Positions 1 through 64,000 of a DNA stretch of 64,000 nucleotides are shown here, one piece after another. Under the pieces are notes generated by a model, which saw only the letters and a program-made list of their open reading frames with translations, did not search any database and was not told where the DNA came from. A program made the position numbers and the translations under genes. The stretch spans positions 38,935 to 102,934 of the forward strand of contig CAWIIV010000022.1 of the NCBI GenBank assembly GCA_963836205.1. The letters are read 5' to 3'. Source of the stretch: an uncultured Acidimicrobiia bacterium (GTDB lineage Bacteria > Actinomycetota > Acidimicrobiia > Acidimicrobiales > AC-14). How positions within the stretch are numbered: position 1 is the first letter of the stretch; each line of letters begins with the position of its first letter.

Positions 1-1
1 C

Positions 2-157
2 TCGAAAATGAGGGCGCAGCAGAGTCGACTCGATGCTCTTGACCAAGGGGTATTCCTGCAATACGCGCTTGCGGCTCGGGACCAGGCGGAGACATGGTTG
101 GCCGAACCCTCTTTGGCAACTGAATATCTGAGAGTGGGCCGCGCCGCGAGTCCGTAA
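2..157 (+). CDS. 3' end of a hypothetical protein running in from the left edge
   Basis: Frame 2 is open from the edge to TAA at 155-157 (SKMRAQQSRLDALDQGVFLQYALAARDQAETWLAEP...); lower-GC composition; no family recognised. Confidence 0.35.
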   Translation, partial: SKMRAQQSRLDALDQGVFLQYALAARDQAETWLAEPSLATEYLRVGRAASP

Positions 158-478
158 TGGATGTGACTCTGAACCGCCTGGAAGTTCGCGCGCGTTCCAC
201 GCTCAGAGCGGAACCGAGAGGGTTTCCTCGCATACCTGGCGTGACGTTCGCAGACTGGGCCGCCGAGGGGCGACTGAAGTCTTGCCGGACCGCCAACTGC
301 GGAAGCGGCCGGGCCCATGGGCATTCGGTCCCGGGTCCCACCCCTCCAGTCTCAGCTTGGTTAGGCCGGCGCGCCAGGAGCCGGGTCCCGGCGGGGGCGT
401 GATGCTGGTCGGCTCGGAGATGACGGAGGCGGCCAGCGGTTGGCGCTGGCCGTCCCCGTCTCCGTCACCGTCTCGGCG

Positions 479-2098
479 TCAGGGACAGTTGCCGATGTCG
501 CTCTCGGACGAGGCCACCACGATGTTGGTGACGGCCAGGCCGACGACGTTGACCCGCACATGGATGGCGTTGACCGTGAGGCCCATGTCCGGCGTGGTGA
601 ATGGGATCTGCTCGTTGAGCATGAGGCTGACCACGCCCACCGTGATCCCGGTGTTGGGCGGGATGTTGGTCGGTGTCGCGATCACCACGGTGCCGCCTAC
701 CTTGAGGAAGGCGATCGTGGTGGTGCCGGTCGAGCCGGCGCACGTGGTGGTCGATGTCGACTGGACCGTCCTGATGGTGACCGCCGGGATCGTCGGGACG
801 CCAACGGCGGCGTCGGCGAGAGAGGCGGTGGCCGTCGAGGTGCCCGGGGGGGCGACGGTGGTCACGTTGGCGCACAGCACGTGGGCGCTCACCAGGCCGG
901 GAAGGGTGGCCCGGCACGGCGTGGTGGTCGTCGACGATGCCGACGTGGAGATGTTGCCCGTGTCCGGGGTCGGCGCCACGTTGACGAGGGGAATGCCGGC
1001 CAGGGTGGCGGTCGCCGTCAACCCGAAGGCCCGTCCGGTCATGATCGGGGCGGTGACGATCACCGTCTCGCTCCCGCACCCGGAGACGGCGGACGCGTTG
1101 TTGGCGTCACCCTCGTAGGTGGCGACCCAGTCGTACGTGCCTTCCCCGGTCACCGTGACGTCGCCCGACGACGCCGTCCGGGCCGCCAACGTGCCCGTGG
1201 TGGAGGTGAAGGTTCCGGTGCACAGGGGGTCGGCCGGACCGAAGAGCTGGAAGGTGACGTCGCCGGAGGGCGACAGCCCACCGCTCACGGTGGCCGAGTC
1301 GGAGATGGTTCCGCCGACGGTGCCGTTGCCCGACGGGGTCGTCGAGATGCCCAGGGGCGGCGGCGGCGGGATCTCGCCCGAGCAGGTGCTGACGTGGCTG
1401 GTGTCCATCGTCACCGCGCCGGTGTGGGCGTACAGGCTGCCGGTGCTGTTGGCCCCGGTGGCGAGCGTGATCGAGGTGTTGGCAATGATGTTGCCCAGGA
1501 AGATCGATCCGGAGCCGACGGTGGCGCTGCTGCCGATCAGCCAGGTGACGTTGTTGCCGCACTGCGATCCGCCGTTGACGAGCACGACGGCGGCGTCGCT
1601 GGCGGTGGTGAGGGCGCTGGTGACCTGGAACAGCCACTTGGCGGTGGGGCTGCCCTGGGCGTCGAGGCGGAGGACGCCGGTGAGCTGGGCCGAGCTGTCG
1701 AAGCAGTAGACGGCGGGAGGAAGGGTCATGCCCCCGAGGTCGAGGCCGCTGAGGTTGGTGTCACACGGCTGCCCGACGGCGTGGCCGTAGGCGGTGCCGA
1801 TGTCGGCCTGGGCCGCGGTGGAGACCGGTGTGCTCTGGACGATACCGCCGACGACGGCGCCGGGCGGGAACCCCGAGATCGACGAGCCGGGGCTGACCCC
1901 GAGGTCGCCGGTGACGACCGTCGCCCCGGTGTTGCTCACCGCGCTGCCGCCGAGCACGGCGAACGTCGCCGCCGTCCCGAGGGGCGGGTTGACTGCTGCC
2001 GCCGCCGCCGGCTGGGCGAGGACGAGTGGGAAGAGAAGCAAGCCCGCGGCGAGGGCGGGAAGCATTCGGTGGGCGAGGCGAGATCGAGTTCGGGTCAT
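479..2098 (-). CDS. Secreted ice-binding family protein (DUF3494) with Ig-like middle part and choice-of-anchor P-like C-terminal domain
   Basis: Signal peptide (MTRTRSRL...AQPAAAAA); DUF3494-type motifs LGTAATFAVLGGSAVSNTGATVVTGDLGVSPG, TLPPAVYCFDSSAQLTG, WLIGSSAT; C-terminal LNEQ...GLTVNAIHV; AGGGG RBS before ATG 2098. Confidence 0.85.
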   Translation of the reverse strand: MTRTRSRLAHRMLPALAAGLLLFPLVLAQPAAAAAVNPPLGTAATFAVLGGSAVSNTGATVVTGDLGVSPGSSISGFPPGAVVGGIVQSTPVSTAAQADIGTAYGHAVGQPCDTNLSGLDLGGMTLPPAVYCFDSSAQLTGVLRLDAQGSPTAKWLFQVTSALTTASDAAVVLVNGGSQCGNNVTWLIGSSATVGSGSIFLGNIIANTSITLATGANSTGSLYAHTGAVTMDTSHVSTCSGEIPPPPPLGISTTPSGNGTVGGTISDSATVSGGLSPSGDVTFQLFGPADPLCTGTFTSTTGTLAARTASSGDVTVTGEGTYDWVATYEGDANNASAVSGCGSETVIVTAPIMTGRAFGLTATATLAGIPLVNVAPTPDTGNISTSASSTTTTPCRATLPGLVSAHVLCANVTTVAPPGTSTATASLADAAVGVPTIPAVTIRTVQSTSTTTCAGSTGTTTIAFLKVGGTVVIATPTNIPPNTGITVGVVSLMLNEQIPFTTPDMGLTVNAIHVRVNVVGLAVTNIVVASSESDIGNCP

Positions 2099-2302
2099 GG
2101 GTTCCCCTGTGGCGAAGTGATGGTGCGGACATGGAGCAACATCCCGGCTGTGGTTGCGCGGGTGTCTGCTCGCTGCCCGATCGTCACTCGCCCATCTCCC
2201 CTCAGCGTCGTGGATCGCTGACGCTGCCGGGGTCCGGGGCAGGTGGGGCACGTCTACGCCCACCAGGACGGTGCCCTTTCAGGCACTCATCCTACGGTTC
2301 AT

Positions 2303-2332
2303 AAACTAGTCATACACCGTAACGACTGTCAA
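2303..2332 (-). promoter_or_regulatory. Housekeeping sigma70-type promoter for the ice-binding protein gene
   Basis: Minus strand TTGACA-18 nt-TAGTTT in an AT-rich patch, about 200 nt upstream of the start codon. Confidence 0.6.
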
Positions 2333-2457
2333 TTTTGGTTCATTTCATGTCATTCCGAATCGGAACGCTCCGGGAGCGTCCCGATCCGGCGCAGGTCTTG
2401 GGTCGGAAAAGGGGTGCTGCGCGGACCTTTTCGTGCCCACGACCGGCGCTGTCGGCG

Positions 2458-2916
2458 TCATGCCGGCGCTTCTGGCGAATTCTCGGGTGAAGGTACGCGG
2501 AACGGACTGACGATCACCAGATCGTCGAACCGGCGGCCTTCCTGGAGATCCTCAGTGAGCAGGGCTCGTGCTCCCGAGCGGCGGGCGGAGACGATGATGA
2601 GCGAGTCCCAGAACGACAGGTGATGCCGTTCCTCGAGCCCCGAAGCGGCGATGACGTCGTCGACGTCCGGGCGGTGGATCGGCCAAGTCCCGTAGGTGGC
2701 GACAACTTCGCCGGCGGTCCCTCGTGGCAGCGGTCGGCTGAGCTTGCGGGTGACAGTCACGTAGAACTCCTGAAGCACCTGCGTGCTCAGGAGGCCCGAT
2801 TCGTCCTCCCATAACGTCTGCAGCCACGCTCGTGCGGCAAGGTGCTTGTCGCCCGCGTCGGCGTCGTATGCGTACACGAGCACGTTGGCGTCGACGAAGG
2901 TCGGCTCACCGCTCAT
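2458..2916 (-). CDS. vapC: PIN-domain toxin (VapC family)
   Basis: FVDANVLVYAYD, QVLQEFY, SFWDSLI, LLTEDLQ PIN motifs; overlaps the upstream antitoxin. Confidence 0.9.
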   Translation of the reverse strand: MSGEPTFVDANVLVYAYDADAGDKHLAARAWLQTLWEDESGLLSTQVLQEFYVTVTRKLSRPLPRGTAGEVVATYGTWPIHRPDVDDVIAASGLEERHHLSFWDSLIIVSARRSGARALLTEDLQEGRRFDDLVIVSPFRVPSPENSPEAPA

Positions 2917-3139
2917 GGAGTGTGTCTCGATCAGGGAGGCTTCCGCCGCCGAGGTGGAATCCCCGGTTCAGCTGGGCCAATGCGGTCGACTTGGCCCGCC
3001 GGTAGGCATCGTCCTCACCGACCAGCCTGTGGATCTCGTGCGCGACGAGCTTGCTCACAGAGGTCGAACGTCTCGCCGCCAGCACCTTGGCTTTTGCGAC
3101 CGTGTCCTCGTCGAGCTGGACCGTGAGGTTTCGCTTCAT
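2906..3139 (-). CDS. Ribbon-helix-helix antitoxin
   Basis: MKRNLTVQLDEDTVAKAKVLAARRSTSVSKLV RHH pattern; directly upstream of the PIN gene. Confidence 0.85.
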   Translation of the reverse strand: MKRNLTVQLDEDTVAKAKVLAARRSTSVSKLVAHEIHRLVGEDDAYRRAKSTALAQLNRGFHLGGGSLPDRDTLHER

Positions 3140-3151
3140 GCGCCCGATGAT

Positions 3152-3182
3152 ACGTAAGTCACGTGCGGCACGTGACTTACGT
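3152..3182. promoter_or_regulatory. Perfect palindrome, likely TA autoregulatory operator
   Basis: ACGTAAGTCACGTGC-G-GCACGTGACTTACGT (15-bp arms) 12 nt upstream of the antitoxin ATG. Confidence 0.75.
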
Positions 3183-3195
3183 GGTGCGATTCGGC

Positions 3196-3678
3196 TCAGT
3201 CGACTTGGGGGCGTGCAGTTATTCGGAAACCTGTCGAGTACTCCTCGGAGAAGGGGTCCTTCACCGTGATGCCGCTGAACTTGCGGAGGTCGCGGTCGTG
3301 GCTCCAGATCGTCGACACCCCGTGTTCCCGCATGAGCGCGACGAGATGCGCATCGGGAACGACGTTGCCTCGCGGCTTCACGTCCGCCGCGACCCTTCGG
3401 AACGACGTCCAGAAGTCGTCGCCCTCGCCGACGACGCGGACGTGTGACGGCGCGAGGACGGCTTCGACATTCGAGACGGCCTCGTCGGTCGACAGCGGCG
3501 TTCCGAGGATCGCTGGATGCGTGACGATTCGCAGGTATCCGAGGACGGCCGGCCAGAGGAGGTAGGCGAGGCTGGGACCGGCGACGAGGTGCTCGACAAG
3601 CGCACGGGCCCGCTCATGGAAGGGGCTCCCGGTGTGGCTGGCGTACACCAGAACGTTGGTGTCGACGGTCTGGCTCAC
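3196..3678 (-). CDS. vapC: PIN-domain toxin (VapC, mycobacterial type)
   Basis: TVDTNVLVYA, YLRIVTHP, GNVVPDAHLVAL, HDRDLRKF; GTG start overlaps the antitoxin stop. Confidence 0.9.
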   Translation of the reverse strand: MSQTVDTNVLVYASHTGSPFHERARALVEHLVAGPSLAYLLWPAVLGYLRIVTHPAILGTPLSTDEAVSNVEAVLAPSHVRVVGEGDDFWTSFRRVAADVKPRGNVVPDAHLVALMREHGVSTIWSHDRDLRKFSGITVKDPFSEEYSTGFRITARPQVD

Positions 3679-3902
3679 GGCTCGTCGAGGATGGACCAGA
3701 CCGCGTCCTTGTCGTCGAGGTCGACGCGCGGCCGAAGATCCTTCGCGACCCACTCGAACGGTGGCGCAGGCTCGTCCTCCGACTCGATTGCCTTGGCCAC
3801 GAGCTCGGATACGAGTTGTCCCAGCGGCTTCCGCTCGCGCTCCTGTCGCTTTTTCAGCTGGCGGAGAACGGAGGCATCGATGTCGATGGTGGTCCTGGGC
3901 AC
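3675..3902 (-). CDS. vapB: VapB antitoxin
   Basis: MPRTTIDIDASVLRQLK RHH N-terminus; coupled to vapC. Confidence 0.85.
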   Translation of the reverse strand: MPRTTIDIDASVLRQLKKRQERERKPLGQLVSELVAKAIESEDEPAPPFEWVAKDLRPRVDLDDKDAVWSILDEP

Positions 3903-3935
3903 GCATCTGATGCTATCAGCGCGAACATCAGATGC
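3903..3935. promoter_or_regulatory. Inverted repeat operator of second vapBC
   Basis: GCATCTGATG-13 nt-CATCAGATGC abutting the antitoxin start codon. Confidence 0.7.
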
Positions 3936-4531
3936 AAGTGCTGCTGGTCGACTGGGAGAACGCGGCTATTCCAACCATGTCGAATGCCTGGCGACGGGCC
4001 CCCGTGGTGCCCCACCCGGTGCCGAGTGACAGCTCCCAGCGGCATCATGTTCCAATTTCAGCGAACCGCAGGACGACCGCCGTTGACCGGCTGGTGGAGC
4101 GGGTGCCTCCCCCGATCCGAATCGGGCTGTGGGTCCTCTGGGCGGTGGCGATCATCGCCATGCGGTGGGACGGCGTGGACGGTCATGCCTGGTCGCCCAT
4201 CTCTTGGGGGTTCGTCTGGCTCGGCGTCGGCGTTTGGCTGATCCTTCGGCTCAACCATCTCGTTGCGACCTTCGGGGATGCCGCTCGCCCCCCGCTCGAT
4301 CTGCTTTCTCTTGATCGGGAAGCAGCTCTTCTGGTCCTGGCGACTGGAGGGCTCCTGGTCGTGGGCCCCTGGTGGGTGCTGGACGGCGACCCCTCGACCA
4401 ACCCCCTGATCGGCGGGGCCCTTTTCCTGGTCGGGCTGGTCCTGACGTGTCTGTTCGTCCGCTACCTGCTCAAGCCCGTCCGGGGCGGGGCCGGTCCGGC
4501 CTCCCCCTGGCGGGCGAAGGGCCCTTGGTAG
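3932..4531 (+). CDS. Hypothetical multi-pass membrane protein (true start probably downstream)
   Basis: About four hydrophobic segments; no family recognised. Confidence 0.5.
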   Translation: MQVLLVDWENAAIPTMSNAWRRAPVVPHPVPSDSSQRHHVPISANRRTTAVDRLVERVPPPIRIGLWVLWAVAIIAMRWDGVDGHAWSPISWGFVWLGVGVWLILRLNHLVATFGDAARPPLDLLSLDREAALLVLATGGLLVVGPWWVLDGDPSTNPLIGGALFLVGLVLTCLFVRYLLKPVRGGAGPASPWRAKGPW

Positions 4532-4596
4532 GAAACGCAGAACCTGCCGAAGGCCCATCGTCGGCGCGGGGAGCGTGGCGCGGCAACAGTTGCGCC

Positions 4597-5055
4597 GTGG
4601 GCCTCTTGAGAAAGCTTGACGATCTCGACCGGCGCTTCGGTGCCCGAGCGGCCCACACGACTGACTGGGAACAGCGCCCAGCCGTGGCCAACCGAACGCC
4701 GTTGTGGCTGATCGCTGGATCGGTGGCGCTGCTCATCGTGCCAGCGATGGCGATCCTTCTCGTTCAGACAGTGCGGAACCAGCAGGAGGACAACAACGTC
4801 CGGGCGGAGCTCGAGCCGGGACGGTGCCCTGGCGGTCGGTGCCGCCACCGATTTCAAGCGCCCGACTCGCGGGCACGTCTTCCCAGCCGTGATGCGCGTT
4901 GAGTTCATGACAGACACGGGAATGTCGCAGGCGACGAGACACCCCACCGCGACCGGTGGATCATCGCCGCGGGCTGGGGACCCACGTTCTTGGTCATCAT
5001 GGTCGTGGTCCTGGGGCTGACAGAGGGCTTTCGACGGGAGTCGGCTGAGCCCTGA
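4597..5055 (+). pseudogene. Frameshifted hypothetical membrane protein
   Basis: MGLLRKLDDLDRRF...TM segment, with plausible protein continuing in other frames to ...WIIAAGWGPTFLVIMVVVLGL...EP stop. Confidence 0.35.
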
Positions 5056-5098
5056 CCGGCCCTGTGGGGTCAGACGGGATTTCGCCTAGTTGGTTAAG

Positions 5099-5986
5099 TT
5101 AGATGTTCGACGGGAGGAGGCGGGCGAAGTTCTCGAAGAAGACGAACAGGACGCCGAGGAAGATCGGGGTGCCGACCAGGTAGGCCATCCAGCCCCGGTC
5201 CCAGAGGCGGGACAGCCACCAGGTGGCCAGCCACACGGCGGCGCACAGGATGCCCCAGCCCACGGCGGGGCCGCGGGCGGCCGAATCGCCCGAGAGGCCG
5301 GCGAGGCCGTCGGCGGCCAGCTCGGTGGGGGGCGTGACGACGGAGCCTTCGGGGGGCGGGGGAGGGGTGACCGGCGTGGTCACCAGCCTGGCGCTCACGA
5401 TGAGCCGTTCGGCGGCGGAGTACCGCGGGTTGCAGGTGGTGAGCGTGAGCCGGTTGTCGTCGGTGGGGTTGAGGACCTCGACCGCGTCGGGCGAGACGAT
5501 CTGCGTGTCGATGACCTCGTACCGGAACTCCCCCACGCCGGTGGTGACCATGATGGAGTCGCCGAGCACGAGGTCGCTCAGGTCGTAGAACGGGGCGCCG
5601 TAGGTGGTGCGGTGCCCGGCGATGGCGGCGTTGCCGGGCTCGCCCGGCATCGGGGTGCCCGGGTAGTGGCCGGGGGCCTTCTTGAGGTCCTCCACGCCGA
5701 CGCCCTCGACGATGTACTTGTCGATGTTGGCCTTGGGGATGACGATGCGGCCGATGGCATCGCCCACCTGGGGCGGCAGGGTGGTCGGTGGGATCGTCGG
5801 TTCTGTCGTCTGCGCCGACGGCACCGTGGTGGGCACCGAGATCCGGGAGAAACTCTCCTCCAGGTCGTTCTGGGCCCGGGCCTCGTGGAGGCCTGTCCCC
5901 CACAGCTGGTAGGCCACGAAGAGCAGGATCAGGACCCCGGACGAGATCAACGTCTTGCCGGTGCCGCGCACCACTTGCCTGAGCAT
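5099..5986 (-). CDS. Class E sortase with C-terminal membrane segments
   Basis: N-terminal TM, GHYPGT, AIAGHRTTYGAPF, LTLTTCNP...RL catalytic motifs. Confidence 0.92.
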   Translation of the reverse strand: MLRQVVRGTGKTLISSGVLILLFVAYQLWGTGLHEARAQNDLEESFSRISVPTTVPSAQTTEPTIPPTTLPPQVGDAIGRIVIPKANIDKYIVEGVGVEDLKKAPGHYPGTPMPGEPGNAAIAGHRTTYGAPFYDLSDLVLGDSIMVTTGVGEFRYEVIDTQIVSPDAVEVLNPTDDNRLTLTTCNPRYSAAERLIVSARLVTTPVTPPPPPEGSVVTPPTELAADGLAGLSGDSAARGPAVGWGILCAAVWLATWWLSRLWDRGWMAYLVGTPIFLGVLFVFFENFARLLPSNI

Positions 5987-6042
5987 TGGCGGTGAACTTA
6001 CTGCCGCTTGGACCATCGTTCCTGGTCGCCGGTACCGTGGAC

Positions 6043-6810
6043 ATGGTCCCGATGACCCCGATCACCCCCCCAGGCGAGGAAATCACTCCTCCGAACTTCG
6101 CCGTCCGCTTCCGCTCCGCAGTGTCGCTGCTGGGCCGGTTCCCTGCCCTGGCGGGCGTCGATCTCGACGTCGCCGCGGGGGAGGTGGTCCTCGTCCGGGG
6201 ACCCAACGGTGCCGGCAAGACCACCCTGCTGCGAGCGTGCGCGGGCCTGGTGGGCATCTCCTCGGGGGAGGCCGAGGTCCTCGGGCACGACCTCAGGGCC
6301 GACCGCCGGGCCATCCGCCGCCGGGTGGGCCTGCTGGGCCACGCCGCCTTCCTCTACGACGACCTCACCGTGGCCGACAACCTTCGCTTCGCGGCCCGGG
6401 CGTCGGGGTCGTCGAAGGCGGCGGCCGACGCCGCCAGTGCCCGCCTGGGCCTCGACGGCCGCCTGCGTGATCTCCCCGCGGCCAAGCTCTCCGCCGGGCA
6501 GCGGCGGCGGGTGGCCCTGGCCGCGGTCGTCGCCCGCCAACCCGACCTGTGGCTGCTCGACGAGCCCCATGCCGGCCTCGACGCCGCCGGGCGCGACCTC
6601 CTCGACGAGCTCGTCCGGGAAGCGGCCGCCGCCGGCGCCACCGTCCTGCTCGCCTCCCACGAGCTGGAGCGGGCGAGCGCCCTCGCCACCCGGTCCGTCG
6701 TCATCGCCGGGGGACGGATCCGCGACGGCCTTCTGCCGCCGCCGACGTCGCCCGGGCCGCCGCCGATTTCGCCCCCGGCCACCGGCAAGGAGCCCGTCCA
6801 TGTGGCGTGA
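6043..6810 (+). CDS. ccmA: Heme ABC exporter ATP-binding protein CcmA
   Basis: GPNGAGKT, LSAGQRRR, LWLLDEP; first gene of the ccm cluster. Confidence 0.85.
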   Translation: MVPMTPITPPGEEITPPNFAVRFRSAVSLLGRFPALAGVDLDVAAGEVVLVRGPNGAGKTTLLRACAGLVGISSGEAEVLGHDLRADRRAIRRRVGLLGHAAFLYDDLTVADNLRFAARASGSSKAAADAASARLGLDGRLRDLPAAKLSAGQRRRVALAAVVARQPDLWLLDEPHAGLDAAGRDLLDELVREAAAAGATVLLASHELERASALATRSVVIAGGRIRDGLLPPPTSPGPPPISPPATGKEPVHVA

Positions 6811-7468
6811 CGCGGCCCTGGTGGCGGGCAAGGACCTGCGGGTGGAGGCCCGGTCGCGGGTCGGTGTCAACCAGGTGGTGCCCTTCGCCCTGCTCATCCT
6901 GGTCCTGTTCGCCTTCGCCCTCGACTCCGACCGCGAGGTGCTGACCAAGGTCGGGCCCGGCCTGTTCTGGGTGGCGGTTATGTTCTCCGCCCTCCTCGGA
7001 ATCCAGCGATCGTTCGTCATCGAGGCCGACGACGACGCCCGCGACGCCCTGCGCCTGTCCGGCCTCGACGGGGCCGGCATCTTCCTGGGCAAGGCGGGGG
7101 CGGTGGCGGTGCAGCTGGTCGTGCTGGAGGTTGTGCTGGCGGTGGGGGTGATCGTCCTCTACGACGTCCACCTGCAAAGCCCGATCCTCCTCCTGCTCAC
7201 CTGCCTGACCGCGACGATCGGGCTGGCCGCCGCCGGTACGGTCTACGGCATCATCGCCGCAGGTCTCCGGGTGCGCGACACCCTCCTCCCGCTGCTCGTC
7301 CTGCCCGTCCTGGCCCCGGTGCTGCTGGCCGCGGCCCGGGCCTGCGACGCCGCGCTCGCCGGCACCCCGTCCGACGGCTGGCCCTGGGTCCGGCTCCTCG
7401 GCGTGTTCGCCACCATCTATGTCGCCTTCGGTGTCGTCGCCTTCGGCGCCCTCTTGGAAGAAGCCTGA
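6800..7468 (+). CDS. ccmB: Heme exporter permease CcmB
   Basis: MWRDAALVAGKDLRVEARS, RSFVIEADD, LLPLLVLPVLAPVL. Confidence 0.9.
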   Translation: MWRDAALVAGKDLRVEARSRVGVNQVVPFALLILVLFAFALDSDREVLTKVGPGLFWVAVMFSALLGIQRSFVIEADDDARDALRLSGLDGAGIFLGKAGAVAVQLVVLEVVLAVGVIVLYDVHLQSPILLLLTCLTATIGLAAAGTVYGIIAAGLRVRDTLLPLLVLPVLAPVLLAAARACDAALAGTPSDGWPWVRLLGVFATIYVAFGVVAFGALLEEA

Positions 7469-8346
7469 TGAGAACCCGCGCCACCCGCATCCTGGGGTGG
7501 GCGACCGCGCTGTCGCTCGCCCTCACCGCCGTCCTCGCCCTCGCCGTGTCGCCGGCCGACGTCAACCAGAAGGACGCCGTCCGGCTGCTCTACCTGCACG
7601 TTCCCACCGCCTGGCTGGCGATGTACGTGTCGTTCGGGGTCACCAGCCTGGCCAGCGCCCTCTACCTCTGGCCCCGCACCCGCAGCCGCTTCTGGGACCT
7701 CACCGCGGGGGCGTCGGCCGAGATCGGCGTCGTGTTCCTCGGCCTGACGCTCCTCATCGGGTCGATCTGGGGCCGCACCACCTGGGGCGTGTGGTGGACG
7801 TGGGACGCCCGCCTGACGACGACCGCGGTCCTGTTCGTCCTTTACCTCGGCTACCTGGCCGTGCGCCGGGTGGTGGCCGACCCCGAGGTGGCGGCCAAGC
7901 GGGCCGCCATCGTGGCCATCGCCGCCTTCCTCGACGTCCCCCTCGTCCACAAGTCGGTGGAGTGGTGGCGCACCCTCCACCAGCCGGCCAGCCTCTTCGA
8001 CCAGCGACGGCTGCTCGACCCGCAGATCACGGGCGTCATGCTCCTCACCCTGCTGGTGGCGGTGTTCGCCTTCACCCTCCTCTACGCCTGGCTGCTGGTC
8101 CACCGCTTCCGGCTGGCGTGGCTGGAGGACCGGGCCGGCGACCGGCGCATGGAGGTGGCCCTGGCCGAGCGCCACGCCGAGGCGGGGATGGCCGACGGGG
8201 CCGGACTGGCCGACGGGGCCGGACTGGCGGATGGGGCCGGACTGGCGGACGGGGCCGGACTGGCCGACGGGGCCGGATTGGCCGTCGGGGCCCCGACCGA
8301 GCCTGGGACGAGCCTGCCCCGTGCCACCCTGGAGCCCACGCCATGA
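7468..8346 (+). CDS. ccmC: Cytochrome c biogenesis protein CcmC
   Basis: [25 protein letters not shown] (WWD domain), WWRTLHQ. Confidence 0.93.
8191..8290 (+). repeat. In-frame 18-bp tandem repeat (ADGAGL x5 plus partial) in the CcmC tail
   Basis: GCCGACGGGGCCGGACTG-like unit repeated. Confidence 0.85.
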
Positions 8347-8489
8347 CCCACGCCGCTTACATCTTCGCCGGCTACGGCCTCACCACTGCTGTCCTCGCCG
8401 GCTACGCGGCCTGGGTGGTCAGCCGCCGCCGGAGCCTGGCTCGCGCCCTCGGGCTCGACCACGGCTCGCGGGCCTCCTCCTCTGAGTGA
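8343..8489 (+). CDS. ccmD: CcmD-like small membrane protein
   Basis: 48 aa, [30 protein letters not shown]; between ccmC and ccmE with ATGA overlap. Confidence 0.7.
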   Translation: MTHAAYIFAGYGLTTAVLAGYAAWVVSRRRSLARALGLDHGSRASSSE

Positions 8490-8502
8490 CCGGTAGCAGA
8501 AG

Positions 8503-8910
8503 GTGAGCAGGCGCAACTGGATCGCGGTGACGCTGGTGCTCGCCGCCCTCGCGTTCCTCGTGTACCAGGGCCTGGGCAACGCCACCCTGTACTTCCGCAC
8601 GGCCGACGAGGCGGTGGCCCAGCGGGAGGAGCTCGGCGACCGCCGTTTCCGCATCGAGGGCAATGTCCTCGATCCGGTGGCCCAGGAGGGAGAGTTCGTC
8701 CGCTTCCAGATCGAGTCCAACGGGGTCGAGGTGCCGATCACCCACAAGGGTGACCCGCCGGAGCTGTTCCAGCCGGGCATCCCGGTGGTGCTCGAGGGCC
8801 GGTTCCAGGGGGAGGGCTTCTCCAGTGACCGCATCCTGGTGAAGCACTCGGAGACCTACGTGGCCGAGAACCCCGAGCGGGTCACGACGGTCCCCGGCAC
8901 CAGCCCGTGA
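8503..8910 (+). CDS. ccmE: Heme chaperone CcmE
   Basis: N-terminal TM, PELFQPGIPVVLEG, KHSETY (HxxxY). Confidence 0.92.
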   Translation: MSRRNWIAVTLVLAALAFLVYQGLGNATLYFRTADEAVAQREELGDRRFRIEGNVLDPVAQEGEFVRFQIESNGVEVPITHKGDPPELFQPGIPVVLEGRFQGEGFSSDRILVKHSETYVAENPERVTTVPGTSP

Positions 8911-10937
8911 ACGCGGTCGTAGGGACGGCCGCGGTGGCGCTCGCCCTGGCCGGCTCGATCCTCGGGGTCATCACCCTGGCCATCGGGCTCAAGCGGGCCG
9001 ACGTCCGGCTCCTGCGGCTGGGTCACCGCTACGCCTGGGTGGTGCTGGCCGGCGCGGTGCTCGCCACCATCGCCATGCAGTCCGCCCTCATCGGCCACGA
9101 CTTCTCCGTCGCCTACGTGGCCCGCAACGGCAGCCGGAGCACACCGCTGCTCTACACGATCACCGGCATGTGGTCGGCCCTGGAGGGCTCGATCCTGCTG
9201 TGGGGGCTGGTGCTGGCCGGCTACCTGGCGGTGATGGCCCGCCACTTCCGCACCCGGGCGTCCGACCCGCTGGTGGCATGGGCCACCCTCACCGTCCTCG
9301 TCGTGGTCGCCTTCTTCTTCCTGCTCCTGGCCGGGCCGGCCAACCCGTTCAGGATCGGCTCGGGGCCGACCCCCCTCGACGGCATGGGGCCCAACCCGCT
9401 CCTCCAGAACCACCCGCTGGTGGCCTTCCACCCGCCCATGCTCTACCTGGGCTACGTCGGCTTCACCATCCCCTTCGCCTTCGCCATCGCCGCCCTCGCC
9501 ACCGGCCGCCTGGGCGAGGGGTGGCTGATCGAGACCCGCCGCTGGACCCTGTTCGCCTGGGGCTTCCTCACCCTGGGGGTCATCCTCGGCGCCTGGTGGT
9601 CGTACGAGGTCCTCGGCTGGGGCGGGTACTGGGCGTGGGACCCGGTGGAGAACGCATCCTTCCTGCCGTGGCTGACGGCGACGGCCTACCTCCACTCGGT
9701 GATGGTTCAGGAGCGGCGGGGGATGCTCCGCGTCTGGAACCTGTCCCTGCTGGTGGCCACCTTCTCCCTCACCATCCTGGGCACGTTCCTCACCCGCTCG
9801 GGCGTGCTCGACTCGGTCCACGCCTTCTCCGAGTCGGCCATCGGACCCATGATCCTGGCCTTCTTCGCGGTGGTCGTGGCGGTGTCGGTCGGACTCATCG
9901 CCTGGCGGGCCGACCGGTTGCGGTCGCCGGGGACGATCGACTCGCCCGTCTCCCGGGAGGGCGCGTTCCTGGCCAACAACGTGGCCTTCGGGGCCTTCGC
10001 CTTCGTGGTGCTCCTGGGCACCATCTTCCCCCTGATCGCGGAGGCCGTCCGGGGCGACCGGCTGTCGGTGGGGGCGCCCTACTTTGAGCGCATGACGATG
10101 CCCGTCGGCTTCACGCTGCTCTTCCTCATGGCCGTGGCCCCCGCCCTGCCGTGGCGGCGGGCGTCCACCGAGGTGCTGCACCGGCGGCTGCTGTGGCCGG
10201 CGTGGGCGGGCACCCTCACCGTGGTGGCCTGTGTGGCGTTCGGGTTGCGGGGCTTCGGGGCGCTGGTGGCGTTCGGGCTGTCGGCCTTCGCGGGGGCCGC
10301 CGCCATCCGCCAACTGGTCCTGTCGGTAGGGGGCGCCCGGGCCCAGGGCACGCCGTTGTGGCGGGGACTGGTGGGGCGGGCCAACGGGGGGATGATCGTC
10401 CACCTCGGCGTCGTGCTCATCGCCTGCGGCTTCGCCGCCAGCTCGTCGTTCGGCCACAGCCACCAGTTCCGGCTGGCGCCGGGGGAGTCGGCCAGCCTGG
10501 CCGGGCACACCGTCACCTACCTGGGCTTCGACGTGATCGACCAGCCCAACAAGACCACCTACCGGGCTCGGGTCCGCATCGACGGCGGCAAGGTCTACGC
10601 CCCCGCCCTCCACCAGTTCCCCGGGGCCAGCCTGGCCATCGGCTCGCCCTCGGTGCGCAGCGGGCCCATCGACGACGTCTACCTCACCCTGGTGGCCGCC
10701 CCCGACGCCTCGGTCGGCGACGGCACGGCCGTGATCGGGGTCAACATCCAACCCCTGGTGGCCTGGCTGTGGCTGGGCGGGGCGGTGATGGGCTTCGGGA
10801 CGCTGCTGGCCGCCTGGCCCCGCGACCGCCGCCGCCGGACTCCGCCCGCGGACGGCGCGGGCGCGGAGCCGCCGGCCGCGACCGTCCCCGAAACGGTTCC
10901 CGTCCCCCGTCCCGAGCCGGCGGAGGTGCCCGGATGA
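8907..10937 (+). CDS. ccmF: Heme lyase CcmF
   Basis: LNPLLQ-like GPNPLLQN, HPPMLYLGY, WGGYWAWDPVEN, SVHAF. Confidence 0.95.
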   Translation: MNAVVGTAAVALALAGSILGVITLAIGLKRADVRLLRLGHRYAWVVLAGAVLATIAMQSALIGHDFSVAYVARNGSRSTPLLYTITGMWSALEGSILLWGLVLAGYLAVMARHFRTRASDPLVAWATLTVLVVVAFFFLLLAGPANPFRIGSGPTPLDGMGPNPLLQNHPLVAFHPPMLYLGYVGFTIPFAFAIAALATGRLGEGWLIETRRWTLFAWGFLTLGVILGAWWSYEVLGWGGYWAWDPVENASFLPWLTATAYLHSVMVQERRGMLRVWNLSLLVATFSLTILGTFLTRSGVLDSVHAFSESAIGPMILAFFAVVVAVSVGLIAWRADRLRSPGTIDSPVSREGAFLANNVAFGAFAFVVLLGTIFPLIAEAVRGDRLSVGAPYFERMTMPVGFTLLFLMAVAPALPWRRASTEVLHRRLLWPAWAGTLTVVACVAFGLRGFGALVAFGLSAFAGAAAIRQLVLSVGGARAQGTPLWRGLVGRANGGMIVHLGVVLIACGFAASSSFGHSHQFRLAPGESASLAGHTVTYLGFDVIDQPNKTTYRARVRIDGGKVYAPALHQFPGASLAIGSPSVRSGPIDDVYLTLVAAPDASVGDGTAVIGVNIQPLVAWLWLGGAVMGFGTLLAAWPRDRRRRTPPADGAGAEPPAATVPETVPVPRPEPAEVPG

Positions 10938-11386
10938 CCCGGCGGGCGGTCTGGGCGGTGATGGCGGTGGTGCTGGTCGGCGCCCTGGCCATCGGCTCGC
11001 AACGGGACGGGCCGGTGACGGCGGAGGCCCGCGTCCGCCGGATCGGGTCCGACCTCCGCTGCCCCACCTGCCAGGGGATGTCGGTGGCCGACTCGGAGGC
11101 GCCGGCCGCAGTCGGGATCCGGGAAGAGATCGGCCGCCGGGTGGCCGAAGGCCGGGAGACCGACGGTCAGATCAAGGACTTCATCCTCGGCCTCTACCCG
11201 AACATCAGCCTCCGCCCGGAGACCCGGGGCCTGGGACTGGTCGTGTGGGCGCTACCGGTGGTGGCCGCCGCCGCCGTTGTGTGCGGGTTGGCGGTTGTCC
11301 TCGTGCGCCGCCGGCGGGTTGCCGAGCAGCCGGGGCTGTCCGACGACGACCGCCTGCTGGTCGAGGAAGCGCTGCGGCAACCGTGA
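10934..11386 (+). CDS. ccmH: Cytochrome c biogenesis protein CcmH
   Basis: LRCPTCQGMSVADS motif, C-terminal TM. Confidence 0.88.
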   Translation: MTRRAVWAVMAVVLVGALAIGSQRDGPVTAEARVRRIGSDLRCPTCQGMSVADSEAPAAVGIREEIGRRVAEGRETDGQIKDFILGLYPNISLRPETRGLGLVVWALPVVAAAAVVCGLAVVLVRRRRVAEQPGLSDDDRLLVEEALRQP

Positions 11387-12586
11387 GCGGCGACGATCTG
11401 GCCGCCCTCCGGGAGCAGCGCGACGTGCTGCTCAGGTCGATCCGCGACCTGGAGCAGGAGCGGTCGGCAGGGGAGATCGGCGACGACGACTACGCCGCCC
11501 TGAAGGACGACTACACCGCCCGCGCCGCGGCCGTGCTGCGGGCCATCAAGGCGGTTCGACCCTCCGGTGCGAGGGGGACTCGACCCCGACCGGCGGGTTC
11601 CCGACCCATCCGCCGCCCGCCCGGAGCCGGCCCGACCCGCCGGTCGCCGGGCACCCGGCCCAGGGGACGGCCGTCGTCGCGAACCCCCCCGTCGGACGCC
11701 GATCGCCGCACCGCCGCCGATAGGAGTACCGCCACCAACGGGCCTGCCGCAGCCGACGGGCCATCGGCGGCCAACGGAAGTCCCGCCGAACGCCGTACCG
11801 CCCGAGCCCGCCGTCCCGCGGCCGTCCGACGTCCCGGCGCCGACGGACGTCGCACCGCCCGCCGTCCCGCCACCAATCGCCGTGCCACCGCCACACAATC
11901 GCCGTGCCACCGCCACCAATCGCCGTGCCGCCGCCGCCGCCCGTGCCGCCGCCGCCGGCGGCGGCGGTCCCGCCACCGACCGTCTGCCCGCCTCGCAGGG
12001 CGCTCGTCGGCACCGACCGGCGGTCAACCCTCCGGTCGGGCGTCGCCAGCGGTCGCTCGCCGTCAGCCTGGTGGTGGCGTTCGCGATCGCGGCGCTGGCC
12101 GGGATCTCGGTGGTACTCCTCTCTGGCAGCCGCAACCCGGGGGAGCCCGTCACCGGCTCCGTGCCCGGAGGAGAGGCGGCGGCGGAGGTCAACCGAGTCG
12201 ACGAGGCGCTCGCCCTCGAGGCCGATGGGCGGGCGGTCGACGCCCTCAAGGTCTACGACGAGATCCTCGCAGGCGATCCCGACGACGTCGAGGCCCTCGC
12301 CTACCGGGGCTGGCTCCTCAAGCGGGCGGGGCTGCCGGACAAGGCCATGGAGTCCCTCGACCGCGCCGTCACCATCGAACCCACCTTCCCCGACGCCCAC
12401 TTCTTCCGGGGTATGGTCCTCTTCCAGGACCGAAACGACCCCGACGGGGCGGTCGTGGAGTTCAAGGCGTTCCTGGCCAACAACCCGCCGCCCGACTTCG
12501 TCGAGGCCGTCCAGGAGGTGCTGGCCAACGCCGAAGCGGCGGCCGCGGCCAAGGCCGCGGGCGCGACCACGACGGTCGCGCCCTAA
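11383..12586 (+). CDS. CcmI-like TPR protein with Pro-rich linker (apparent frameshifts in the linker)
   Basis: N-terminus LRSIRDLEQERSAGEIGDDDYAALKDDY; TM plus TPR (ALAYRGWLL, PDAHFFRG) lie in another frame; the linker switches frame several times. Confidence 0.65.
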
Positions 12587-12632
12587 CCGAACCCGGGGGA
12601 AACGGTCTGCCCGGCCGAGCGGTCGGACCACC

Positions 12633-14036
12633 ATGGCCCTTCTCCCGGTACGCACCCCTCGGCGGGCGGCGGCGGCCGCACTGGTCGCCCTGGTCCTCCT
12701 GGCCCCGTCGCCGGCGGACGCCCGCCAACCGCAGACCCCGGCCCAGGACGCGGCCGTCGAGGGTGTCGTCACCCACCAGGACGGCTCCCCGGCGGAGGGC
12801 GTGCCGGTGCGGGTGGTCGGTTATGACGACCCCGGCCTGGTGGGGGCCCTCACCTTGGTCTTCAGCCTCGGCCTGGCGTGCATCGCCGACTTCTCCATCT
12901 GCGGGGGCGACTCGACCGGTGGCACGGGTGCCACCACCGGTGCCGACGGCGGCTACCACGGCTCGCTCCCCGGGTCCTACGTCGCCGGCACCGAGACCGA
13001 TACCGACTGGACCGTCACCGCCACCCTCCCGCCGGCCGCGGGCCAGGTCCGGGGTCCGAGCTCGGCGTTCGAGTTCGAGGTCAACATCGCCCTCCAGGCC
13101 GCCCCCCCGCTTCCCCTCTGGGAGCAGACCCCGTCGTTCTCGGTCGACGGCTGGGAGGCGACGGTGTCGGTCGACGGACGACCCCCCGCCGGCACCGGGG
13201 AGACCACCGTCGCCATCACCACGACAGGGGGAACGATCAGCGTGCCGGGATCGTCGGCCACCGTCGACCTGCGCCGGCTCGAGGCGGTCGACAGCGACCC
13301 CGGGACGGCGCAGCCCCACGGTTACGCCACCGCCTACGCCGACGTGCGCGTCCCCCACGCCAACGGCCGCACGATCTACCACCAGGCCGTCACCACCGGC
13401 GTCGTGGCCCTCCCTCCCGTCGACCTGACCCCGCCGTCCCGGTGGGCGCCGTGCTCGATCGTCACGACCGACGGCACCGTGACGGCGATGCCCCGTGAGC
13501 GGTGCGCGGCCACCGACGGCCGCCGGTCGGGCTTCGGCGCCACCGGGACGGCGTCGGTCACGGTGGAACTCGAGTCGCCGGTGGAGGTGGCCGATGTCTT
13601 CGTGGTCGGCTGCCTCGACCACTGCACCGTCGAGGCGTCGGCCGACGGCGCCACCTGGACGGCGCTGACGAACGGGTGGACCGACGCCTCGTCCAGCGCG
13701 GCGTCGTACAACGACCTCCTGGTGGCCTCGCCCGCGGCCCCCCTGGCGTCCCGTTTCGTCCGGGTCAGCGCGCCCGGAGGCATCGAGGACGTGACCGAGG
13801 TCTCGGTCTGGCCCGGTCCGGCCGCGCTCGTCCCTCCGACGACGGTCGCCCCGGTGACGGTCCCGGCGCCGGTGACGGTCGGCATCAGCCCGACGGCACC
13901 CGTCCTGCCCGCTCCGCACGACGACGGCGGCGGCGGGACCAGCACCGCCTCGTTGGCCGTGGTGGCTGTCGTCGCCCTCGCGGTGGCGGGGGGTGCCGTC
14001 GCCATTGCGATGGCGAAGGGCCGGCGCCAGGGGTGA
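12633..14036 (+). CDS. Secreted, C-terminally membrane-anchored protein with possible F5/8 (discoidin)-like domain
   Basis: Signal peptide, Ig-like N-terminus, VTVELESPVEV...VEASADGATWT...RFVRV, C-terminal TM plus KGRR. Confidence 0.6.
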   Translation: MALLPVRTPRRAAAAALVALVLLAPSPADARQPQTPAQDAAVEGVVTHQDGSPAEGVPVRVVGYDDPGLVGALTLVFSLGLACIADFSICGGDSTGGTGATTGADGGYHGSLPGSYVAGTETDTDWTVTATLPPAAGQVRGPSSAFEFEVNIALQAAPPLPLWEQTPSFSVDGWEATVSVDGRPPAGTGETTVAITTTGGTISVPGSSATVDLRRLEAVDSDPGTAQPHGYATAYADVRVPHANGRTIYHQAVTTGVVALPPVDLTPPSRWAPCSIVTTDGTVTAMPRERCAATDGRRSGFGATGTASVTVELESPVEVADVFVVGCLDHCTVEASADGATWTALTNGWTDASSSAASYNDLLVASPAAPLASRFVRVSAPGGIEDVTEVSVWPGPAALVPPTTVAPVTVPAPVTVGISPTAPVLPAPHDDGGGGTSTASLAVVAVVALAVAGGAVAIAMAKGRRQG

Positions 14037-14075
14037 TTCGAGCAGACGCAATCGGCTCCGGGGCATGCTTGGCGT

Positions 14076-14336
14076 ATGGAAATTCTGAGCGTCATCTTGA
14101 GCCTCGTGATCGCGGGCATCGTCTTCGGCTTCCTGGGTCGCCTGGCCATTCCGGGGCCGAACCCGATGAGCGTCGGAATGACGATCCTCGTCGGCATCGG
14201 CGGTTCGTTCCTCGGGACGATCGTGGGGGTCATCCTCGGTGCCCGCCCGGAGCACAACGTGTGGCTGTTCTTCGTGCTCCAGGTCCTCGGCGCGGCCGCC
14301 ATCGTCTGGTTCATCAGCCGCCGCTCGAGGCGCTGA
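14076..14336 (+). CDS. GlsB/YeaQ/YmgE family membrane protein
   Basis: GIVFGFLGRLAIPG, TILVGIGGSFLG. Confidence 0.85.
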   Translation: MEILSVILSLVIAGIVFGFLGRLAIPGPNPMSVGMTILVGIGGSFLGTIVGVILGARPEHNVWLFFVLQVLGAAAIVWFISRRSRR

Positions 14337-14390
14337 CCGAGCACGCGTTTGCGGCTGGCAGACTGAGGCCGGTCGAGACCAGGAGGCGAG

Positions 14391-14594
14391 ATGACGGACG
14401 TGCACCGATCCAAGCCTCCTCACATTCCGACACCCCGTGCCGACCTTGATGATCTCGTCCGGGCGAAGGGCCTTATGCCACTCCGGTCGATCGGGGATCT
14501 GGCTGCGTTTGCCGCCGACATCTGGGACTCGGATGCCGATCTGGACGACTTTCTGGCGGACGTTCGCACCAGCCGTGACGCCGATGTCGCCTAA
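14391..14594 (+). CDS. Putative antitoxin
   Basis: 67-aa protein with acidic C-terminal half (DIWDSDADLDDFLADVR) upstream of a PIN gene; AGGAGG RBS. Confidence 0.6.
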   Translation: MTDVHRSKPPHIPTPRADLDDLVRAKGLMPLRSIGDLAAFAADIWDSDADLDDFLADVRTSRDADVA

Positions 14595-14599
14595 CCGAC

Positions 14600-15005
14600 G
14601 TGCCCGTCGTCGTCCTCGACACTGACGCCGCCTCTCTCGTTCAGTGAGAGCGCCTCGACCCCACCTACGGGCGCCACCTCGTCGGCAACGTTCTCGGGAT
14701 CACGTTCGTGACGCTGGCCGAGTTCCACAAGGGTATGGAGATCCGCTCATGGGGGGCGTCTCGTCGCCGTGATCTCATCGATTGGGGTCGACCGCCTCAT
14801 CGTGCTGCCGTATGGCGAAGCGGTTTCCGAATCATGGGGACGACTAGCGGCGAGGGCGCAGCAGCGGGGTCGGCCGCGTCCGGTCAACGACATGTGGATT
14901 GCCGCGTGTTGCATCGCGGAGGACGTGCCACTGCTGACCCTGAACCGCAAGGACTTCGACGACTTCGCCCGGTTCGACGGCCTCCGCCTGCTCGGTGCCG
15001 CCTGA
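14600..15005 (+). pseudogene. Disrupted PIN/VapC toxin
   Basis: VVLDTDAAS...ITFVTLAEF...PVNDMWIAA...LLTLNRKDF; in-frame TGA at 14645-14647 and a frameshift in the G-run near 14785. Confidence 0.8.
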
Positions 15006-15011
15006 GAGGGG

Positions 15012-16126
15012 TCAGGAGCGCAGCGACCGCAGGCGGGCGACCACCTGGGGGAAGGCCTGGGCAAAGGCGTCGACGTCGGCCTCGGTCGTCGACCAGCCCA
15101 CCGACACCCGTAGCGACCGCTCGGCGGGCACGCCCATGGCCTCCAGCACGGGTGAGGGTTCCAGCGACTCCGACGAGCACGAGCTGCCGGAGTGGACCGC
15201 TACTCCAGCCTGGTCGAGCCCGAGCAGGACGGGCTCCGCCTCCACCCCCTCGACGCCGAAGCAGACCAGGTGGGGGACCCGGTGGTCGACGTCGCCGAAG
15301 GGCTCCACGCCGGCGACCCCGAGCGCGGCGGCCACGACCGCGTCGGTCTGCGACCGGTTGCGTACCGCCTCCGACGCCAGCGTGCCCGGTGCGGCCAACA
15401 CCTCGGCCGCGGCCCCGAAGCCGACGATGGCGGGCACGTTCTCCATCCCCGCCCGCCGGGCCCGCTCCTGCTCCCCCCGACCAGCAACGGGCGCAGGCGC
15501 AGCCCCCGGCGAACCAACAACGCCCCGATCCCCTGCGGCCCCCCCAGCTTGTGGGCGCTCACCGACAGCAGGTCGGCGTCCAGGCCGACGAAGTCGATGG
15601 GGACGTGGCCGGCGGCGGCGGCCGCGTCGACGTGGACGAGGACCCCCCGCGTCCGGCAGGCGGCGACGATCTCGGCCACCGGCTGCAACGTCCCCACCTC
15701 GTGGTTGGCCCACTGCACGTGCACCAACGCCGTCGAACCGGGCTGGATGGCGGCCACCACCTCGTCCGGGTCCACCCGCCCCATCCGGTCGACGCCCACC
15801 GTCGTCACCTCGAAGCGGGCCGACGCGTCCCGTACCGCCGAGTGCTCCACCGCCGGCACCACCATGCGCCCACCCCGCTCGCCCGCGCCCCAGACGGCGG
15901 CGGCGATGGCCTCGGTGGCCCCGCTGGTGAACACCACCTCCCGCGACCGGGCCCCGAACAGGGCCGCCACCCGTTCCCGGGCATCCTCCACCACCGCCCG
16001 GGCGATCCTGCCCTCGGTGTGCACCCGCCCCGGGTCGGCCGCCCCCGACAACCACGGGAGCATGGCCTCCACCGCCTCCGGCCGTGCCGGCGAGGTCGAG
16101 GCGTGGTCGAGGTAGTGGCGAGTCAG
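15012..16126 (-). CDS. iscS: Cysteine desulfurase (IscS/NifS class V PLP enzyme), one apparent frameshift
   Basis: YLDHASTS, FTSGATEA, HVDAA, SAHKLGGP, SGSSC; frame break in the homopolymer near 15472-15478; start codon uncertain. Confidence 0.85.
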
Positions 16127-16136
16127 GGTTGGAAGC

Positions 16137-16847
16137 TCAGACGAACGTCACGCAGACGGAGTCGCCCTGGGGCCGGGAGGCCGACGTCTCGGGCACCGTG
16201 TCGCCGTAGAGCGTGGCCAGCATCCCCTTCACGATGCCCCGGTCGACGGCGCAGATCACCGGGTGCTGCACCGCCGCCTCGCCGAAGGGGCACTGCTCGG
16301 AGATGATGGCCAGCGCCCCCTCGCGGGACTGGGTGTGGGCGGCGAACCCATGGGCCGTCAGAGCGTCGGCCACCGTGTGCAGCGCCACCTGGAGCGACCG
16401 GTGGCCCTCGTTGGGGGCCATGGTGGCGGCCAGCGACCGCCCGTAGGCCTGCCCGACCTCCTCGGCCATGGCCTCGGCCGCCTCCAGGGGCACGAGGGCG
16501 AGGGTGCGGGCCAGCAGGGTGACGAGCAGGTCGTCGCGCCGGGCCGGGAACTCCAACCGCATGTCCTTGGCCACCGTGCGGTAGTGCTTCGACGGCCGTC
16601 CCGCCCCCGAATGCTCGGCCCGCTCGACGGCGACCACCAGGTACCCGCCGCCGGCCAGCTTGTCGAGGTGGTGCCGGGCCACGTTGGGGTGCAGCTCGAA
16701 CCGCTCGGCCACCTCGGCTGCGGTGACCCCGTTGTCCGAGTCGTGGGCGAAGAGGTAGATCTCCCGCCGGGTGGGGTCGCCGAAGGCGCTGGTGACCGCG
16801 CTGACCGCAGCGCTGAACTCATCCGCCGTCAGAGCAGGTTGAGCCAC
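16137..16847 (-). CDS. Winged-HTH regulator with C-terminal Cys cluster (SufR/Rv1460-like)
   Basis: HTH plus GAGRP, QCPF...IC...C; TAGAAT -10 just upstream suggests a leaderless mRNA. Confidence 0.75.
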   Translation of the reverse strand: MAQPALTADEFSAAVSAVTSAFGDPTRREIYLFAHDSDNGVTAAEVAERFELHPNVARHHLDKLAGGGYLVVAVERAEHSGAGRPSKHYRTVAKDMRLEFPARRDDLLVTLLARTLALVPLEAAEAMAEEVGQAYGRSLAATMAPNEGHRSLQVALHTVADALTAHGFAAHTQSREGALAIISEQCPFGEAAVQHPVICAVDRGIVKGMLATLYGDTVPETSASRPQGDSVCVTFV

Positions 16848-16897
16848 CCCGGTATTCTACCTACAGCCATAGGAGAAATCGGAGTCCCGCCCGTCCC

Positions 16898-18043
16898 ATG
16901 CCTGAAAAGACGCTGCCTACCGAAGCCGACATCCTCGAGGCGCTCCGGCCGGTGCAGGACCCTGAGCTCTATCGCAGCATCGTCGACCTCGGGATGGTCA
17001 AGGCCATTCGTATCGAGGGCGGACGGGTCGGTGTCACGGTGGCCCTCACCGTCGCCGGCTGCCCCCTGCGGGCGGAGATCACCCAGCGGGTGACGGCCGC
17101 GGTGCAACCCGTCGAGGGGGTCGACCACGTCGAGGTCGAGCTCACCGTCATGACCGACGAGGAGCGGGCCGCGGTCCGGGGCCAGCTCCAGTCCAGCCAG
17201 CCCCCGCCCGGGCCGCCGCAGGGCGACCACGGCCATGCCGCAGCCGCCATCCCCTTCGGCGAGGGCTCCCGCACCCGGGTCCTCGGCCTCTCGTCGGGCA
17301 AGGGCGGGGTCGGCAAGTCGTCCACCACTGTCAACCTGGCCGTCGCCCTCAGCCGCCTGGGCCACGAGGTGGCGGTCCTCGACGCCGACGTCTACGGCTT
17401 CTCCATCCCCCGCATGCTCGGCATCACCCAGGAGCCGGTGGTGATCGACGGGATGATCGTCCCGCCGGTAGCCGCCGGTCTGAAGGTGATCTCCACCGGG
17501 TTCTTCGTCCCCGACGACCAGGCCGTGATCTGGCGGGGACCGATGCTGCACAAGGCCCTCGAGCAGTTCCTCACCGACGTCCTGTGGGGCGAGCCCGACT
17601 ACCTGCTGGTCGACATGCCGCCCGGCACCGGCGACGTGGCCCTGTCGATGGCCCAGTTCCTGCCCCGGGCGGAGGTGCTGGTGGTCACCACGCCCCAGCC
17701 CGCGGCCCAGCGGGTGGCCCAGCGCTCGGCCCTGATGGCCCGCAAGGTGAAGCTGCCGGTGCGGGGCGTGGTCGAGAACATGAGCTGGTTCACCGGCGAC
17801 GACGGGAAGCGCTACGAGATCTTTGGCTCCGGCGGCGGCCAACTGCTGGCCGACGACCTGGGCGTGCCCCTGCTGGCCCGGATCCCGCTGGTCACGGCCC
17901 TGCGGGAGGGTGGCGACGAGGGCCGGCCCATCACGGTCACCGACCCCGGCTCGGAGGCGGCGCTGGCCTTCGAGGCCCTGGCCAAGGCGGTCGAGAGCAT
18001 GGGCCCCAGCCGCATCTACAAGTCCGAGCTCAAGATCGGCTGA
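16898..18043 (+). CDS. mrp: Mrp/NBP35 (ApbC) Fe-S carrier ATPase
   Basis: N-terminal DUF59-like domain (DPEL...LTVAGCP), SGKGGVGKS, DMPPGTGD, VENMS. Confidence 0.93.
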   Translation: MPEKTLPTEADILEALRPVQDPELYRSIVDLGMVKAIRIEGGRVGVTVALTVAGCPLRAEITQRVTAAVQPVEGVDHVEVELTVMTDEERAAVRGQLQSSQPPPGPPQGDHGHAAAAIPFGEGSRTRVLGLSSGKGGVGKSSTTVNLAVALSRLGHEVAVLDADVYGFSIPRMLGITQEPVVIDGMIVPPVAAGLKVISTGFFVPDDQAVIWRGPMLHKALEQFLTDVLWGEPDYLLVDMPPGTGDVALSMAQFLPRAEVLVVTTPQPAAQRVAQRSALMARKVKLPVRGVVENMSWFTGDDGKRYEIFGSGGGQLLADDLGVPLLARIPLVTALREGGDEGRPITVTDPGSEAALAFEALAKAVESMGPSRIYKSELKIG

Positions 18044-18088
18044 CCGCGCCCTCTGGCCCCGGCCAGGGTCCCCGCTCGGCTAGACAAG

Positions 18089-19069
18089 GTGACGGTGTTC
18101 GGCCTCCTCAGCGCCCTCGCGGCCATCTCCTACGACCCGTTGGTGCGGATCAACATCGGGCCGCTGTCGATCTCGCCCCACGGGATCGGCATCGCCGTCG
18201 GGTTCCTGCTCGGCGCCCGGTTCATGCTGCCCGAGTCCCGCAAGCGGGGGATTCCCGACGAGGAGGTCTACCCCCTCTTCACCCGGGCCGCCATCGGGGC
18301 CATCATCGGCGCCCGGGTGGCCTACGTCGTCAACCACCTCGGCGACTACGAATCGGTGCTCGACATCCTGCGGGTGTGGAAGGGAGGCATCTCCCTGCTG
18401 GGCGGGATCACCGGCGCCGTCCTCCTGGCCGTCCCCCGGATGAAGATGCGGAAGCTCTCGTTCTGGAAGATCATGGACTCCGCTGCCCCCGGCCTGGCCC
18501 TCGGCATCACCGTCGGCCGCATCGGCGACCTCATCATCGGCGACCACCTGGGCAAGACCACCGAGTTCTTCCTCGGGTATCGGTGCCCGCCCGGCAGCGT
18601 CGAGGTGGGCTCACCGTGCGAACCGGGCACGATCGTGCACCAGACGGCCCTGTACGACCAGATCGGGGCCTTCGTGCTGCTCCTGGTGCTCCTCCGCCTG
18701 CGCAAACGAGTCCACTACGACGGGTTCCTGGCCCTGGTGTTCGTGGCCTGGTACGCCACCAACCGCATCATCGAGGACTTTCTCCGGGAGGACCTGCGCC
18801 ACTTCGGCCTCACCGGCAGCCAGTGGTGGGCCCTCACCATGCTCACCCTCAGCCTGGGCGCCCTTCTCTTCCTCCGTCGCACGCCGAAGTGGGGGCGGTG
18901 GGACGCCGAGCCGCCACCGCCGTCCGCGGGGCCGCCTACCCTGAGCGACGACGAGCCTGAGATCGACGAGGACATCGGTGGCGTTGACCGCCCCGAGGAA
19001 GGAGAACGCAGTGGAGATCCGGATCGGGGTCATTCAGTCCCCGAGGGAGATCGAGATCGATATGGGTGA
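18089..19069 (+). CDS. lgt: Prolipoprotein diacylglyceryl transferase
   Basis: IIGARVAYV, VWKGGISLLGG, GRIGD, HQTALY. Confidence 0.85.
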   Translation: MTVFGLLSALAAISYDPLVRINIGPLSISPHGIGIAVGFLLGARFMLPESRKRGIPDEEVYPLFTRAAIGAIIGARVAYVVNHLGDYESVLDILRVWKGGISLLGGITGAVLLAVPRMKMRKLSFWKIMDSAAPGLALGITVGRIGDLIIGDHLGKTTEFFLGYRCPPGSVEVGSPCEPGTIVHQTALYDQIGAFVLLLVLLRLRKRVHYDGFLALVFVAWYATNRIIEDFLREDLRHFGLTGSQWWALTMLTLSLGALLFLRRTPKWGRWDAEPPPPSAGPPTLSDDEPEIDEDIGGVDRPEEGERSGDPDRGHSVPEGDRDRYG

Positions 19070-19253
19070 CGACGTCGACGGCGAGAAGCTGATCGAGGAC
19101 ATCCAGGAAGCGATGAGCGGCGACTCCGACGCCAACATGCTGTGGTTCACCGACCGCCGGGGCAAGCGCATCGGGGTCGTCACCGAAAGGCTGGCCTACG
19201 TCGAGGTCGGCCCGACCGGCGAGCAACGGCACGTGGGGTTCTCGGCCGTCTAG
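19011..19253 (+). CDS. DUF3107 family protein
   Basis: EIRIGVIQSPREI...TDRRG...LAYVEVG...VGF; AAGGAG RBS. Confidence 0.85.
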   Translation: MEIRIGVIQSPREIEIDMGDDVDGEKLIEDIQEAMSGDSDANMLWFTDRRGKRIGVVTERLAYVEVGPTGEQRHVGFSAV

Positions 19254-19346
19254 AGGCGGCGAACTGGGTGACAGTTCTCGGGGCTGGGACCCCGGGAATC
19301 GTCTCCAGTTCGGAGCGGCGGCGGCGTCCGTACACTTGGCGTCCGA

Positions 19347-20879
19347 ATGGCCACCCTTGCCGAGATCGCCAGCCAGACCGCCCTCGAGGGGCCGGGGCTG
19401 GCCCACCTCCAACGATTGGTGGGCACGTGGGGCCTGCTCTCCGACCTGTGCTTCGCCGACCTGCTCCTGTTCGTCCCGGTCGACGACCCGTCGTCGGGCC
19501 GGTTCGTGATCCTGGGCCAGATCCGGCCCACCACCAGCCAGACGCTCTACCGCGAGGACCAGATCGGCAAGGTCTTCGACTCCTTCGACCGTCCCCTGGT
19601 GGCCCGCGCCTGGCGGCTCGGAGACATCATCGACGGCGAGGTCGACATCACCCCGGCGGGGGAGGTGGCGGGGGTCCAGTGCATCCCCGTGCGGTGGAAG
19701 GACTCCCTCCTGGGTGTCCTCACCCGGGAATCGGCCCCCTCCGTCGGTCGGCGCCCGGGCGACCTGGAGCGGGTCTACGTCGAGATCTTCGACCGTTTCG
19801 CCCGCATGATCATCGCCGGCGAGTTCCCGTTCGGGGCGGAGGAGACCGAGCCCGACGAGGCCCCGCGGGTGGGCGACGGCGTGGCCCGCCTCGATGCCCA
19901 GTCGAGGGTCGACTTCGCCTCGCCCAACTTCGTGTCCGTCCTGCACCGCATGGGCATCCATCGCAACACCCACGGCGCCCGCCTGGGCGAGATCGGCTTC
20001 GACGAGTCGACGGTGCGGGCCGCCTTCGCCATCGGCTTGCCCATCACCGAGGAGATCGAACGCCGTGACGTGGTGGTGCTGGTGCGCTGCATCCCGTTCC
20101 TCGAACACGGCCGGGTGACGGGGGCGATGGTCGTCATGCGCGACGTCTCCGACCTTCGTCGCCGGGACCGGCTGCTCATCTCCAAGGACGCCACCATCCG
20201 TGAGATCCACCACCGGGTGAAGAACAACCTCCAGACGATCTCGTCGTTGCTCCGGCTCCACGCCCGCCGCCTGGAGCATCCCGAGGCCCGGGCCGCGCTG
20301 GAGGAGTCGGTGCGGCGGGTGCGGTCGATCGCCCTGGTCCACGAGACCCTGTCCGAAGGCGCCAGCCAGGAGGTGGAGTTCGACCAGATCGTCCGGCCCC
20401 TGGTGCGGATGGTGGAGGAGGGGCTGGGCTCGGAGGAGCGCCCGGTGCGCCTGGAGGTGGAGGGCGACGCCGGCGAGCTCCGGGCCGAGATCGCCACCCC
20501 CCTGGCCGTGGTCCTCACCGAGCTGCTCCAGAACGCGGTCCAGCACGGCTATCCCACCGAGGACGGGAGCGGGCACCACGCCTTCCCGTCCGGCGACCTC
20601 GACGCCGAGCCCCCGCCGCCCCGACCCACGGGTCGAGTGGTCGTGTCGTTCACCAACGACGGCAGCGAGCTGGTCGTGCGGGTTCGCGACGACGGGGTGG
20701 GACTTCCCGAGGGCTTCACCATGCACGGGCCCCGGCTCGGGCTCACCATCGTCCGCACCCTGGTCACCACCGACCTCGGGGGGACGATCGACATGCGCAA
20801 CGACAGGGGGACGGTGGTGGAGCTGCGCATACCGGTGAGCGCCGGCACCGCCATGGAGGCGACTGCGCCGGGCGACTAG
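19347..20879 (+). CDS. pdtaS: Cytoplasmic sensor histidine kinase PdtaS-like
   Basis: WGLLSDLCFADLLL N-terminus, EIHHRVKNNLQ (HisKA_2), DDGVG, GLGLTIV. Confidence 0.88.
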   Translation: MATLAEIASQTALEGPGLAHLQRLVGTWGLLSDLCFADLLLFVPVDDPSSGRFVILGQIRPTTSQTLYREDQIGKVFDSFDRPLVARAWRLGDIIDGEVDITPAGEVAGVQCIPVRWKDSLLGVLTRESAPSVGRRPGDLERVYVEIFDRFARMIIAGEFPFGAEETEPDEAPRVGDGVARLDAQSRVDFASPNFVSVLHRMGIHRNTHGARLGEIGFDESTVRAAFAIGLPITEEIERRDVVVLVRCIPFLEHGRVTGAMVVMRDVSDLRRRDRLLISKDATIREIHHRVKNNLQTISSLLRLHARRLEHPEARAALEESVRRVRSIALVHETLSEGASQEVEFDQIVRPLVRMVEEGLGSEERPVRLEVEGDAGELRAEIATPLAVVLTELLQNAVQHGYPTEDGSGHHAFPSGDLDAEPPPPRPTGRVVVSFTNDGSELVVRVRDDGVGLPEGFTMHGPRLGLTIVRTLVTTDLGGTIDMRNDRGTVVELRIPVSAGTAMEATAPGD

Positions 20880-20934
20880 GCCCCGCCCGCCGACGACGGG
20901 CAGAGGACCGGGTTCAGCTGGCCCGCGATCGCTG

Positions 20935-21231
20935 TCAGCTGGCGCGGCGGCGCTTGGCCAGCCAGGCCTTGCGCAGCTTGCGCCGCTCCTCCTCCGACGT
21001 GGCGCCCCAGACGCCGGCCTCCTGGTTGGTGGCCAGTGCGAACTCCAGGCACTCGTGCCGGGCCTCGCACGCCCTGCACACGATCTTGGCCGCCTCGATC
21101 TGGTCAAGGGCCGACCCGGTTGTGCCCACCGGGAAGAACAGGTCGGGATCGGTGTCGCGGCAGGACGCCTTCTGCCGCCAATCGTCGACGTCCCACTCAT
21201 AGGGCCGGTTCCACGTCAGTGCCACGAACAC
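20935..21231 (-). CDS. whiB1: WhiB family regulator (WhiB1/WblE-like)
   Basis: CRDTDPDLFFPVGTTG, C-x2-C-x5-C, GVWG; position between pdtaS and dgk. Confidence 0.85.
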   Translation of the reverse strand: MFVALTWNRPYEWDVDDWRQKASCRDTDPDLFFPVGTTGSALDQIEAAKIVCRACEARHECLEFALATNQEAGVWGATSEEERRKLRKAWLAKRRRAS

Positions 21232-21236
21232 TCCTC

Positions 21237-21256
21237 TTTGTGAAGTTGTTCACAAA
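21237..21256. promoter_or_regulatory. CRP/GlxR-type site upstream of whiB1
   Basis: TTTGTGA-AGTTGT-TCACAAA, a perfect TGTGA-N6-TCACA. Confidence 0.75.
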
Positions 21257-21350
21257 CTGGGCCACTACGAATGGGGAAAGAAGACTTGCATCTTGTCGCC
21301 CGGAAGACCGTACTTCCCCTACCCCCACCGAACAAGGGGTGAGCCGGGTT

Positions 21351-22283
21351 TCAGCCTCCTCCCTCCCGCGGGGGAGGCGCCACCACGACCAGGGCGTCGG
21401 GCTCGTAGGAGAAGGCCAGCTCCTCGGTCAGGCCCAGGTAATCGCCGTCGACCTGGTACGGGAACGGGCCCCGGCCGGTGACGGTGAAGGCGAGCAGGTC
21501 GGGGCGGTGGTCGACCTGGGGGTTCGACCGCAGCCGCTTGCCGCTCCCCATGGCCGAGGTCAGCAGGCCGACGACGGCGGGCAGGTGCATGGTGCGGACG
21601 GTGACCGCCACCAGGCCCCGCCCCGGCACGGCGTCCTCGGTCAGGTTCAGCGGGATCCGGCCCAGGTAGGTGTAGGGGTCGGAGTTCATGACGATCGAGT
21701 AGGCGCCGGGGACGTCGGCCCCCTGCCCGAACTCCATGGTGAAGTACGAGCGGCGGAGGTCGAAGTGGCGGGCCAGGGTGGTGAGGGTGGCGTAGACGAA
21801 CGCGGTCTGGCCCAGCCGGTGCTTGAGGGCGGGGTGGCGCTCGACCTGGCCGACGACAGCGGCGTCGAAGCCCAGGCCGGCGTGGAACAGGAACCGGCGG
21901 CCGTTGACGTCCCCGAGCGGCATGCGCCGGATGGCGCCGGCGGCCAACGAGGCGTCGAGTTGGGCGACGGCCTTGGTCAGGTTGTTGGGCACGCCGATCG
22001 TTCGGGCGAAAACGTTGGTCGACCCGCCCGGCAGGGGCGCCAGGGCGGTGCCGGTGCCCACCAAACCGTTGGCGGCCTCGTTCAGGGTGCCGTCCCCCCC
22101 CAACACGACGACCACCTCGGCTCCCCCGGCGGCGGCCTCGGCGGCCAGGGTGGTGGCGTGGTCACGGCACGCGGTGCAGACCACGGAGAGATCGTGGCCG
22201 GCGGCCAGCATCTCCTCGGCCAATCGCTGCTTCTTCGCCGACATCGACGAGGCGTAGGGGTTGACGAGCAGCGTGACCCTCAT
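21351..22283 (-). CDS. Diacylglycerol/lipid kinase family protein
   Basis: LVNP, LGGDGTLNE, LPGGSTNVFAR, QVDGDY. Confidence 0.9.
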   Translation of the reverse strand: MRVTLLVNPYASSMSAKKQRLAEEMLAAGHDLSVVCTACRDHATTLAAEAAAGGAEVVVVLGGDGTLNEAANGLVGTGTALAPLPGGSTNVFARTIGVPNNLTKAVAQLDASLAAGAIRRMPLGDVNGRRFLFHAGLGFDAAVVGQVERHPALKHRLGQTAFVYATLTTLARHFDLRRSYFTMEFGQGADVPGAYSIVMNSDPYTYLGRIPLNLTEDAVPGRGLVAVTVRTMHLPAVVGLLTSAMGSGKRLRSNPQVDHRPDLLAFTVTGRGPFPYQVDGDYLGLTEELAFSYEPDALVVVAPPPREGGG

Positions 22284-22374
22284 ACCCGCGAGGCGTTCAT
22301 GACCGCGAGGCCTTCATGCCCGCGAGGCCCTGATGACCGCGAGGCCCTCATGACCGCCCGGCTCTCATGACCGC
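22281..22374. repeat. 17-bp degenerate tandem repeat (about 5.5 copies) filling the sigma factor-dgk junction
   Basis: CATGACCGCGAGGCCCT-like units. Confidence 0.85.
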
Positions 22375-23138
22375 ACGACTTCGTCGTCCCCCGTTTCCTC
22401 GGCCTGGGAACGCAGCTGGGCCAGGCTGCGGGCCAGCAGGCGGGACACGTGCATCTGGCTGATGCCGAGGCGGCCGGCGATCTCCGACTGGGTGAGGCCC
22501 TCGAAGAAGCGCAGGTGCAGGATCATGCGCTCCCGGGGCGGGAACTGGGCGATGAGGGGCGACAGGGTGACCCGGTGCTCGGAGTCGATCAGGTTCTGGT
22601 CCTCGGAGCCGAGCTGCGACGAGAGCGAACCGTCGTCGTCGCCGCCGGCAGGGGCGTCGAGCGACGTGAAGCGGTAGGCGTGGCCGGCTTCGATCGCCTC
22701 CAGCACCTCCTCCTCCGACACCGCCGCCGCCTGGGCGATCTCGCCGATGGTGGGCGAGCGGCCCTTTTCCTGCGACAGCGTGCTCACCACCGACCCGAGG
22801 CGGAGGTGCAGCTCCTGGACCCGGCGGGGCACGCGCACTGCCCAGCCCTTGTCGCGGAAGTGGCGCTTGAGCTCGCCCACGATGGTGGGGGTGGCGTAGG
22901 TGGAGAACTCCAGGCCCCGCTCCGGGTCGAAGCGGTCGACGGCCTTGAGCAGCCCGAGGGCCGCCACCTGGACCAGGTCGTCGAGGGGCTCGCCCCGGTT
23001 GGTGAAGCGGCGGGCCAGGTACTCGGCCAGGCCCATGTGGGCCGTCACCAGCTCGTCCCGCAGGCCGCGGTCGCGGCTCTGAGCGTACTCGTGGAACTTG
23101 CGTCGGAGCTCGTCGCGCTCGCGGGCGTCGAATGGCAT
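22365..23138 (-). CDS. SigB/SigF family RNA polymerase sigma factor
   Basis: DDLVQVA, FSTYATPTIVGELKRHFRD, ISQMHVSRLL. Confidence 0.95.
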   Translation of the reverse strand: MPFDARERDELRRKFHEYAQSRDRGLRDELVTAHMGLAEYLARRFTNRGEPLDDLVQVAALGLLKAVDRFDPERGLEFSTYATPTIVGELKRHFRDKGWAVRVPRRVQELHLRLGSVVSTLSQEKGRSPTIGEIAQAAAVSEEEVLEAIEAGHAYRFTSLDAPAGGDDDGSLSSQLGSEDQNLIDSEHRVTLSPLIAQFPPRERMILHLRFFEGLTQSEIAGRLGISQMHVSRLLARSLAQLRSQAEETGDDEVVRS

Positions 23139-23143
23139 CGGCG

Positions 23144-23521
23144 TCAGGCCGGCCGCAGCCGCTTGACCATGCGGAACGTCGGTCCTTCGGGTCCCGTGCC
23201 CAGATGGACCTCGTCGACCATGGCGCCCAGGATCTGGCTCGACATCGGTGACAGCTTCGGCTCACGGGACCCGTCGTCGGTGAACCGGCCGGTGCCCTCA
23301 ACCGCCAGCCCGTCGGCGAGCATCTCGTACCGGAGGGCGACGGTGCCGGCGCGGCCCTTGCCGACGAGGGCGAAGCACAGCTCGTCGATGGCGATGCGCA
23401 GGTCTTCGACGTCGTCGAGGGTGAACCCGATCCTGCTGGCCACGCCCGCGACCATGATCCGGGTGATGCGGAGGAACTCCGGCGACGCCGGCACTTCCAG
23501 ACGCACCTCTCCAGTGGCCAA
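23144..23521 (-). CDS. Anti-sigma factor (RsbW-like)
   Basis: GFTLDDVEDLRIAIDELC; TTG start with GAGGGG RBS; upstream of the sigma gene. Confidence 0.85.
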   Translation of the reverse strand: MATGEVRLEVPASPEFLRITRIMVAGVASRIGFTLDDVEDLRIAIDELCFALVGKGRAGTVALRYEMLADGLAVEGTGRFTDDGSREPKLSPMSSQILGAMVDEVHLGTGPEGPTFRMVKRLRPA

Positions 23522-23872
23522 CCGTTTCCCCTCGCGTTCGTGACCGGCTGAAAGGCGCGGCGCAGACGCCCACAGTAAGCCGTCGCCCACGCGAACAAGG
23601 AACAGAAGGACCGAACCGGCGGGAGCCCCCACCCGCGCTCGCATCTGCGACCTGCGCTTTCCTGGTGGTCACCGCTGGTCGGCGTCGATCCGGTCACGAC
23701 GATTTGGGTGATCCGAAGGATTCGTGCGACTGGATCGTCGTGAATCCGCCCCACGTTTCATGGCGATTTGAGTGATCCAAATGCCTGTGGCTGCCGCGCC
23801 AACGGGGGGACGGCCCCTGCCCTCGGCCCGGCCGCTGGCGGGGTCAGCTGGGAGGATCGGGGGCCGCCCGGC

Positions 23873-24133
23873 TCAGGCGTGGTGGTGGGTCGCACCGCCT
23901 ACGCTCGGCCTCGGGACTCGTCCTCTGGCGTGGTCGGTGGCTCGCAACCGCCCACGACCGGCCCCCGTCCTCGTGCTCAGGCGTGTTCGGTGGCCCGCCG
24001 GCCCACGCCCGGCCCCCGTCCTCGTGCTCAGGCGTGTTCGGTGGTCCGCCCGCCCACGCCCGGCCCGGAGTACTCGTCCTCAGGCGTGGTCGGTGGCTCG
24101 CACCGCCCACGCCCGGCCCCGGTACTCGTCCTC
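23873..24133. repeat. Five ~52-bp degenerate tandem copies of the 3' end of the DUF6183-like gene
   Basis: AGGCGTGGTCGGTGGCTCGCACCGCCCACGCCCGGCCCCGGTACTCGTCCTC-like units; the rightmost copy encodes EDEYRGRAWAVRATDHA stop. Confidence 0.85.
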
Positions 24134-25081
24134 CACCGCCAGTCGGAGCGACCAGCCGGTGGCCGGTTCGCCCGCATCCCACCGGTGCCAGCGCAGGTCG
24201 GCGGCCGCCTCGCCCATCTCGTCGGGGTCGAACGGCCAGTCGTCGAGTCCCCCGGCCAGCGCCGCAACCGCCCACCACGCCGAGAACCTCCCGTAGGCCA
24301 TCCCCCGGCGCCGGCCGTGGGCCCCGCCGCTGGCCGCGGCCCAGGCCATCACGGCCAGGGCTTCGGCGGGCGACACCTCGGCCAGTCGCAGGCCGTCGAC
24401 CGCCGCGAGGGTGGCGATCGCAGCGGTGACGTCGCCCGCCACGCAGGCGGTGTCGACGGTGCCGTTCGATTCCTGCTTCCACGCCGCCGCCAGCTCGGCC
24501 AGTGCCCGCGCCGCCTCGGGGTCGTCGACGGGCGTGGCCGCCGCGGCCGCCTCGGCCACCGCCACCGGGTGGAGCGGCGGCGGGGCGACGTCGGGCACCT
24601 CGATCTTGTGGGCCCGGTAGGTGGCCAGGGGGTAGTCCGGCTCCCACGGTTGGAGGCGGAGCGGCAGTTCGAGGGTGGTGCGGTCGATGCCGTCGTCGCC
24701 GGTGAGGTCCTCTCCCCGGACGACCCGCTCGTGGGCGACCATCCCCGCGTCGGGCGAGGCCTCGAGGTGGGGGCGGAGCTCAGCCCAGGTGTGGGTCGAC
24801 GCCGCCACCTCGGCCAGCGGGCCGAGGGCGAAGCGCCCGGTGCCGCCCACGAGCACGGCCGCCGCCTCCCGGCCCGGCGCCTCCAGGGCCAGCCGGTACT
24901 CGGCGTGGCTGGCCGCCGGCCACAGCTGGCGGCCCCGATCGATGGCCCGCCGGCAGCGGTCGCGCAGGTCGAGGACGCCGGCCCAGTGGCGGTCGGCGCA
25001 CAGGTGGTCGATGCGGATGAGGAGGGCGTCGAGGTCGCCCATGTCGACCAGGTCGGCCGTCGTCAGCGGCCCCGGGCTCAT
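24080..25081 (-). CDS. Conserved hypothetical protein (DUF6183-like)
   Basis: 333-aa ORF with coding-like codon pattern; AHERVVRGEDL, LPLRLQPWEP, AASGGAHG; family recalled, not searched. Confidence 0.6.
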   Translation of the reverse strand: MSPGPLTTADLVDMGDLDALLIRIDHLCADRHWAGVLDLRDRCRRAIDRGRQLWPAASHAEYRLALEAPGREAAAVLVGGTGRFALGPLAEVAASTHTWAELRPHLEASPDAGMVAHERVVRGEDLTGDDGIDRTTLELPLRLQPWEPDYPLATYRAHKIEVPDVAPPPLHPVAVAEAAAAATPVDDPEAARALAELAAAWKQESNGTVDTACVAGDVTAAIATLAAVDGLRLAEVSPAEALAVMAWAAASGGAHGRRRGMAYGRFSAWWAVAALAGGLDDWPFDPDEMGEAAADLRWHRWDAGEPATGWSLRLAVEDEYRGRAWAVRATDHA

Positions 25082-25091
25082 GTGACGGGGG

Positions 25092-25808
25092 TCATAGCAG
25101 CGGCCACGGGTAGGCCCAGTGCGACCGGGCTGCGGGGAAGAACGGCCGCCGCACCAGCTCGATGCCCCGGTCGACCAGGGCGTCGACCTCGTCGACGCTG
25201 AGCAGGCGGCGCAGCTCGTCGGGCGGGGCCATCGCCACCCGGCGGACGTCGGCCACCAGCTCCGGATCGAACGCTTGGCCGGCGAAGTCCCAGATCACGG
25301 TGCGCAGCTTGGGCTCGTCGTGCAGGCACAGGCCGTGGTCGATCGCCCACAGGCGGCCGTCGTCACCCAGCAGGCAGTGCCCGGCCTTGCGGTCGCCGTT
25401 GTTCACCAGCAGGTCGAAGAGGCCGATGGTGCGCAGGGCGTCGTGGTGCTCGGGCCGCTCCAGCAGGGTGAAGTAGTGCTCCTTGAAGTCGGCGGCCACG
25501 AAGCGCTGCAGCGACCCCAGGCCGAACGGCCCGTCACGGAGCACCGTCTCCGGCACCAGGTCCCACCCGAGCGCCTGGCTGAGCAGGAAGACCGCCCGCT
25601 CCCGCCGGAACAACCCGCTCGGGTAGTCCCACAGCCCTCGCTCGCCCGCGCCCGGCTTGTAGACGGCGCTTTCCCGCTCGCCGTCCAGGCACAGCTCCAC
25701 CAGGAACGTGCCGTTCGAGCTCCACGGCAGGCGGCCCTTGACCTCGATGTCGCCGGCGAGGAGCAGGTCTAGCGGCTCTGGCTCCGGTGGCCGTTCAGGC
25801 GCACGCAC
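25092..25808 (-). CDS. SCO1664 family protein (PI3/4-kinase-like fold)
   Basis: SSNGTFL, YKP..GER.LWD, NNGDRKAGH, AIDHGL. Confidence 0.88.
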   Translation of the reverse strand: MRAPERPPEPEPLDLLLAGDIEVKGRLPWSSNGTFLVELCLDGERESAVYKPGAGERGLWDYPSGLFRRERAVFLLSQALGWDLVPETVLRDGPFGLGSLQRFVAADFKEHYFTLLERPEHHDALRTIGLFDLLVNNGDRKAGHCLLGDDGRLWAIDHGLCLHDEPKLRTVIWDFAGQAFDPELVADVRRVAMAPPDELRRLLSVDEVDALVDRGIELVRRPFFPAARSHWAYPWPLL

Positions 25809-26275
25809 ACGTGTCCTTCGGGATCGAGGGGTTGGCCGCACAGCTGGCACGGGGGCCGTCCCGCGGAGACGACGTCGGCCCCCCGGGCGGCCAGCGCCGC
25901 CACCTGCTCCCGGGTGGCCAGGAAGCGGGCTGTCGCCCCGTCATCGACCTCCTCCTCCATCAGCTCCTCGGCCTGGACGAGGATGCGGTCGGCGGCCTCG
26001 TCGTACGACACGCCGAGGGCCCCCACCGCCCACTCCGGTAGCACCGGCTCCACCAGGTCGAGGTCGGCGGGCAGGGGACCCGGTGCGGGAAGATCGGACA
26101 GGAGAGTCGCCAGGTAGGTGACGAGGGCCGCCACCTGCTGCTTCTCCAGCTTGAGCGACACCACCTGGGTGCCGGACACGGCTTGGAGGTAGAAGACCCG
26201 TCGCCCAGGCTCGCCCACCGTGCCCACTGTCAGCCGGTCGACGTCGCCCAGGTCGAACGAGGACGACAGGCTCAC
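25769..26275 (-). CDS. DUF3090 family protein
   Basis: GTVGEPGRRVFYLQA, LEKQQV, GRPPCQLCGQPLDPEGHVC. Confidence 0.9.
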   Translation of the reverse strand: MSLSSSFDLGDVDRLTVGTVGEPGRRVFYLQAVSGTQVVSLKLEKQQVAALVTYLATLLSDLPAPGPLPADLDLVEPVLPEWAVGALGVSYDEAADRILVQAEELMEEEVDDGATARFLATREQVAALAARGADVVSAGRPPCQLCGQPLDPEGHVCVRLNGHRSQSR

Positions 26276-26919
26276 GACGGCTTCACCGCCCGCAGGTCGC
26301 CCAGGGAGTTCACCGACAGGACGGTGGGGCCGCTGTCGCCGTAGGCGATGGCCGTCACCGAGCAGGGGGAGATCACGATGCGCTGGAAGAGGTCGAGGTG
26401 GGTGCCGAGGGCGTGGGCGACGGCGGCCTTGATCGGGTCGGCATGGGACACGAGGACGATGGTCTCACCGTGGTGGGCGGTGCGCAGCCGCTCGATAGCT
26501 CCCACGATCCGCTGCTGCATCTCGGGGAACGACTCCCCGCCCGGGAAGCGGAACCCGCTCGGGTAGGAATGGACCGCCTTCCACTCGGGAGTCTTGGCCG
26601 CCACCTTCAACTCCATGCCGGTCCACTCGCCGATGTCGGCTTCGAGCAGGCCCTTGTCGACCGTCACCGGCAGCTGGCGGGCGGCGGCGATGGGCTTGGC
26701 CGTCTCCCGGGTGCGCTCGAGGGGCGACGCGTAGACGGCGTCGATCTTCGGTAGGACGGCCAGCCGCTCGGCCACCGCCTCCGCCTGCGCCCGCCCGGCC
26801 TCGGACAGGTGCAGCCCCCTGGCCCGCCCGGGCAGCAGCTTGCCAGTCGTCGGCGTCTCACCGTGTCGGACGAGGAGGACGAGGGTGCCGCGAGGGGCCG
26901 GGGTCTTGCGGGGCGCCAT
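26272..26919 (-). CDS. MSMEG_4193 family histidine phosphatase/phosphomutase
   Basis: LVRHG, SPLERTRET, SHADPIK, HLDLFQRI. Confidence 0.9.
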   Translation of the reverse strand: MAPRKTPAPRGTLVLLVRHGETPTTGKLLPGRARGLHLSEAGRAQAEAVAERLAVLPKIDAVYASPLERTRETAKPIAAARQLPVTVDKGLLEADIGEWTGMELKVAAKTPEWKAVHSYPSGFRFPGGESFPEMQQRIVGAIERLRTAHHGETIVLVSHADPIKAAVAHALGTHLDLFQRIVISPCSVTAIAYGDSGPTVLSVNSLGDLRAVKPS

Positions 26920-27051
26920 GGCTGACGGCCACCGTACCGTGCCCCCGCACCGCGCCGATCACGCTCGACAGCCGTCGGCGATTGCCAAAGTCCTCCCCGC
27001 GGTAAGGAGCAGGCGAGCTCAGGGAGGGCTCGCCGAAGAGGAGGCAACAGA

Positions 27052-27204
27052 GTGAGCGACATGAAGAGCGGAATCACCGACGAGGTCGAGAACGCCACGC
27101 CCGACGACGACGACATCACCTCCGACGTCTCCAGCGACCCCGGCGCCGACGCCGGCGACGACCTCAACAAGGCCGGCTCCGAGCCCGCCGGGAGGGGCGA
27201 GTAG
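27052..27204 (+). CDS. Small acidic protein (50 aa), not in the ORF track
   Basis: GAGGAGG RBS, GTG start, MSDMKSGITDEVENATPDDDDITSDVSSDPGADAGDDLNKAGSEPAGRGE, downstream hairpin. Confidence 0.65.
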   Translation: MSDMKSGITDEVENATPDDDDITSDVSSDPGADAGDDLNKAGSEPAGRGE

Positions 27205-27224
27205 CGCCAGTCCTCGAACAGGCC

Positions 27225-27253
27225 GGGTCGGAGCGTTCCGGTCGCTCCGACCC
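27225..27253 (+). terminator. Hairpin after the small acidic ORF
   Basis: GGGTCGGAGCG-7 nt-CGCTCCGACCC. Confidence 0.55.
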
Positions 27254-27429
27254 GTCCTCGTTCGCGTCGGGCCGACGTCAGTCGCCCAGCCGAATGTTGC
27301 GTTGGCGGGCACCGGCGTCCAAGGCAAGTGCCCCTGAGTCCCCTGCACGCCGGACTTCGACCGCACCGACGCCCAACTCGAAGGACGGTGCGGCGCCGGG
27401 GACGGGGTCGGTTTTGGGGTGGGGTCGGC

Positions 27430-28593
27430 TCACTGCGGTGGCTCATCCGGCGGGTCCCAGGTCCACGCTCCCGGCCGCCCGGCGAGCACCCAGCTGTGGT
27501 GGGTCTTGAGGGAGTGGTGACCTCGACAGAGGCGGGCCAGGTTGTCGAGGCTCGTGGGACCACCCTCGGCGAACGGCACCACGTGGTCGATCTCCAGGCG
27601 GTCCCGCATGTCGCAGCCGGGAACGACGCACTTGGGGTCGCGGGCCACCAGGGCGGAGCGCACGTGGGCGGGAATGGTCCGCCCGACATGGGCCACGGCC
27701 ACGACGTCGACGCCCTTGGTGACGACCACCTTCAGGATGCCGTCGTCGAGCAGGCTCCGGGCCGTGGCTACCGGGATGGGTCCCACCCCGGGGATGTCGC
27801 AGATCTCGCCCTCCTCGACGTGGCCCCGCACCAGCGCCGCATGGTCGACGCGCACCGCCACCACGGGCACGGGCCCGTCGCCACCGCCTACAGCCATTGC
27901 CACCAGGGCGTCGGCGGCGTAGGCCTCGTAGGGTTCCCGGCGACCATCCTTGCGGGCGGTGGCGAAGATGCGCCGCTGATGCCTCTCCAACGTCGCCAGC
28001 ACCTTGGCTCCGTCGTCGGCACACAACTTGGCCTCGAGACGAAACGCCCCGTCGTCATCGGTCCAGTTGCGGAGGAAGCGATGCTGTCGCACCCGCTCAT
28101 AGGCGTCGAGCCCGGCCGACCCCTCGGCCCGCACCGCCCGGCACCGCTCCTGCAAAGCCGGTAGCGACTCGGATCCGGCCGCAGCCACCAGTTCGGCCTC
28201 GACACCGGGCCGCTCACCGGCGGTGGCAACGATCTCGTTGGCCTGCGCCATCGACAGCCTTCCCGAACGCATCGCCTCGGCCGTGACCGGCAACTCGTCC
28301 AACCGTCGGGCTGTCTCGAGGGCGACCACCGCCGACCGCACCGAGGATCCCGACTCGGCAGCCACGAAATGGGCCGCCGAACGGGTCCCACTGCCCTGCC
28401 ACGCCCGGGTCACCTCGACCCGACGAGCTACGAGAGCCTTGCCTGCTGCCACCAACCGCTCGATCTCACCGAAGAGGCGCAACGCCGCGACCGCCCTTTC
28501 GCCGTCGAGGAGTTCTGGCTCGAAGGTCGACATGAGATCACGCAATTCCGACGCGACCCCTGTCAGCCGGCAGTGTTCCGTGGCCTCAGCCAT
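27430..28593 (-). CDS. DUF222 domain HNH endonuclease
   Basis: RDPKCVVPGC, EIDHVVPFAEGGPTSLDNLARLCRGHH; DUF222-like N-terminus. Confidence 0.88.
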   Translation of the reverse strand: MAEATEHCRLTGVASELRDLMSTFEPELLDGERAVAALRLFGEIERLVAAGKALVARRVEVTRAWQGSGTRSAAHFVAAESGSSVRSAVVALETARRLDELPVTAEAMRSGRLSMAQANEIVATAGERPGVEAELVAAAGSESLPALQERCRAVRAEGSAGLDAYERVRQHRFLRNWTDDDGAFRLEAKLCADDGAKVLATLERHQRRIFATARKDGRREPYEAYAADALVAMAVGGGDGPVPVVAVRVDHAALVRGHVEEGEICDIPGVGPIPVATARSLLDDGILKVVVTKGVDVVAVAHVGRTIPAHVRSALVARDPKCVVPGCDMRDRLEIDHVVPFAEGGPTSLDNLARLCRGHHSLKTHHSWVLAGRPGAWTWDPPDEPPQ

Positions 28594-28599
28594 GGTCTC

Positions 28600-28628
28600 A
28601 TTGTATCGAACGTATGTTCGGTTTGCAA
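28600..28628 (-). promoter_or_regulatory. Promoter with LexA (SOS) box in the spacer; leaderless transcript
   Basis: Minus strand TTGCAA-17 nt-TACAAT, 6 nt before ATG; TCGAACGTATGTTCGG at 28606-28621 matches the actinobacterial CGAAC-N4-GTTCG. Confidence 0.85.
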
Positions 28629-28729
28629 GTCGGGGACGATCAATTCGCACCGGTTGTAGTCCATGGCCGCACGCACGGAAGGACGACAAAGCGAGCGTCA
28701 GGCGCGGCGCGATCCCGGGCAGCCGTCCG

Positions 28730-29973
28730 TCAGCCTCGGAGGCGGAGCGCCACCCGTTCGAGTGCCCTGGCCGTGACGTCGTTCAGCTGCCGTTGGAGGT
28801 CCACGTCCACCGACCCTTCGAGCTCGGCGGCGACTGCCAGGGCCTCCAGCGCCTGCACGGCGGGGCTGTGCGGCGGAATCTTCACGACCTTGCCGGAGGG
28901 AAGGATCACCCAGCCGCCGCCGTCACTGGTCACTCCGCCGAGGATCGTGCCGGGGCCGACGACCTGGCGGGGCGCCACCCGGACGCTGATCGCGACGCGT
29001 GCCGTCCCGCCGGCCTCGTCGATGCTGATCACCGACACCGACGTCCCCCCTTCAGGCTCAGGGTGAGATCGTCCGGCGCGTAGGTCTGTCCGGGCTGCCA
29101 GTCCTGCCGGTAGGGCGGCGGGTCTACGACGTCCCGCTTCGGCGGCAGGCTCGGCGCCAGGATGACGGCATTGGGCTCGTTGAGCTGGTGGATGAGGACG
29201 CCGGCTCGCGGCAGATTGTCGTCCCACGACTCGACGGTGCGGAACTCGACGTACAGGTTGCCGACGACCGCGGCCAGGTAGCCGGGCGTCTCCGGCCGGC
29301 TGAGCGAGACGAGCTCGACGACGTCGGACGACGAGTCGCCATCGGACGGCGGCCGCCAGAGGCGCCCGGGCGGGAGCCAGCCCATGCGGTCGAGATTGGC
29401 CGCGCACAGCACCGGGCCGGTGGCCCCGAAGTCGTCGTCTTCGCCGTGGTGGACGTTCATGGCGCTCATGAGGTCGTACCGGTCGTAGTACTCGCCGAGT
29501 TGGGTGTAGGACTTGAGCCGGCGGTCGGACTGGTCGTAGGAGTGCTTGAGGCCGAGGACATGGCCCGTCTCGTGGGCCATCCAGGTGACGTTCAACTCGT
29601 CCGGCCCGGCGAGAACACCGTTGCCGGAGGCGGACGCATCGCCGAGCCAATTGTTGAAGACGGCGACCACTCCCACGTACTGGCTGAAATCGACCTCGGG
29701 AAAGGCGGCGATGGCCCCGTCGATCTTGTTTCGCCGGGAGACGTGGGTGGCGATGTAGTCGTCCCGGGTCTGGTCGAGCGGTCTCCAGTCGTACACGTCG
29801 GTGCCGTCGAGGTCGGCCACCCCGCCCGACACCGAGATCCAATAGTCGTTCAGCCCGCCCCTCCCCCGGCCTGCGAACAAGTCCCGCACGAACGACAACG
29901 GCCGCGGCTCGCCCGGGTCGTCGCTGACCTTGCACAAGAGGACTGCGAACCGCTGCGAACCCGTGGCTGCCAT
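28730..29973 (-). CDS. Zinc metallopeptidase (metzincin-like), one apparent frameshift
   Basis: AHETGHVLGLKH, EYYDRYDLMS Met-turn; C-terminal part in another frame after the homopolymer at about 29045-29050. Confidence 0.7.
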
Positions 29974-30261
29974 GTCCCGCCCCTTCAATCAGACCGGCAC
30001 CGGCCGGCGATTCGGCCCTCGCGGCCGGAGAACGCGCCCGAACCGGATGGGACGGTAGGCGACGCGGCAAGATTCGGGGCGGCTCTCAGAGATGGGGAAC
30101 AGAATCGGTCCGGAATCGGCCTTGCGTGCCACGCGACCCGGTGGGGCAGCTCGAAACCGTGCCCGAGCCGTGCATCAAGGGCCGTCGCGCATTGAAGCAG
30201 TCCGCTACCGTCTGGCAGCCCCAGTGACGGGCTGAGGAATGACAGAGGCTGGAGTGTGGGC

Positions 30262-30558
30262 ATGCAGATACAGACTGGTCGGGACCTAAGCGAATGTATA
30301 CGGATCTTCCAGGACTCCATCACCAAGCGACCACTGAAGCTGAAGCCGTTTCCATTCAGGAGCGACGCGTCGCAAGTATCAGCGACTCGTGCAACTATTT
30401 CGGCCAGGTTCCAGATCGCCGAGCCCTATGGCATGGTCAGGATGCAGTGCGAGCGCCGCGACGGCGTCACCCTCGTCGACTTCTTCGTTGACGGAAATAT
30501 TCGTGGGAAGATGACAGCCAATAGTATGGCAAAGCATATTGCCTCAAAGTTAAGCTAG
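30262..30558 (+). CDS. Hypothetical protein in lower-GC islet
   Basis: 98-aa ORF (MQIQTGRDLSECIRIFQD...) with globular-looking composition. Confidence 0.5.
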   Translation: MQIQTGRDLSECIRIFQDSITKRPLKLKPFPFRSDASQVSATRATISARFQIAEPYGMVRMQCERRDGVTLVDFFVDGNIRGKMTANSMAKHIASKLS

Positions 30559-30629
30559 GGTCGCTCGAACACACGCATGATTCGCGAACGGCCGGTGGAG
30601 CCCATAAGCGCATGAGATGAGGAGGTCAA

Positions 30630-31697
30630 ATGCTTCAGATCATGTTATGTGGAGCGTCAGATACGGAGGATGTTCGCGAGCAGTTCGTCGGTGTCGTCGC
30701 GGGAATGGGCGCACAGCCCCTCCACTATTTGTCCGGCGACGTTTGGTACACGAATTCACCTACCGCAAATTGGAGTGTGAACTCCAAGCAATCGGTCCTT
30801 CAAGCCGACATCTGTGTCTTCGTGGTTATGAGGCGCTTCGGCGAGATTACCTGGAGTACAGAGCTTCAAGCAGCATTGGAAACAGGAAAGCCATTTATCG
30901 TGCTCTGTCTCGATAACACATATCAGCAATATCTCACCCTTCTGCATCATATCAGCGACCTCAGCGCTATAACGGATCAGACCGAACGCCATCTGGTCGA
31001 GGTCCTTCGGGACATGGAGCGCGAACGACAACTGACCATCGTTTCTTTTTCGCTCGCAACCGTGGCCGACACGCTTCGACGGCAGCTTGCCGCCCAGTTC
31101 AAAATGGGAATGGACCTTGTCCACTCACGAAATCAACGAGCGGCACTCGCTCTCACTATGGCCAGCCCAGAGAAGCTACGTCGGGAGGATCTCCAACGCC
31201 TAGGGGAGCTGGCCGCTGACGAGTTGGAGGACAAAGGACCACGAAAGCGGGCCATTCGAGTACTCGCGCGAGCCGGCGGGCTTGATGAGGAGGAATTGCT
31301 GGCGCTACTAGAGTCTTCGGAGCAAGGCGTCCAACGTCTCGCGATCCAAGAGCTTCCTGGCCTGTATCGGACGCGTCCACCAGACTCGTCGTTCCTGCGC
31401 CAACTCGTTGAGATCGCTAATCAGGCCGACGACGTGGGTGTGGCTAGACGGCTAATTGCTTCAATAATTGAGCTCGACCTGGGGATGGCGCTTCATGTAT
31501 TAGTCGATCTCAGCCTTCCAGAGGAAGGTTCGCGCCGACGACTCGCCCAAGCGCTAGAGAGTAAGGAGAGGGAAATACGCGACGAAAACCTGCGGGAGAT
31601 CGCGATCAAGCTGAGCGACCGTTGTCTCCTGGGACCGACTGGAACGGACTGGAAGCAAGCGTGTCGAGATTTCCAGAAGCGTTTGCGGGACGAATGA
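30630..31697 (+). CDS. DUF4062 (TIR/NDT-like) domain fused to HEAT-like helical repeats
   Basis: GAGGAGG RBS; [37 protein letters not shown] fits the DUF4062 pattern; C-terminal amphipathic helical repeats. Confidence 0.65.
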
Positions 31698-31993
31698 GCA
31701 CGACAAGACAGCCAGACCGCATTTTGGTCCGAGTAGCAGATGGTACGCGTAGAGCGAGAGTCGCCGCCTTCTCGACGAACAGAAGAGCGCGGCAAGCTGC
31801 GAAGTGTCGGCGTCGAGTAGACCGCCGAGAATCCGATATTGCCGTTGTCGAGCGATTGAAAATGGGTATCGGAAGGCCCGTGATGACTGCCGAGTGTCAC
31901 GGCGACGGCGCAAGATGGGAACGTGCGCTTGACGCGCCGCTGACCATCTGCGTTCGGGGCCAGGACGCTGCCGGCGGCGGCAGAGTAGGGGCA

Positions 31994-32686
31994 ATGGACT
32001 CGCTCGATCAGGTCACCGCCGAGGTGGTGACCTGTCACGCCTGTCCGCGGTTGGTGGCGTGGCGGGAGCAGGTGGCCGTTGAGAAGCGCGCCTCGTTCCG
32101 GGACGAGACCTATTGGGGACGGCCGGTTCCGGGCTTCGGCGACCCCGAGGCCTCGCTGCTCGTCGTCGGGCTCGCTCCCGCCGCGCACGGCGGGAATCGA
32201 ACGGGACGGGTGTTCACAGGCGATCGCTCCGGCGACTGGGTGTTTCGGGCTCTTTGGAGGGCGGGGTTAGCCAACCAGCCGACCAGCGTCGACCTCGACG
32301 ACGGGCTCGAGCTCACCGGGGCCTACGTGGCCGCGGTCGTGCGTTGCGCACCGCCGGCCAACAAGCCCACGCCCGTCGAGCGGGATACGTGCCTGGACTA
32401 CCTCCGGCGGGAACTCGCCCTTCTCGACCGCGTCCAGGTGATAGTGGTCCTGGGACAGTTCGCGCTCGACGGGGTGAGCCGGCTGTACGCGCTCCGGCCG
32501 AAGCCCAGGTTCGGTCACCTCGCCGAGCACGTCCTGCCCGACGGGCGGACGCTCCTGTGCTCGTATCACCCGAGTCAGCAGAACACCTTCACCGGCGTCC
32601 TCACCGAGGAGGCCTTCGACGCCGTCTTCGCCCGGGCCCGAGTGTTGATCGGTCCAGCTACCGAACCGCCGCCACCAGCTCGGTGA
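31994..32686 (+). CDS. udgB: Uracil-DNA glycosylase family 5 (UdgB)
   Basis: [45 protein letters not shown]. Confidence 0.93.
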
Positions 32687-33416
32687 CCCCGTAGACCACC
32701 GACAGCAGGCCCAGGAACCCCGCCACGGCCAGTCGTAGCCGGCGGTTGGAGGCCCGCAGCGCCAACGCCGCGCCCATGCGGGCGCCCGGGATCACCCCGA
32801 CGGCCAGCAGGAAGGCCAGCCACCAGTCGATGTCGCCCAGGACGGCGTGGGTGACGGTGCTGGGGACTGCGAGGATGCCCACGCAGGCCAGCGACGTGGC
32901 CACGGTGGCCTTCAGGGGCATGCCCAGCATCTGGTTGAAGGCGGGGACGAGCACCATCCCGCCCCCCACGCCCAGCAGCCCTGACAGCAGCCCGGCCCCC
33001 GCCCCCACCACAGCGATCACCCCGCCCGACGGCCGCGCCCCCGCCGCCCCCGCCCCAGCGACGCCGCCCGATTCCGATCCACGCTCGTCCGGCATCCGGC
33101 CCATGCGGATGGCCGTGACCCCGACGATCACAGCGGTCAGCACCATGAGCCAGTGGCCGTTCCCCGGAACCCCGTGCGACAGGAGCGACCCCAAAACGGC
33201 GCCGACGACACCCAAAGGAGCGGCCCCCGCCACGACCCGCCAGTCCACCAGGCCGTCCCGGGCGTAGCGGATCGTCCCCGCCACCGCACCCGGCAGGATC
33301 GACGGCAGGGTCGTCCCGACGGCCTCGAAGGCCGAAGCCCCCAGGAGCCGCACCCCGGGCGTCGAGATCACCGCCCCGCCCACCCCGAACGCGCCCGAGA
33401 GCATGCCCGTGAGCAC
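32658..33416 (-). CDS. Sulfite exporter TauE/SafE family
   Basis: Two SG.FGVGGG-like repeats, AVGTTL / VATSL; start uncertain. Confidence 0.85.
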
Positions 33417-33464
33417 GCCCAGATCAACGGCCAGGAGGTCGCGGATCGGCGTCGGCGGACCGAA

Positions 33465-34073
33465 CTAACGGCTGAGGGTGGTGTGCTTGAACTCGTTCAG
33501 CTCGGGCCAGCCGTGGACGAGCGCCACCGCCCGCTCGACCGTGGACCGGGCTCCGTCGGCGTCGCCCCCGGGCCGGTTCATCACCCGCACGAAGGCGGCC
33601 TCGTCGCCGACGATCACCGTGGGCACGCCGAACACCGAATGCCTGGCCACCACGTCGAGGTGCTCGCGCCGGAACGTCTCCCGAGGCTCGCCGGTGGCCA
33701 GGATGGCGAAGATCTCGTCGGGGTCGACCGCGTTGGCGGCCAGCACCCGGCGCAGGATCTCCTCCTCCCGGATGTCGAGGGCGTCGTCGTGACGGGCCGC
33801 GAACAGGGCCTGGTGGAGCTGGGGAAACGCGTCCGGGAATGCGTCGCGCACGGCCAGACCCACCTCAACCGCCAGCCGTGCCCCGGCCATACCGGGGTCG
33901 TCCCACACGTCGGGCTGGCCCTCGTCGACCTTGGTCTGGTTGAGAGAGAAGGGCACCCACCGCACCGTCCAGCCCGGCTCCTTTTGCAGGGCGACCAGCA
34001 CGTGCTCGCAGAAGTTTCGGGCGAAGGGGCAGCGGTAGTCCCAGGTGACGGCGAAGTCGAGGGTGGAGCTCAT
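33465..34073 (-). CDS. DsbA-like thioredoxin-fold protein (Rv2466c-like)
   Basis: WDYRCPFA, PFSL, VFGVPT. Confidence 0.7.
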   Translation of the reverse strand: MSSTLDFAVTWDYRCPFARNFCEHVLVALQKEPGWTVRWVPFSLNQTKVDEGQPDVWDDPGMAGARLAVEVGLAVRDAFPDAFPQLHQALFAARHDDALDIREEEILRRVLAANAVDPDEIFAILATGEPRETFRREHLDVVARHSVFGVPTVIVGDEAAFVRVMNRPGGDADGARSTVERAVALVHGWPELNEFKHTTLSR

Positions 34074-35380
34074 GGCGCAGGGCTACCCGCGGGGGCGTCC
34101 GGCGACGCTTCCGCACCGGCGGCCGGGGCCGCAGGCGGCTCGGCGGCCGGGACCACAGCGGGCACCCCGGCTGGCTCCGCACCGGCGGTCGGGTCGGCCG
34201 GCACCCCGGGGGCCGCATCGGCGGCGGGCATCGCGGCCGCAGCCTTCTTCTTCTTGGGCGGGTCCGGCGGCCGCAACCGAGGGGCGTCGACGGCCACCTC
34301 CGGCCACCGCTTGCGTTGGTTGTGGGACAGCTTGCGCAACAGCTCGATGGCGCCCGGGTCGTCGTCGCCCGGACGGCCCTCGATGGTGCCGTCCTCCAGC
34401 ATGCGCATCATGAGGTCGCGACCGAGGTCGGTGCGGACGATCGTGAGGGTCCAGTCCCCGAAGGCCCCGATGCCGCCGGTGGAGATGTCGGCGTGCTCGG
34501 CGGCGAAGTCGGGGCACATCTTGCAGCCCTCACGGGTCCAGGCGTGGCACTCCTTGAGGGGGACCTCGTGGTAGCTCCCGTCCCGCATCCAGATCTGGAG
34601 GGCGCCCTTGATGTTCATCTTCACCATGTCCTGCTTGCGGAGCCCGTGCTTGGCCTCCAGCAGCTCCTCGAAGATGGCGTCGTCGAACGTCTTGGAGCAC
34701 AGCAGGCCGAGGTTGAGGACGAAGCGGCGGGCCGGCTTCCCCGCCTTGCGCACCGTCATCACCGGCGGCACCGACGACTGGCAGCTCATGCCCACCAGGG
34801 CCAGCTTCTCTGCGCCCCCGGCCACCGCCTCCTCGTAGGCCATAGTGTTGGCCGAGTAGGTGTAGCGGCTGCCGGCCGCGGCCAGGACCTCCTCCCGGGT
34901 GCGGGCGACGCCGGGGATCGCCTTCCACGAGGTGCCGTCGCCCTCCAGATAGGAGACGAGGGCGGCGTCGATCACGTCGTGCTCGAGGGCCCAGATCAGC
35001 ATGGCCGACACCAGCCCGCCGTCCTGGCCGATCTCGCAGATCTTGGGGTCGGCGGCCCGGGCGAGAATGATGTCCTTGGAGATGCCCGACACCTGCTCCT
35101 TGGCCCGGGGTCGGCCGAAGAGGGCGGTGTCGATCTCGGGCTCCCAGTCGCGGAAGCGGGGGCAGGCCCGGGTGCACGAGGTGCAGCCCCGATCGCCGTG
35201 GCCGCAGCCACCCGGACCGTCCTCCTCCTCCAGGTGGAAGGGCCTGTAGACGCCCTCGCCGTCGTCGTAGCCGAGGACGTCGTGGGGGCAGGCGACCACG
35301 CAGCCGGCGCAGCCCGTGCACAGCCCCGAGGTCACGACCTCGGAGTACAGGTGCTTCCAGTGCAAGACCTCGCGCGCCAC
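34070..35380 (-). CDS. Coenzyme F420 hydrogenase/dehydrogenase beta subunit (FrhB/FpoF-like) with N-terminal ferredoxin
   Basis: CTGCAGCVVACP and CTSCTRACP, QDGGLVS, GSRYT, VGMSCQ, GLLC, CKMCPDFAAEHADISTG. Confidence 0.9.
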   Translation of the reverse strand: MAREVLHWKHLYSEVVTSGLCTGCAGCVVACPHDVLGYDDGEGVYRPFHLEEEDGPGGCGHGDRGCTSCTRACPRFRDWEPEIDTALFGRPRAKEQVSGISKDIILARAADPKICEIGQDGGLVSAMLIWALEHDVIDAALVSYLEGDGTSWKAIPGVARTREEVLAAAGSRYTYSANTMAYEEAVAGGAEKLALVGMSCQSSVPPVMTVRKAGKPARRFVLNLGLLCSKTFDDAIFEELLEAKHGLRKQDMVKMNIKGALQIWMRDGSYHEVPLKECHAWTREGCKMCPDFAAEHADISTGGIGAFGDWTLTIVRTDLGRDLMMRMLEDGTIEGRPGDDDPGAIELLRKLSHNQRKRWPEVAVDAPRLRPPDPPKKKKAAAAMPAADAAPGVPADPTAGAEPAGVPAVVPAAEPPAAPAAGAEASPDAPAGSPAP

Positions 35381-35615
35381 GGGTCCACTGTATGGCCGCG
35401 GCACCGTTCCGGAATCCGACGGCTGGCCCACCGGGAGGTTTCCGGGAGGTGAAGGTGGATCGCCGCGGTTGACAACCGAACCCCTCGGGCATACTTTGAG
35501 ATCGTAGGACGGGTGTCTTATTTTGGGCAGTCGTCCGCCATCAGGTGCCAGCGCGCCTACCTGCCCCGGACCCCGGCAGCGTCGCATTTTCGACGTCGAG
35601 GGAGGGGAGGAGCAG

Positions 35616-35918
35616 ATGACGACACAAGCGAAGCTCGTCCCGCGGACGCCGTCCCAGCCGGACCACGGCTGGCGGGACTCGGCGGGTTGCCGGTCCGCCG
35701 ACCCGGAGATGTTCTTCCCCGTGGGCGACGCCCCTGCTGCCGACGAAGCCGCGTCGGTGGCCAAGGCGGTGTGCCGGACGTGCGTCGTGCGGTCGCCCTG
35801 CCTGGAGTACGCACTCGCAACGAAGCAGGTGGACGGCATATGGGGCGGCACCACCGAGCGTGAGCGGCGACGGCTGCGGCGCGCCTGGGTCGCGGCCCGC
35901 CGCCTGCGGGCGGGATGA
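35616..35918 (+). CDS. WhiB family regulator
   Basis: WRDSAGC...FFP, CRTCVVRSPC, GIWGGTTERER; GAGGAG RBS. Confidence 0.92.
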   Translation: MTTQAKLVPRTPSQPDHGWRDSAGCRSADPEMFFPVGDAPAADEAASVAKAVCRTCVVRSPCLEYALATKQVDGIWGGTTERERRRLRRAWVAARRLRAG

Positions 35919-35993
35919 CCGACATGGGGGTCGCTGCGCTGGTGGCCGCTTTCCCGAGATCCCGTGATGCCATCCGCCTCGGAGGCTCGCGGT

Positions 35994-36040
35994 GCCGCCG
36001 ATCCGCCGCCCTTGCCCCCCTTGGGCGGCGGATCGGCGGC
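35994..36040. other. Perfect 18-bp hairpin with C-rich loop
   Basis: GCCGCCGATCCGCCGCCC-TTGCCCCCCTT-GGGCGGCGGATCGGCGGC. Confidence 0.8.
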
Positions 36041-36085
36041 CGAACGTCATCACGAAACGACGAAAAGACACGAAGGAAGTAGCCC

Positions 36086-36169
36086 ATGAGATTTCTCATA
36101 ACGCTGTTGATCATTTTCGCCATATTCGCCGTCGCCGGGTGGGGATGGAGGTTCACCAAGCGCCGCTGA
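36086..36169 (+). CDS. 27-aa single-TM peptide, not in the ORF track
   Basis: GAAGGA RBS; MRFLITLLIIFAIFAVAGWGWRFTKRR. Confidence 0.65.
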   Translation: MRFLITLLIIFAIFAVAGWGWRFTKRR

Positions 36170-36184
36170 GCGACGCGGTGGTGG

Positions 36185-36874
36185 TCAGCTCCTTGACGGC
36201 ACCTGAAGCAGTCGGGTGATCGGCGAGCCGTCGAGGTCGTCGAGGATGCGGGCGCAGTCGTCGTACACGGCGACCGCGCCCGCATCCTCCAGCTCCTGGC
36301 GGCTGATGCCGCCTGACGTCACCCCCACCACCCGCAGGCCGACCTTGGCCGCGGCCTCCACGTCCCAGACGGTGTCGCCCACGACGATGGCCTGGTCCGG
36401 GTCGAGGCCGGTGGTCTCCAGGGCGGCGACGAAGATGTCGGGCTCGGGCTTGCTCTGGTCGACGTCGTCGGCCCCCACGACGTGGTCGATGCTGCCGTCG
36501 GGCGCGCACACGGCCTTCAGCATGGCGTCGAGCTGCTCCGAGTTGGCCGATGAGGCGAGGGCGACCACTGCCCCCCGCCGGTGGACCTCGGCGAGCAGGT
36601 GGGCCGCGCCTGGGAGGGATCGGACCTCGGGCATGAGGTCGCGGAAGTGGCGGCTGTGGCCGTCCTCGACCTTGACGTCCGGGCGACCGAGGAGGCGTTC
36701 GACAAGAAGGTCGCTGCCCATGCCGATGAGTCGGTGGATGTCGGCCATCGCCACGTCCTCGCCCGCGTCCCGGAAGGCCCGGGCCCAGGCCACCACGTGG
36801 AGGTAGTTGGTGTCGGCGAGCGTGCCGTCGACGTCGAAGATGACACCGGTCTTCGTCACTGGGCTCGGGGCCAT
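36185..36874 (-). CDS. HAD family hydrolase
   Basis: FDVDGTL, SKPEPD, VGDTVWD. Confidence 0.92.
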   Translation of the reverse strand: MAPSPVTKTGVIFDVDGTLADTNYLHVVAWARAFRDAGEDVAMADIHRLIGMGSDLLVERLLGRPDVKVEDGHSRHFRDLMPEVRSLPGAAHLLAEVHRRGAVVALASSANSEQLDAMLKAVCAPDGSIDHVVGADDVDQSKPEPDIFVAALETTGLDPDQAIVVGDTVWDVEAAAKVGLRVVGVTSGGISRQELEDAGAVAVYDDCARILDDLDGSPITRLLQVPSRS

Positions 36875-36906
36875 GGCTGCGGCCCTACCCGGGGTAGAAC
36901 GGATGC

Positions 36907-37449
36907 ATGCCCGCCTACGCCGCGCTCCTCCGGGCCATCAACCTCGGGAGCCGGAACAAGATCTCCATGCCCGACCTCCGCCGGCTGTTCGAGGAGGGTC
37001 TCGGGGCCGACGACGTCGAGACGCACGTGCAGAGCGGGAACGTCGTCTTCCGTCATTCCGAACGGTCGCCGGCGAAGCTGGAGTCGGCCATCGAGAAGCG
37101 GATCGCGGACGACCTCGGCCTCGAGATCACCGTCCTCGTGCGGACCAAGGCCCAGCTGGCCAAGGTGATGGCCGCCAGCCCGTTCGCCGACGGCGCCGAC
37201 GTGTCCAAGCTGCACGTCACGTTCCTCGTCGACAAGCCCGCCGCCGACAAGGTGACCGCCATCGACGCGTCGAAGTTCGCACCCGACGAGCTCGCCGTCG
37301 TCGGCCGGGAGGTCCACCTCCACTGCCCCGACGGCTACGGACGTTCGAAGTTGAGCAACGCCTTCTTCGAGAAGAAGCTGGCCCAACGGGGCACGACCCG
37401 GAACTGGAAGACGGTCACCACCCTGGCCGAGTTGACCTCGAACCGGTGA
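36907..37449 (+). CDS. DUF1697 family protein
   Basis: ALLRAINLG, THVQSGNVVF, TTRNWKT. Confidence 0.92.
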   Translation: MPAYAALLRAINLGSRNKISMPDLRRLFEEGLGADDVETHVQSGNVVFRHSERSPAKLESAIEKRIADDLGLEITVLVRTKAQLAKVMAASPFADGADVSKLHVTFLVDKPAADKVTAIDASKFAPDELAVVGREVHLHCPDGYGRSKLSNAFFEKKLAQRGTTRNWKTVTTLAELTSNR

Positions 37450-37509
37450 CACGTTCGGTTGCAGGTAGCCGACAACGTCACCGGTTGGCACGGGTAGGGT
37501 CGGCCGGCG

Positions 37510-38301
37510 ATGCCCGAGCTGGTCGAGGTGGAGGCGTACCGGCGGCTGGCCGAGGGGGTCGTCGGGCGGACGGTGGCCGAGGTGGTGGCGCCCGACGCCT
37601 GGTACCTCAAGCGGGGGCTCGACGCGGCCACCGCGGAGTCCGTCCTCACCGGCGCCACCGTCACCGGCACCCGGCGCATCGGCAAGCTCCTCATGCTCGA
37701 CCTCGACGCCCACCGTCCCGTGCTCGGGCTGCGCTTCGGGATGAGCGGACGGCTGGTGGTCGACGGCCAGGTCGGGGTCGACGAGCTGATCTACTCGTCC
37801 CGCCTGACGCTCGACCGATGGGACCGGTTCGGATTGCGGTTTACGGACGGTGGCGACTTGCGCATGCAGGACCCCCGCCGCCTGGGGGGCGTCGAGCTCG
37901 ACCCACCCGAGGCCCGGCTGGGGCCCGACGCCCTCGCCGTCACCCCCGCCGGGCTGGCCGTCGCCATCGGCCACGGCCGCAGCACCGCCCCGCTCAAGGC
38001 CCGGCTCATGGATCAGGGCCGCATCGCCGGGGTCGGCAACCTGGCCGCCGACGAGATCCTGTGGCGGGCCGGCCTCGATCCGGCCCGGCCCGCGGGCGGG
38101 CTGAGCGCCAACGAGCTGCGCCGGCTGCACCGCCACCTCCGGGGGACGATGGCCGACCTCATGGCGCGGGGCGGCTCCCACGCCGGTGACCTCATGGCCG
38201 AGCGCCGGGTGGGCGGGGTGTGTCCCAAGGACGGGGTGCCCCTCGTCCGCCGCACGGTGGGCGGTCGCACCACGTTCTCCTGCCCCAAGCACCAAACTTG
38301 A
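37510..38301 (+). CDS. Fpg/Nei family DNA glycosylase
   Basis: MPELVEVE, RIGK, FGMSG, AGVGN, C-terminal zinc finger. Confidence 0.92.
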   Translation: MPELVEVEAYRRLAEGVVGRTVAEVVAPDAWYLKRGLDAATAESVLTGATVTGTRRIGKLLMLDLDAHRPVLGLRFGMSGRLVVDGQVGVDELIYSSRLTLDRWDRFGLRFTDGGDLRMQDPRRLGGVELDPPEARLGPDALAVTPAGLAVAIGHGRSTAPLKARLMDQGRIAGVGNLAADEILWRAGLDPARPAGGLSANELRRLHRHLRGTMADLMARGGSHAGDLMAERRVGGVCPKDGVPLVRRTVGGRTTFSCPKHQT

Positions 38302-38327
38302 CGCAGGCGGTCGGTACCATCCACGAC

Positions 38328-39744
38328 GTGCGAGCGCGCGACCACCTCTTCGTCGGCGGCGACTGGGTCAGCCCGGCCTCCCCCGACCTCATCGAGCTGG
38401 TGAACCCCACCACCGAGGAGGTGATGAGCCACGTCCCCGACGGGTCGGCCGCCGACGTCGACCGAGCGGTGGCCGCGGCCCGGGCCGCGTTCGAGGGATG
38501 GGCGGCCACGCCGGTCGACGACCGGGCCAAGCTCGTGGAGCGCATGCACGACGTGCTCGTCGGTCGCCTGTCCGAGATCGGGCTGCTGGTGGCGGAGGAG
38601 ATCGGCTGCCCCCTCCCGTTCGCCACCCTGGTGCAGGTGGGCGGGCCGCTGATGGTGATGGCCTCGCTGGCGGAGGTGGCCCGCACCTATCCGTTCGAGG
38701 AGGAGGTGGGCCTGTCGCTGGTCGTGCGGGAGCCGGTGGGCGTGGTGGCCGCGATCACACCGTGGAACTACCCCCTCCTCCAAGTGGTGCAGAAGGTGGC
38801 GGCCGCCCTGGCCGCGGGCTGCACCGTCGTGCTCAAGCCGTCGGAGCTGGCGCCGCTCACCGCCTACGTCCTGGCCGACGCGGCCGACGAGGTGAGGCTG
38901 CCGCCGGGCGTGCTCAACGTGGTCACCGGGCGGGGGCCGGCGGGGGAGGCCTTGGTTGGCCACCCGGGCGTCGACCTGGTGTCGTTCACCGGGTCGTCGG
39001 CCGTCGGGGGACGGGTGGCGGCGCTGGCCGCGGGCGGACTCAGGCGGGTGGTGCTGGAGCTCGGCGGCAAGTCGGCCAACCTCGTCCTCGACGACGCCGA
39101 CCTCGAGCGAGGCGGTGCAGGCGGGCGTCCGGCAGTGCTTCATGAACGCGGGCCAGACGTGCGTTGCCTGGAGCCGGATGGTCGTCCCCCGGCACCTGCA
39201 CGACGAGGCCTCTCGCCTGGCCGCCGACGTGGCCGCGTCCTACGTCCTCGGCGACCCGCTCGGCGGTGCTACCACGATGGGACCGGTGATCTCCGCCGCA
39301 TCGAGGGCCCGGGTGCGGTCCGCCATCGAGGCGGGTGTGAGTGAGGGCGCTCGCCTGGTTGCCGGCGGGGCAGAGGCACCCGACGGACTCGATCGGGGCT
39401 TCTTCGTCCGTCCCACCGTCTTCGCCGGCGCAACCAACCGGATGGCCGTGGCGCGGGAGGAGGTCTTCGGCCCGGTCGTCACCCTCATCCCCCACGACGG
39501 CGACGACGACGCGGTGGCCATCGCCAACGACAGCCCCTACGGCCTCCACGGGGCGGTCTTCTCCCGCGACCGCGACCGGGCACTGGCCGTCGGGCGCCGG
39601 CTGCGGACGGGGATGGTCGGCATCAACGGCGGCGGCTTCGACGCCCTTGCCCCGTGGGGTGGCTACAAGCAGTCGGGACTGGGCCGGGAGCAGGGACGAT
39701 TCGGCCTGGAGGAGTACCTGGAGGTCAAGGCGGTCCAACGGTGA
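38328..39744 (+). CDS. Aldehyde dehydrogenase, one apparent frameshift
   Basis: ITPWNYP, FTGS, LELGGKS, then NAGQTC, EEVFGPV in another frame after about 39108. Confidence 0.88.
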
Positions 39745-40688
39745 CGGCGGCCGGGGCTACCGCCGCTGCTGGCGAGCGGAGCCTCCATACCGCCCGCCCG
39801 ATCAGCCTGCGCCACACCCTGGGGCCGCTGCGCCGGGGCGGGGGCGACCCGTCGATGCGGATGGGGGGCGACGGCGTGTGGCGGGCGACCCGGACCCCGT
39901 GCGGTCCCGTCACCACGCACATCACGTCCGACGGCCGCGGCCGGCTCACCATGCGGGCCTGGGGCGACGGGGCGGCGTGGGCCCTCGACGCCTTCCCGTC
40001 CCTGGTCGGAGCCGACGACACCGACGATCCCCTCGACGCCGTCGACCTCCACCCGCTCGTAGCCGACTGCCGCCGGCGGCTGCCGGGGCTGCGCATCGGA
40101 CGGTCGCAGGCGGTGGTGGAGGCGCTCGTCCCCACCATCCTCGAGCAGAAGGTCGTTGGCATCGAGGCCCGTCGCTCGTACGCCCACCTGGTCCGTGTGC
40201 TGGGCGAGGTGGCCCCCGGTCCCGCGGGTGGGGCCGGGATGCGGGTCCCCCCGTCGCCGGCGACGCTGGCCGCCACGCCGTCCTACGTCTTCCACCGCTT
40301 CGGGGTGGAGCGCAAGCGGGCCGACACCATCCGCATGGCCTGCACCTACGCCGCCCGCCTGGAGGAGACGGTGGCCATGGCGCCCGACGACGCCCGCCGC
40401 CGGCTCACCGCCCTCCCCGGCATCGGCCCGTGGAGTGCGGCCGAGGTGGGGATGGTGGCCCTGGGCGACGCCGACGCGGTCAGCGTGGGCGATTACCACC
40501 TGCCCAACCAGGTGGCCTGGGCCCTCGCCGGCGAGCCCCGGGCCGACGACGCCCGCATGCTGGAGCTGCTCGAGCCCTACCGGGGACAGCGGGGCCGAGT
40601 CATCCGGTTGCTGCTTAGCGGCTCACCGGTCGGCGTCCCACCCCGCCGTGGTCCCCGGATGGCCCTGCGATCGATCGCCGCGATCTGA
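39741..40688 (+). CDS. DNA-3-methyladenine glycosylase (AlkA/HhH-GPD family)
   Basis: ILEQKV, LPGIGPWSA HhH, GDYHL, PYRGQRGR. Confidence 0.85.
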   Translation: MTAAGATAAAGERSLHTARPISLRHTLGPLRRGGGDPSMRMGGDGVWRATRTPCGPVTTHITSDGRGRLTMRAWGDGAAWALDAFPSLVGADDTDDPLDAVDLHPLVADCRRRLPGLRIGRSQAVVEALVPTILEQKVVGIEARRSYAHLVRVLGEVAPGPAGGAGMRVPPSPATLAATPSYVFHRFGVERKRADTIRMACTYAARLEETVAMAPDDARRRLTALPGIGPWSAAEVGMVALGDADAVSVGDYHLPNQVAWALAGEPRADDARMLELLEPYRGQRGRVIRLLLSGSPVGVPPRRGPRMALRSIAAI

Positions 40689-40703
40689 GTCGGTCGCAGT
40701 TCG

Positions 40704-41307
40704 ATGATCGATCTCGATGCGACGGCGGCGTTCATCGCCAGGCTCGAGGGAGCGGGTGGACGCGCGTCTCTACCGCGACGCGGTCGGGGTCGAGACCATC
40801 GGCGACGGCGAGACCCGGCGGGACGTCATCGAGCGCTACCGCCAGAGCGGGATCTCCCAGGCCGAGGCGATGAACCTCCTGAAGCGACGGGTGAGGAGTT
40901 CGCCGAGGCCGTCGAGGATTGCGTCACGAACCGCGACCGCCCTGACGCCCAACCGCCATGCCGCCCTCACGAGCCTTGCCTACAACGTCGGCGTCGGCGG
41001 GTTCTGCGAGTCGACCGCCCGCAAACGCCTCAATGCCGGGGACGTCGGCGGCGTTCCGGAGGCGTTGGCTGGTGGAACAAGGGGGCGGGCGGATCCTGGA
41101 GGGGCTCTCGCGCCGGCGGGCGGCGGAGTCCGCGCTGTTCGAACGCGACTTCGACCTGTCCCCGGCCGGTCCGACAGGACGGTGGCCAGGAGTGAGTCCA
41201 ACCTCATGCGGGAGGGGGATCGGGGGGACAGGGTGCGCGAGGCCCAGCGACGTCTGGCCGAGCAGGGCTGCGCGGTGGCGGCCGACGGCGCTTTCGGGCG
41301 CGTAACC
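40704..41307 (+). pseudogene. GH24 (phage-type) lysozyme plus start of PG-binding domain; frameshifted and IS-interrupted (5' part)
   Basis: FIARLEG...LYRDAVGVETIG, AALTSLAYNVG, LEGLSRRRAAESALF, then LMREGDRGDRVREAQRRL...ADGAFGRVT. Confidence 0.8.
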
Positions 41308-41417
41308 GGCTCTCCGCGTTGGAGTGGGGAGACGAGGTAGCGGGGTATCCACCACAGGGGCCAGGGGCCCCGTCATCGTTGCGGCTTCTCGACGGCTGCA
41401 GCGATGGGAGACCCCTG

Positions 41418-42379
41418 GTGGCGAACGACGGTATCGGGCTGGCGGAGGCACTCCTCGGACTGGACGGGTTCCGGGTGCTGGCCGTGGCCGAAGGGCCTGC
41501 GGAACTGGTCGTCACCGTCGAGACGGTGGTGACCCAGGTCGGCTGCGGGAGCTGCGGCGTGCGGGCCGAGGCCCAGGATCGGATGTCGGTCGACGTCCGC
41601 GATCTGGCCTGCTTCGGACGGCCGGCACGCCTGGTGTGGAACAAGCGCCGGTGGCGCTGCATGGAGGCCGACTGCGAGGCCAAGACGTGGACCGAGCACT
41701 CCGACCACGTCGACACCCAGGCCGTGCTGACCCGACGGGCCGGGGCCGAGGCGTGCCGCCAGGTCGGCGCCGACGCCCGGCCGGTGGCGGCGGTGGCGGC
41801 CGAGCTCGGGGTGTGCTGGTGGACGGTCATGAACGCCGTGATCGAGCACGGGACTCCTCTCGTCGACGACCCCGACCGCATCGGCACCGTCACCCAGTTG
41901 GGAGTCGACGAGACCTCGTTCCTGACCGCCAACCGGACCCACGCCACCATCTACGCCACCGGCCTGGTCGACCTCAAGGCCAAGGTCATCATCGACATGG
42001 TCGAGGGCAACACCGCCGCTGACCTGCGGCGATGGACGGCCAAGACCGATCCCGCGTGGCTGAAGTCGATCACCGTGGTGGCCACCGACCTGGCCGAGTC
42101 CTTCCGGGCGGGCCTGTCGCCCGGGCTCGATCACGCCGTTCGGGTGGCCGATCCCTTCCACGTCGTGCGAGTCGGCAACCGCTGCCTGGACAAGGTCCGG
42201 CGCCGGGTCCAGAACGAGACCCTGGACCACCGGGGACGCAAGGACGACCCCCTCTACCGCATCCGCAAACTGCTCCTCACCGGCGGCGAACGCCTGGACG
42301 AGAGCGGCAACGCCCGCATGCTGCTGGGGCTGCGGGCGGGCGATCCCAAGGACGAGGTGCTGGGCGCCTGGCTGGCCAA
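41418..42379 (+). pseudogene. ISL3 transposase, 5' part
   Basis: CGSCG zinc finger, KRRWRC, LGVDET, VATD, DPFHVV; cut at ...WLA. Confidence 0.92.
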
Positions 42380-42401
42380 TTAACCGGCCCTCGGGTCTCT
42401 G

Positions 42402-44363
42402 TCAACAGGAAGCTTCCTGGGATGGTTGGCTCGACAACCGCCGAAGGTGCCGCTCGATGCTGTCGATGACGCGCTGGTGACGAGCGGCCTCGGATGTCCA
42501 GCCACGGTCGTCAGCATCCTTGCGAAGCTGTCGGACGTCGCCTAGCTGGGCCTCCAGCGCAGCCGCGAAGTCCGGGGTCGTGACGAAGTTGGGACAGGTC
42601 TCGCAGATGTTGGCGTAGGCACAGGCCTCGGCCGCCAGCTCTCGGGAGCAGTAGCCGTGGGCCACGCGTGTCTTGAGCATCTCCGACGCCAACCATTCGA
42701 CGTGATCGGGGACGGCTGGGCGTCCCGCCGGCGCCAGCGGGATGCGCCTGGCGATCCTGCCGACGGCCTGGTCATAGGCGGCCTTGAGCGTCGGTGAGGC
42801 GAGACGGGCATAGCGGGTGGTCATCTCCGCGCTGCGGTGGCCGAGCAGGGTCATGAGGGCCTGCATCGACATGCCGGCGTTGGCCAGCTCGGTGGCCCAG
42901 GTGTGCCGCAGTTGGTGGGCGACGACGCGCAGCGGCTGACCATCGGGACCGGTGAGACCAGCACGTGCAGTTGCGTTGCTCAGGCCCTGGCGGATCCGGG
43001 TCTCGCCGAGGCGACGGCCGCGCTCGATGAACATGAAGTCGGCCAGGTGGCCATCCCGGGGGTGCACCTGGGCTCGCTGACCGGTCCGGTGTGCCAGCCA
43101 CTCCTCCAGGGCCGCGAGCGCCACGTCGTCGACGGGAACCGAGCGCTCGTTGTGGAGCTTGCCGACGGGGACCCGGAGCCATGTTCCGCCGCTCCGGTAA
43201 TCGACCAGATGGTTGAGTTCGAGATCGAGCAGCTCGCCGATGCGCAGTCCGGTGTGACGCAGCACCGTGATCCCGACCCGGGCGAAGCGGTCCTCGAGCT
43301 CGGCCGCCGCCGCCATGAGCGCGCCGTCGACGTCGGGCGCCAGCGCCCGGGGCAGCGAGTCGGGCTGGCGAGGGATGTCGGTGGCGAAGACCAGCCGCCG
43401 GCCAGGCGCCTCGGTCCACCCCCAGGCGCTGATGTCGTCCAGGAACCCGCGCAGGGTGATTGCGGCATGGGCGGGGACGTGAGGGCCGACCTGCCGGCTC
43501 GTGTCGTGGCTGCCCCGACAGTTGCGGGTGGCGGTCCAGGCGAGGAAGCCTTCGACGTGGGCGCGCTCCAGCGCCCGCAGGGAGCGAACGTCGCCATGGT
43601 GCTCGCTCAGGTACTCCCCGAAGATGGCCAGGGCGCTGGTCAGCTTCTCGATGGTCTTGGGTCGGAGCACCGTGGCCCGGACGTCCAGATAGGCCAGCAG
43701 GGTCCGTCGGATCTCCGGTGCGGCCACCGCCGCCAGTCGCCCCTGGCGAGTGGCGGGGCCGCCCTCCCGTCGATGCTGGGCTGGAAGTTCGACCGTGCCG
43801 GCTTCGAACAGCAGCCGGCGCAGTCCGAACAGTCGGCTCCGCCGGCGCCGACGCATCGACTCGCTCAACCGGACGGTGGCGGCCACTGCGTCGCCCAACC
43901 CATCGAGATCGTCGCAGGTCAACGACGCCGGTGGGTGGCCGGAGAAGGCCACGGCCAGGGGCAGGTCCTCGCTCAGCAGCTGCGGCAGCGCCGCAACGCC
44001 GACGCGCTCGCCGACCGCCCGCAGGCGAGCGACGTCGTCAGCGAACAGTCCCGCCGTCCAGCGCGCCATGCTGTGGCCGAAGTTCTTGGCGAACAAGAAC
44101 TCGGCGTCGGCGCGGACCCACCCCGAGAGCATGGCGAAGGCGACAAGGGGCCAGGTCAACGGCCGACGGCGCAGCTCGACCAGTCGCTCGTCGACAGAGC
44201 CCGCCATCCATTCGTCGAGTCGGGGGTGATCCCGCAGGAAGTCGGCGGCGGCCGCTATCTGCTGGCGCCGATAGGCGGGTTGGCCTCCGAGCAGGGCGAC
44301 ATGCTCGGCATAGTCGCTCTGCAGACCAGGCGATGGCGACGAGAGGGCGGCCAACGTGGTCAT
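42402..44363 (-). CDS. Large tyrosine recombinase (TnpB-like, 653 aa)
   Basis: TGLRIGE, GK..ER, HQLRHT, LLGHRSAEMTTRY; C-terminal GYC...C...C..C. Confidence 0.9.
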   Translation of the reverse strand: MTTLAALSSPSPGLQSDYAEHVALLGGQPAYRRQQIAAAADFLRDHPRLDEWMAGSVDERLVELRRRPLTWPLVAFAMLSGWVRADAEFLFAKNFGHSMARWTAGLFADDVARLRAVGERVGVAALPQLLSEDLPLAVAFSGHPPASLTCDDLDGLGDAVAATVRLSESMRRRRRSRLFGLRRLLFEAGTVELPAQHRREGGPATRQGRLAAVAAPEIRRTLLAYLDVRATVLRPKTIEKLTSALAIFGEYLSEHHGDVRSLRALERAHVEGFLAWTATRNCRGSHDTSRQVGPHVPAHAAITLRGFLDDISAWGWTEAPGRRLVFATDIPRQPDSLPRALAPDVDGALMAAAAELEDRFARVGITVLRHTGLRIGELLDLELNHLVDYRSGGTWLRVPVGKLHNERSVPVDDVALAALEEWLAHRTGQRAQVHPRDGHLADFMFIERGRRLGETRIRQGLSNATARAGLTGPDGQPLRVVAHQLRHTWATELANAGMSMQALMTLLGHRSAEMTTRYARLASPTLKAAYDQAVGRIARRIPLAPAGRPAVPDHVEWLASEMLKTRVAHGYCSRELAAEACAYANICETCPNFVTTPDFAAALEAQLGDVRQLRKDADDRGWTSEAARHQRVIDSIERHLRRLSSQPSQEASC

Positions 44364-45405
44364 CGCCCCGTCACCGCCCGGGCGGCCGCGAACTCGGCTG
44401 CGAGGGTGTCGGCCGACAGGTGCACGTAGCGGGCCGTGGTCTCCGGGGACGCATGGCCCATCAGCTCGCGCAGCGCCAACAGGTCGATCCCGGCGGCGGC
44501 GAGCTCGGTGCCATAGGTGTGGCGGAGCCGATGAGGGCGCACCCTCGTCGCTCCCGATCGCGCCCGGTGGGTGCGGAAGACCTTGCGCAGTCCCGCCTCG
44601 GTCAACGGCCCGCCCCGGGTCGGTCCTCGAAGGACGACGAAGCACTCGGGACTGCGGCAGCCCGGCGGCCGCTCGGAACGCACGTAGGCGGCGCACTCGG
44701 CGAAGAAGACGCCGTCGACCGGCACGATCCGCTCCTTGCCGCCCTTGCCCACAACTCGGACACGGCGCAGCCCCATGTCGACGTCGGCCAACCGCAGCGA
44801 GCGGACCTCGCGGCGCGAAGTCCGCCCAACACCATGGCCAGCACCATGGCGCGGTCCCGATGGGTCTCGAGGTCGGCCAGGAAGGCCGTCACATCCTCGG
44901 CCGCCACGCTCTCCGGGAGTCGCTGCGGCTCACGCACCAACCGGCCGCCCGATCTCGACCGGGTGGCGACGTGGCCCAACGAGCCGCGATGCTGGCCCCT
45001 CAGCCCGCTGGCCCGCCGCGCCGATGGAACGGGGTTGGCAACCCGATCGCCGGTGGTCACGAGATGTTCGAACAGTCCCCGGACCGCTGCAATCCGCCGG
45101 TTCAGAGTCGCTGGTGCCGGCGTCGACGGGGCGATCGCCACGACCTTGCCGGCCGTTCCCGATCGACGACTCTGCCAGTCCAGGTAGCCGAACAGGTCTG
45201 TGGGCACGACCTCGGCGAGCTCGATGCCCGTGGCATCGAGGAACGTGGCGAAGTTCGCCAGATCGAACGCGTAAGAGCGAACCGTCGCCGGAGAGAACCC
45301 GCGGACCTGAAGGTGGCGCAAGAACCCGTTGGCCGCTTCGATCACCGGCCCCTCGCCGTCGAGGCGATGTCCATTCGGCGCACCGACAACGCGAACTCTC
45401 GTCAT
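44360..45405 (-). CDS. Tyrosine recombinase (TnpA-like), one apparent frameshift
   Basis: SPATVRSYAFDL, GGLRA|EV (frame break at about 44810), GKGGKER, HRLRHTY, LMGHASPETTARY; GGAGG RBS. Confidence 0.85.
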
Positions 45406-45496
45406 GGCCGTCCTCCCTCGTCGCGAGTATCCGGCCCCGCTCCGCCCTACTGGTGGATGCCCTTCGCCACCGTGACTGAAGGCCGGTTAACAGACA

Positions 45497-45845
45497 GGAG
45501 TCCGTGCGCGACGTCTACCTCACCGCCGATGCCGCGGTCGCGGCCACCCTTCTCGACAAGGCCATCGCCGGCTGCATCGGTGACGAGGTGGAGGAGATCC
45601 GGTCCCTCGGCCACACCCTCAAATCGTGGCGGACCGAGATCCTGGCCCACCACGACACGGGCGCCTCGAACGGTCCTACCGAGGGCCTGAGCTTGTGCGT
45701 GAAGCGGGTCAAGCGCTGCGGCCATGGCTTCAAGAAGTTCGAGAACTACCGCCTGCGGGTGCTACTCCATGCCGGCGGTGTCAGCTGGCCGTCGAAGCCG
45801 CGGCCGCCGCGCATCCGGACCCGCGCTCCCCACTCAGACGCGTAG
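45497..45845 (+). pseudogene. ISL3 transposase, 3' part
   Basis: TLKSWRTEIL, SNGPTEG, GFKKFENYRLRVLL. Confidence 0.9.
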
Positions 45846-45857
45846 GGCCGCGTAACC

Positions 45858-46234
45858 GCCGACGCGGTGAGGGCCTTCCAGAGGCGAAATGGCCTGGAAG
45901 CCGACGGCGTCCTCGGCCCCGCAACGTGGCAGATCCTGTGTCGATGCCCGCGGCACCCCCGCGGCCGGAGACCCCGTCGTCCCCCACGTGGCGCGGCCGT
46001 TTCATGCAGCAAGGCGTGGACGGCGACGACGTCCGCCAGGCCAGCGCCCTGGCCGAGCGAGGCTGGAGCATCGTCATCGAGGGTCTTTTCGGCCCGAAGA
46101 CGAACGCAACGGTCTGTTCGTACCAGAGTGAGAAGGCCCTCGTCGTCGATGGCGTCATCGGCCCCGTGACCTGGCAGGCACTCTGGTCCACCCCCATCAC
46201 CGGCGGCGGCACGACGCCCGCTGGCCCGCCTTAG
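45858..46234 (+). pseudogene. 3' part of the lysozyme gene: peptidoglycan-binding domains
   Basis: ADAVRAFQRRNGLEADGVLGPATW continues directly from ...FGRVT; second domain ...FGPKT...VDGVIGPVTW. Confidence 0.82.
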
Positions 46235-46666
46235 AGCCGCCGGATCCCAGTCAGTCCCGGATCGAGCTCGCGATCCTCTCCTTCGGGCGGTGTCGGGACT
46301 CAACATCGAGGAGCCCACGAGCGCTTTCCTCGGAGCCGTCTCTGGGGAGCCTCGCAGCGCACACACTCCGGCCGATCAGTTACAACGCGGTGACGTCGTT
46401 CCCGGTCGGCTCGGCTACCTAGTCCCGTGACTACCTAACCGGCATCTTGTATCGCTTGCCGGGTGCGTGAGGACCCGGGCGTCCCCGCTGATATCGGATG
46501 GGTGATATCGGAGGCCGATCCGTTCACAACTGTCACATTCTGCGGTGGCCGAAGGCCGGTTTGGATCATGCGCTTGGCACGCCCGCCGGACTCCAACGCT
46601 CATCCGCTATGATCGGCCTCAATTCACATGCGAGACCGTGTGGCTACCGAAAGTACCGATTGTCCC

Positions 46667-47320
46667 ATGAATCCGCTGGAGCATGAGCACGCCTCATCCA
46701 TACTTGCTGCGCTGCGCCAAGAAATCCTTGAGGGGCAAAAGATTCGGACCCAGCTAATCGGGTTCAAGATCACCCTCGTTAGCACAGGCGCAGGCCTCAT
46801 CCTTGCCGCAGGTGAGCCTTCCATTGAGCTCCTCGCCATTCCAGCCGCTGCTGCGATGTTTTTCGACATCCTGATCAACAGCTATAGCGTCGGTATCAAA
46901 CGAATTGGGTTTTATACGCTAGCGGTACTCGACCCGCTATTCCGGAATACTGGCGCCTGGCGATCCGATACGCCAACCTGGGAAGAGTTTAATGCTGACG
47001 CAGCCCGGGCGGGCATTCGCGCACAACTTGGCGTCTCGGGCGGCAGAACACTCCAACACCCTATCCGGGCAAGAGTACAAAAGGCGACGATCTCATACCA
47101 GCGCGATATGTATGCGATGGTCGGCAACCTTGGGCTGACTGTTCTTAGCGTCGCAGCGGCGCTGGTTGCCCTTCTTGTTTCTGTTCCAATAAGAGTGGCC
47201 CTACCACTGGTCGTCGTTCTCTTGGGATTGTTAGCGTACGACGTTTGGTCCTCAATGGCGCCAGCGCGAGTGAAAAGGGAAATGGTAGGCGCCCTAAATA
47301 CGCGTTCTACCCAACAATAG
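46667..47320 (+). CDS. Hypothetical ~4-TM membrane protein in lower-GC island
   Basis: ALRQEI N-terminal helix, two pairs of hydrophobic segments. Confidence 0.65.
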   Translation: MNPLEHEHASSILAALRQEILEGQKIRTQLIGFKITLVSTGAGLILAAGEPSIELLAIPAAAAMFFDILINSYSVGIKRIGFYTLAVLDPLFRNTGAWRSDTPTWEEFNADAARAGIRAQLGVSGGRTLQHPIRARVQKATISYQRDMYAMVGNLGLTVLSVAAALVALLVSVPIRVALPLVVVLLGLLAYDVWSSMAPARVKREMVGALNTRSTQQ

Positions 47321-47557
47321 CATTCTGCCTAGGATCCCGCCCGGAAGCAAGCAATTGGATCGGTGGCGCGATGACCCATGGCCGCCTGTCCGAGGGCCGG
47401 CGAACAGACAGCTTCCGACGAGCTCGACGGGGCCAGATCCGGTGGCGAAATCGTTTAGCCGCCGTGGGCGTCCCGATCATTCTCACGCAATCTCGCGAAC
47501 GACCCTCTTGGATACTCTGAAGCCCTCTACCTACGGCATGGCTAAGACCGCCCATCT

Positions 47558-49021
47558 CTAAGCACTACCATTCGCCTCCCTGTGCGCGCTGATACCAGAT
47601 CCGATCGAGGAACCCTCGTCGGCGTTCTGACCTCCTCTAAGCGACTCGGTTCCTTCGGTTGGCTCGTTTGCCTCGCCCGCCCTTTCTGAGCCTGGGCCAC
47701 GCATCAACCCTGCTGCCATGCCAGCCGCCAGTAGGACAGCGGGGACGTGCCAAGTGAAGTCAACAGCACTCATGCCTGCGACGGCGACGATAACGCTCAG
47801 GTGATGGTCTTGCAGCGTCCCGCCGCCACTAACGCGCGAAATCCTGTACAAGGTCCAGCTAAGGAGCAGTAAACCTACAATACCGAATTCTCCTAACAGC
47901 TGAAGGTATTCGTTGTGGACGTACAATGCCTCCTTCGTTGTTCCCGCTTCGTCGGTCCAGGACAGCACCAATTTTCCGGGACCGGTTCCGATAAGCGGGT
48001 CCGACACAATACTTGACCAAGCTGCGCCGACCTGATGCTGACGGTCGGGCGACTCAAGGCTCAGTCGAGGAGCGGGCCCCGTCGTTAAAATGTCCAGACG
48101 AGCGCTCCCATGCTCGAAATATATGGCAACAATGCTTATCGCCGCTACCGATACAAGGAGTGCGCTCCTACGAGTCGATAGGGAGATAACAAGGCCAAGC
48201 GCCGCGCCGGCGACAGCAAGACCAACATTTCTCGGCGTCTGCACCGATAGCGAGGGAACCAAAGCGCACATTGCGACGATAGCCGCAACCAGGGGCCGCC
48301 ACAAGAAGTGGGCCGCGTTGGCAATTCCGCGCTGTTGTAGGACGATCACTAGTATCCCGCCAGTTAAGGCCAACATCGATCCGCGAGAGAGCGTGGCCAT
48401 CGTGCCCAGGAGAAGAGTGTAGGCGACACCACCGTGGAGTCTGGAGCAGCAAACAAGCGCCATTAAGAGCACTACGGTCATAAGGGACCCGGCGGCATTC
48501 GCGTAGGTTATAGTTGACGCCGCTCTCCAAGCGCTTTCGTTCGGTATGGCCCAAGGTTGGTGGTGAGTGACGACCCCTAGCCAGCCAACTATGGCGACAA
48601 CGACACCGAGCACAATTAGACCGTACCTCAGGATGTCTTGGCTTGACTTGGTGCTAAATCTGGCAATGGAATAGACCACTACCACAGCCGGAAGGAGGGT
48701 GACCTCCCGCCACGCAACTACCTCGGCGACAAGGCCGCGCCCAGCGACAAAGACGGTGAAGGCGGCCCACACGAGGAGCGCCGAACGGATACCAGGCGCG
48801 CCTATCAGGTGGATCCAGACGTCAGTCGCTGTGACTAGGCACGCTCCTATCAAGATGAAAAGGACGACGATATAGTCATCAGGAAAGAACGCGCCGCGCG
48901 ATAAGGCAGCAACTGCGATAGCGAGCAAAGCCGTCGCTGCTCCAAGCGATTCCCTGGCGCTGCTCGTAGGCTTCTTCGAGCGGCGTAGCCCCAACTCCGG
49001 TAGCCAAACGTGCGTGGGCAT
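47558..49021 (-). CDS. O-antigen ligase family membrane protein
   Basis: Many TMs, TYANA, TLSRG, PLIGTGPG, HNEYLQLLGEFGIVGL; start uncertain. Confidence 0.8.
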   Translation of the reverse strand: MPTHVWLPELGLRRSKKPTSSARESLGAATALLAIAVAALSRGAFFPDDYIVVLFILIGACLVTATDVWIHLIGAPGIRSALLVWAAFTVFVAGRGLVAEVVAWREVTLLPAVVVVYSIARFSTKSSQDILRYGLIVLGVVVAIVGWLGVVTHHQPWAIPNESAWRAASTITYANAAGSLMTVVLLMALVCCSRLHGGVAYTLLLGTMATLSRGSMLALTGGILVIVLQQRGIANAAHFLWRPLVAAIVAMCALVPSLSVQTPRNVGLAVAGAALGLVISLSTRRSALLVSVAAISIVAIYFEHGSARLDILTTGPAPRLSLESPDRQHQVGAAWSSIVSDPLIGTGPGKLVLSWTDEAGTTKEALYVHNEYLQLLGEFGIVGLLLLSWTLYRISRVSGGGTLQDHHLSVIVAVAGMSAVDFTWHVPAVLLAAGMAAGLMRGPGSERAGEANEPTEGTESLRGGQNADEGSSIGSGISAHREANGSA

Positions 49022-49027
49022 TCGACC

Positions 49028-49312
49028 CTAGCGCGTAGCAGCCTGAGCAGGACTATATTGCGATACGTCGTCGGTTGTGACCGCAGGACTGTGTTGCGAT
49101 ACGTCGGTTCCTGTATCCGATTGGCTTCGGCCGCTTGGCGTACTATCATCCCGATAGTGCTTAGGGAAGCCAATCGAGAGCACGCCGCCAGCCAGTACCG
49201 TGATGAGGGCGATCACGAGCGGACGACGCGTGCTTTGAACAGATGCCTGCCGCTGCCACGGGTGGTCGTTCGAGCTGATGTGGTCGTGCTTAGCGGTTAG
49301 CGTAGTTTCCAA
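49028..49312 (-). CDS. Small hypothetical single-TM protein with a duplicated 8-aa segment
   Basis: AGGCATGGAG upstream; TM; DVSQHSPA/DVSQYSPA (24-bp repeat at 49047 and 49083). Confidence 0.4.
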   Translation of the reverse strand: METTLTAKHDHISSNDHPWQRQASVQSTRRPLVIALITVLAGGVLSIGFPKHYRDDSTPSGRSQSDTGTDVSQHSPAVTTDDVSQYSPAQAATR

Positions 49313-49342
49313 GATGGTTTCTCCATGCCTACCGCAGACCGC

Positions 49343-49897
49343 TTACCGGTCCAGAGCCAACTGGGACTTAGCGTTCTTTATGAAGGTCGCCAGCTCCGCC
49401 TCGAATGTCTGCAACGGATGCCATGCGGCCGCGCTCCACTTGGCGCGCGCATCACCTATCAGGGATCTGGTTGACAGAGTGTCTGATAGGTCAAGAGCCG
49501 CCTTCGCAACGTCGATCGCTTTGTCGGCAATCGTCGCAGGCGAGAGTAGTTGCATCTCAGACGCCGCCATACGAAGTCGGAAGACGGTATCGCGAAGTTG
49601 TTCGTGATGGACATCTTCCCGACCGATGGGCGAATCGAGTAACTCCACGGTCGCTCGAGAGCAATCATGGCAAGCAAGAACGAAACGAGTGTAGCTCTCT
49701 CTTGCCGCCGCCCCAACCCGCTCCTCACGACGCGCCCGCGACTCGAGGATCCGACCAACCCAAACGCCAAGCAAGGCTGCCACTGGGGCAGCAAGGGGCG
49801 TGAGCTGCTGAAGAAGGGACGACGGCGGCTGATCAACAACGATCTGTTGGGCCAACCCCACGCCGCCGACGCTAGTGGCGGAGGCGCCTAGGCACAC
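49343..49897 (-). CDS. Hypothetical N-terminal TM, helical protein
   Basis: AALLGVWVG TM, then RESYTRF helical region; start uncertain. Confidence 0.5.
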   Translation of the reverse strand: MCLGASATSVGGVGLAQQIVVDQPPSSLLQQLTPLAAPVAALLGVWVGRILESRARREERVGAAARESYTRFVLACHDCSRATVELLDSPIGREDVHHEQLRDTVFRLRMAASEMQLLSPATIADKAIDVAKAALDLSDTLSTRSLIGDARAKWSAAAWHPLQTFEAELATFIKNAKSQLALDR

Positions 49898-50311
49898 GGA
49901 CCCAGTCGGCGTTCGGACTGGTCTGTGCGAGAACTGCCGTTGAAGGGCACCATCGAGTCACGACTTCGATCGCTGCCGGGCCGGCACAACCCGACGCGAA
50001 CAGTGCCGAGGCGAGGGCCGGGAGCCCCTCCCACCCGCCGAATACCGGGTCGGGGCCCTTCCTCCGCCAACGACCCACGGGCGCGCACTTGCCCCCCTCC
50101 CGGCAGCGTCGGCCCGTCGGATTCGCAACCGAAAGGTGTGCCCACGAGTCAGGGCTCCTGGGTCTTCCGTGGGCCCGGCCGAATCAAGCAGGCGCCGACC
50201 TTCCTGAGGACGGACAACGCTGGGACGCTCCCTGGCTGCGCCCGGTGTCGCAGCGACGGCGCTCGGGCGGTGATCGCCATCCGGATGCGGCCGGGCTTGC
50301 CAGCGCGGGCG

Positions 50312-50995
50312 CTACTCGGCGACGTCGAGGCCCAACGCATCGGCGACGGCGGTGGCCCAGTCGGCGTAGCCGAGGGCGCCGGGGTGGAAGCGGTCTTCGG
50401 CGTACTTCTCGGCCGACGGGGGCCAGGTGTGGGCGCCCACCTCGGCCACCCGGAGGCCGTTCTCGGCGGCCGCCGAGCGGATGACGGCGTCGATTGCCTC
50501 GGCTCGCTCTCGCCACAGGCCGGCGGGCAGGGTCGCGACCACCGATTCCGCCGGGAGGCGGCTGATGATCTTCCGCAGGTCGCCTTCCACCAGACTCGAC
50601 GGCGTGCGGCGGATCACGTCGTTGGACCCGATGGCGAGTGTGACCAGGTCGGGCGGCACGTCCAGCGCTTCCAACCGAGGGACTTGGGACGCCAGCACGT
50701 CGGCCACCTTGCCGCCGGACTTGGACAGGTTGAGCACCCGCCACGGCTTCCCGGACGTCGCCTCCAGCATCCGATGCACCTGCCCGACGTAGCCTTGATC
50801 CGGACTGGGGGCCCCGATCCCCTGGGCGGTGGAGTCACCCAGCACCACCCACAGCGGCCCCGTCGCGAGCATGGCCAGGGCATTGGCGTCGTCCCACGCC
50901 TTGGCGTAGGCGGGCACCTGGGCGTGCACCCGGCGGAGACCGGGCAACGCCCCCCGCACCAAGAGCCCCAACACCTTGGGCGGACTCCACCGCAC
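50312..50995 (-). CDS. SGNH/GDSL hydrolase
   Basis: LGDSTAQG, IGSND, DRFHP. Confidence 0.88.
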   Translation of the reverse strand: MRWSPPKVLGLLVRGALPGLRRVHAQVPAYAKAWDDANALAMLATGPLWVVLGDSTAQGIGAPSPDQGYVGQVHRMLEATSGKPWRVLNLSKSGGKVADVLASQVPRLEALDVPPDLVTLAIGSNDVIRRTPSSLVEGDLRKIISRLPAESVVATLPAGLWRERAEAIDAVIRSAAAENGLRVAEVGAHTWPPSAEKYAEDRFHPGALGYADWATAVADALGLDVAE

Positions 50996-50999
50996 GTCC

Positions 51000-51764
51000 T
51001 CAGAGCCTCCGGAACCGACGGACCGACAGGGGGACGAAGACCGCCAGGATGGCCGCGATCCAGCACAGCGACAGCGTCACCGGACGCATCGCCGGTCCGC
51101 CCAGGAACAGCGCCCGCAGGGCGTCGACCACGTGGGTCACCGGGTTGACTCGAGCGAACGTCTCCAGCCAGCCGGGCATGGTCTCCACCGGCACGAAGAT
51201 GGAGCTGGCGAACGTCAGCGGGAACACCCACACCAGCCCCGACGACTGGGCCGACTCCACGCTCCCCAGCGACAGGCCGATGGTGGCCGAGATCCACGCG
51301 AACGACAGGGCGAAGAGCACCACCAGGCCCAGCCCGGCCACCGCCGGCACCGGGCCGTTGTGGAACCGGAACCCGATGAGCAGCCCGACGCCGGCCATGA
51401 GCCCGACGACGAAGACGTTGCGGATGGTGTCGGCCGCTGTCCGTCCGACCAGCACCGCCGAGCGTGACATGGGTAACGACCGCAGCCGGTCGACCATCCC
51501 CTTCGACATGTCCTCGGCCAGGCCGATCCCGGTCTGCATGGCCCCGAACGCCACCGTCTGCACGAAGATCCCGGGCATGAGGTAGTCGATGTAGCTGAAT
51601 CCGGGGATGTCGATAGCGCCGCCGAAGACGTAGCCGAACAGGATGACGAACATCACCGGGGTGATCGTCGAGAACACGATCAGGCTGGGGATCCGGACGT
51701 AATGGAGCAGGTTGCGCCGGGTGAGGATGACGGCGTCGGCGAGGGCGGTTCCGGTGCCGGTCAT
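51000..51764 (-). CDS. ABC-2 transporter permease (DrrB-like)
   Basis: YLMPGI, DRLRSLPMSR, NPVT. Confidence 0.9.
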   Translation of the reverse strand: MTGTGTALADAVILTRRNLLHYVRIPSLIVFSTITPVMFVILFGYVFGGAIDIPGFSYIDYLMPGIFVQTVAFGAMQTGIGLAEDMSKGMVDRLRSLPMSRSAVLVGRTAADTIRNVFVVGLMAGVGLLIGFRFHNGPVPAVAGLGLVVLFALSFAWISATIGLSLGSVESAQSSGLVWVFPLTFASSIFVPVETMPGWLETFARVNPVTHVVDALRALFLGGPAMRPVTLSLCWIAAILAVFVPLSVRRFRRL

Positions 51765-52741
51765 GCCAGGGAGTCCACCGGCTCGGCCGCGTGGCCGGTG
51801 AGGGTGAGGAACACGTCGTCGAGGGTCGGCCGGCGCAGGGTGATGTCGGCGATGCCGATGCCGGCCGCGTCGAGCAGGCGCACGGCGTCGGCCACCACTG
51901 ACCCGCCGGCGGCGACGGGCACCGCCACCCGCCCCGCCTGGGGGTCGACGTGGGCCTCGCCGGTGGCGATGGCCGACAGGGCGGTGACCGCGGCCCGGGC
52001 GTTGGTGGCGGGCAGGATGGCCACGTCGACCACCTCACCACCGACCCGGGACTTGAGGTCGTCGGGCGTGCCGTGGGCGATGACCCGGCCGTTGTCGATC
52101 ACGGCGATGGTGTCGGCCAGGCGGTCGGCCTCCTCCAGGTACTGGGTGGTGAGAAGGAGCGTCGTGCCCGCCTCGACCAGCTCGGCCATGATCTCCCACA
52201 GGCCGATGCGGCTGCGGGGGTCGAGCCCGGCCGTGGGCTCGTCGAGGAAGAGCACCTGGGGCCGCCCGACCAGGCTGGCGCCGAGGTCGAGCCGCCGGCG
52301 CATGCCACCCGAGTAGGTGCCCACCCGCCGGTCGGCGGCCGCGGTCAGGTCGAAACGTTCGAGCAGCTCCCCGGCCCGGTGGGCGGCCTCGGCCTTACCG
52401 AGGTGGTAGAGGCGGCCCACGAGGACCAGGTTCTCCCGACCGGTGAGCGTCTCGTCGACCGCCGCGAACTGCCCGGCCAGGCCGATCACCGACCGCACCT
52501 TGTGGGGTTCGCGGACCACGTCGAAGCCGGCCACCCGGGCCGTCCCCCCGTCCGGCGCCAGGAGCGTGGTGAGGATGCGCACCGCAGTGGTCTTGCCCGC
52601 ACCGTTGGGGCCGAGCAGTCCGAGGACCGACCCGGCGGGGACGTGGAGGTCGATCCCGTCGAGGGCGATGATGGGCCCGTACGCCTTGCGCAGGCCCTCG
52701 ACGAGGATGGCCGGGTCGGCAGTCGAGTCGGCGGGAAGCAT
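51761..52741 (-). CDS. ABC transporter ATP-binding protein (DrrA-like)
   Basis: GPNGAGKT, YSGGMRRRLDL, LTTQYLEEAD. Confidence 0.93.
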   Translation of the reverse strand: MLPADSTADPAILVEGLRKAYGPIIALDGIDLHVPAGSVLGLLGPNGAGKTTAVRILTTLLAPDGGTARVAGFDVVREPHKVRSVIGLAGQFAAVDETLTGRENLVLVGRLYHLGKAEAAHRAGELLERFDLTAAADRRVGTYSGGMRRRLDLGASLVGRPQVLFLDEPTAGLDPRSRIGLWEIMAELVEAGTTLLLTTQYLEEADRLADTIAVIDNGRVIAHGTPDDLKSRVGGEVVDVAILPATNARAAVTALSAIATGEAHVDPQAGRVAVPVAAGGSVVADAVRLLDAAGIGIADITLRRPTLDDVFLTLTGHAAEPVDSLA

Positions 52742-52806
52742 CTACGTCGCAAGGTATCCGTGGCCGGCGGCGTACTTGGACCGTGGTTGGCGGCAGAATT
52801 GGGCCG

Positions 52807-53562
52807 ATGCCCACAACCATCGACGTGCGCCGGGCCGACGGCCGCTTCCACACCAGGCTGCCGTGGCTCGACTCCCGGCACTCGTTCAGCTTCTCCCGCC
52901 ACTACGACCCCCGGAACGTCGGTCACGGGTTGCTGCTGGTGAACAACGACGACGTCGTGCGGGCCGGCACCGGCTTCAGCACCCATCCCCACCAGGACAT
53001 GGAGATCGTCACCTGGGTGCTGGCGGGCGAGCTTGAGCACAAGGACTCGGTGGGCAACGCCGGCGTGATCTACCCCGGCCTGGCCCAGCGCATGAGTGCG
53101 GGCACCGGCATCTGGCACTCGGAGATGAACCCGCAGCGCGGCCGGGGGCGAGGACGTTCACTTCGTGCAGATGTGGGTCCGTCCCGACACCGAGCGCCTC
53201 GATCCCGGCTACGAGCAGCTCGACGTCAACGCCGAGCTCGACCGGGGGGGACTCGTCCCGATCGCGTCGGGCCGGGGCCACGACGCCGCCATCGCCATCC
53301 GCCAGCGGGGGGCGGTGCTGTGGGGCGGTCGGCTGCGGCCGGGGGAAAGCGTCACCGTCCCCGACGCCCGCCACGCCCATGTGTTCGTCGCCGCCGGGCG
53401 GGTAGTCATGGAGGGCACCGACCCGGTCGAGCTGACGGCCGGCGACGCGGTTACGCCTCACCGAGGCGGGCGCCCCCCGGACTCGTCGTCGACCCGGCAG
53501 GATCAGGGGACGCGCCGGGAGGAGCCGAGGTGCTCATCTGGGAGATGGGAGGCACGGCGTGA
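52807..53562 (+). CDS. Pirin family protein (two compensating apparent frameshifts)
   Basis: HSFSF, THPHQDMEI, MSAGTGIWHSEMN; VHFVQMWV lies in another frame between about 53140 and 53455. Confidence 0.85.
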   Translation: MPTTIDVRRADGRFHTRLPWLDSRHSFSFSRHYDPRNVGHGLLLVNNDDVVRAGTGFSTHPHQDMEIVTWVLAGELEHKDSVGNAGVIYPGLAQRMSAGTGIWHSEMNPQRGRGRGRSLRADVGPSRHRAPRSRLRAARRQRRARPGGTRPDRVGPGPRRRHRHPPAGGGAVGRSAAAGGKRHRPRRPPRPCVRRRRAGSHGGHRPGRADGRRRGYASPRRAPPGLVVDPAGSGDAPGGAEVLIWEMGGTA

Positions 53563-54443
53563 CCAAGTTCCTCGTCGCCACCAGGGCCGGGTTGTACCGC
53601 ATCGAGCAGTGGCCCGAGCTCCTCCACATCGAGCCCATCCTCGACCTGGCCGGCGACTACGTGCTGGTGGCGGGCTTTGGCGTGCAGCAGGGAGTCGATT
53701 TCACGGGCGAGTACCTCGACGCCCCCGGGGCCACCTGCCTGCTGTGGACCGGCAGCGAGCTTTTCGCCGGTACCCAGGGCGCACACCTGCTCCGGGTCGG
53801 TCTCGACGGCGGGGGCAACCGGCCGGTGCCGTCGTTCGACGAGGTCGAGGGGCGGGAGCACTGGCACCAACCGCACGGCGGTCCACCGGCGGCCCGGACC
53901 ACTGCGATCGACGAGGAGGGCCGGCTGTACGTCAACGTCCACGTGGGGGGCATCGTCCGGTCCGACGACGGCGGGCAGTCGTGGCAGCCGACGATCGACA
54001 TCGAGGCCGACGTCCACCAGGTGGCGACGGTGCCCGGTCATCCGGGCCACGTGGTGGCAGCCACCGCCCGGGGCATGGCCTTCTCCGAGGACTACGGCCG
54101 GAAGTGGAGGATCGTCGACGACGGTCTCTTCGCCACGTACTCCCGGGCCATCGCGGTGGCCGACGACATGGTGTTCCTCTCCGCATCGGAGGGTCCCGAC
54201 GGCAAGAAGGCGGCCGTCTACCGGCGGGCGCTCTATGGCACCCGGCGTTTCGGGAAGTGCCGGGGCGGCTTCCCCGAATCGCTGGCCGGCAACGTCGACT
54301 CGGGCTGCATCGCGGCCTCGGGAAAGCTGGTGGTGATCGGCACCCCCGACGGCCGCATCCTCCGATCGGAGGACTCCGGCCTCAAGTGGCAGCAGATCAC
54401 CACCGGGCTCCCCCCGGTGACGCGGATCACGATCCTCGACTGA
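53559..54443 (+). CDS. BNR/Asp-box beta-propeller protein
   Basis: RSDDGGQSW, SEDYGRKW, RSEDSGLKW repeats. Confidence 0.8.
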   Translation: MTKFLVATRAGLYRIEQWPELLHIEPILDLAGDYVLVAGFGVQQGVDFTGEYLDAPGATCLLWTGSELFAGTQGAHLLRVGLDGGGNRPVPSFDEVEGREHWHQPHGGPPAARTTAIDEEGRLYVNVHVGGIVRSDDGGQSWQPTIDIEADVHQVATVPGHPGHVVAATARGMAFSEDYGRKWRIVDDGLFATYSRAIAVADDMVFLSASEGPDGKKAAVYRRALYGTRRFGKCRGGFPESLAGNVDSGCIAASGKLVVIGTPDGRILRSEDSGLKWQQITTGLPPVTRITILD

Positions 54444-54479
54444 CAACCGGGCGCCGGGCCCGGGGCCCGGCCGGTGGTC

Positions 54480-54848
54480 TTAGAACATCGTGTTGTCGTT
54501 GGCGGACGTCTCCGGCACCGGCTGGAGGACGTCCCAATGCTCGACGATCTTTCCGTCGTCGTCGAAGCGGAAGATGTCGACCGCGGCGTGGTCCTTGCCC
54601 ATCCAGTGGGGGTAGCGGACGTGGACGAACGCCAGGTCGCCGTCGATGGCGACGTGCTTGACCTCGTTGGGCAGGCTGCCGAACTGCTGCAGGAAGCCCA
54701 CGAGCGGTGCGATGCCGTCGGGGAACAGCGGGTTGTGCTGGGTGTAGGGCCCCGAGACGAGGTCGTCGAGAAGGTCCGCCTTCCCCCCGTTGAACACCTC
54801 GTTGTAGAGCGTGTCGAGCGTGGCCTGAATTGCCGCCTTGTCGGTCAT
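54480..54848 (-). CDS. SnoaL-like / NTF2 family protein
   Basis: YTQHNP, VDIFRF, KIVEHWDVLQ. Confidence 0.9.
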   Translation of the reverse strand: MTDKAAIQATLDTLYNEVFNGGKADLLDDLVSGPYTQHNPLFPDGIAPLVGFLQQFGSLPNEVKHVAIDGDLAFVHVRYPHWMGKDHAAVDIFRFDDDGKIVEHWDVLQPVPETSANDNTMF

Positions 54849-55077
54849 CGCCGGATCGTAACCGGGGAGGGTCGTTTCCCGTCGGGTTCGAGGGTTCGGC
54901 TCCGTTCCCGCCGGCGGATGTGCGCGGCGATGCGGGCGGGGCGCAGACGCGGGCGGGATGGCGTACTCTGTTTGCGTACGACCGGACAGACCGGACGACA
55001 CACTGCCAGCGTCCGCAGGTCGTTGCCTCACCGCTTCCTCCGCAGATCGCCAGGCCAACATCACGGAGGAACACATC

Positions 55078-55281
55078 ATGGCAACAGGAACCGTCAAGTG
55101 GTTCAGCGACGAGAAGGGCTTCGGCTTCATCTCGCCCGACGACCAGGGCAAGGACCTGTTCGTTCACCACTCGGGCATCACGGGCGGCGGCTTCCGCTCG
55201 CTCACCGAGGGTGAGAAGGTCAACTACGACAGCGAGCCCGGCGACAAGGGCCCCAAGGCGGTCAACGTCTCCCGCATCTGA
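55078..55281 (+). CDS. cspA: Cold-shock protein
   Basis: [15 protein letters not shown] (RNP1), LFVHHS (RNP2); GGAGG RBS. Confidence 0.95.
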
Positions 55282-55288
55282 CACCCAC

Positions 55289-55333
55289 GAAACGGCCCGG
55301 GTCACCGAATTGCCGGTGGCCCGGGCCTTTTCG
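55289..55333 (+). terminator. Intrinsic terminator after csp (between convergent genes)
   Basis: GGCCCGGGTCACCG...CGGTGGCCCGGGCC followed by TTTT. Confidence 0.8.
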
Positions 55334-55352
55334 TCGGGCGAGTGCGCCGGGC

Positions 55353-56363
55353 TTACTCCGGCAGCTCGGTCGGCGTCACCCGCACCGACTGGACCTGACC
55401 GCCCCGGAACACGCCGACCGGCACCGGCCGGCCGATGCGGTCGCCGGTCATCAGCCGCTGCAGGCCGCCGACGTCGGCCACCGGCACGTCGTCGACGGAC
55501 ACGATGATGTCCTCCGGGCGCAGACCGGCCACTGCCGCCGGGCTTCCGGCCACGATGGTGAGCACCTCGATGCCCTTTTCCTGACCGGTGGCCCGGGCCG
55601 CCCGGGGCGGGAGAGGACGCGACCCACCGGCGATGCCCAGGTACGCCCGCCGTACCCGGCCCTCGGCCATGAGGGCGGCCATGATCGCCCGGGTGGTGGC
55701 GTTGACGGGGATGGCGAGCCCCAGCCCCTGGCCGATACCCGGTCCGACCACGGCCGTGTTGACGCCCACCACGTGGCCCCGGCCGTCGGCCAGGGCCCCG
55801 CCCGAGTTGCCGGGGTGGAGGGCGGCGTCGGTCTGGATGACGTTCTCCACCAGCCGCCCCCGGGGACCGCCGACGGGGAACGAGCGGCCGAGGGCGCTGA
55901 CGACGCCGGCGCTGACCGACCCCGCGAAGCCGAGGGGGTTGCCGATGGCGACGACCAGTTGGCCGACGCGCAGCCGGTCGGCGTCGCCCAGGGTGGCGGG
56001 AACGACGGCCAGCCCGCCCAGGGGAGTGGCGGAGCGGATGACGGCCAGGTCGGACAGGCGGTCGGTGCCGATGACGTCGAACTCGGCCTCGCCGCCATCG
56101 GCGAACACGGCCACCCCGCCGTCGGCCCGATCCACCACGTGGGCCGATGTGAGGAGGAACCCGTCGCCGGTGACGACGACCGCCGAGCCCGACCCCTGCT
56201 GGCGGCGTCCGCCCGGCACCCGGGCCATCACCCGCAGGCTGGCCACCGACGGGAGCAGGCGCTCGGCGACGGCGGTCACGACGGTGGAGTAGGCGTCGAG
56301 GGCTTCGGCGTCGGACGGGAGGCGCCCGAGCGTGTGGTCGCCGTCGGCGTCGAGGTGGGCCAT
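55353..56363 (-). CDS. HtrA/S1C serine protease with PDZ domain
   Basis: TSAHVV, DLAV, IQTDAALHPGNSGG, PDZ; start uncertain. Confidence 0.92.
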   Translation of the reverse strand: MAHLDADGDHTLGRLPSDAEALDAYSTVVTAVAERLLPSVASLRVMARVPGGRRQQGSGSAVVVTGDGFLLTSAHVVDRADGGVAVFADGGEAEFDVIGTDRLSDLAVIRSATPLGGLAVVPATLGDADRLRVGQLVVAIGNPLGFAGSVSAGVVSALGRSFPVGGPRGRLVENVIQTDAALHPGNSGGALADGRGHVVGVNTAVVGPGIGQGLGLAIPVNATTRAIMAALMAEGRVRRAYLGIAGGSRPLPPRAARATGQEKGIEVLTIVAGSPAAVAGLRPEDIIVSVDDVPVADVGGLQRLMTGDRIGRPVPVGVFRGGQVQSVRVTPTELPE

Positions 56364-56373
56364 GGCCACCGCC

Positions 56374-57288
56374 CTACGCCGAGCCCTCTTCACGGGCCGC
56401 GTCGCGACCGAAGCTCACCGTGACCGACAGCTCGTCGGCGCCCCGCACAACGCCCAGGGCCAGGGACGACGTGTCGTCGAGGCCGTCGAGGATCGAGTGG
56501 AGGTCGTCGACAGTGGCGATGGGGCGGCCGTCGGCCTCCACGATGAGGTCGCCGCCCCGCAGGCCGGCCCGCCCCGCGGGGGAGTCCTCCTGCACCTCCC
56601 GCACGAGCAGGCCGTCACGGTCGGGGAGCCCCACCGATCGGCGCAGGTGGCGGGCGGCCCGGCCGGGCACCAGGCCCACGCCGAGGTACAGGCGGGAGGT
56701 CGACTCGCCCCGCGACAGGCCTTCGACCCGGGCCCGGAGGTCGGCGTCGGCGGGGAGGGCGAGGTAGAAACCCTCGCCCAGGCGGTTTGTGTTGAGGCCG
56801 ACGAACCGTCCGTCGGGGTCGACCACCGGTCCGCCCGACGAGCCCTTGGCCATGGGGGCGGTGTGCTCGACGCTGCCAGTCACCCGCCGGCCCCTCGGTC
56901 CCCGGAACGACCGTCCGACGGACGAGACCTGGCCCAGGGTGACGCGCAGGCCCCGGCCGCCGGGGTTGGCCAAGGCGAAGACGACCGCGCCCACCGCGGG
57001 GTCGCCGTCGCCCCACTCGATCGGGGGCGCCCCGGCGGTGTCGGCCGCCAGGACCGCAAGATCACCGTCGACGTCGACACCGGCCACGGTGGCCGTCACG
57101 GTCCGGCCGTCGGCGAAGCTCAGCGGAACCTCGTGGTCATGGACGTTGTGGGCGTTGGTCAGGACCAGGCCGTCGCCGACGACGACTCCCGAGCCCCGGC
57201 CCCATCCGTGGCCGATGCCGACCACCGAACCGCCTGCGGCGGCTGCTGCCGACTCGGTCGCGGCCTGTAGTTCTTCGATCACTGACAT
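56374..57288 (-). CDS. HtrA/S1C serine protease with PDZ domain
   Basis: TNAHNV, DLAVL, GSSGGP, PDZ; AAAGGGG RBS. Confidence 0.9.
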   Translation of the reverse strand: MSVIEELQAATESAAAAAGGSVVGIGHGWGRGSGVVVGDGLVLTNAHNVHDHEVPLSFADGRTVTATVAGVDVDGDLAVLAADTAGAPPIEWGDGDPAVGAVVFALANPGGRGLRVTLGQVSSVGRSFRGPRGRRVTGSVEHTAPMAKGSSGGPVVDPDGRFVGLNTNRLGEGFYLALPADADLRARVEGLSRGESTSRLYLGVGLVPGRAARHLRRSVGLPDRDGLLVREVQEDSPAGRAGLRGGDLIVEADGRPIATVDDLHSILDGLDDTSSLALGVVRGADELSVTVSFGRDAAREEGSA

Positions 57289-57386
57289 CGAAACCCCTTT
57301 AACTGCTCGGACCGCCCTTCGGGCGGGCGCTCTCTTGTTCCGACCAGCCGTATCGGCGCCTTCGGCGCCTGGCTGGTCGGGGTGAC

Positions 57387-57406
57387 TAGTAACTTGCAAG
57401 TTACTA
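57387..57406. promoter_or_regulatory. Perfect 20-bp palindrome, probable operator of the adjacent HxlR regulator
   Basis: TAGTAACTTG-CAAGTTACTA between divergent protease and regulator genes. Confidence 0.8.
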
Positions 57407-57437
57407 TCGGCAAGTGGGTTTGACAAGATGGGCGGCG

Positions 57438-57884
57438 GTGAGCGAGCCGACGATCTCGAAGGCGTTGGAGGAGGCGGTGGCCCGCGTCGGCGACCGCTGG
57501 ACCCTGCTGCTGGTGTCGGCCCTTCTCGACGGCCCCCGCCGGTTCAACGACCTGGTCGACGACGTGGGCGGCATCGCCCCTAACGTCCTCAGCCAACGTC
57601 TGCGCCAGCTGGAGCAGCACGGCATCGTGGTGGCGGCGCCCTACTCCACCCGCCCGCCCCGGTTCGTGTACCAGCTCACCGGCGCCGGGCTGGAGCTGGC
57701 CGGGGTCCTGCGCCTGCTGGCCCAATGGGGCGCGGGCCAGGGTCCGAGCGGAGGCGGCGCCGGTGGCGAGCCGCTGCGGCATCCCCCGTGCGGCACCCCG
57801 ATGGAGGCCCGCTGGTACTGCCCCACCTGCGCTTCCGTGGTCGACGACGACACCGCCAGTGACGACGTGGTCCGATTCCTGTAA
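57438..57884 (+). CDS. HxlR-family winged-HTH regulator
   Basis: VGDRWTLLL, GPRRFNDL, YQLTGAG; C-terminal H/C..C..C. Confidence 0.9.
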   Translation: MSEPTISKALEEAVARVGDRWTLLLVSALLDGPRRFNDLVDDVGGIAPNVLSQRLRQLEQHGIVVAAPYSTRPPRFVYQLTGAGLELAGVLRLLAQWGAGQGPSGGGAGGEPLRHPPCGTPMEARWYCPTCASVVDDDTASDDVVRFL

Positions 57885-57893
57885 GAAGGCGCC

Positions 57894-58559
57894 ATGAGCG
57901 AGACCGGAGCGGGACCGTCGAAGAAGGGCTACTGGGTCGGCGGCGCCATCATCGTCCTGGCGGGGATCGGCGCCATCGTCTGGTTCGCCGTCGGCCTCAT
58001 GAGCTTCTCCGACAAGATCGAGGACTTCCAGCGGGTGCCGGTCAACGGCGAGGGCGAGGTGACACTCGACGAGGCCGGCGGGTACGTCATCTACTACGAG
58101 GGCCCGGGGGCCAGCGACGGCGACACCCCGTCCGGTCAGGCCGAGCTGACGCCCGCCAGCGGTGGCGAATCGGTCGCCCTCGACGACTACGACGAGTCCC
58201 TCACCTACGACATCGGCGACCACTCGGGGGTGGCCGTCCTCACCGCCGACATCGAGCGGCCCGGGTCCTACGTCCTGGCATCGGAGTCGGAGGGGAGCGG
58301 CGAACTGGCCATAGGCCGCAGTGTGGCGGGCACGCTCGTGGTCACCGTCGTCGGGGCCATGGCCCTCGGCGGCCTGGGCCTGGTGGCGGGAGTCGTCATA
58401 CTCATCGTCACCGCCGTCCGCCGGAAGGGCGGCCGCCCCCGCAACGCGCCGTGGATCCCGCCCCCGCCGGGATCCACGACACCACCCCCACCGCCCCCGC
58501 CCTCGCCCGGGTACTCGGGATCAACCCCGCCCCCGCCCTGGCCGCCACCTATGGAGTAG
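57894..58559 (+). CDS. Hypothetical membrane protein with Pro-rich tail
   Basis: Two TM segments flanking a beta-rich domain. Confidence 0.75.
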   Translation: MSETGAGPSKKGYWVGGAIIVLAGIGAIVWFAVGLMSFSDKIEDFQRVPVNGEGEVTLDEAGGYVIYYEGPGASDGDTPSGQAELTPASGGESVALDDYDESLTYDIGDHSGVAVLTADIERPGSYVLASESEGSGELAIGRSVAGTLVVTVVGAMALGGLGLVAGVVILIVTAVRRKGGRPRNAPWIPPPPGSTTPPPPPPPSPGYSGSTPPPPWPPPME

Positions 58560-58583
58560 CGCCCGTCGGGCCGGCCCGTACGG

Positions 58584-59801
58584 TCAGGGGCCGACCTGGA
58601 ACGTGGCCTGGGCGCTGAACGAGCCGCCCTCGCTCCACCGGCCCACCAGGACGTAGGTGCCGGGGGCGACCGGCACGCAGGGCACGTCTCGGCAGTCGTT
58701 CTGGTTCCAGCTGAAGGTACCGGGGAAGGACTGCCCGGGCTCGGCCTTGACCGGAAGGGCGTAGTCGGCGGTGTAGGCGAAGCCGCTCACGTCGTTGCCG
58801 GCGAGGTCCTGGACCGCCCAGCGGACCCGGGCCGGCACCAGGCAGGCGGTGCTCGACCGGTTCTCGAGGGTCGACGACCCGGTGACGGTCTCGCCCGGGG
58901 CGTAGGAGGCCTTGCCCGTCGTCACCGTCACCGCCACGTCCGCCGGCGGGCAGGCCGCCAGCGACGGGTCGCCTCCCGGGGGGACGATCGGGTCCGACGG
59001 AATCGGTTGGATCGGGCTGCTCTGGCTGCCGTCGGGGTCGGCCGGAGTCGTCGGAGGGACACCGTTCTCGGGTTCCAACGACGTGGTCGGCGAGCTGGGC
59101 GCGGCGATCTCGTCGCCGGGGGGCGGGTCGGGGGGCGAGCGGAAGCCGACCTCGCCCAGGGCCAGGCCCAGGGGATCGAGGGCGATGGCCCGGGTGGGGG
59201 TCTGGCCCGCTGCGACCGGCGAGACGAAGAAGTTCACCTCGAAGCCGCGGTCGGTCCCCACCGGGACGAGGTCGACAGGTGTGTCGCCGTCGTGCTCGAC
59301 CCGTACGGCCGCCACGTCCTTGCGAACGGGTCCGCTGACGAAGGTCGCGTCCAGCCCGGAGCTGAGGCCGCCGGCGATGGCCTGACCCGCGCCGGCGCCG
59401 ACCGCTTGCCCGCACTCGCTGCTGGCGCGGCCCCCGTACTCGACGTCGAGGCACAGGCCCTTGTCGCCGGGCCGGGCGAGCAGCCGCCAGTGACCGCCGC
59501 CGACGACATCCCCCTCGGCCACCACCGTGGCGGCCGCGGGACTGGCCCCGCCCACCGTCGCCGGCACCCCCCGCCCGCCGCCCGGGCGGTTGGCAGTGTC
59601 CACCACCTGGCCGGCCGGCCCGGGCAGGAGGGCGGCCACGCCCAGGACGACGGCGACCAGCCCCACCACCGCCGCCCCACCCCGGCCCTGCCACCGGCGC
59701 CGCCGACGACGCTCGGCCCGGGCGACGATGGCCGGGAAATCCTCGGGTGCCATCGCGGGGTCGTCGGCCAGGCGCCCCAGCGCCCGTTCAAGCTCGACCA
59801 T
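58584..59801 (-). CDS. Putative membrane anti-sigma factor
   Basis: Short N-terminus, RRRRRR plus TM, extracellular domains; overlaps the ECF sigma gene. Confidence 0.65.
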   Translation of the reverse strand: MVELERALGRLADDPAMAPEDFPAIVARAERRRRRRWQGRGGAAVVGLVAVVLGVAALLPGPAGQVVDTANRPGGGRGVPATVGGASPAAATVVAEGDVVGGGHWRLLARPGDKGLCLDVEYGGRASSECGQAVGAGAGQAIAGGLSSGLDATFVSGPVRKDVAAVRVEHDGDTPVDLVPVGTDRGFEVNFFVSPVAAGQTPTRAIALDPLGLALGEVGFRSPPDPPPGDEIAAPSSPTTSLEPENGVPPTTPADPDGSQSSPIQPIPSDPIVPPGGDPSLAACPPADVAVTVTTGKASYAPGETVTGSSTLENRSSTACLVPARVRWAVQDLAGNDVSGFAYTADYALPVKAEPGQSFPGTFSWNQNDCRDVPCVPVAPGTYVLVGRWSEGGSFSAQATFQVGP

Positions 59802-60354
59802 GCTGCGTTGCCTCCTCCGGCTCGGGCTCGTCCAGGAGCACCCGCAGTTGGCGGCGGGCGGTGGTGAGGGTGGCCCCGGCCGTTCCCGGCGCCACCCCCA
59901 TGGCGTCCGCCACCTGCTCCTGGGTCAGGTCGAGGACGTAGCGCAGGGCGATCGCCTGGCGCTGGCGGAGAGGAAGGGTGCGCACCGCCTGCCACAGCTC
60001 GGGAGTCAGTGACGCCGGAACCCGTGCCGCCGGCCCGGGCACGTTCGCCAGCCGCCGCTCCATGGCCGCCCGCCGCCACCGCCGGCGGATGAGGTTGACG
60101 CCCACCGTGTGGGCCCACGCCTCGGGCGAGCTCATGGCGCCCACCCGGCTCCACCGCTCCAGGGCCCGGGTGCAGGCCTCGGCCGCCGCCTCCCGACCGA
60201 TGTCGGCGTCGCCGGCGACGACCGCGAGGGCCGCCGCCAGCCGGGGGGCCGACCCCCGGTACCACGCCTCGAAGTCGTCCACCCCTCCTAAAGCCGGGGG
60301 TCCAGGGTTCTGTTTAGTCGTCGGAGGCTCGATGGCCCATTGTCCCCTCGCCAC
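59788..60354 (-). CDS. ECF RNA polymerase sigma factor
   Basis: FEAWY, LPLRQRQAIALRYVLDL, region 4 HTH; start uncertain. Confidence 0.85.
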   Translation of the reverse strand: MARGQWAIEPPTTKQNPGPPALGGVDDFEAWYRGSAPRLAAALAVVAGDADIGREAAAEACTRALERWSRVGAMSSPEAWAHTVGVNLIRRRWRRAAMERRLANVPGPAARVPASLTPELWQAVRTLPLRQRQAIALRYVLDLTQEQVADAMGVAPGTAGATLTTARRQLRVLLDEPEPEEATQHGRA

Positions 60355-60383
60355 CGTCCGGCCGCTCGCTACCGTCGAGTCCC

Positions 60384-61028
60384 ATGGGATCCAAGCGCCG
60401 ACCGACGTCCGTCGCCGACGGTCCCGATCTCAGCCCCCTCGACAGCGCCGGGTGGGTCGCTCTCCCCGGCGTGCTGCCGACCGCGGCCGCGGTGCAGTTG
60501 GCGGAGGACTGCCGGTCGGCGCTGGCCGGGATCGACGACGACGTACGGGTCGGCGACAAGCAGGTGAGCGGCACCCGTCGCCTGGTCGACCTCCTCGAGC
60601 GGGTCCCCGCGGTGGGGACAGCGGTCGGGCACCCCGCCGTCCGGGGCGCCGTCGGCCACCTCCTGGGCGACAACTTCACGGTGGGCGGCGTCATCTTCCG
60701 CAGCCCCGAGCCCGGTTTCGGCGAGCAGTGCTTCCACGCCGACGCCCAGCCCTTCCTCACGCCGGGCCCGTGGCAGGTGGTGACCGCCATCGTCGCCCTG
60801 TGCGACTTCACCGCCGACAACGGTACTACCGCCGTCATACCCGGCAGCCACCGCCGGCCCGACCTCCAGCGACGTTCCGGCAGCCTCGACCATCACCCCG
60901 AGGAGTTGGTGCTCACCGGTCCCGCGGGCACCGCCTTCGTGTTCTGCGGCCACCTCCTCCACCGGGGCACCCGCAACCGGTCGACCGGGCCCCGGCCCGC
61001 GATCCAGATCTCCTGGGGGAGGGCGTAA
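60384..61028 (+). CDS. PhyH family Fe(II)/2OG dioxygenase
   Basis: FHAD, NGTTAVIPGSH, LLHRG. Confidence 0.85.
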   Translation: MGSKRRPTSVADGPDLSPLDSAGWVALPGVLPTAAAVQLAEDCRSALAGIDDDVRVGDKQVSGTRRLVDLLERVPAVGTAVGHPAVRGAVGHLLGDNFTVGGVIFRSPEPGFGEQCFHADAQPFLTPGPWQVVTAIVALCDFTADNGTTAVIPGSHRRPDLQRRSGSLDHHPEELVLTGPAGTAFVFCGHLLHRGTRNRSTGPRPAIQISWGRA

Positions 61029-61046
61029 GCGGAGGACCAGACGCGG

Positions 61047-61077
61047 CCGTGCCCCCCGGGGGGAGGGGGGCACGGTC
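61047..61077. terminator. Hairpin between convergent phyH and lon
   Basis: CCGTGCCCCC...GGGGGCACGG. Confidence 0.55.
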
Positions 61078-61115
61078 CCAGCGGCTGCGACGTAGTGGTG
61101 CGACGAATGGGTGCC

Positions 61116-63488
61116 TCAGGCGGCGGCGGGAACCTCGCCACCCTCGACCGGCGCCAGCTCGAGCGCCAGCTCCAGCACTTCCTTGACGTCTTCCACCAGG
61201 TGGAAGGTCATGGCGTCCTTGACCGCCTGGGGGACGTCGTCGAGGTCGGGCCCGTTGCGCATGGGGAGGATGACCTCCTTCAGCCCGGCCCGGGACGCGG
61301 CCAGCACCTTCTGCTTGACCCCGCCGATGGGCAGGACCCGTCCCTGCAGGGTGACCTCGCCGGTCATCCCCACGCTCGACCGCAGTGGCCGGCCCGACAT
61401 GAGGCTGACCAGGGCCGACACCATGGTGACGCCGGCCGACGGGCCGTCCTTGGGGATGGCGCCGGCGGGCACGTGGAGGTGCACCCGGTCGGCCACCGGA
61501 ATCCCGAGGGCCTCGGCGTGCGACCGCACGTAGGAGAGGGCGATCTGGGCCGACTCCTTCATGACGTCGCCCAGCTGGCCGGTGATGGTCAGTGCCCCGC
61601 CGCCGTGTGCGTCGTCACCCGACGGGAGCGCCGTCGCCTCGATGAAGAGGACGTCGCCGCCCATGCCGGTGACGGCCAGGCCGGTGGCCACGCCGGCAAC
61701 CGCGGTGCGGTCGGCCGCCTCGAAGAAGAACTTCTGCCGGCCGAGCCACGTCTTCACGTCGTCCTCGTCGATGGCGACCGGGGGCTGGATGTCGCCGCCG
61801 GCCACCCTGGTGGCCACCTTGCGCAGCGTCTTGCCCAGCTCCCGCTCCAGGTTCCGGACCCCGGCCTCCCGGGTGTAGCCGGACACGATCGACCGCAGGG
61901 CGTCGTCGGTGACCGAGACCTCGTCGCCCGGCTTACCGGTACCGGACAGGCCGTTGCGCTCCAGCTGGCGGGCCAGCAGGTGGTCGCGGGCGATGGTGAC
62001 CTTCTCGTCGTCGGTGTAGCCGTCGAGGGGGATGATCTCCATCCGGTCGAGCAGGGGCCCGGGGATGGTGTCCATCTGGTTGGCGGTGGCGACGAACAGC
62101 ACGTCGGACAGGTCGAGGTCGATCTCCAGGTAGTGGTCGCGGAAGGTGTGGTTCTGGGCCGGGTCGAGCACCTCGAGCAGGGCCGACGAGGGGTTGCCCC
62201 GCCAGTCGCTGCCCAGCTTGTCGACCTCGTCGAGCAGGAAGACGGGGTTCATGGTGCCGGCCTCCCGAAGGGCGCGGACGATGCGGCCGGGCTGGGCCCC
62301 GACGTAGGTGCGCCGGTGGCCACGGATCTCGGCCTCGTCGGACACGCCACCCAGGGACACCCGGACGAACTTGCGGCCGAGGGCGCGGGCCACCGACTCG
62401 CCGAGCGAGGTCTTGCCCACGCCCGGAGGGCCGACCAGGGCGATGATGGCCCCGGAGCTGCGCCCGACCACCGCGCCCAGGCCCCGGTCGGCCCGCAGCT
62501 TGCGGACGGCCAGGTACTCGACGATGCGGTCCTTGACGTCGTTCAGGCCGGTGTGGTCCTCGTCGAGGATGACGCGGGCGTCGGCCACGTCGAGGTGGTC
62601 GTCGGACTTGGTGCCCCACGGCAGCTCGGTGACGGTGTCGAGCCAGCCCCGGATCCACCCGTGCTCGGGGTTCTGCTCGCTGGTGCGCTCGAGGCGACCG
62701 AGCTCCTTGTCGACCGCCTTGCGGACGTGCTCGGGCACGTGCTCGCCGGCGACCTTGGCCCGATACTCCTCGATGACGTCCTCGCCGTCGTCGGACTCGC
62801 CCAGCTCCTTGCGGATGGCGGCCATCTGCTGGCGGAGGATGAACTCGCGCTGGGTCTTCTCCATCCCCTCGTTGACGTCGTTGTGGATGCGCTCCTTCAG
62901 GGTGATGTCGGCCAGGACGTCGTGCATCCAGGCCAGCACCTTCTCCAGGCGCTGCTCCACGTCGACGGTCTCGAGGACCTCGGTCTTCTGCTCGATGCTG
63001 AGCTCGGGGGCGTAGCCCGCCGTGTCGGCCATCTGGCCGGGGTCGGAGATGCCCCGCAGGTGCTCGTTGAGGTGGCTGACGCCCTTCTTGTCGAAGATGG
63101 TCTCGACGATGGCCCGGTACTCGCGAGCCAGCTCGTGGGCGCGGGCGCCGAAGGGGGGGACGGCGATGGGATCGGCCTGCACCAGCAGGGCGGTACCGCC
63201 GGTGGCGACACCGGCGCCGACGACGGCCCGTTCGATGCCGCGGATGATGAGGCCCCGGATGCCGCCGGGCAGGTCACCGGCGTTCTCGATCTTGCCGACG
63301 GTGCCGGTGCGGGCGTATTTGCCGTCGACGAAGGGCACCAGGAGAAGGCGACCGTCGCCCCGCTCGGCCGCGGCCACCGCCGCCTTGGCCTCGTCGGTGT
63401 CGGCCGTCAGGGTGACGACCATCCCCGGGAGGATCACGCCGGTGGTCAGGGGGAGCAGGGGGAGAGTGGTTGTCTGCAGCTCAGGCAT
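61116..63488 (-). CDS. lon: ATP-dependent Lon protease
   Basis: [31 protein letters not shown]. Confidence 0.97.
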
Positions 63489-63527
63489 GAGTGACCTCGA
63501 CGACGTTAAGAAACAGGTATGTATCGG

Positions 63528-63553
63528 AACACGGGCCAGGCCGGTCCTGTTCC
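63528..63553 (-). promoter_or_regulatory. SigR/SigH-type ECF promoter for lon
   Basis: Minus strand GGAAC-18 nt-GTT, 39 nt upstream of the lon ATG. Confidence 0.6.
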
Positions 63554-63651
63554 CTCCCCCGACGCCCAGGCGTCGAAATCCGACCAGGTTCGTCGGAAAT
63601 CCACAGGTTGCGCCCCTTCCATTCCCCAGTCGGCTTCCTTATAGTGGGCTT

Positions 63652-63856
63652 CGTCCGGTGCCGAGCACGCCGGGGGAGGGCGAAGCCGAAGGCGCAAGCC
63701 GGAAGCGGAGCAGGAACCTGGTGGGCAGCAGTGGACGAGGCAAACCGGAAGCAGGCCTGCCCGCAAGGGCGGCCGGCGGAAGGGGCGCCAGCGAAACGCG
63801 GTCCCGAGAAGCGCAAAGGGTCTCGGCCCTGAGAGCTACTCGGGGCCGTTTCGCGT
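63652..63856 (+). ncRNA. Putative structured non-coding RNA or leader of unknown family
   Basis: TTCCAT-17 nt-TATAGT promoter at 63617-63645; nested stems, two GCAA tetraloops, long 3' hairpin; no credible ORF. Confidence 0.5.
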
Positions 63857-63911
63857 CCGTCCGCAAACCGATCGCTGCCTTTTGGGAAGACCGACACCAT
63901 GCTAGGTAATT

Positions 63912-64000
63912 GGGCCCACGCGTTTGAGTGGGGAGAGCGGGTTCGGATCCGAGGCCGCCGAGGCTTCGAGGGCCAGGTGACACCAGCGGCGTGAAGCAAC
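63912..64000 (-). mobile_element. Right end of a second, diverged ISL3 element (runs off the window)
   Basis: IR GGGCCCACGCGTTTGAGTGGGGA; encodes LHAAGVTWPSKPRRPRIRTRSPHS, closely similar to the 45497-45845 transposase tail. Confidence 0.88.

Follow-up and report, generated by a model that had tools for sequence, protein, structure and literature searches.

A cargo-free tyrosine recombinase pair related to Tn554 but without TnpC, inserted in the ISL3 transposase gene of an uncultured acidimicrobial bacterium

The stretch of DNA analyzed here (the window, 64,000 nucleotides) carries, at positions 42380–45496 of its minus strand, a mobile element that we interpret, with a probability of roughly 70 %, as a minimal, cargo-free relative of Tn554 that lacks TnpC, has asymmetric ends with a constant block of 6 bp (hereafter N6), targets genes of insertion sequences (IS), and would move as a circle with a promoter at the joint and integrate by exchange of one strand. 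The element consists of N6, a proximal terminal repeat, the genes tnpA and tnpB, and a distal terminal repeat, an extent that follows from intact ISL3 copies that are contiguous across the interval and from a counterpart in another genome, G007. The new points are the location of the targets at fixed positions of DDE transposase genes, the correspondence between the target and the recombinase clade, and the putative junction promoter.

The host of the insertion (41308–45849, plus strand; approximately 1425 bp without the insert) can be assigned to the ISL3 family because it encodes the Pfam domains DDE_Tnp_ISL3, Zn_ribbon_ISL3 and HTH_Tnp_ISL3, ends in terminal inverted repeats and is flanked by an 8-bp target duplication (GCGTAACC, 41300–41307 and 45850–45857). 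Its transposase gene is split into a 5′ part (41319–42379, plus strand) that ends with WLAK, the last codon being divided as AA|G, and a 3′ part (45497–45845, plus strand) that continues with ESVRDVY. Intact ISL3 copies of 462–463 aa are present in the same genus, and comparison of the junctions with intact copies delineates an insert of 3117 bp, with the left junction (42379/42380) reading GCCAA|TTAACCGGCC... and the right junction (45496/45497) reading ...GGCCGGTTAA-CAGACA|GGAGTCC. The pattern expected for the empty site was matched in 6 of the 7 intact ISL3 relatives examined, all 6 reading ...TGGCCAA|GGA(G/A)TC... and encoding WLAKESVRD; L136, L137, L154 and L155 are about 86–91 % identical to the ISL3 halves of the window at the nucleotide level, L139 and L140 are more distant, and L141 did not match the pattern. 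In the alignment with L136, the 5′ ISL3 half of the window extends to subject base 1499, and its 3′ ISL3 half resumes at base 1498, so that the insert is placed exactly at 42380–45496, give or take one ambiguous A, and the target was neither duplicated nor shortened by the insertion. The preliminary description of this DNA, made from the sequence alone, had claimed that the ends can be read to about one base inside the ISL3 transposase gene, that deletion of the element restores the WLAKESVRDVY reading and that there is no target site duplication, all of which is borne out by the intact copies.

The element is bounded by a tnpA-proximal terminal inverted repeat (45476–45490, minus strand; TTAACCGGCC... 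on the element strand) and a tnpB-distal one (42380–42394, minus strand; ...GGCCGGTTAA on the element strand), which are perfectly matched over 10 nt and match at 12 of 15 positions. Adjoining the proximal repeat is N6 (45491–45496, minus strand), which reads TGTCTG on the element strand and CAGACA on the plus strand. A repeat search of the window did not place the terminal repeat among the 25 longest of 261 repeat pairs; too short to count alone, the repeat carries weight because it recurs at 57 related loci. Specifically, 57 of 80 related loci have TTA[AT]CCGG at the tnpA-proximal end, and both end motifs are present in 57 of the 80, delimiting units of 3116–3402 bp. The non-coding DNA of the element totals 113 bp, with 22 bp at one end and 91 bp at the opposite one.

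Both genes of the element encode tyrosine recombinases and overlap by ATGA. The short recombinase gene, tnpA (44360–45405, minus strand; 348 codons, with a broken frame), contains the Pfam domains Phage_int_SAM_1 and Phage_integrase, and tnpB (42402–44363, minus strand) encodes a long recombinase of 653 aa that combines a core-binding and catalytic region (R374, K402, H483, R486, H509, Y518) with a C-terminal motif of four cysteines (C572, C581, C587, C590), all invariant in 49 relatives and located in a region for which the structure model is of low confidence. The N-terminal part of TnpB contains extra core-binding-like helical domains, which are candidates for reading the target. In a VIA-align comparison, residues 107–200 resembled the core-binding domains of Xer, IntI and lambda recombinases, with recombinase core-binding domains in 6 of the top 12 rows and a best Z score of 9.2 (rmsd 2.5, 86 residues), in a range (below about 13) in which scores of helical domains can mirror a common arrangement; a Foldseek search with this N-terminal domain alone yielded no match at E values up to 0.001. 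Compared with the intact G007 copy (88 % identical), the tnpA gene of the window is one base short after 44808, in agreement with the frameshift suspected earlier near 44810. The extra base (C) is present in one 170-nt soil-metagenome contig that is otherwise identical, and the broken frame may reflect either a variant or an error of the assembly. In genome G040, the copy of the element carries an 866-bp insertion inside tnpB. The element had been described as two overlapping tyrosine recombinase genes without cargo, as the open reading frames and Pfam confirm, and a third gene present in all close homologs had been named as the observation that would speak against this; the same two-gene layout is found in 49 of the 57 complete relatives, and therefore the window element is not a deletion derivative.

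The relationship to Tn554 extends to both recombinases: the intact TnpA of G007 is similar to Tn554 TnpA over the full length (E = 1e-29, 26 % identity), and TnpB is collinear with Tn554 TnpB (residues 225–644 versus 225–629, E = 1e-35), with the four cysteines aligned in a shared C-terminal GYC...C..AN.C..C motif. Further common features are the order of a short and a long recombinase encoded by overlapping genes, a specific target site, the lack of target duplication and 6 extra bp at one junction. However, Tn554 has TnpC, which, like its pBD2 homologue, matches DUF6262 (PF19776), whereas in a six-frame search of the window's genome the best score for TnpC/DUF6262 was 12.3 bits, on another contig, against a cut-off of 29; together with the two recombinase matches, this result agrees with the original proposal of an IS-like Tn554 relative without TnpC. 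The window element also differs from Tn554 in the absence of cargo, in its ends, which are clear inverted repeats, and in its targets, IS transposase genes as opposed to att554 in the chromosome (in L132, Tn554 tnpA is directly preceded by a gene of the UPF0758 family). In addition, the 6 bp are constant in the window family, whereas Tn554-related elements are described, in the relevant part of PMC10214605, as renewing them from the donor flank.

The class of TnpC-less recombinase pairs is not new: the sections of Van Houdt et al. 2012 (PMC3414803) devoted to such pairs describe Tn554-related ones in Actinobacteria, Famint36 + Famint41, as a recombinase of about 350 aa and an abnormally long one, adjacent, co-oriented, without TnpC and often multicopy. 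The window element, an actinobacterial pair of adjacent, co-oriented recombinases of about 350 and more than 600 aa without TnpC, fits this layout; the same sections give no ends, 6-bp feature, target or promoter for their pairs. The pREL1 pair listed there is 33 % identical to TnpB of the window over residues 214–640, has different terminal repeats (ATATGTGGGTGATC) and adjoins an apparent IS3-family orfA, so that the window family is a sister group at best. In SE elements, according to the passages of PMC10214605 that deal with them, the spacer adjoins one particular end after integration, and one SE lies inside an IS3 gene; those elements, found in Gammaproteobacteria, require four proteins, carry cargo and take a new spacer from each previous target, whereas the window family has two proteins, lacks cargo and keeps its spacer constant, and the SE core genes intA-tfp-intB-srap are absent from the two-gene window element. 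RIT elements are likewise small and cargo-free, with inverted repeats and only recombinase genes, but they have three recombinases of 315–410 aa (table note in PMC10214605), compared with two in the window element, one of them of 653 aa, which places it outside the three-in-a-row type.

Relatives of the element are encoded in 318 of 413 candidate stretches from species-representative genomes, their record titles naming Actinomycetota, and 157 plasmid records in PLSDB contain a match. A DDE transposase flank lies no more than 8 nt from the junction in 50 of the 57 loci with both end motifs, and in the remaining 7 the flanking DNA is no longer than 24 nt. All 50 relatives with readable flanks reside in DDE transposase genes, at fixed positions, and insertion of family members is in fixed orientation. 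These 50 targets, with 45 distinct flank pairs, comprise 31 IS256, 12 ISL3, 6 IS630 and 1 IS66 transposase genes. On the Pfam profiles, the left flanks end at position 337 (15 cases) or 336 (2 cases) of Transposase_mut and the right flanks start at 339 (4 cases), and the breaks lie at about 150|153 in DDE_Tnp_ISL3 and at 120–121 in DDE_3; in the clade of the window, the insertion site is WLAK^E in ISL3. A filled and an empty locus, L050 and L049, have flanks that are 99.9 % and 99.6 % identical and differ by a 3168-bp insert without target duplication. The target family tracks the TnpB clade, with 15 label changes on a quick IQ-TREE tree of TnpB (from which L107, with an ORF of 475 aa, was left out) compared with a mean of 31.4 after shuffling, and a value this low in none of 200 shuffles. 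By eye, the IS256 and IS630 targets show a loose resemblance to the element arms, approximately AACC-N3|TCGAGCGG, on which we base no claim. Because the relatives are almost always found at fixed codons of transposase genes, the family looks like a specialized parasite of insertion sequences. The titles and abstracts that we searched, with subscription journals outside the scope, contain no description of tyrosine recombinase pairs homing into IS transposase genes.

N6 belongs to the element and stays with it from hop to hop. Four elements that are 99.8–100 % identical (L040, L041, L044 and L097) reside in four different IS256 copies, with flanks at most 74–79 % identical, and all four have the N6 TATCGG, always at the tnpA end; L040 and L041 show no difference over 3168 nt (100 % identity), their flanks being 74–79 % identical. 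The 6 bp adjoining the other ends of these four elements are CCGAGC, AGGAGC, TCGAGC and TTGAGC, not one of which recurs as an N6. The occurrence of the same N6 in near-identical elements at different targets identifies it as part of the element end. Furthermore, L053, an element with 79 % identity that lies in a different ISL3 copy, has the same TGTCTG as the window. N6 is invariant in all 29 element pairs that are at least 96.7 % identical, but between elements that are 95 % identical, 2 of its 6 positions have changed. It does evolve, perhaps at a higher rate than the remaining sequence of the element. The preliminary description had instead taken CAGACA for a remnant of the previous donor, that is, a coupling sequence of the Tn554/Tn916 type replaced at each hop, a model that would accommodate the lack of target duplication combined with 6 extra bp at one end, the variation of N6 between lineages, and the report, in the pertinent part of PMC10214605, that Tn554-related elements and SE elements carry 6 bp of donor flank to the new site. 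This model is already contradicted for the family by the TATCGG common to four targets, by repeat-only contigs that start with N6 and by the conformity of N6 to one consensus, TRTCNG, in clades that differ in their targets, and we consider it highly improbable. The same description had named invariance of CAGACA among copies, as part of the element end, as the observation that would turn against it, and the constancy of N6 in near-identical elements is an observation of this kind.

With regard to movement, the element would leave as a circle in which the two repeats flank N6, forming a core site similar to lox or dif (arm, 6-bp spacer, arm), and integration, which adds exactly N6 plus the element, would proceed through the exchange of one strand pair and be completed by replication, a route that has also been proposed for integron cassettes, SE elements and the CTX phage. 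Exchange of a single strand pair is suggested because N6 is always at the same end and the target has no homology to N6. After precise excision, the transposase gene of the host would be intact again. This mechanism is inferred, and the one-strand exchange, the promoter and the role of the N-terminal TnpB domains are proposals drawn from sequence patterns and analogy. In four soil runs, the contigs of which contained at most 0.09 of the sampled words, no circle or tandem joints were found. At least 116 stretches of metagenome contigs match arm-N6-arm; tnpA or tnpB is encoded in 0 of 116 among the matches listed, which were rejected as chance palindromes, and the same tblastn set-up detects tnpB in L092, the positive control.

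The joint of such a circle would have a further property. A −35-like hexamer, TTGACA (42400–42405, minus strand), overlaps the tnpB stop codon, is separated from the terminal TAA by 17 nt and points out of the element over the distal end. Such a hexamer is found in 48 of 50 distinct ends, at a spacing of 17 nt (42 ends) or 18 nt (6 ends), compared with a background mean of 1.39 per offset, and TANNNT spans the predicted circle joint in 48 of 50 distinct ends but only 1 of 46 integrated ends; the two exceptional ends lack both parts together. Joining of the ends would thus build a putative promoter, consisting of the distal TTGACN, 17 nt and TAA|TNT, in which the first three bases of N6 complete the −10 hexamer and from which tnpA and tnpB would be expressed only in the circle. 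In the circle junctions of IS911, IS2, IS30 and IS256, one end provides the −35 and the other contains or completes the −10, so that the promoter exists only when the ends are joined; these elements share the split layout with the window family but employ DDE transposases. To our knowledge, no junction promoter has been reported for a Tn554-type tyrosine recombinase element.

Two alternatives bear on this mechanism, and both appear rather unlikely to us. An ordinary two-strand exchange over a non-homologous 6-bp overlap, as in Tn916 or Tn1549, would dispense with a replication-dependent one-strand pathway if mismatch repair or selection left N6 at the tnpA end. Such an exchange is consistent with the Foldseek ranking for TnpB, in which the complex of the Tn1549 integrase with the DNA of its circular intermediate is one of the best matches (E = 1e-8), and with the reversed IS256 insertion L113/L114, where the insertion point is shifted by 6 nt, as expected of a 6-bp staggered target core that always comes to lie beside the distal end. 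Nevertheless, unbiased segregation of the heteroduplex predicts N6 at the distal end in about half of the insertions, and it is there in 0 of 50 informative loci. For Tn554 itself, the choice between one- and two-strand exchange is called unresolved in the part of PMC10214605 that addresses it. The second alternative interprets TTGACN and the T-R-T start of N6 as determinants of recombinase binding or cleavage rather than as a promoter, and conservation would be expected anyway in sequences located in or beside recombination sites. Yet the hexamer occurs at one end only, its spacing of 17–18 nt is kept while the DNA upstream of it varies, both promoter consensus elements are matched, and hexamer and −10 T are lost together in the only two exceptions, all of which speaks against this alternative.

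A separate question is whether this copy of the element is active or merely a passenger, the result of one old insertion into ISL3 followed by movement of the 4.5-kb composite by an ISL3 transposase acting in trans. The element is also present in G007 (87–88 % identity), homology between the window and G007 spans exactly 41308–45849 at two separate loci with different 8-bp duplications (GCGTAACC versus ATAAATAT), and the divergence of the element (87 % identity) is similar to that of the ISL3 flanks (90 %), so that the two insertions may represent one old event carried along by ISL3. An inactive passenger would also fit the frameshifted tnpA and the single copies of the element in G007 and in the window's genome, where no further copies of it or of its ISL3 were found. 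However, between the window and G007, at dS of about 0.4, dN/dS falls within 0.05–0.18 for both recombinase genes (tnpB, 0.157; the two parts of tnpA, 0.175 and 0.054); the values of 0.13 and 0.06 for the split ISL3 halves are unlike those of a long-dead gene and suit either independent insertions of recent date or repeated rounds of precise excision; the metagenome contig has tnpA without the frameshift; and relatives that are 70–79 % identical occupy the same codon of ISL3 copies with much lower or undetectable nucleotide similarity. An inactive passenger seems improbable to us. The ISL3 of the window is itself usable as the empty site for genome G013; in the other direction, the G013 contig does not reach far enough to provide one for the position of the window. 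Going beyond the preferred reading of a minimal Tn554 relative, we tentatively entertain, at less than even odds, a dedicated hyperparasite that homes to the most conserved codons of IS transposases, silences the IS, restores the gene by precise excision, moves by one-strand copy-out and copy-in, and is expressed from a promoter existing only in the circle.

The split IS256, ISL3 and IS630 transposase "pseudogenes" beside two "integrase" genes that are common in actinobacterial genomes and plasmids can be explained as one element, the exact borders of which should help annotation. The only known targets of this family are the catalytic genes of other transposons, which bears on competition between mobile elements and on hitch-hiking on plasmids. 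With its constant spacer, fixed orientation and lack of duplication, the family offers a clean natural system for the question of one- versus two-strand exchange in Tn554-type pairs, and a compact two-protein device that inserts precisely at a short site could become a site-specific integration tool for Actinobacteria. If the hyperparasite interpretation is true, these elements would switch IS activity off and on reversibly and would reveal a novel mode of action of tyrosine recombinases in Gram-positive bacteria.

On the plus strand of the window, the recombinase element is bounded by the directly readable junctions GCCAA^TTAACCGGCCCTCGG (42379/42380) and CTGAAGGCCGGTTAA-CAGACA^GGAGTCC (45496/45497), within an ISL3-family element (41308-45849) that ends in terminal repeats, is flanked by the 8-bp duplication GCGTAACC and has transposase halves matching DDE_Tnp_ISL3, Zn_ribbon_ISL3 and HTH_Tnp_ISL3. 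Intact copies of this ISL3 element, with open frames of 462-463 aa, are present in two genomes of the same genus (G006 and G001). A pattern search over seven intact ISL3 loci recovered the empty site ...TGGCCAA^GGA(G/A)TC..., which reads WLAKESVRD, in six, the seventh (L141) having no match to the pattern, and in the ISL3 copy L136 the two halves from the window meet at bases 1499/1498. The insert thus spans 42380-45496 (3117 bp, one A being ambiguous), and the target is neither duplicated nor lost, as the preliminary description had it. The gene that the ISL3 element itself divides (40717-41307 and 45850-46234) encodes Phage_lysozyme and PG_binding_1 domains, so that a lysozyme-like gene, an ISL3 element and the recombinase element are nested three deep. 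The 25 contigs of the window's genome (88.6% complete) contain neither the element nor its ISL3 host a second time. The same genome encodes a second, unrelated long tyrosine recombinase (G000:C12:185608-186441), a 478-aa ORF with 35% identity to TnpB residues 206-505.

The element consists of almost nothing apart from two tyrosine recombinase genes on the minus strand, as had been noted: tnpA (45405..44360), whose first part matches Phage_int_SAM_1 and whose second part matches Phage_integrase, and tnpB (44363..42402; 653 aa, Phage_integrase) overlap by ATGA, and non-coding DNA amounts to just 22 bp and 91 bp. The suspected tnpA frameshift is borne out in that the window copy is one base short after 44808 compared with the intact, 88%-identical copy in the related genome G007; the extra base is also present in one otherwise identical 170-nt soil-metagenome contig, and the frameshift may not be a true feature of every cell.

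TnpB matches at E up to 1e-30 were found in 14 of 61 related genomes (the window's own counted), and 318 of 413 candidate stretches from species-representative genomes encode a relative; in PLSDB, 157 plasmid records have a match, the close ones being mostly from Rhodococcus and Mycobacterium. Three unpublished genomes (G008, G017 and G021) were also consulted, and none of the conclusions depends on them. The best 80 of the 318 stretches were retained. Both end motifs, TTA[AT]CCGG upstream of tnpA and CCGG[AT]TAA downstream of tnpB, are present in 57 of the 80 loci, with unit lengths of 3116-3402 bp; the other 23, in which one or both motifs are absent from the available DNA, were left out. 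Because 49 of these 57 relatives carry two genes only, the window copy is not a deletion derivative of a three-gene element, an alternative that the preliminary description had raised. The remaining eight (the IS630-targeting clade and L110) have an additional conserved 77-aa ORF before tnpA. This ORF (3336-3569 in L092; also in L093, L096, L107, L109, L110 and L111) lies upstream of tnpA and overlaps it, is 55-57% identical between distant members, has no match in Pfam and is distinct from DUF6262. Elsewhere, an 866-bp insertion (6050-6916 of L037, from G040) lies inside tnpB and extends the unit to about 3985 bp. Plasmid pDK3 (L043) carries a full-length tnpB relative (2950-4893, 51% identity) closed by the family's distal repeat next to an IS256-like flank, with an 806-aa hypothetical gene ahead of it in the place expected for tnpA.

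The six bases adjoining the tnpA-proximal repeat (N6), CAGACA in the window and hence TGTCTG on the element strand, had been taken for a remnant of the previous donor site. In relatives, N6 is TATCGG, TATCCG, TATCTG, TATGGG, TGTCGG, GATCGG and similar, with the consensus TRTCNG. Four elements (L040, L041, L044 and L097) share 99.8-100% identity across some 3168 nt, TATCGG included, and reside in copies of the IS256 family; the flanks either align at 74-79% identity or cannot be aligned, and the 6 bp past the elements' other ends (CCGAGC, AGGAGC, TCGAGC and TTGAGC) never occur as N6. N6 is identical in all 29 element pairs of at least 96.7% identity, and differs at two positions in five pairs involving L094 (95% identity) and at one in L085/L089. 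Contigs consisting of the repeat unit only (L098, L104 and L121; also L099, with one extra base) begin with N6 and end with ...TAA, and a relative of 79% nucleotide identity in a different ISL3 copy (L053) has the TGTCTG of the window. Furthermore, comparison of a filled site with its empty counterpart (L050/L049; 99.9% and 99.6% identity in the flanks) shows N6 and the element to be the only DNA added. Thus, N6 is part of the element, and the observation described earlier is confirmed while its interpretation was right only in part: the donor-remnant reading is contradicted by the very constancy that its authors had set against it. In L046, target sequence occupies the N6 position.

To characterize the targets, open stretches abutting the junctions were translated and scanned against Pfam, and ten flank translations with Pfam names then served as tblastn queries for classing all flanks. 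A DDE transposase match lies at most 8 nt from the junction in 50 of the 57 loci, the other seven having at most 24 nt of flank. The targets, representing 45 distinct flank pairs, belong to the IS256/Transposase_mut (31), ISL3 (12), IS630/DDE_3 (6) and IS66 (1) families, and homing into these genes is both site- and orientation-specific. The breaks fall at fixed Pfam profile positions: in Transposase_mut, 15 left flanks end at 337 and two at 336, and four right flanks start at 339; the break falls between about 150 and 153 in DDE_Tnp_ISL3 and at 120-121 of 146 in DDE_3. Among IS256 insertions, 27 are co-oriented with the transposase gene, three are reversed and one is a hybrid, and all 11 insertions at the ISL3 site of the window (site 1) are anti-oriented. 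In a reversed IS256 insertion (L113/L114) the insertion point is moved by 6 nt; therefore, a 6-bp target piece always adjoins the distal (tnpB) end. G013, G040 and L130 use another ISL3 site (VKR^), which lies 220 bp downstream of site 1. In a quick maximum-likelihood TnpB tree of 62 rows, target family clusters by clade (15 label changes, compared with a shuffled mean of 31.4; as few in none of 200 shuffles), and in the 14-row clade of the window all 12 members with readable flanks occupy ISL3 site 1. In three loci (L046, L085 and L076) the flanks come from two different copies of IS256, one of which is inverted (in inverted order in L046 and L085); inversion (or deletion) between two copies of the element would be expected to give such an arrangement.

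Both recombinase genes are under purifying selection: with a dS of about 0.4 between the window and G007, tnpB has a dN/dS of 0.157, and the two tnpA parts have values of 0.175 and 0.054. For the halves of the split ISL3 gene dN/dS is 0.13 and 0.06, which is easier to reconcile with insertions that are recent and independent, or with repeated cycles of precise excision, than with a gene long dead. The two genomes are homologous here over the ISL3 unit only, and their 8-bp duplications are not the same. In an AlphaFold2 model of TnpB (49 sequences, mean pLDDT 78.5, Cys region poorly modelled), the core-binding and catalytic parts match Xer recombinases, the Tn1549 integrase, lambda Int and Cre. 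The N-terminal 205 residues, modelled alone, are helical (pLDDT 90.5); a Foldseek search with this domain gave no match at E up to 0.001. Residues 107-200 match the core-binding domains of XerA (Z 9.2, rmsd 2.5, 86 residues), IntI, Brujita Int, XerD and lambda Int, and residues 10-94 match lambda Int more weakly (Z 5.2), Z values of such size not being decisive for helical domains.

A promoter likely forms across the joined element ends, judging from their sequences. Among 50 distinct ends, a -35-like hexamer (at least four of six positions matching TTGACA) precedes the terminal TAA by 17 nt in 42 and by 18 nt in six, the mean for other offsets being 1.39. If the ends are joined, TAA and the first three bases of N6 make TANNNT, the usual actinobacterial form of the -10 element, in 48 of 50, compared with only 1 of 46 for TAA and flank in the integrated state; both promoter parts are absent from the two exceptions, L061 and L070. 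The window has TTGACA at 42400-42405 on the minus strand, and the hexamer formed at the joint would be TAATGT. DDE insertion sequences such as IS911 build junction promoters of this type. We propose that the element would be excised as a circle joined as arm, N6, arm, in which the junction promoter would switch on the recombinases; no such circle was seen in soil-metagenome contigs or among the listed arm-N6-arm metagenome matches. Extra core-binding-like domains of TnpB would read the target, and integration would exchange one strand pair, to be completed by replication. Such an exchange would account for the finding that in none of 50 loci does N6 lie at the distal end, even with no homology between target and N6.

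The proposed relationship to Tn554 holds: TnpB is collinear with that of a Tn554 copy (L132; E 1e-35, 24% identity over residues 225-644), including the C-terminal motif GYC...C..AN.C..C, and the intact TnpA of G007 matches Tn554 TnpA at E 1e-29. Tn554 TnpC belongs to Pfam DUF6262, for which the best score in the window's genome is 12.3 bits (cut-off 29), in agreement with the TnpC-less designation. N6 is constant in the present family, whereas the 6 bp of Tn554 and SE elements are reportedly renewed from the donor's flank (PMC10214605). Gene pairs of the element's kind have been on record since 2012, when actinobacterial Tn554-related pairs of a ~350-aa and an abnormally long recombinase, including a class without TnpC, were described (Van Houdt et al. 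2012, PMC3414803); the part of that paper dealing with them gives neither ends nor targets. Our literature search, mostly at the title and abstract level, yielded no account of the element's anatomy, constant spacer, strict homing into IS transposase genes or likely junction promoter. One example from the 2012 set, the more distant TnpC-less pair of pREL1 (L276, 1779-4726), is only 33% identical to the TnpB of the window and has different inverted repeats, ATATGTGGGTGATC. The flank of this pair has a weak match to HTH_Tnp_1, an orfA domain of the IS3 family (21.8 bits, under the cut-off of 24.1), and homing into IS genes may reach beyond the family described here.
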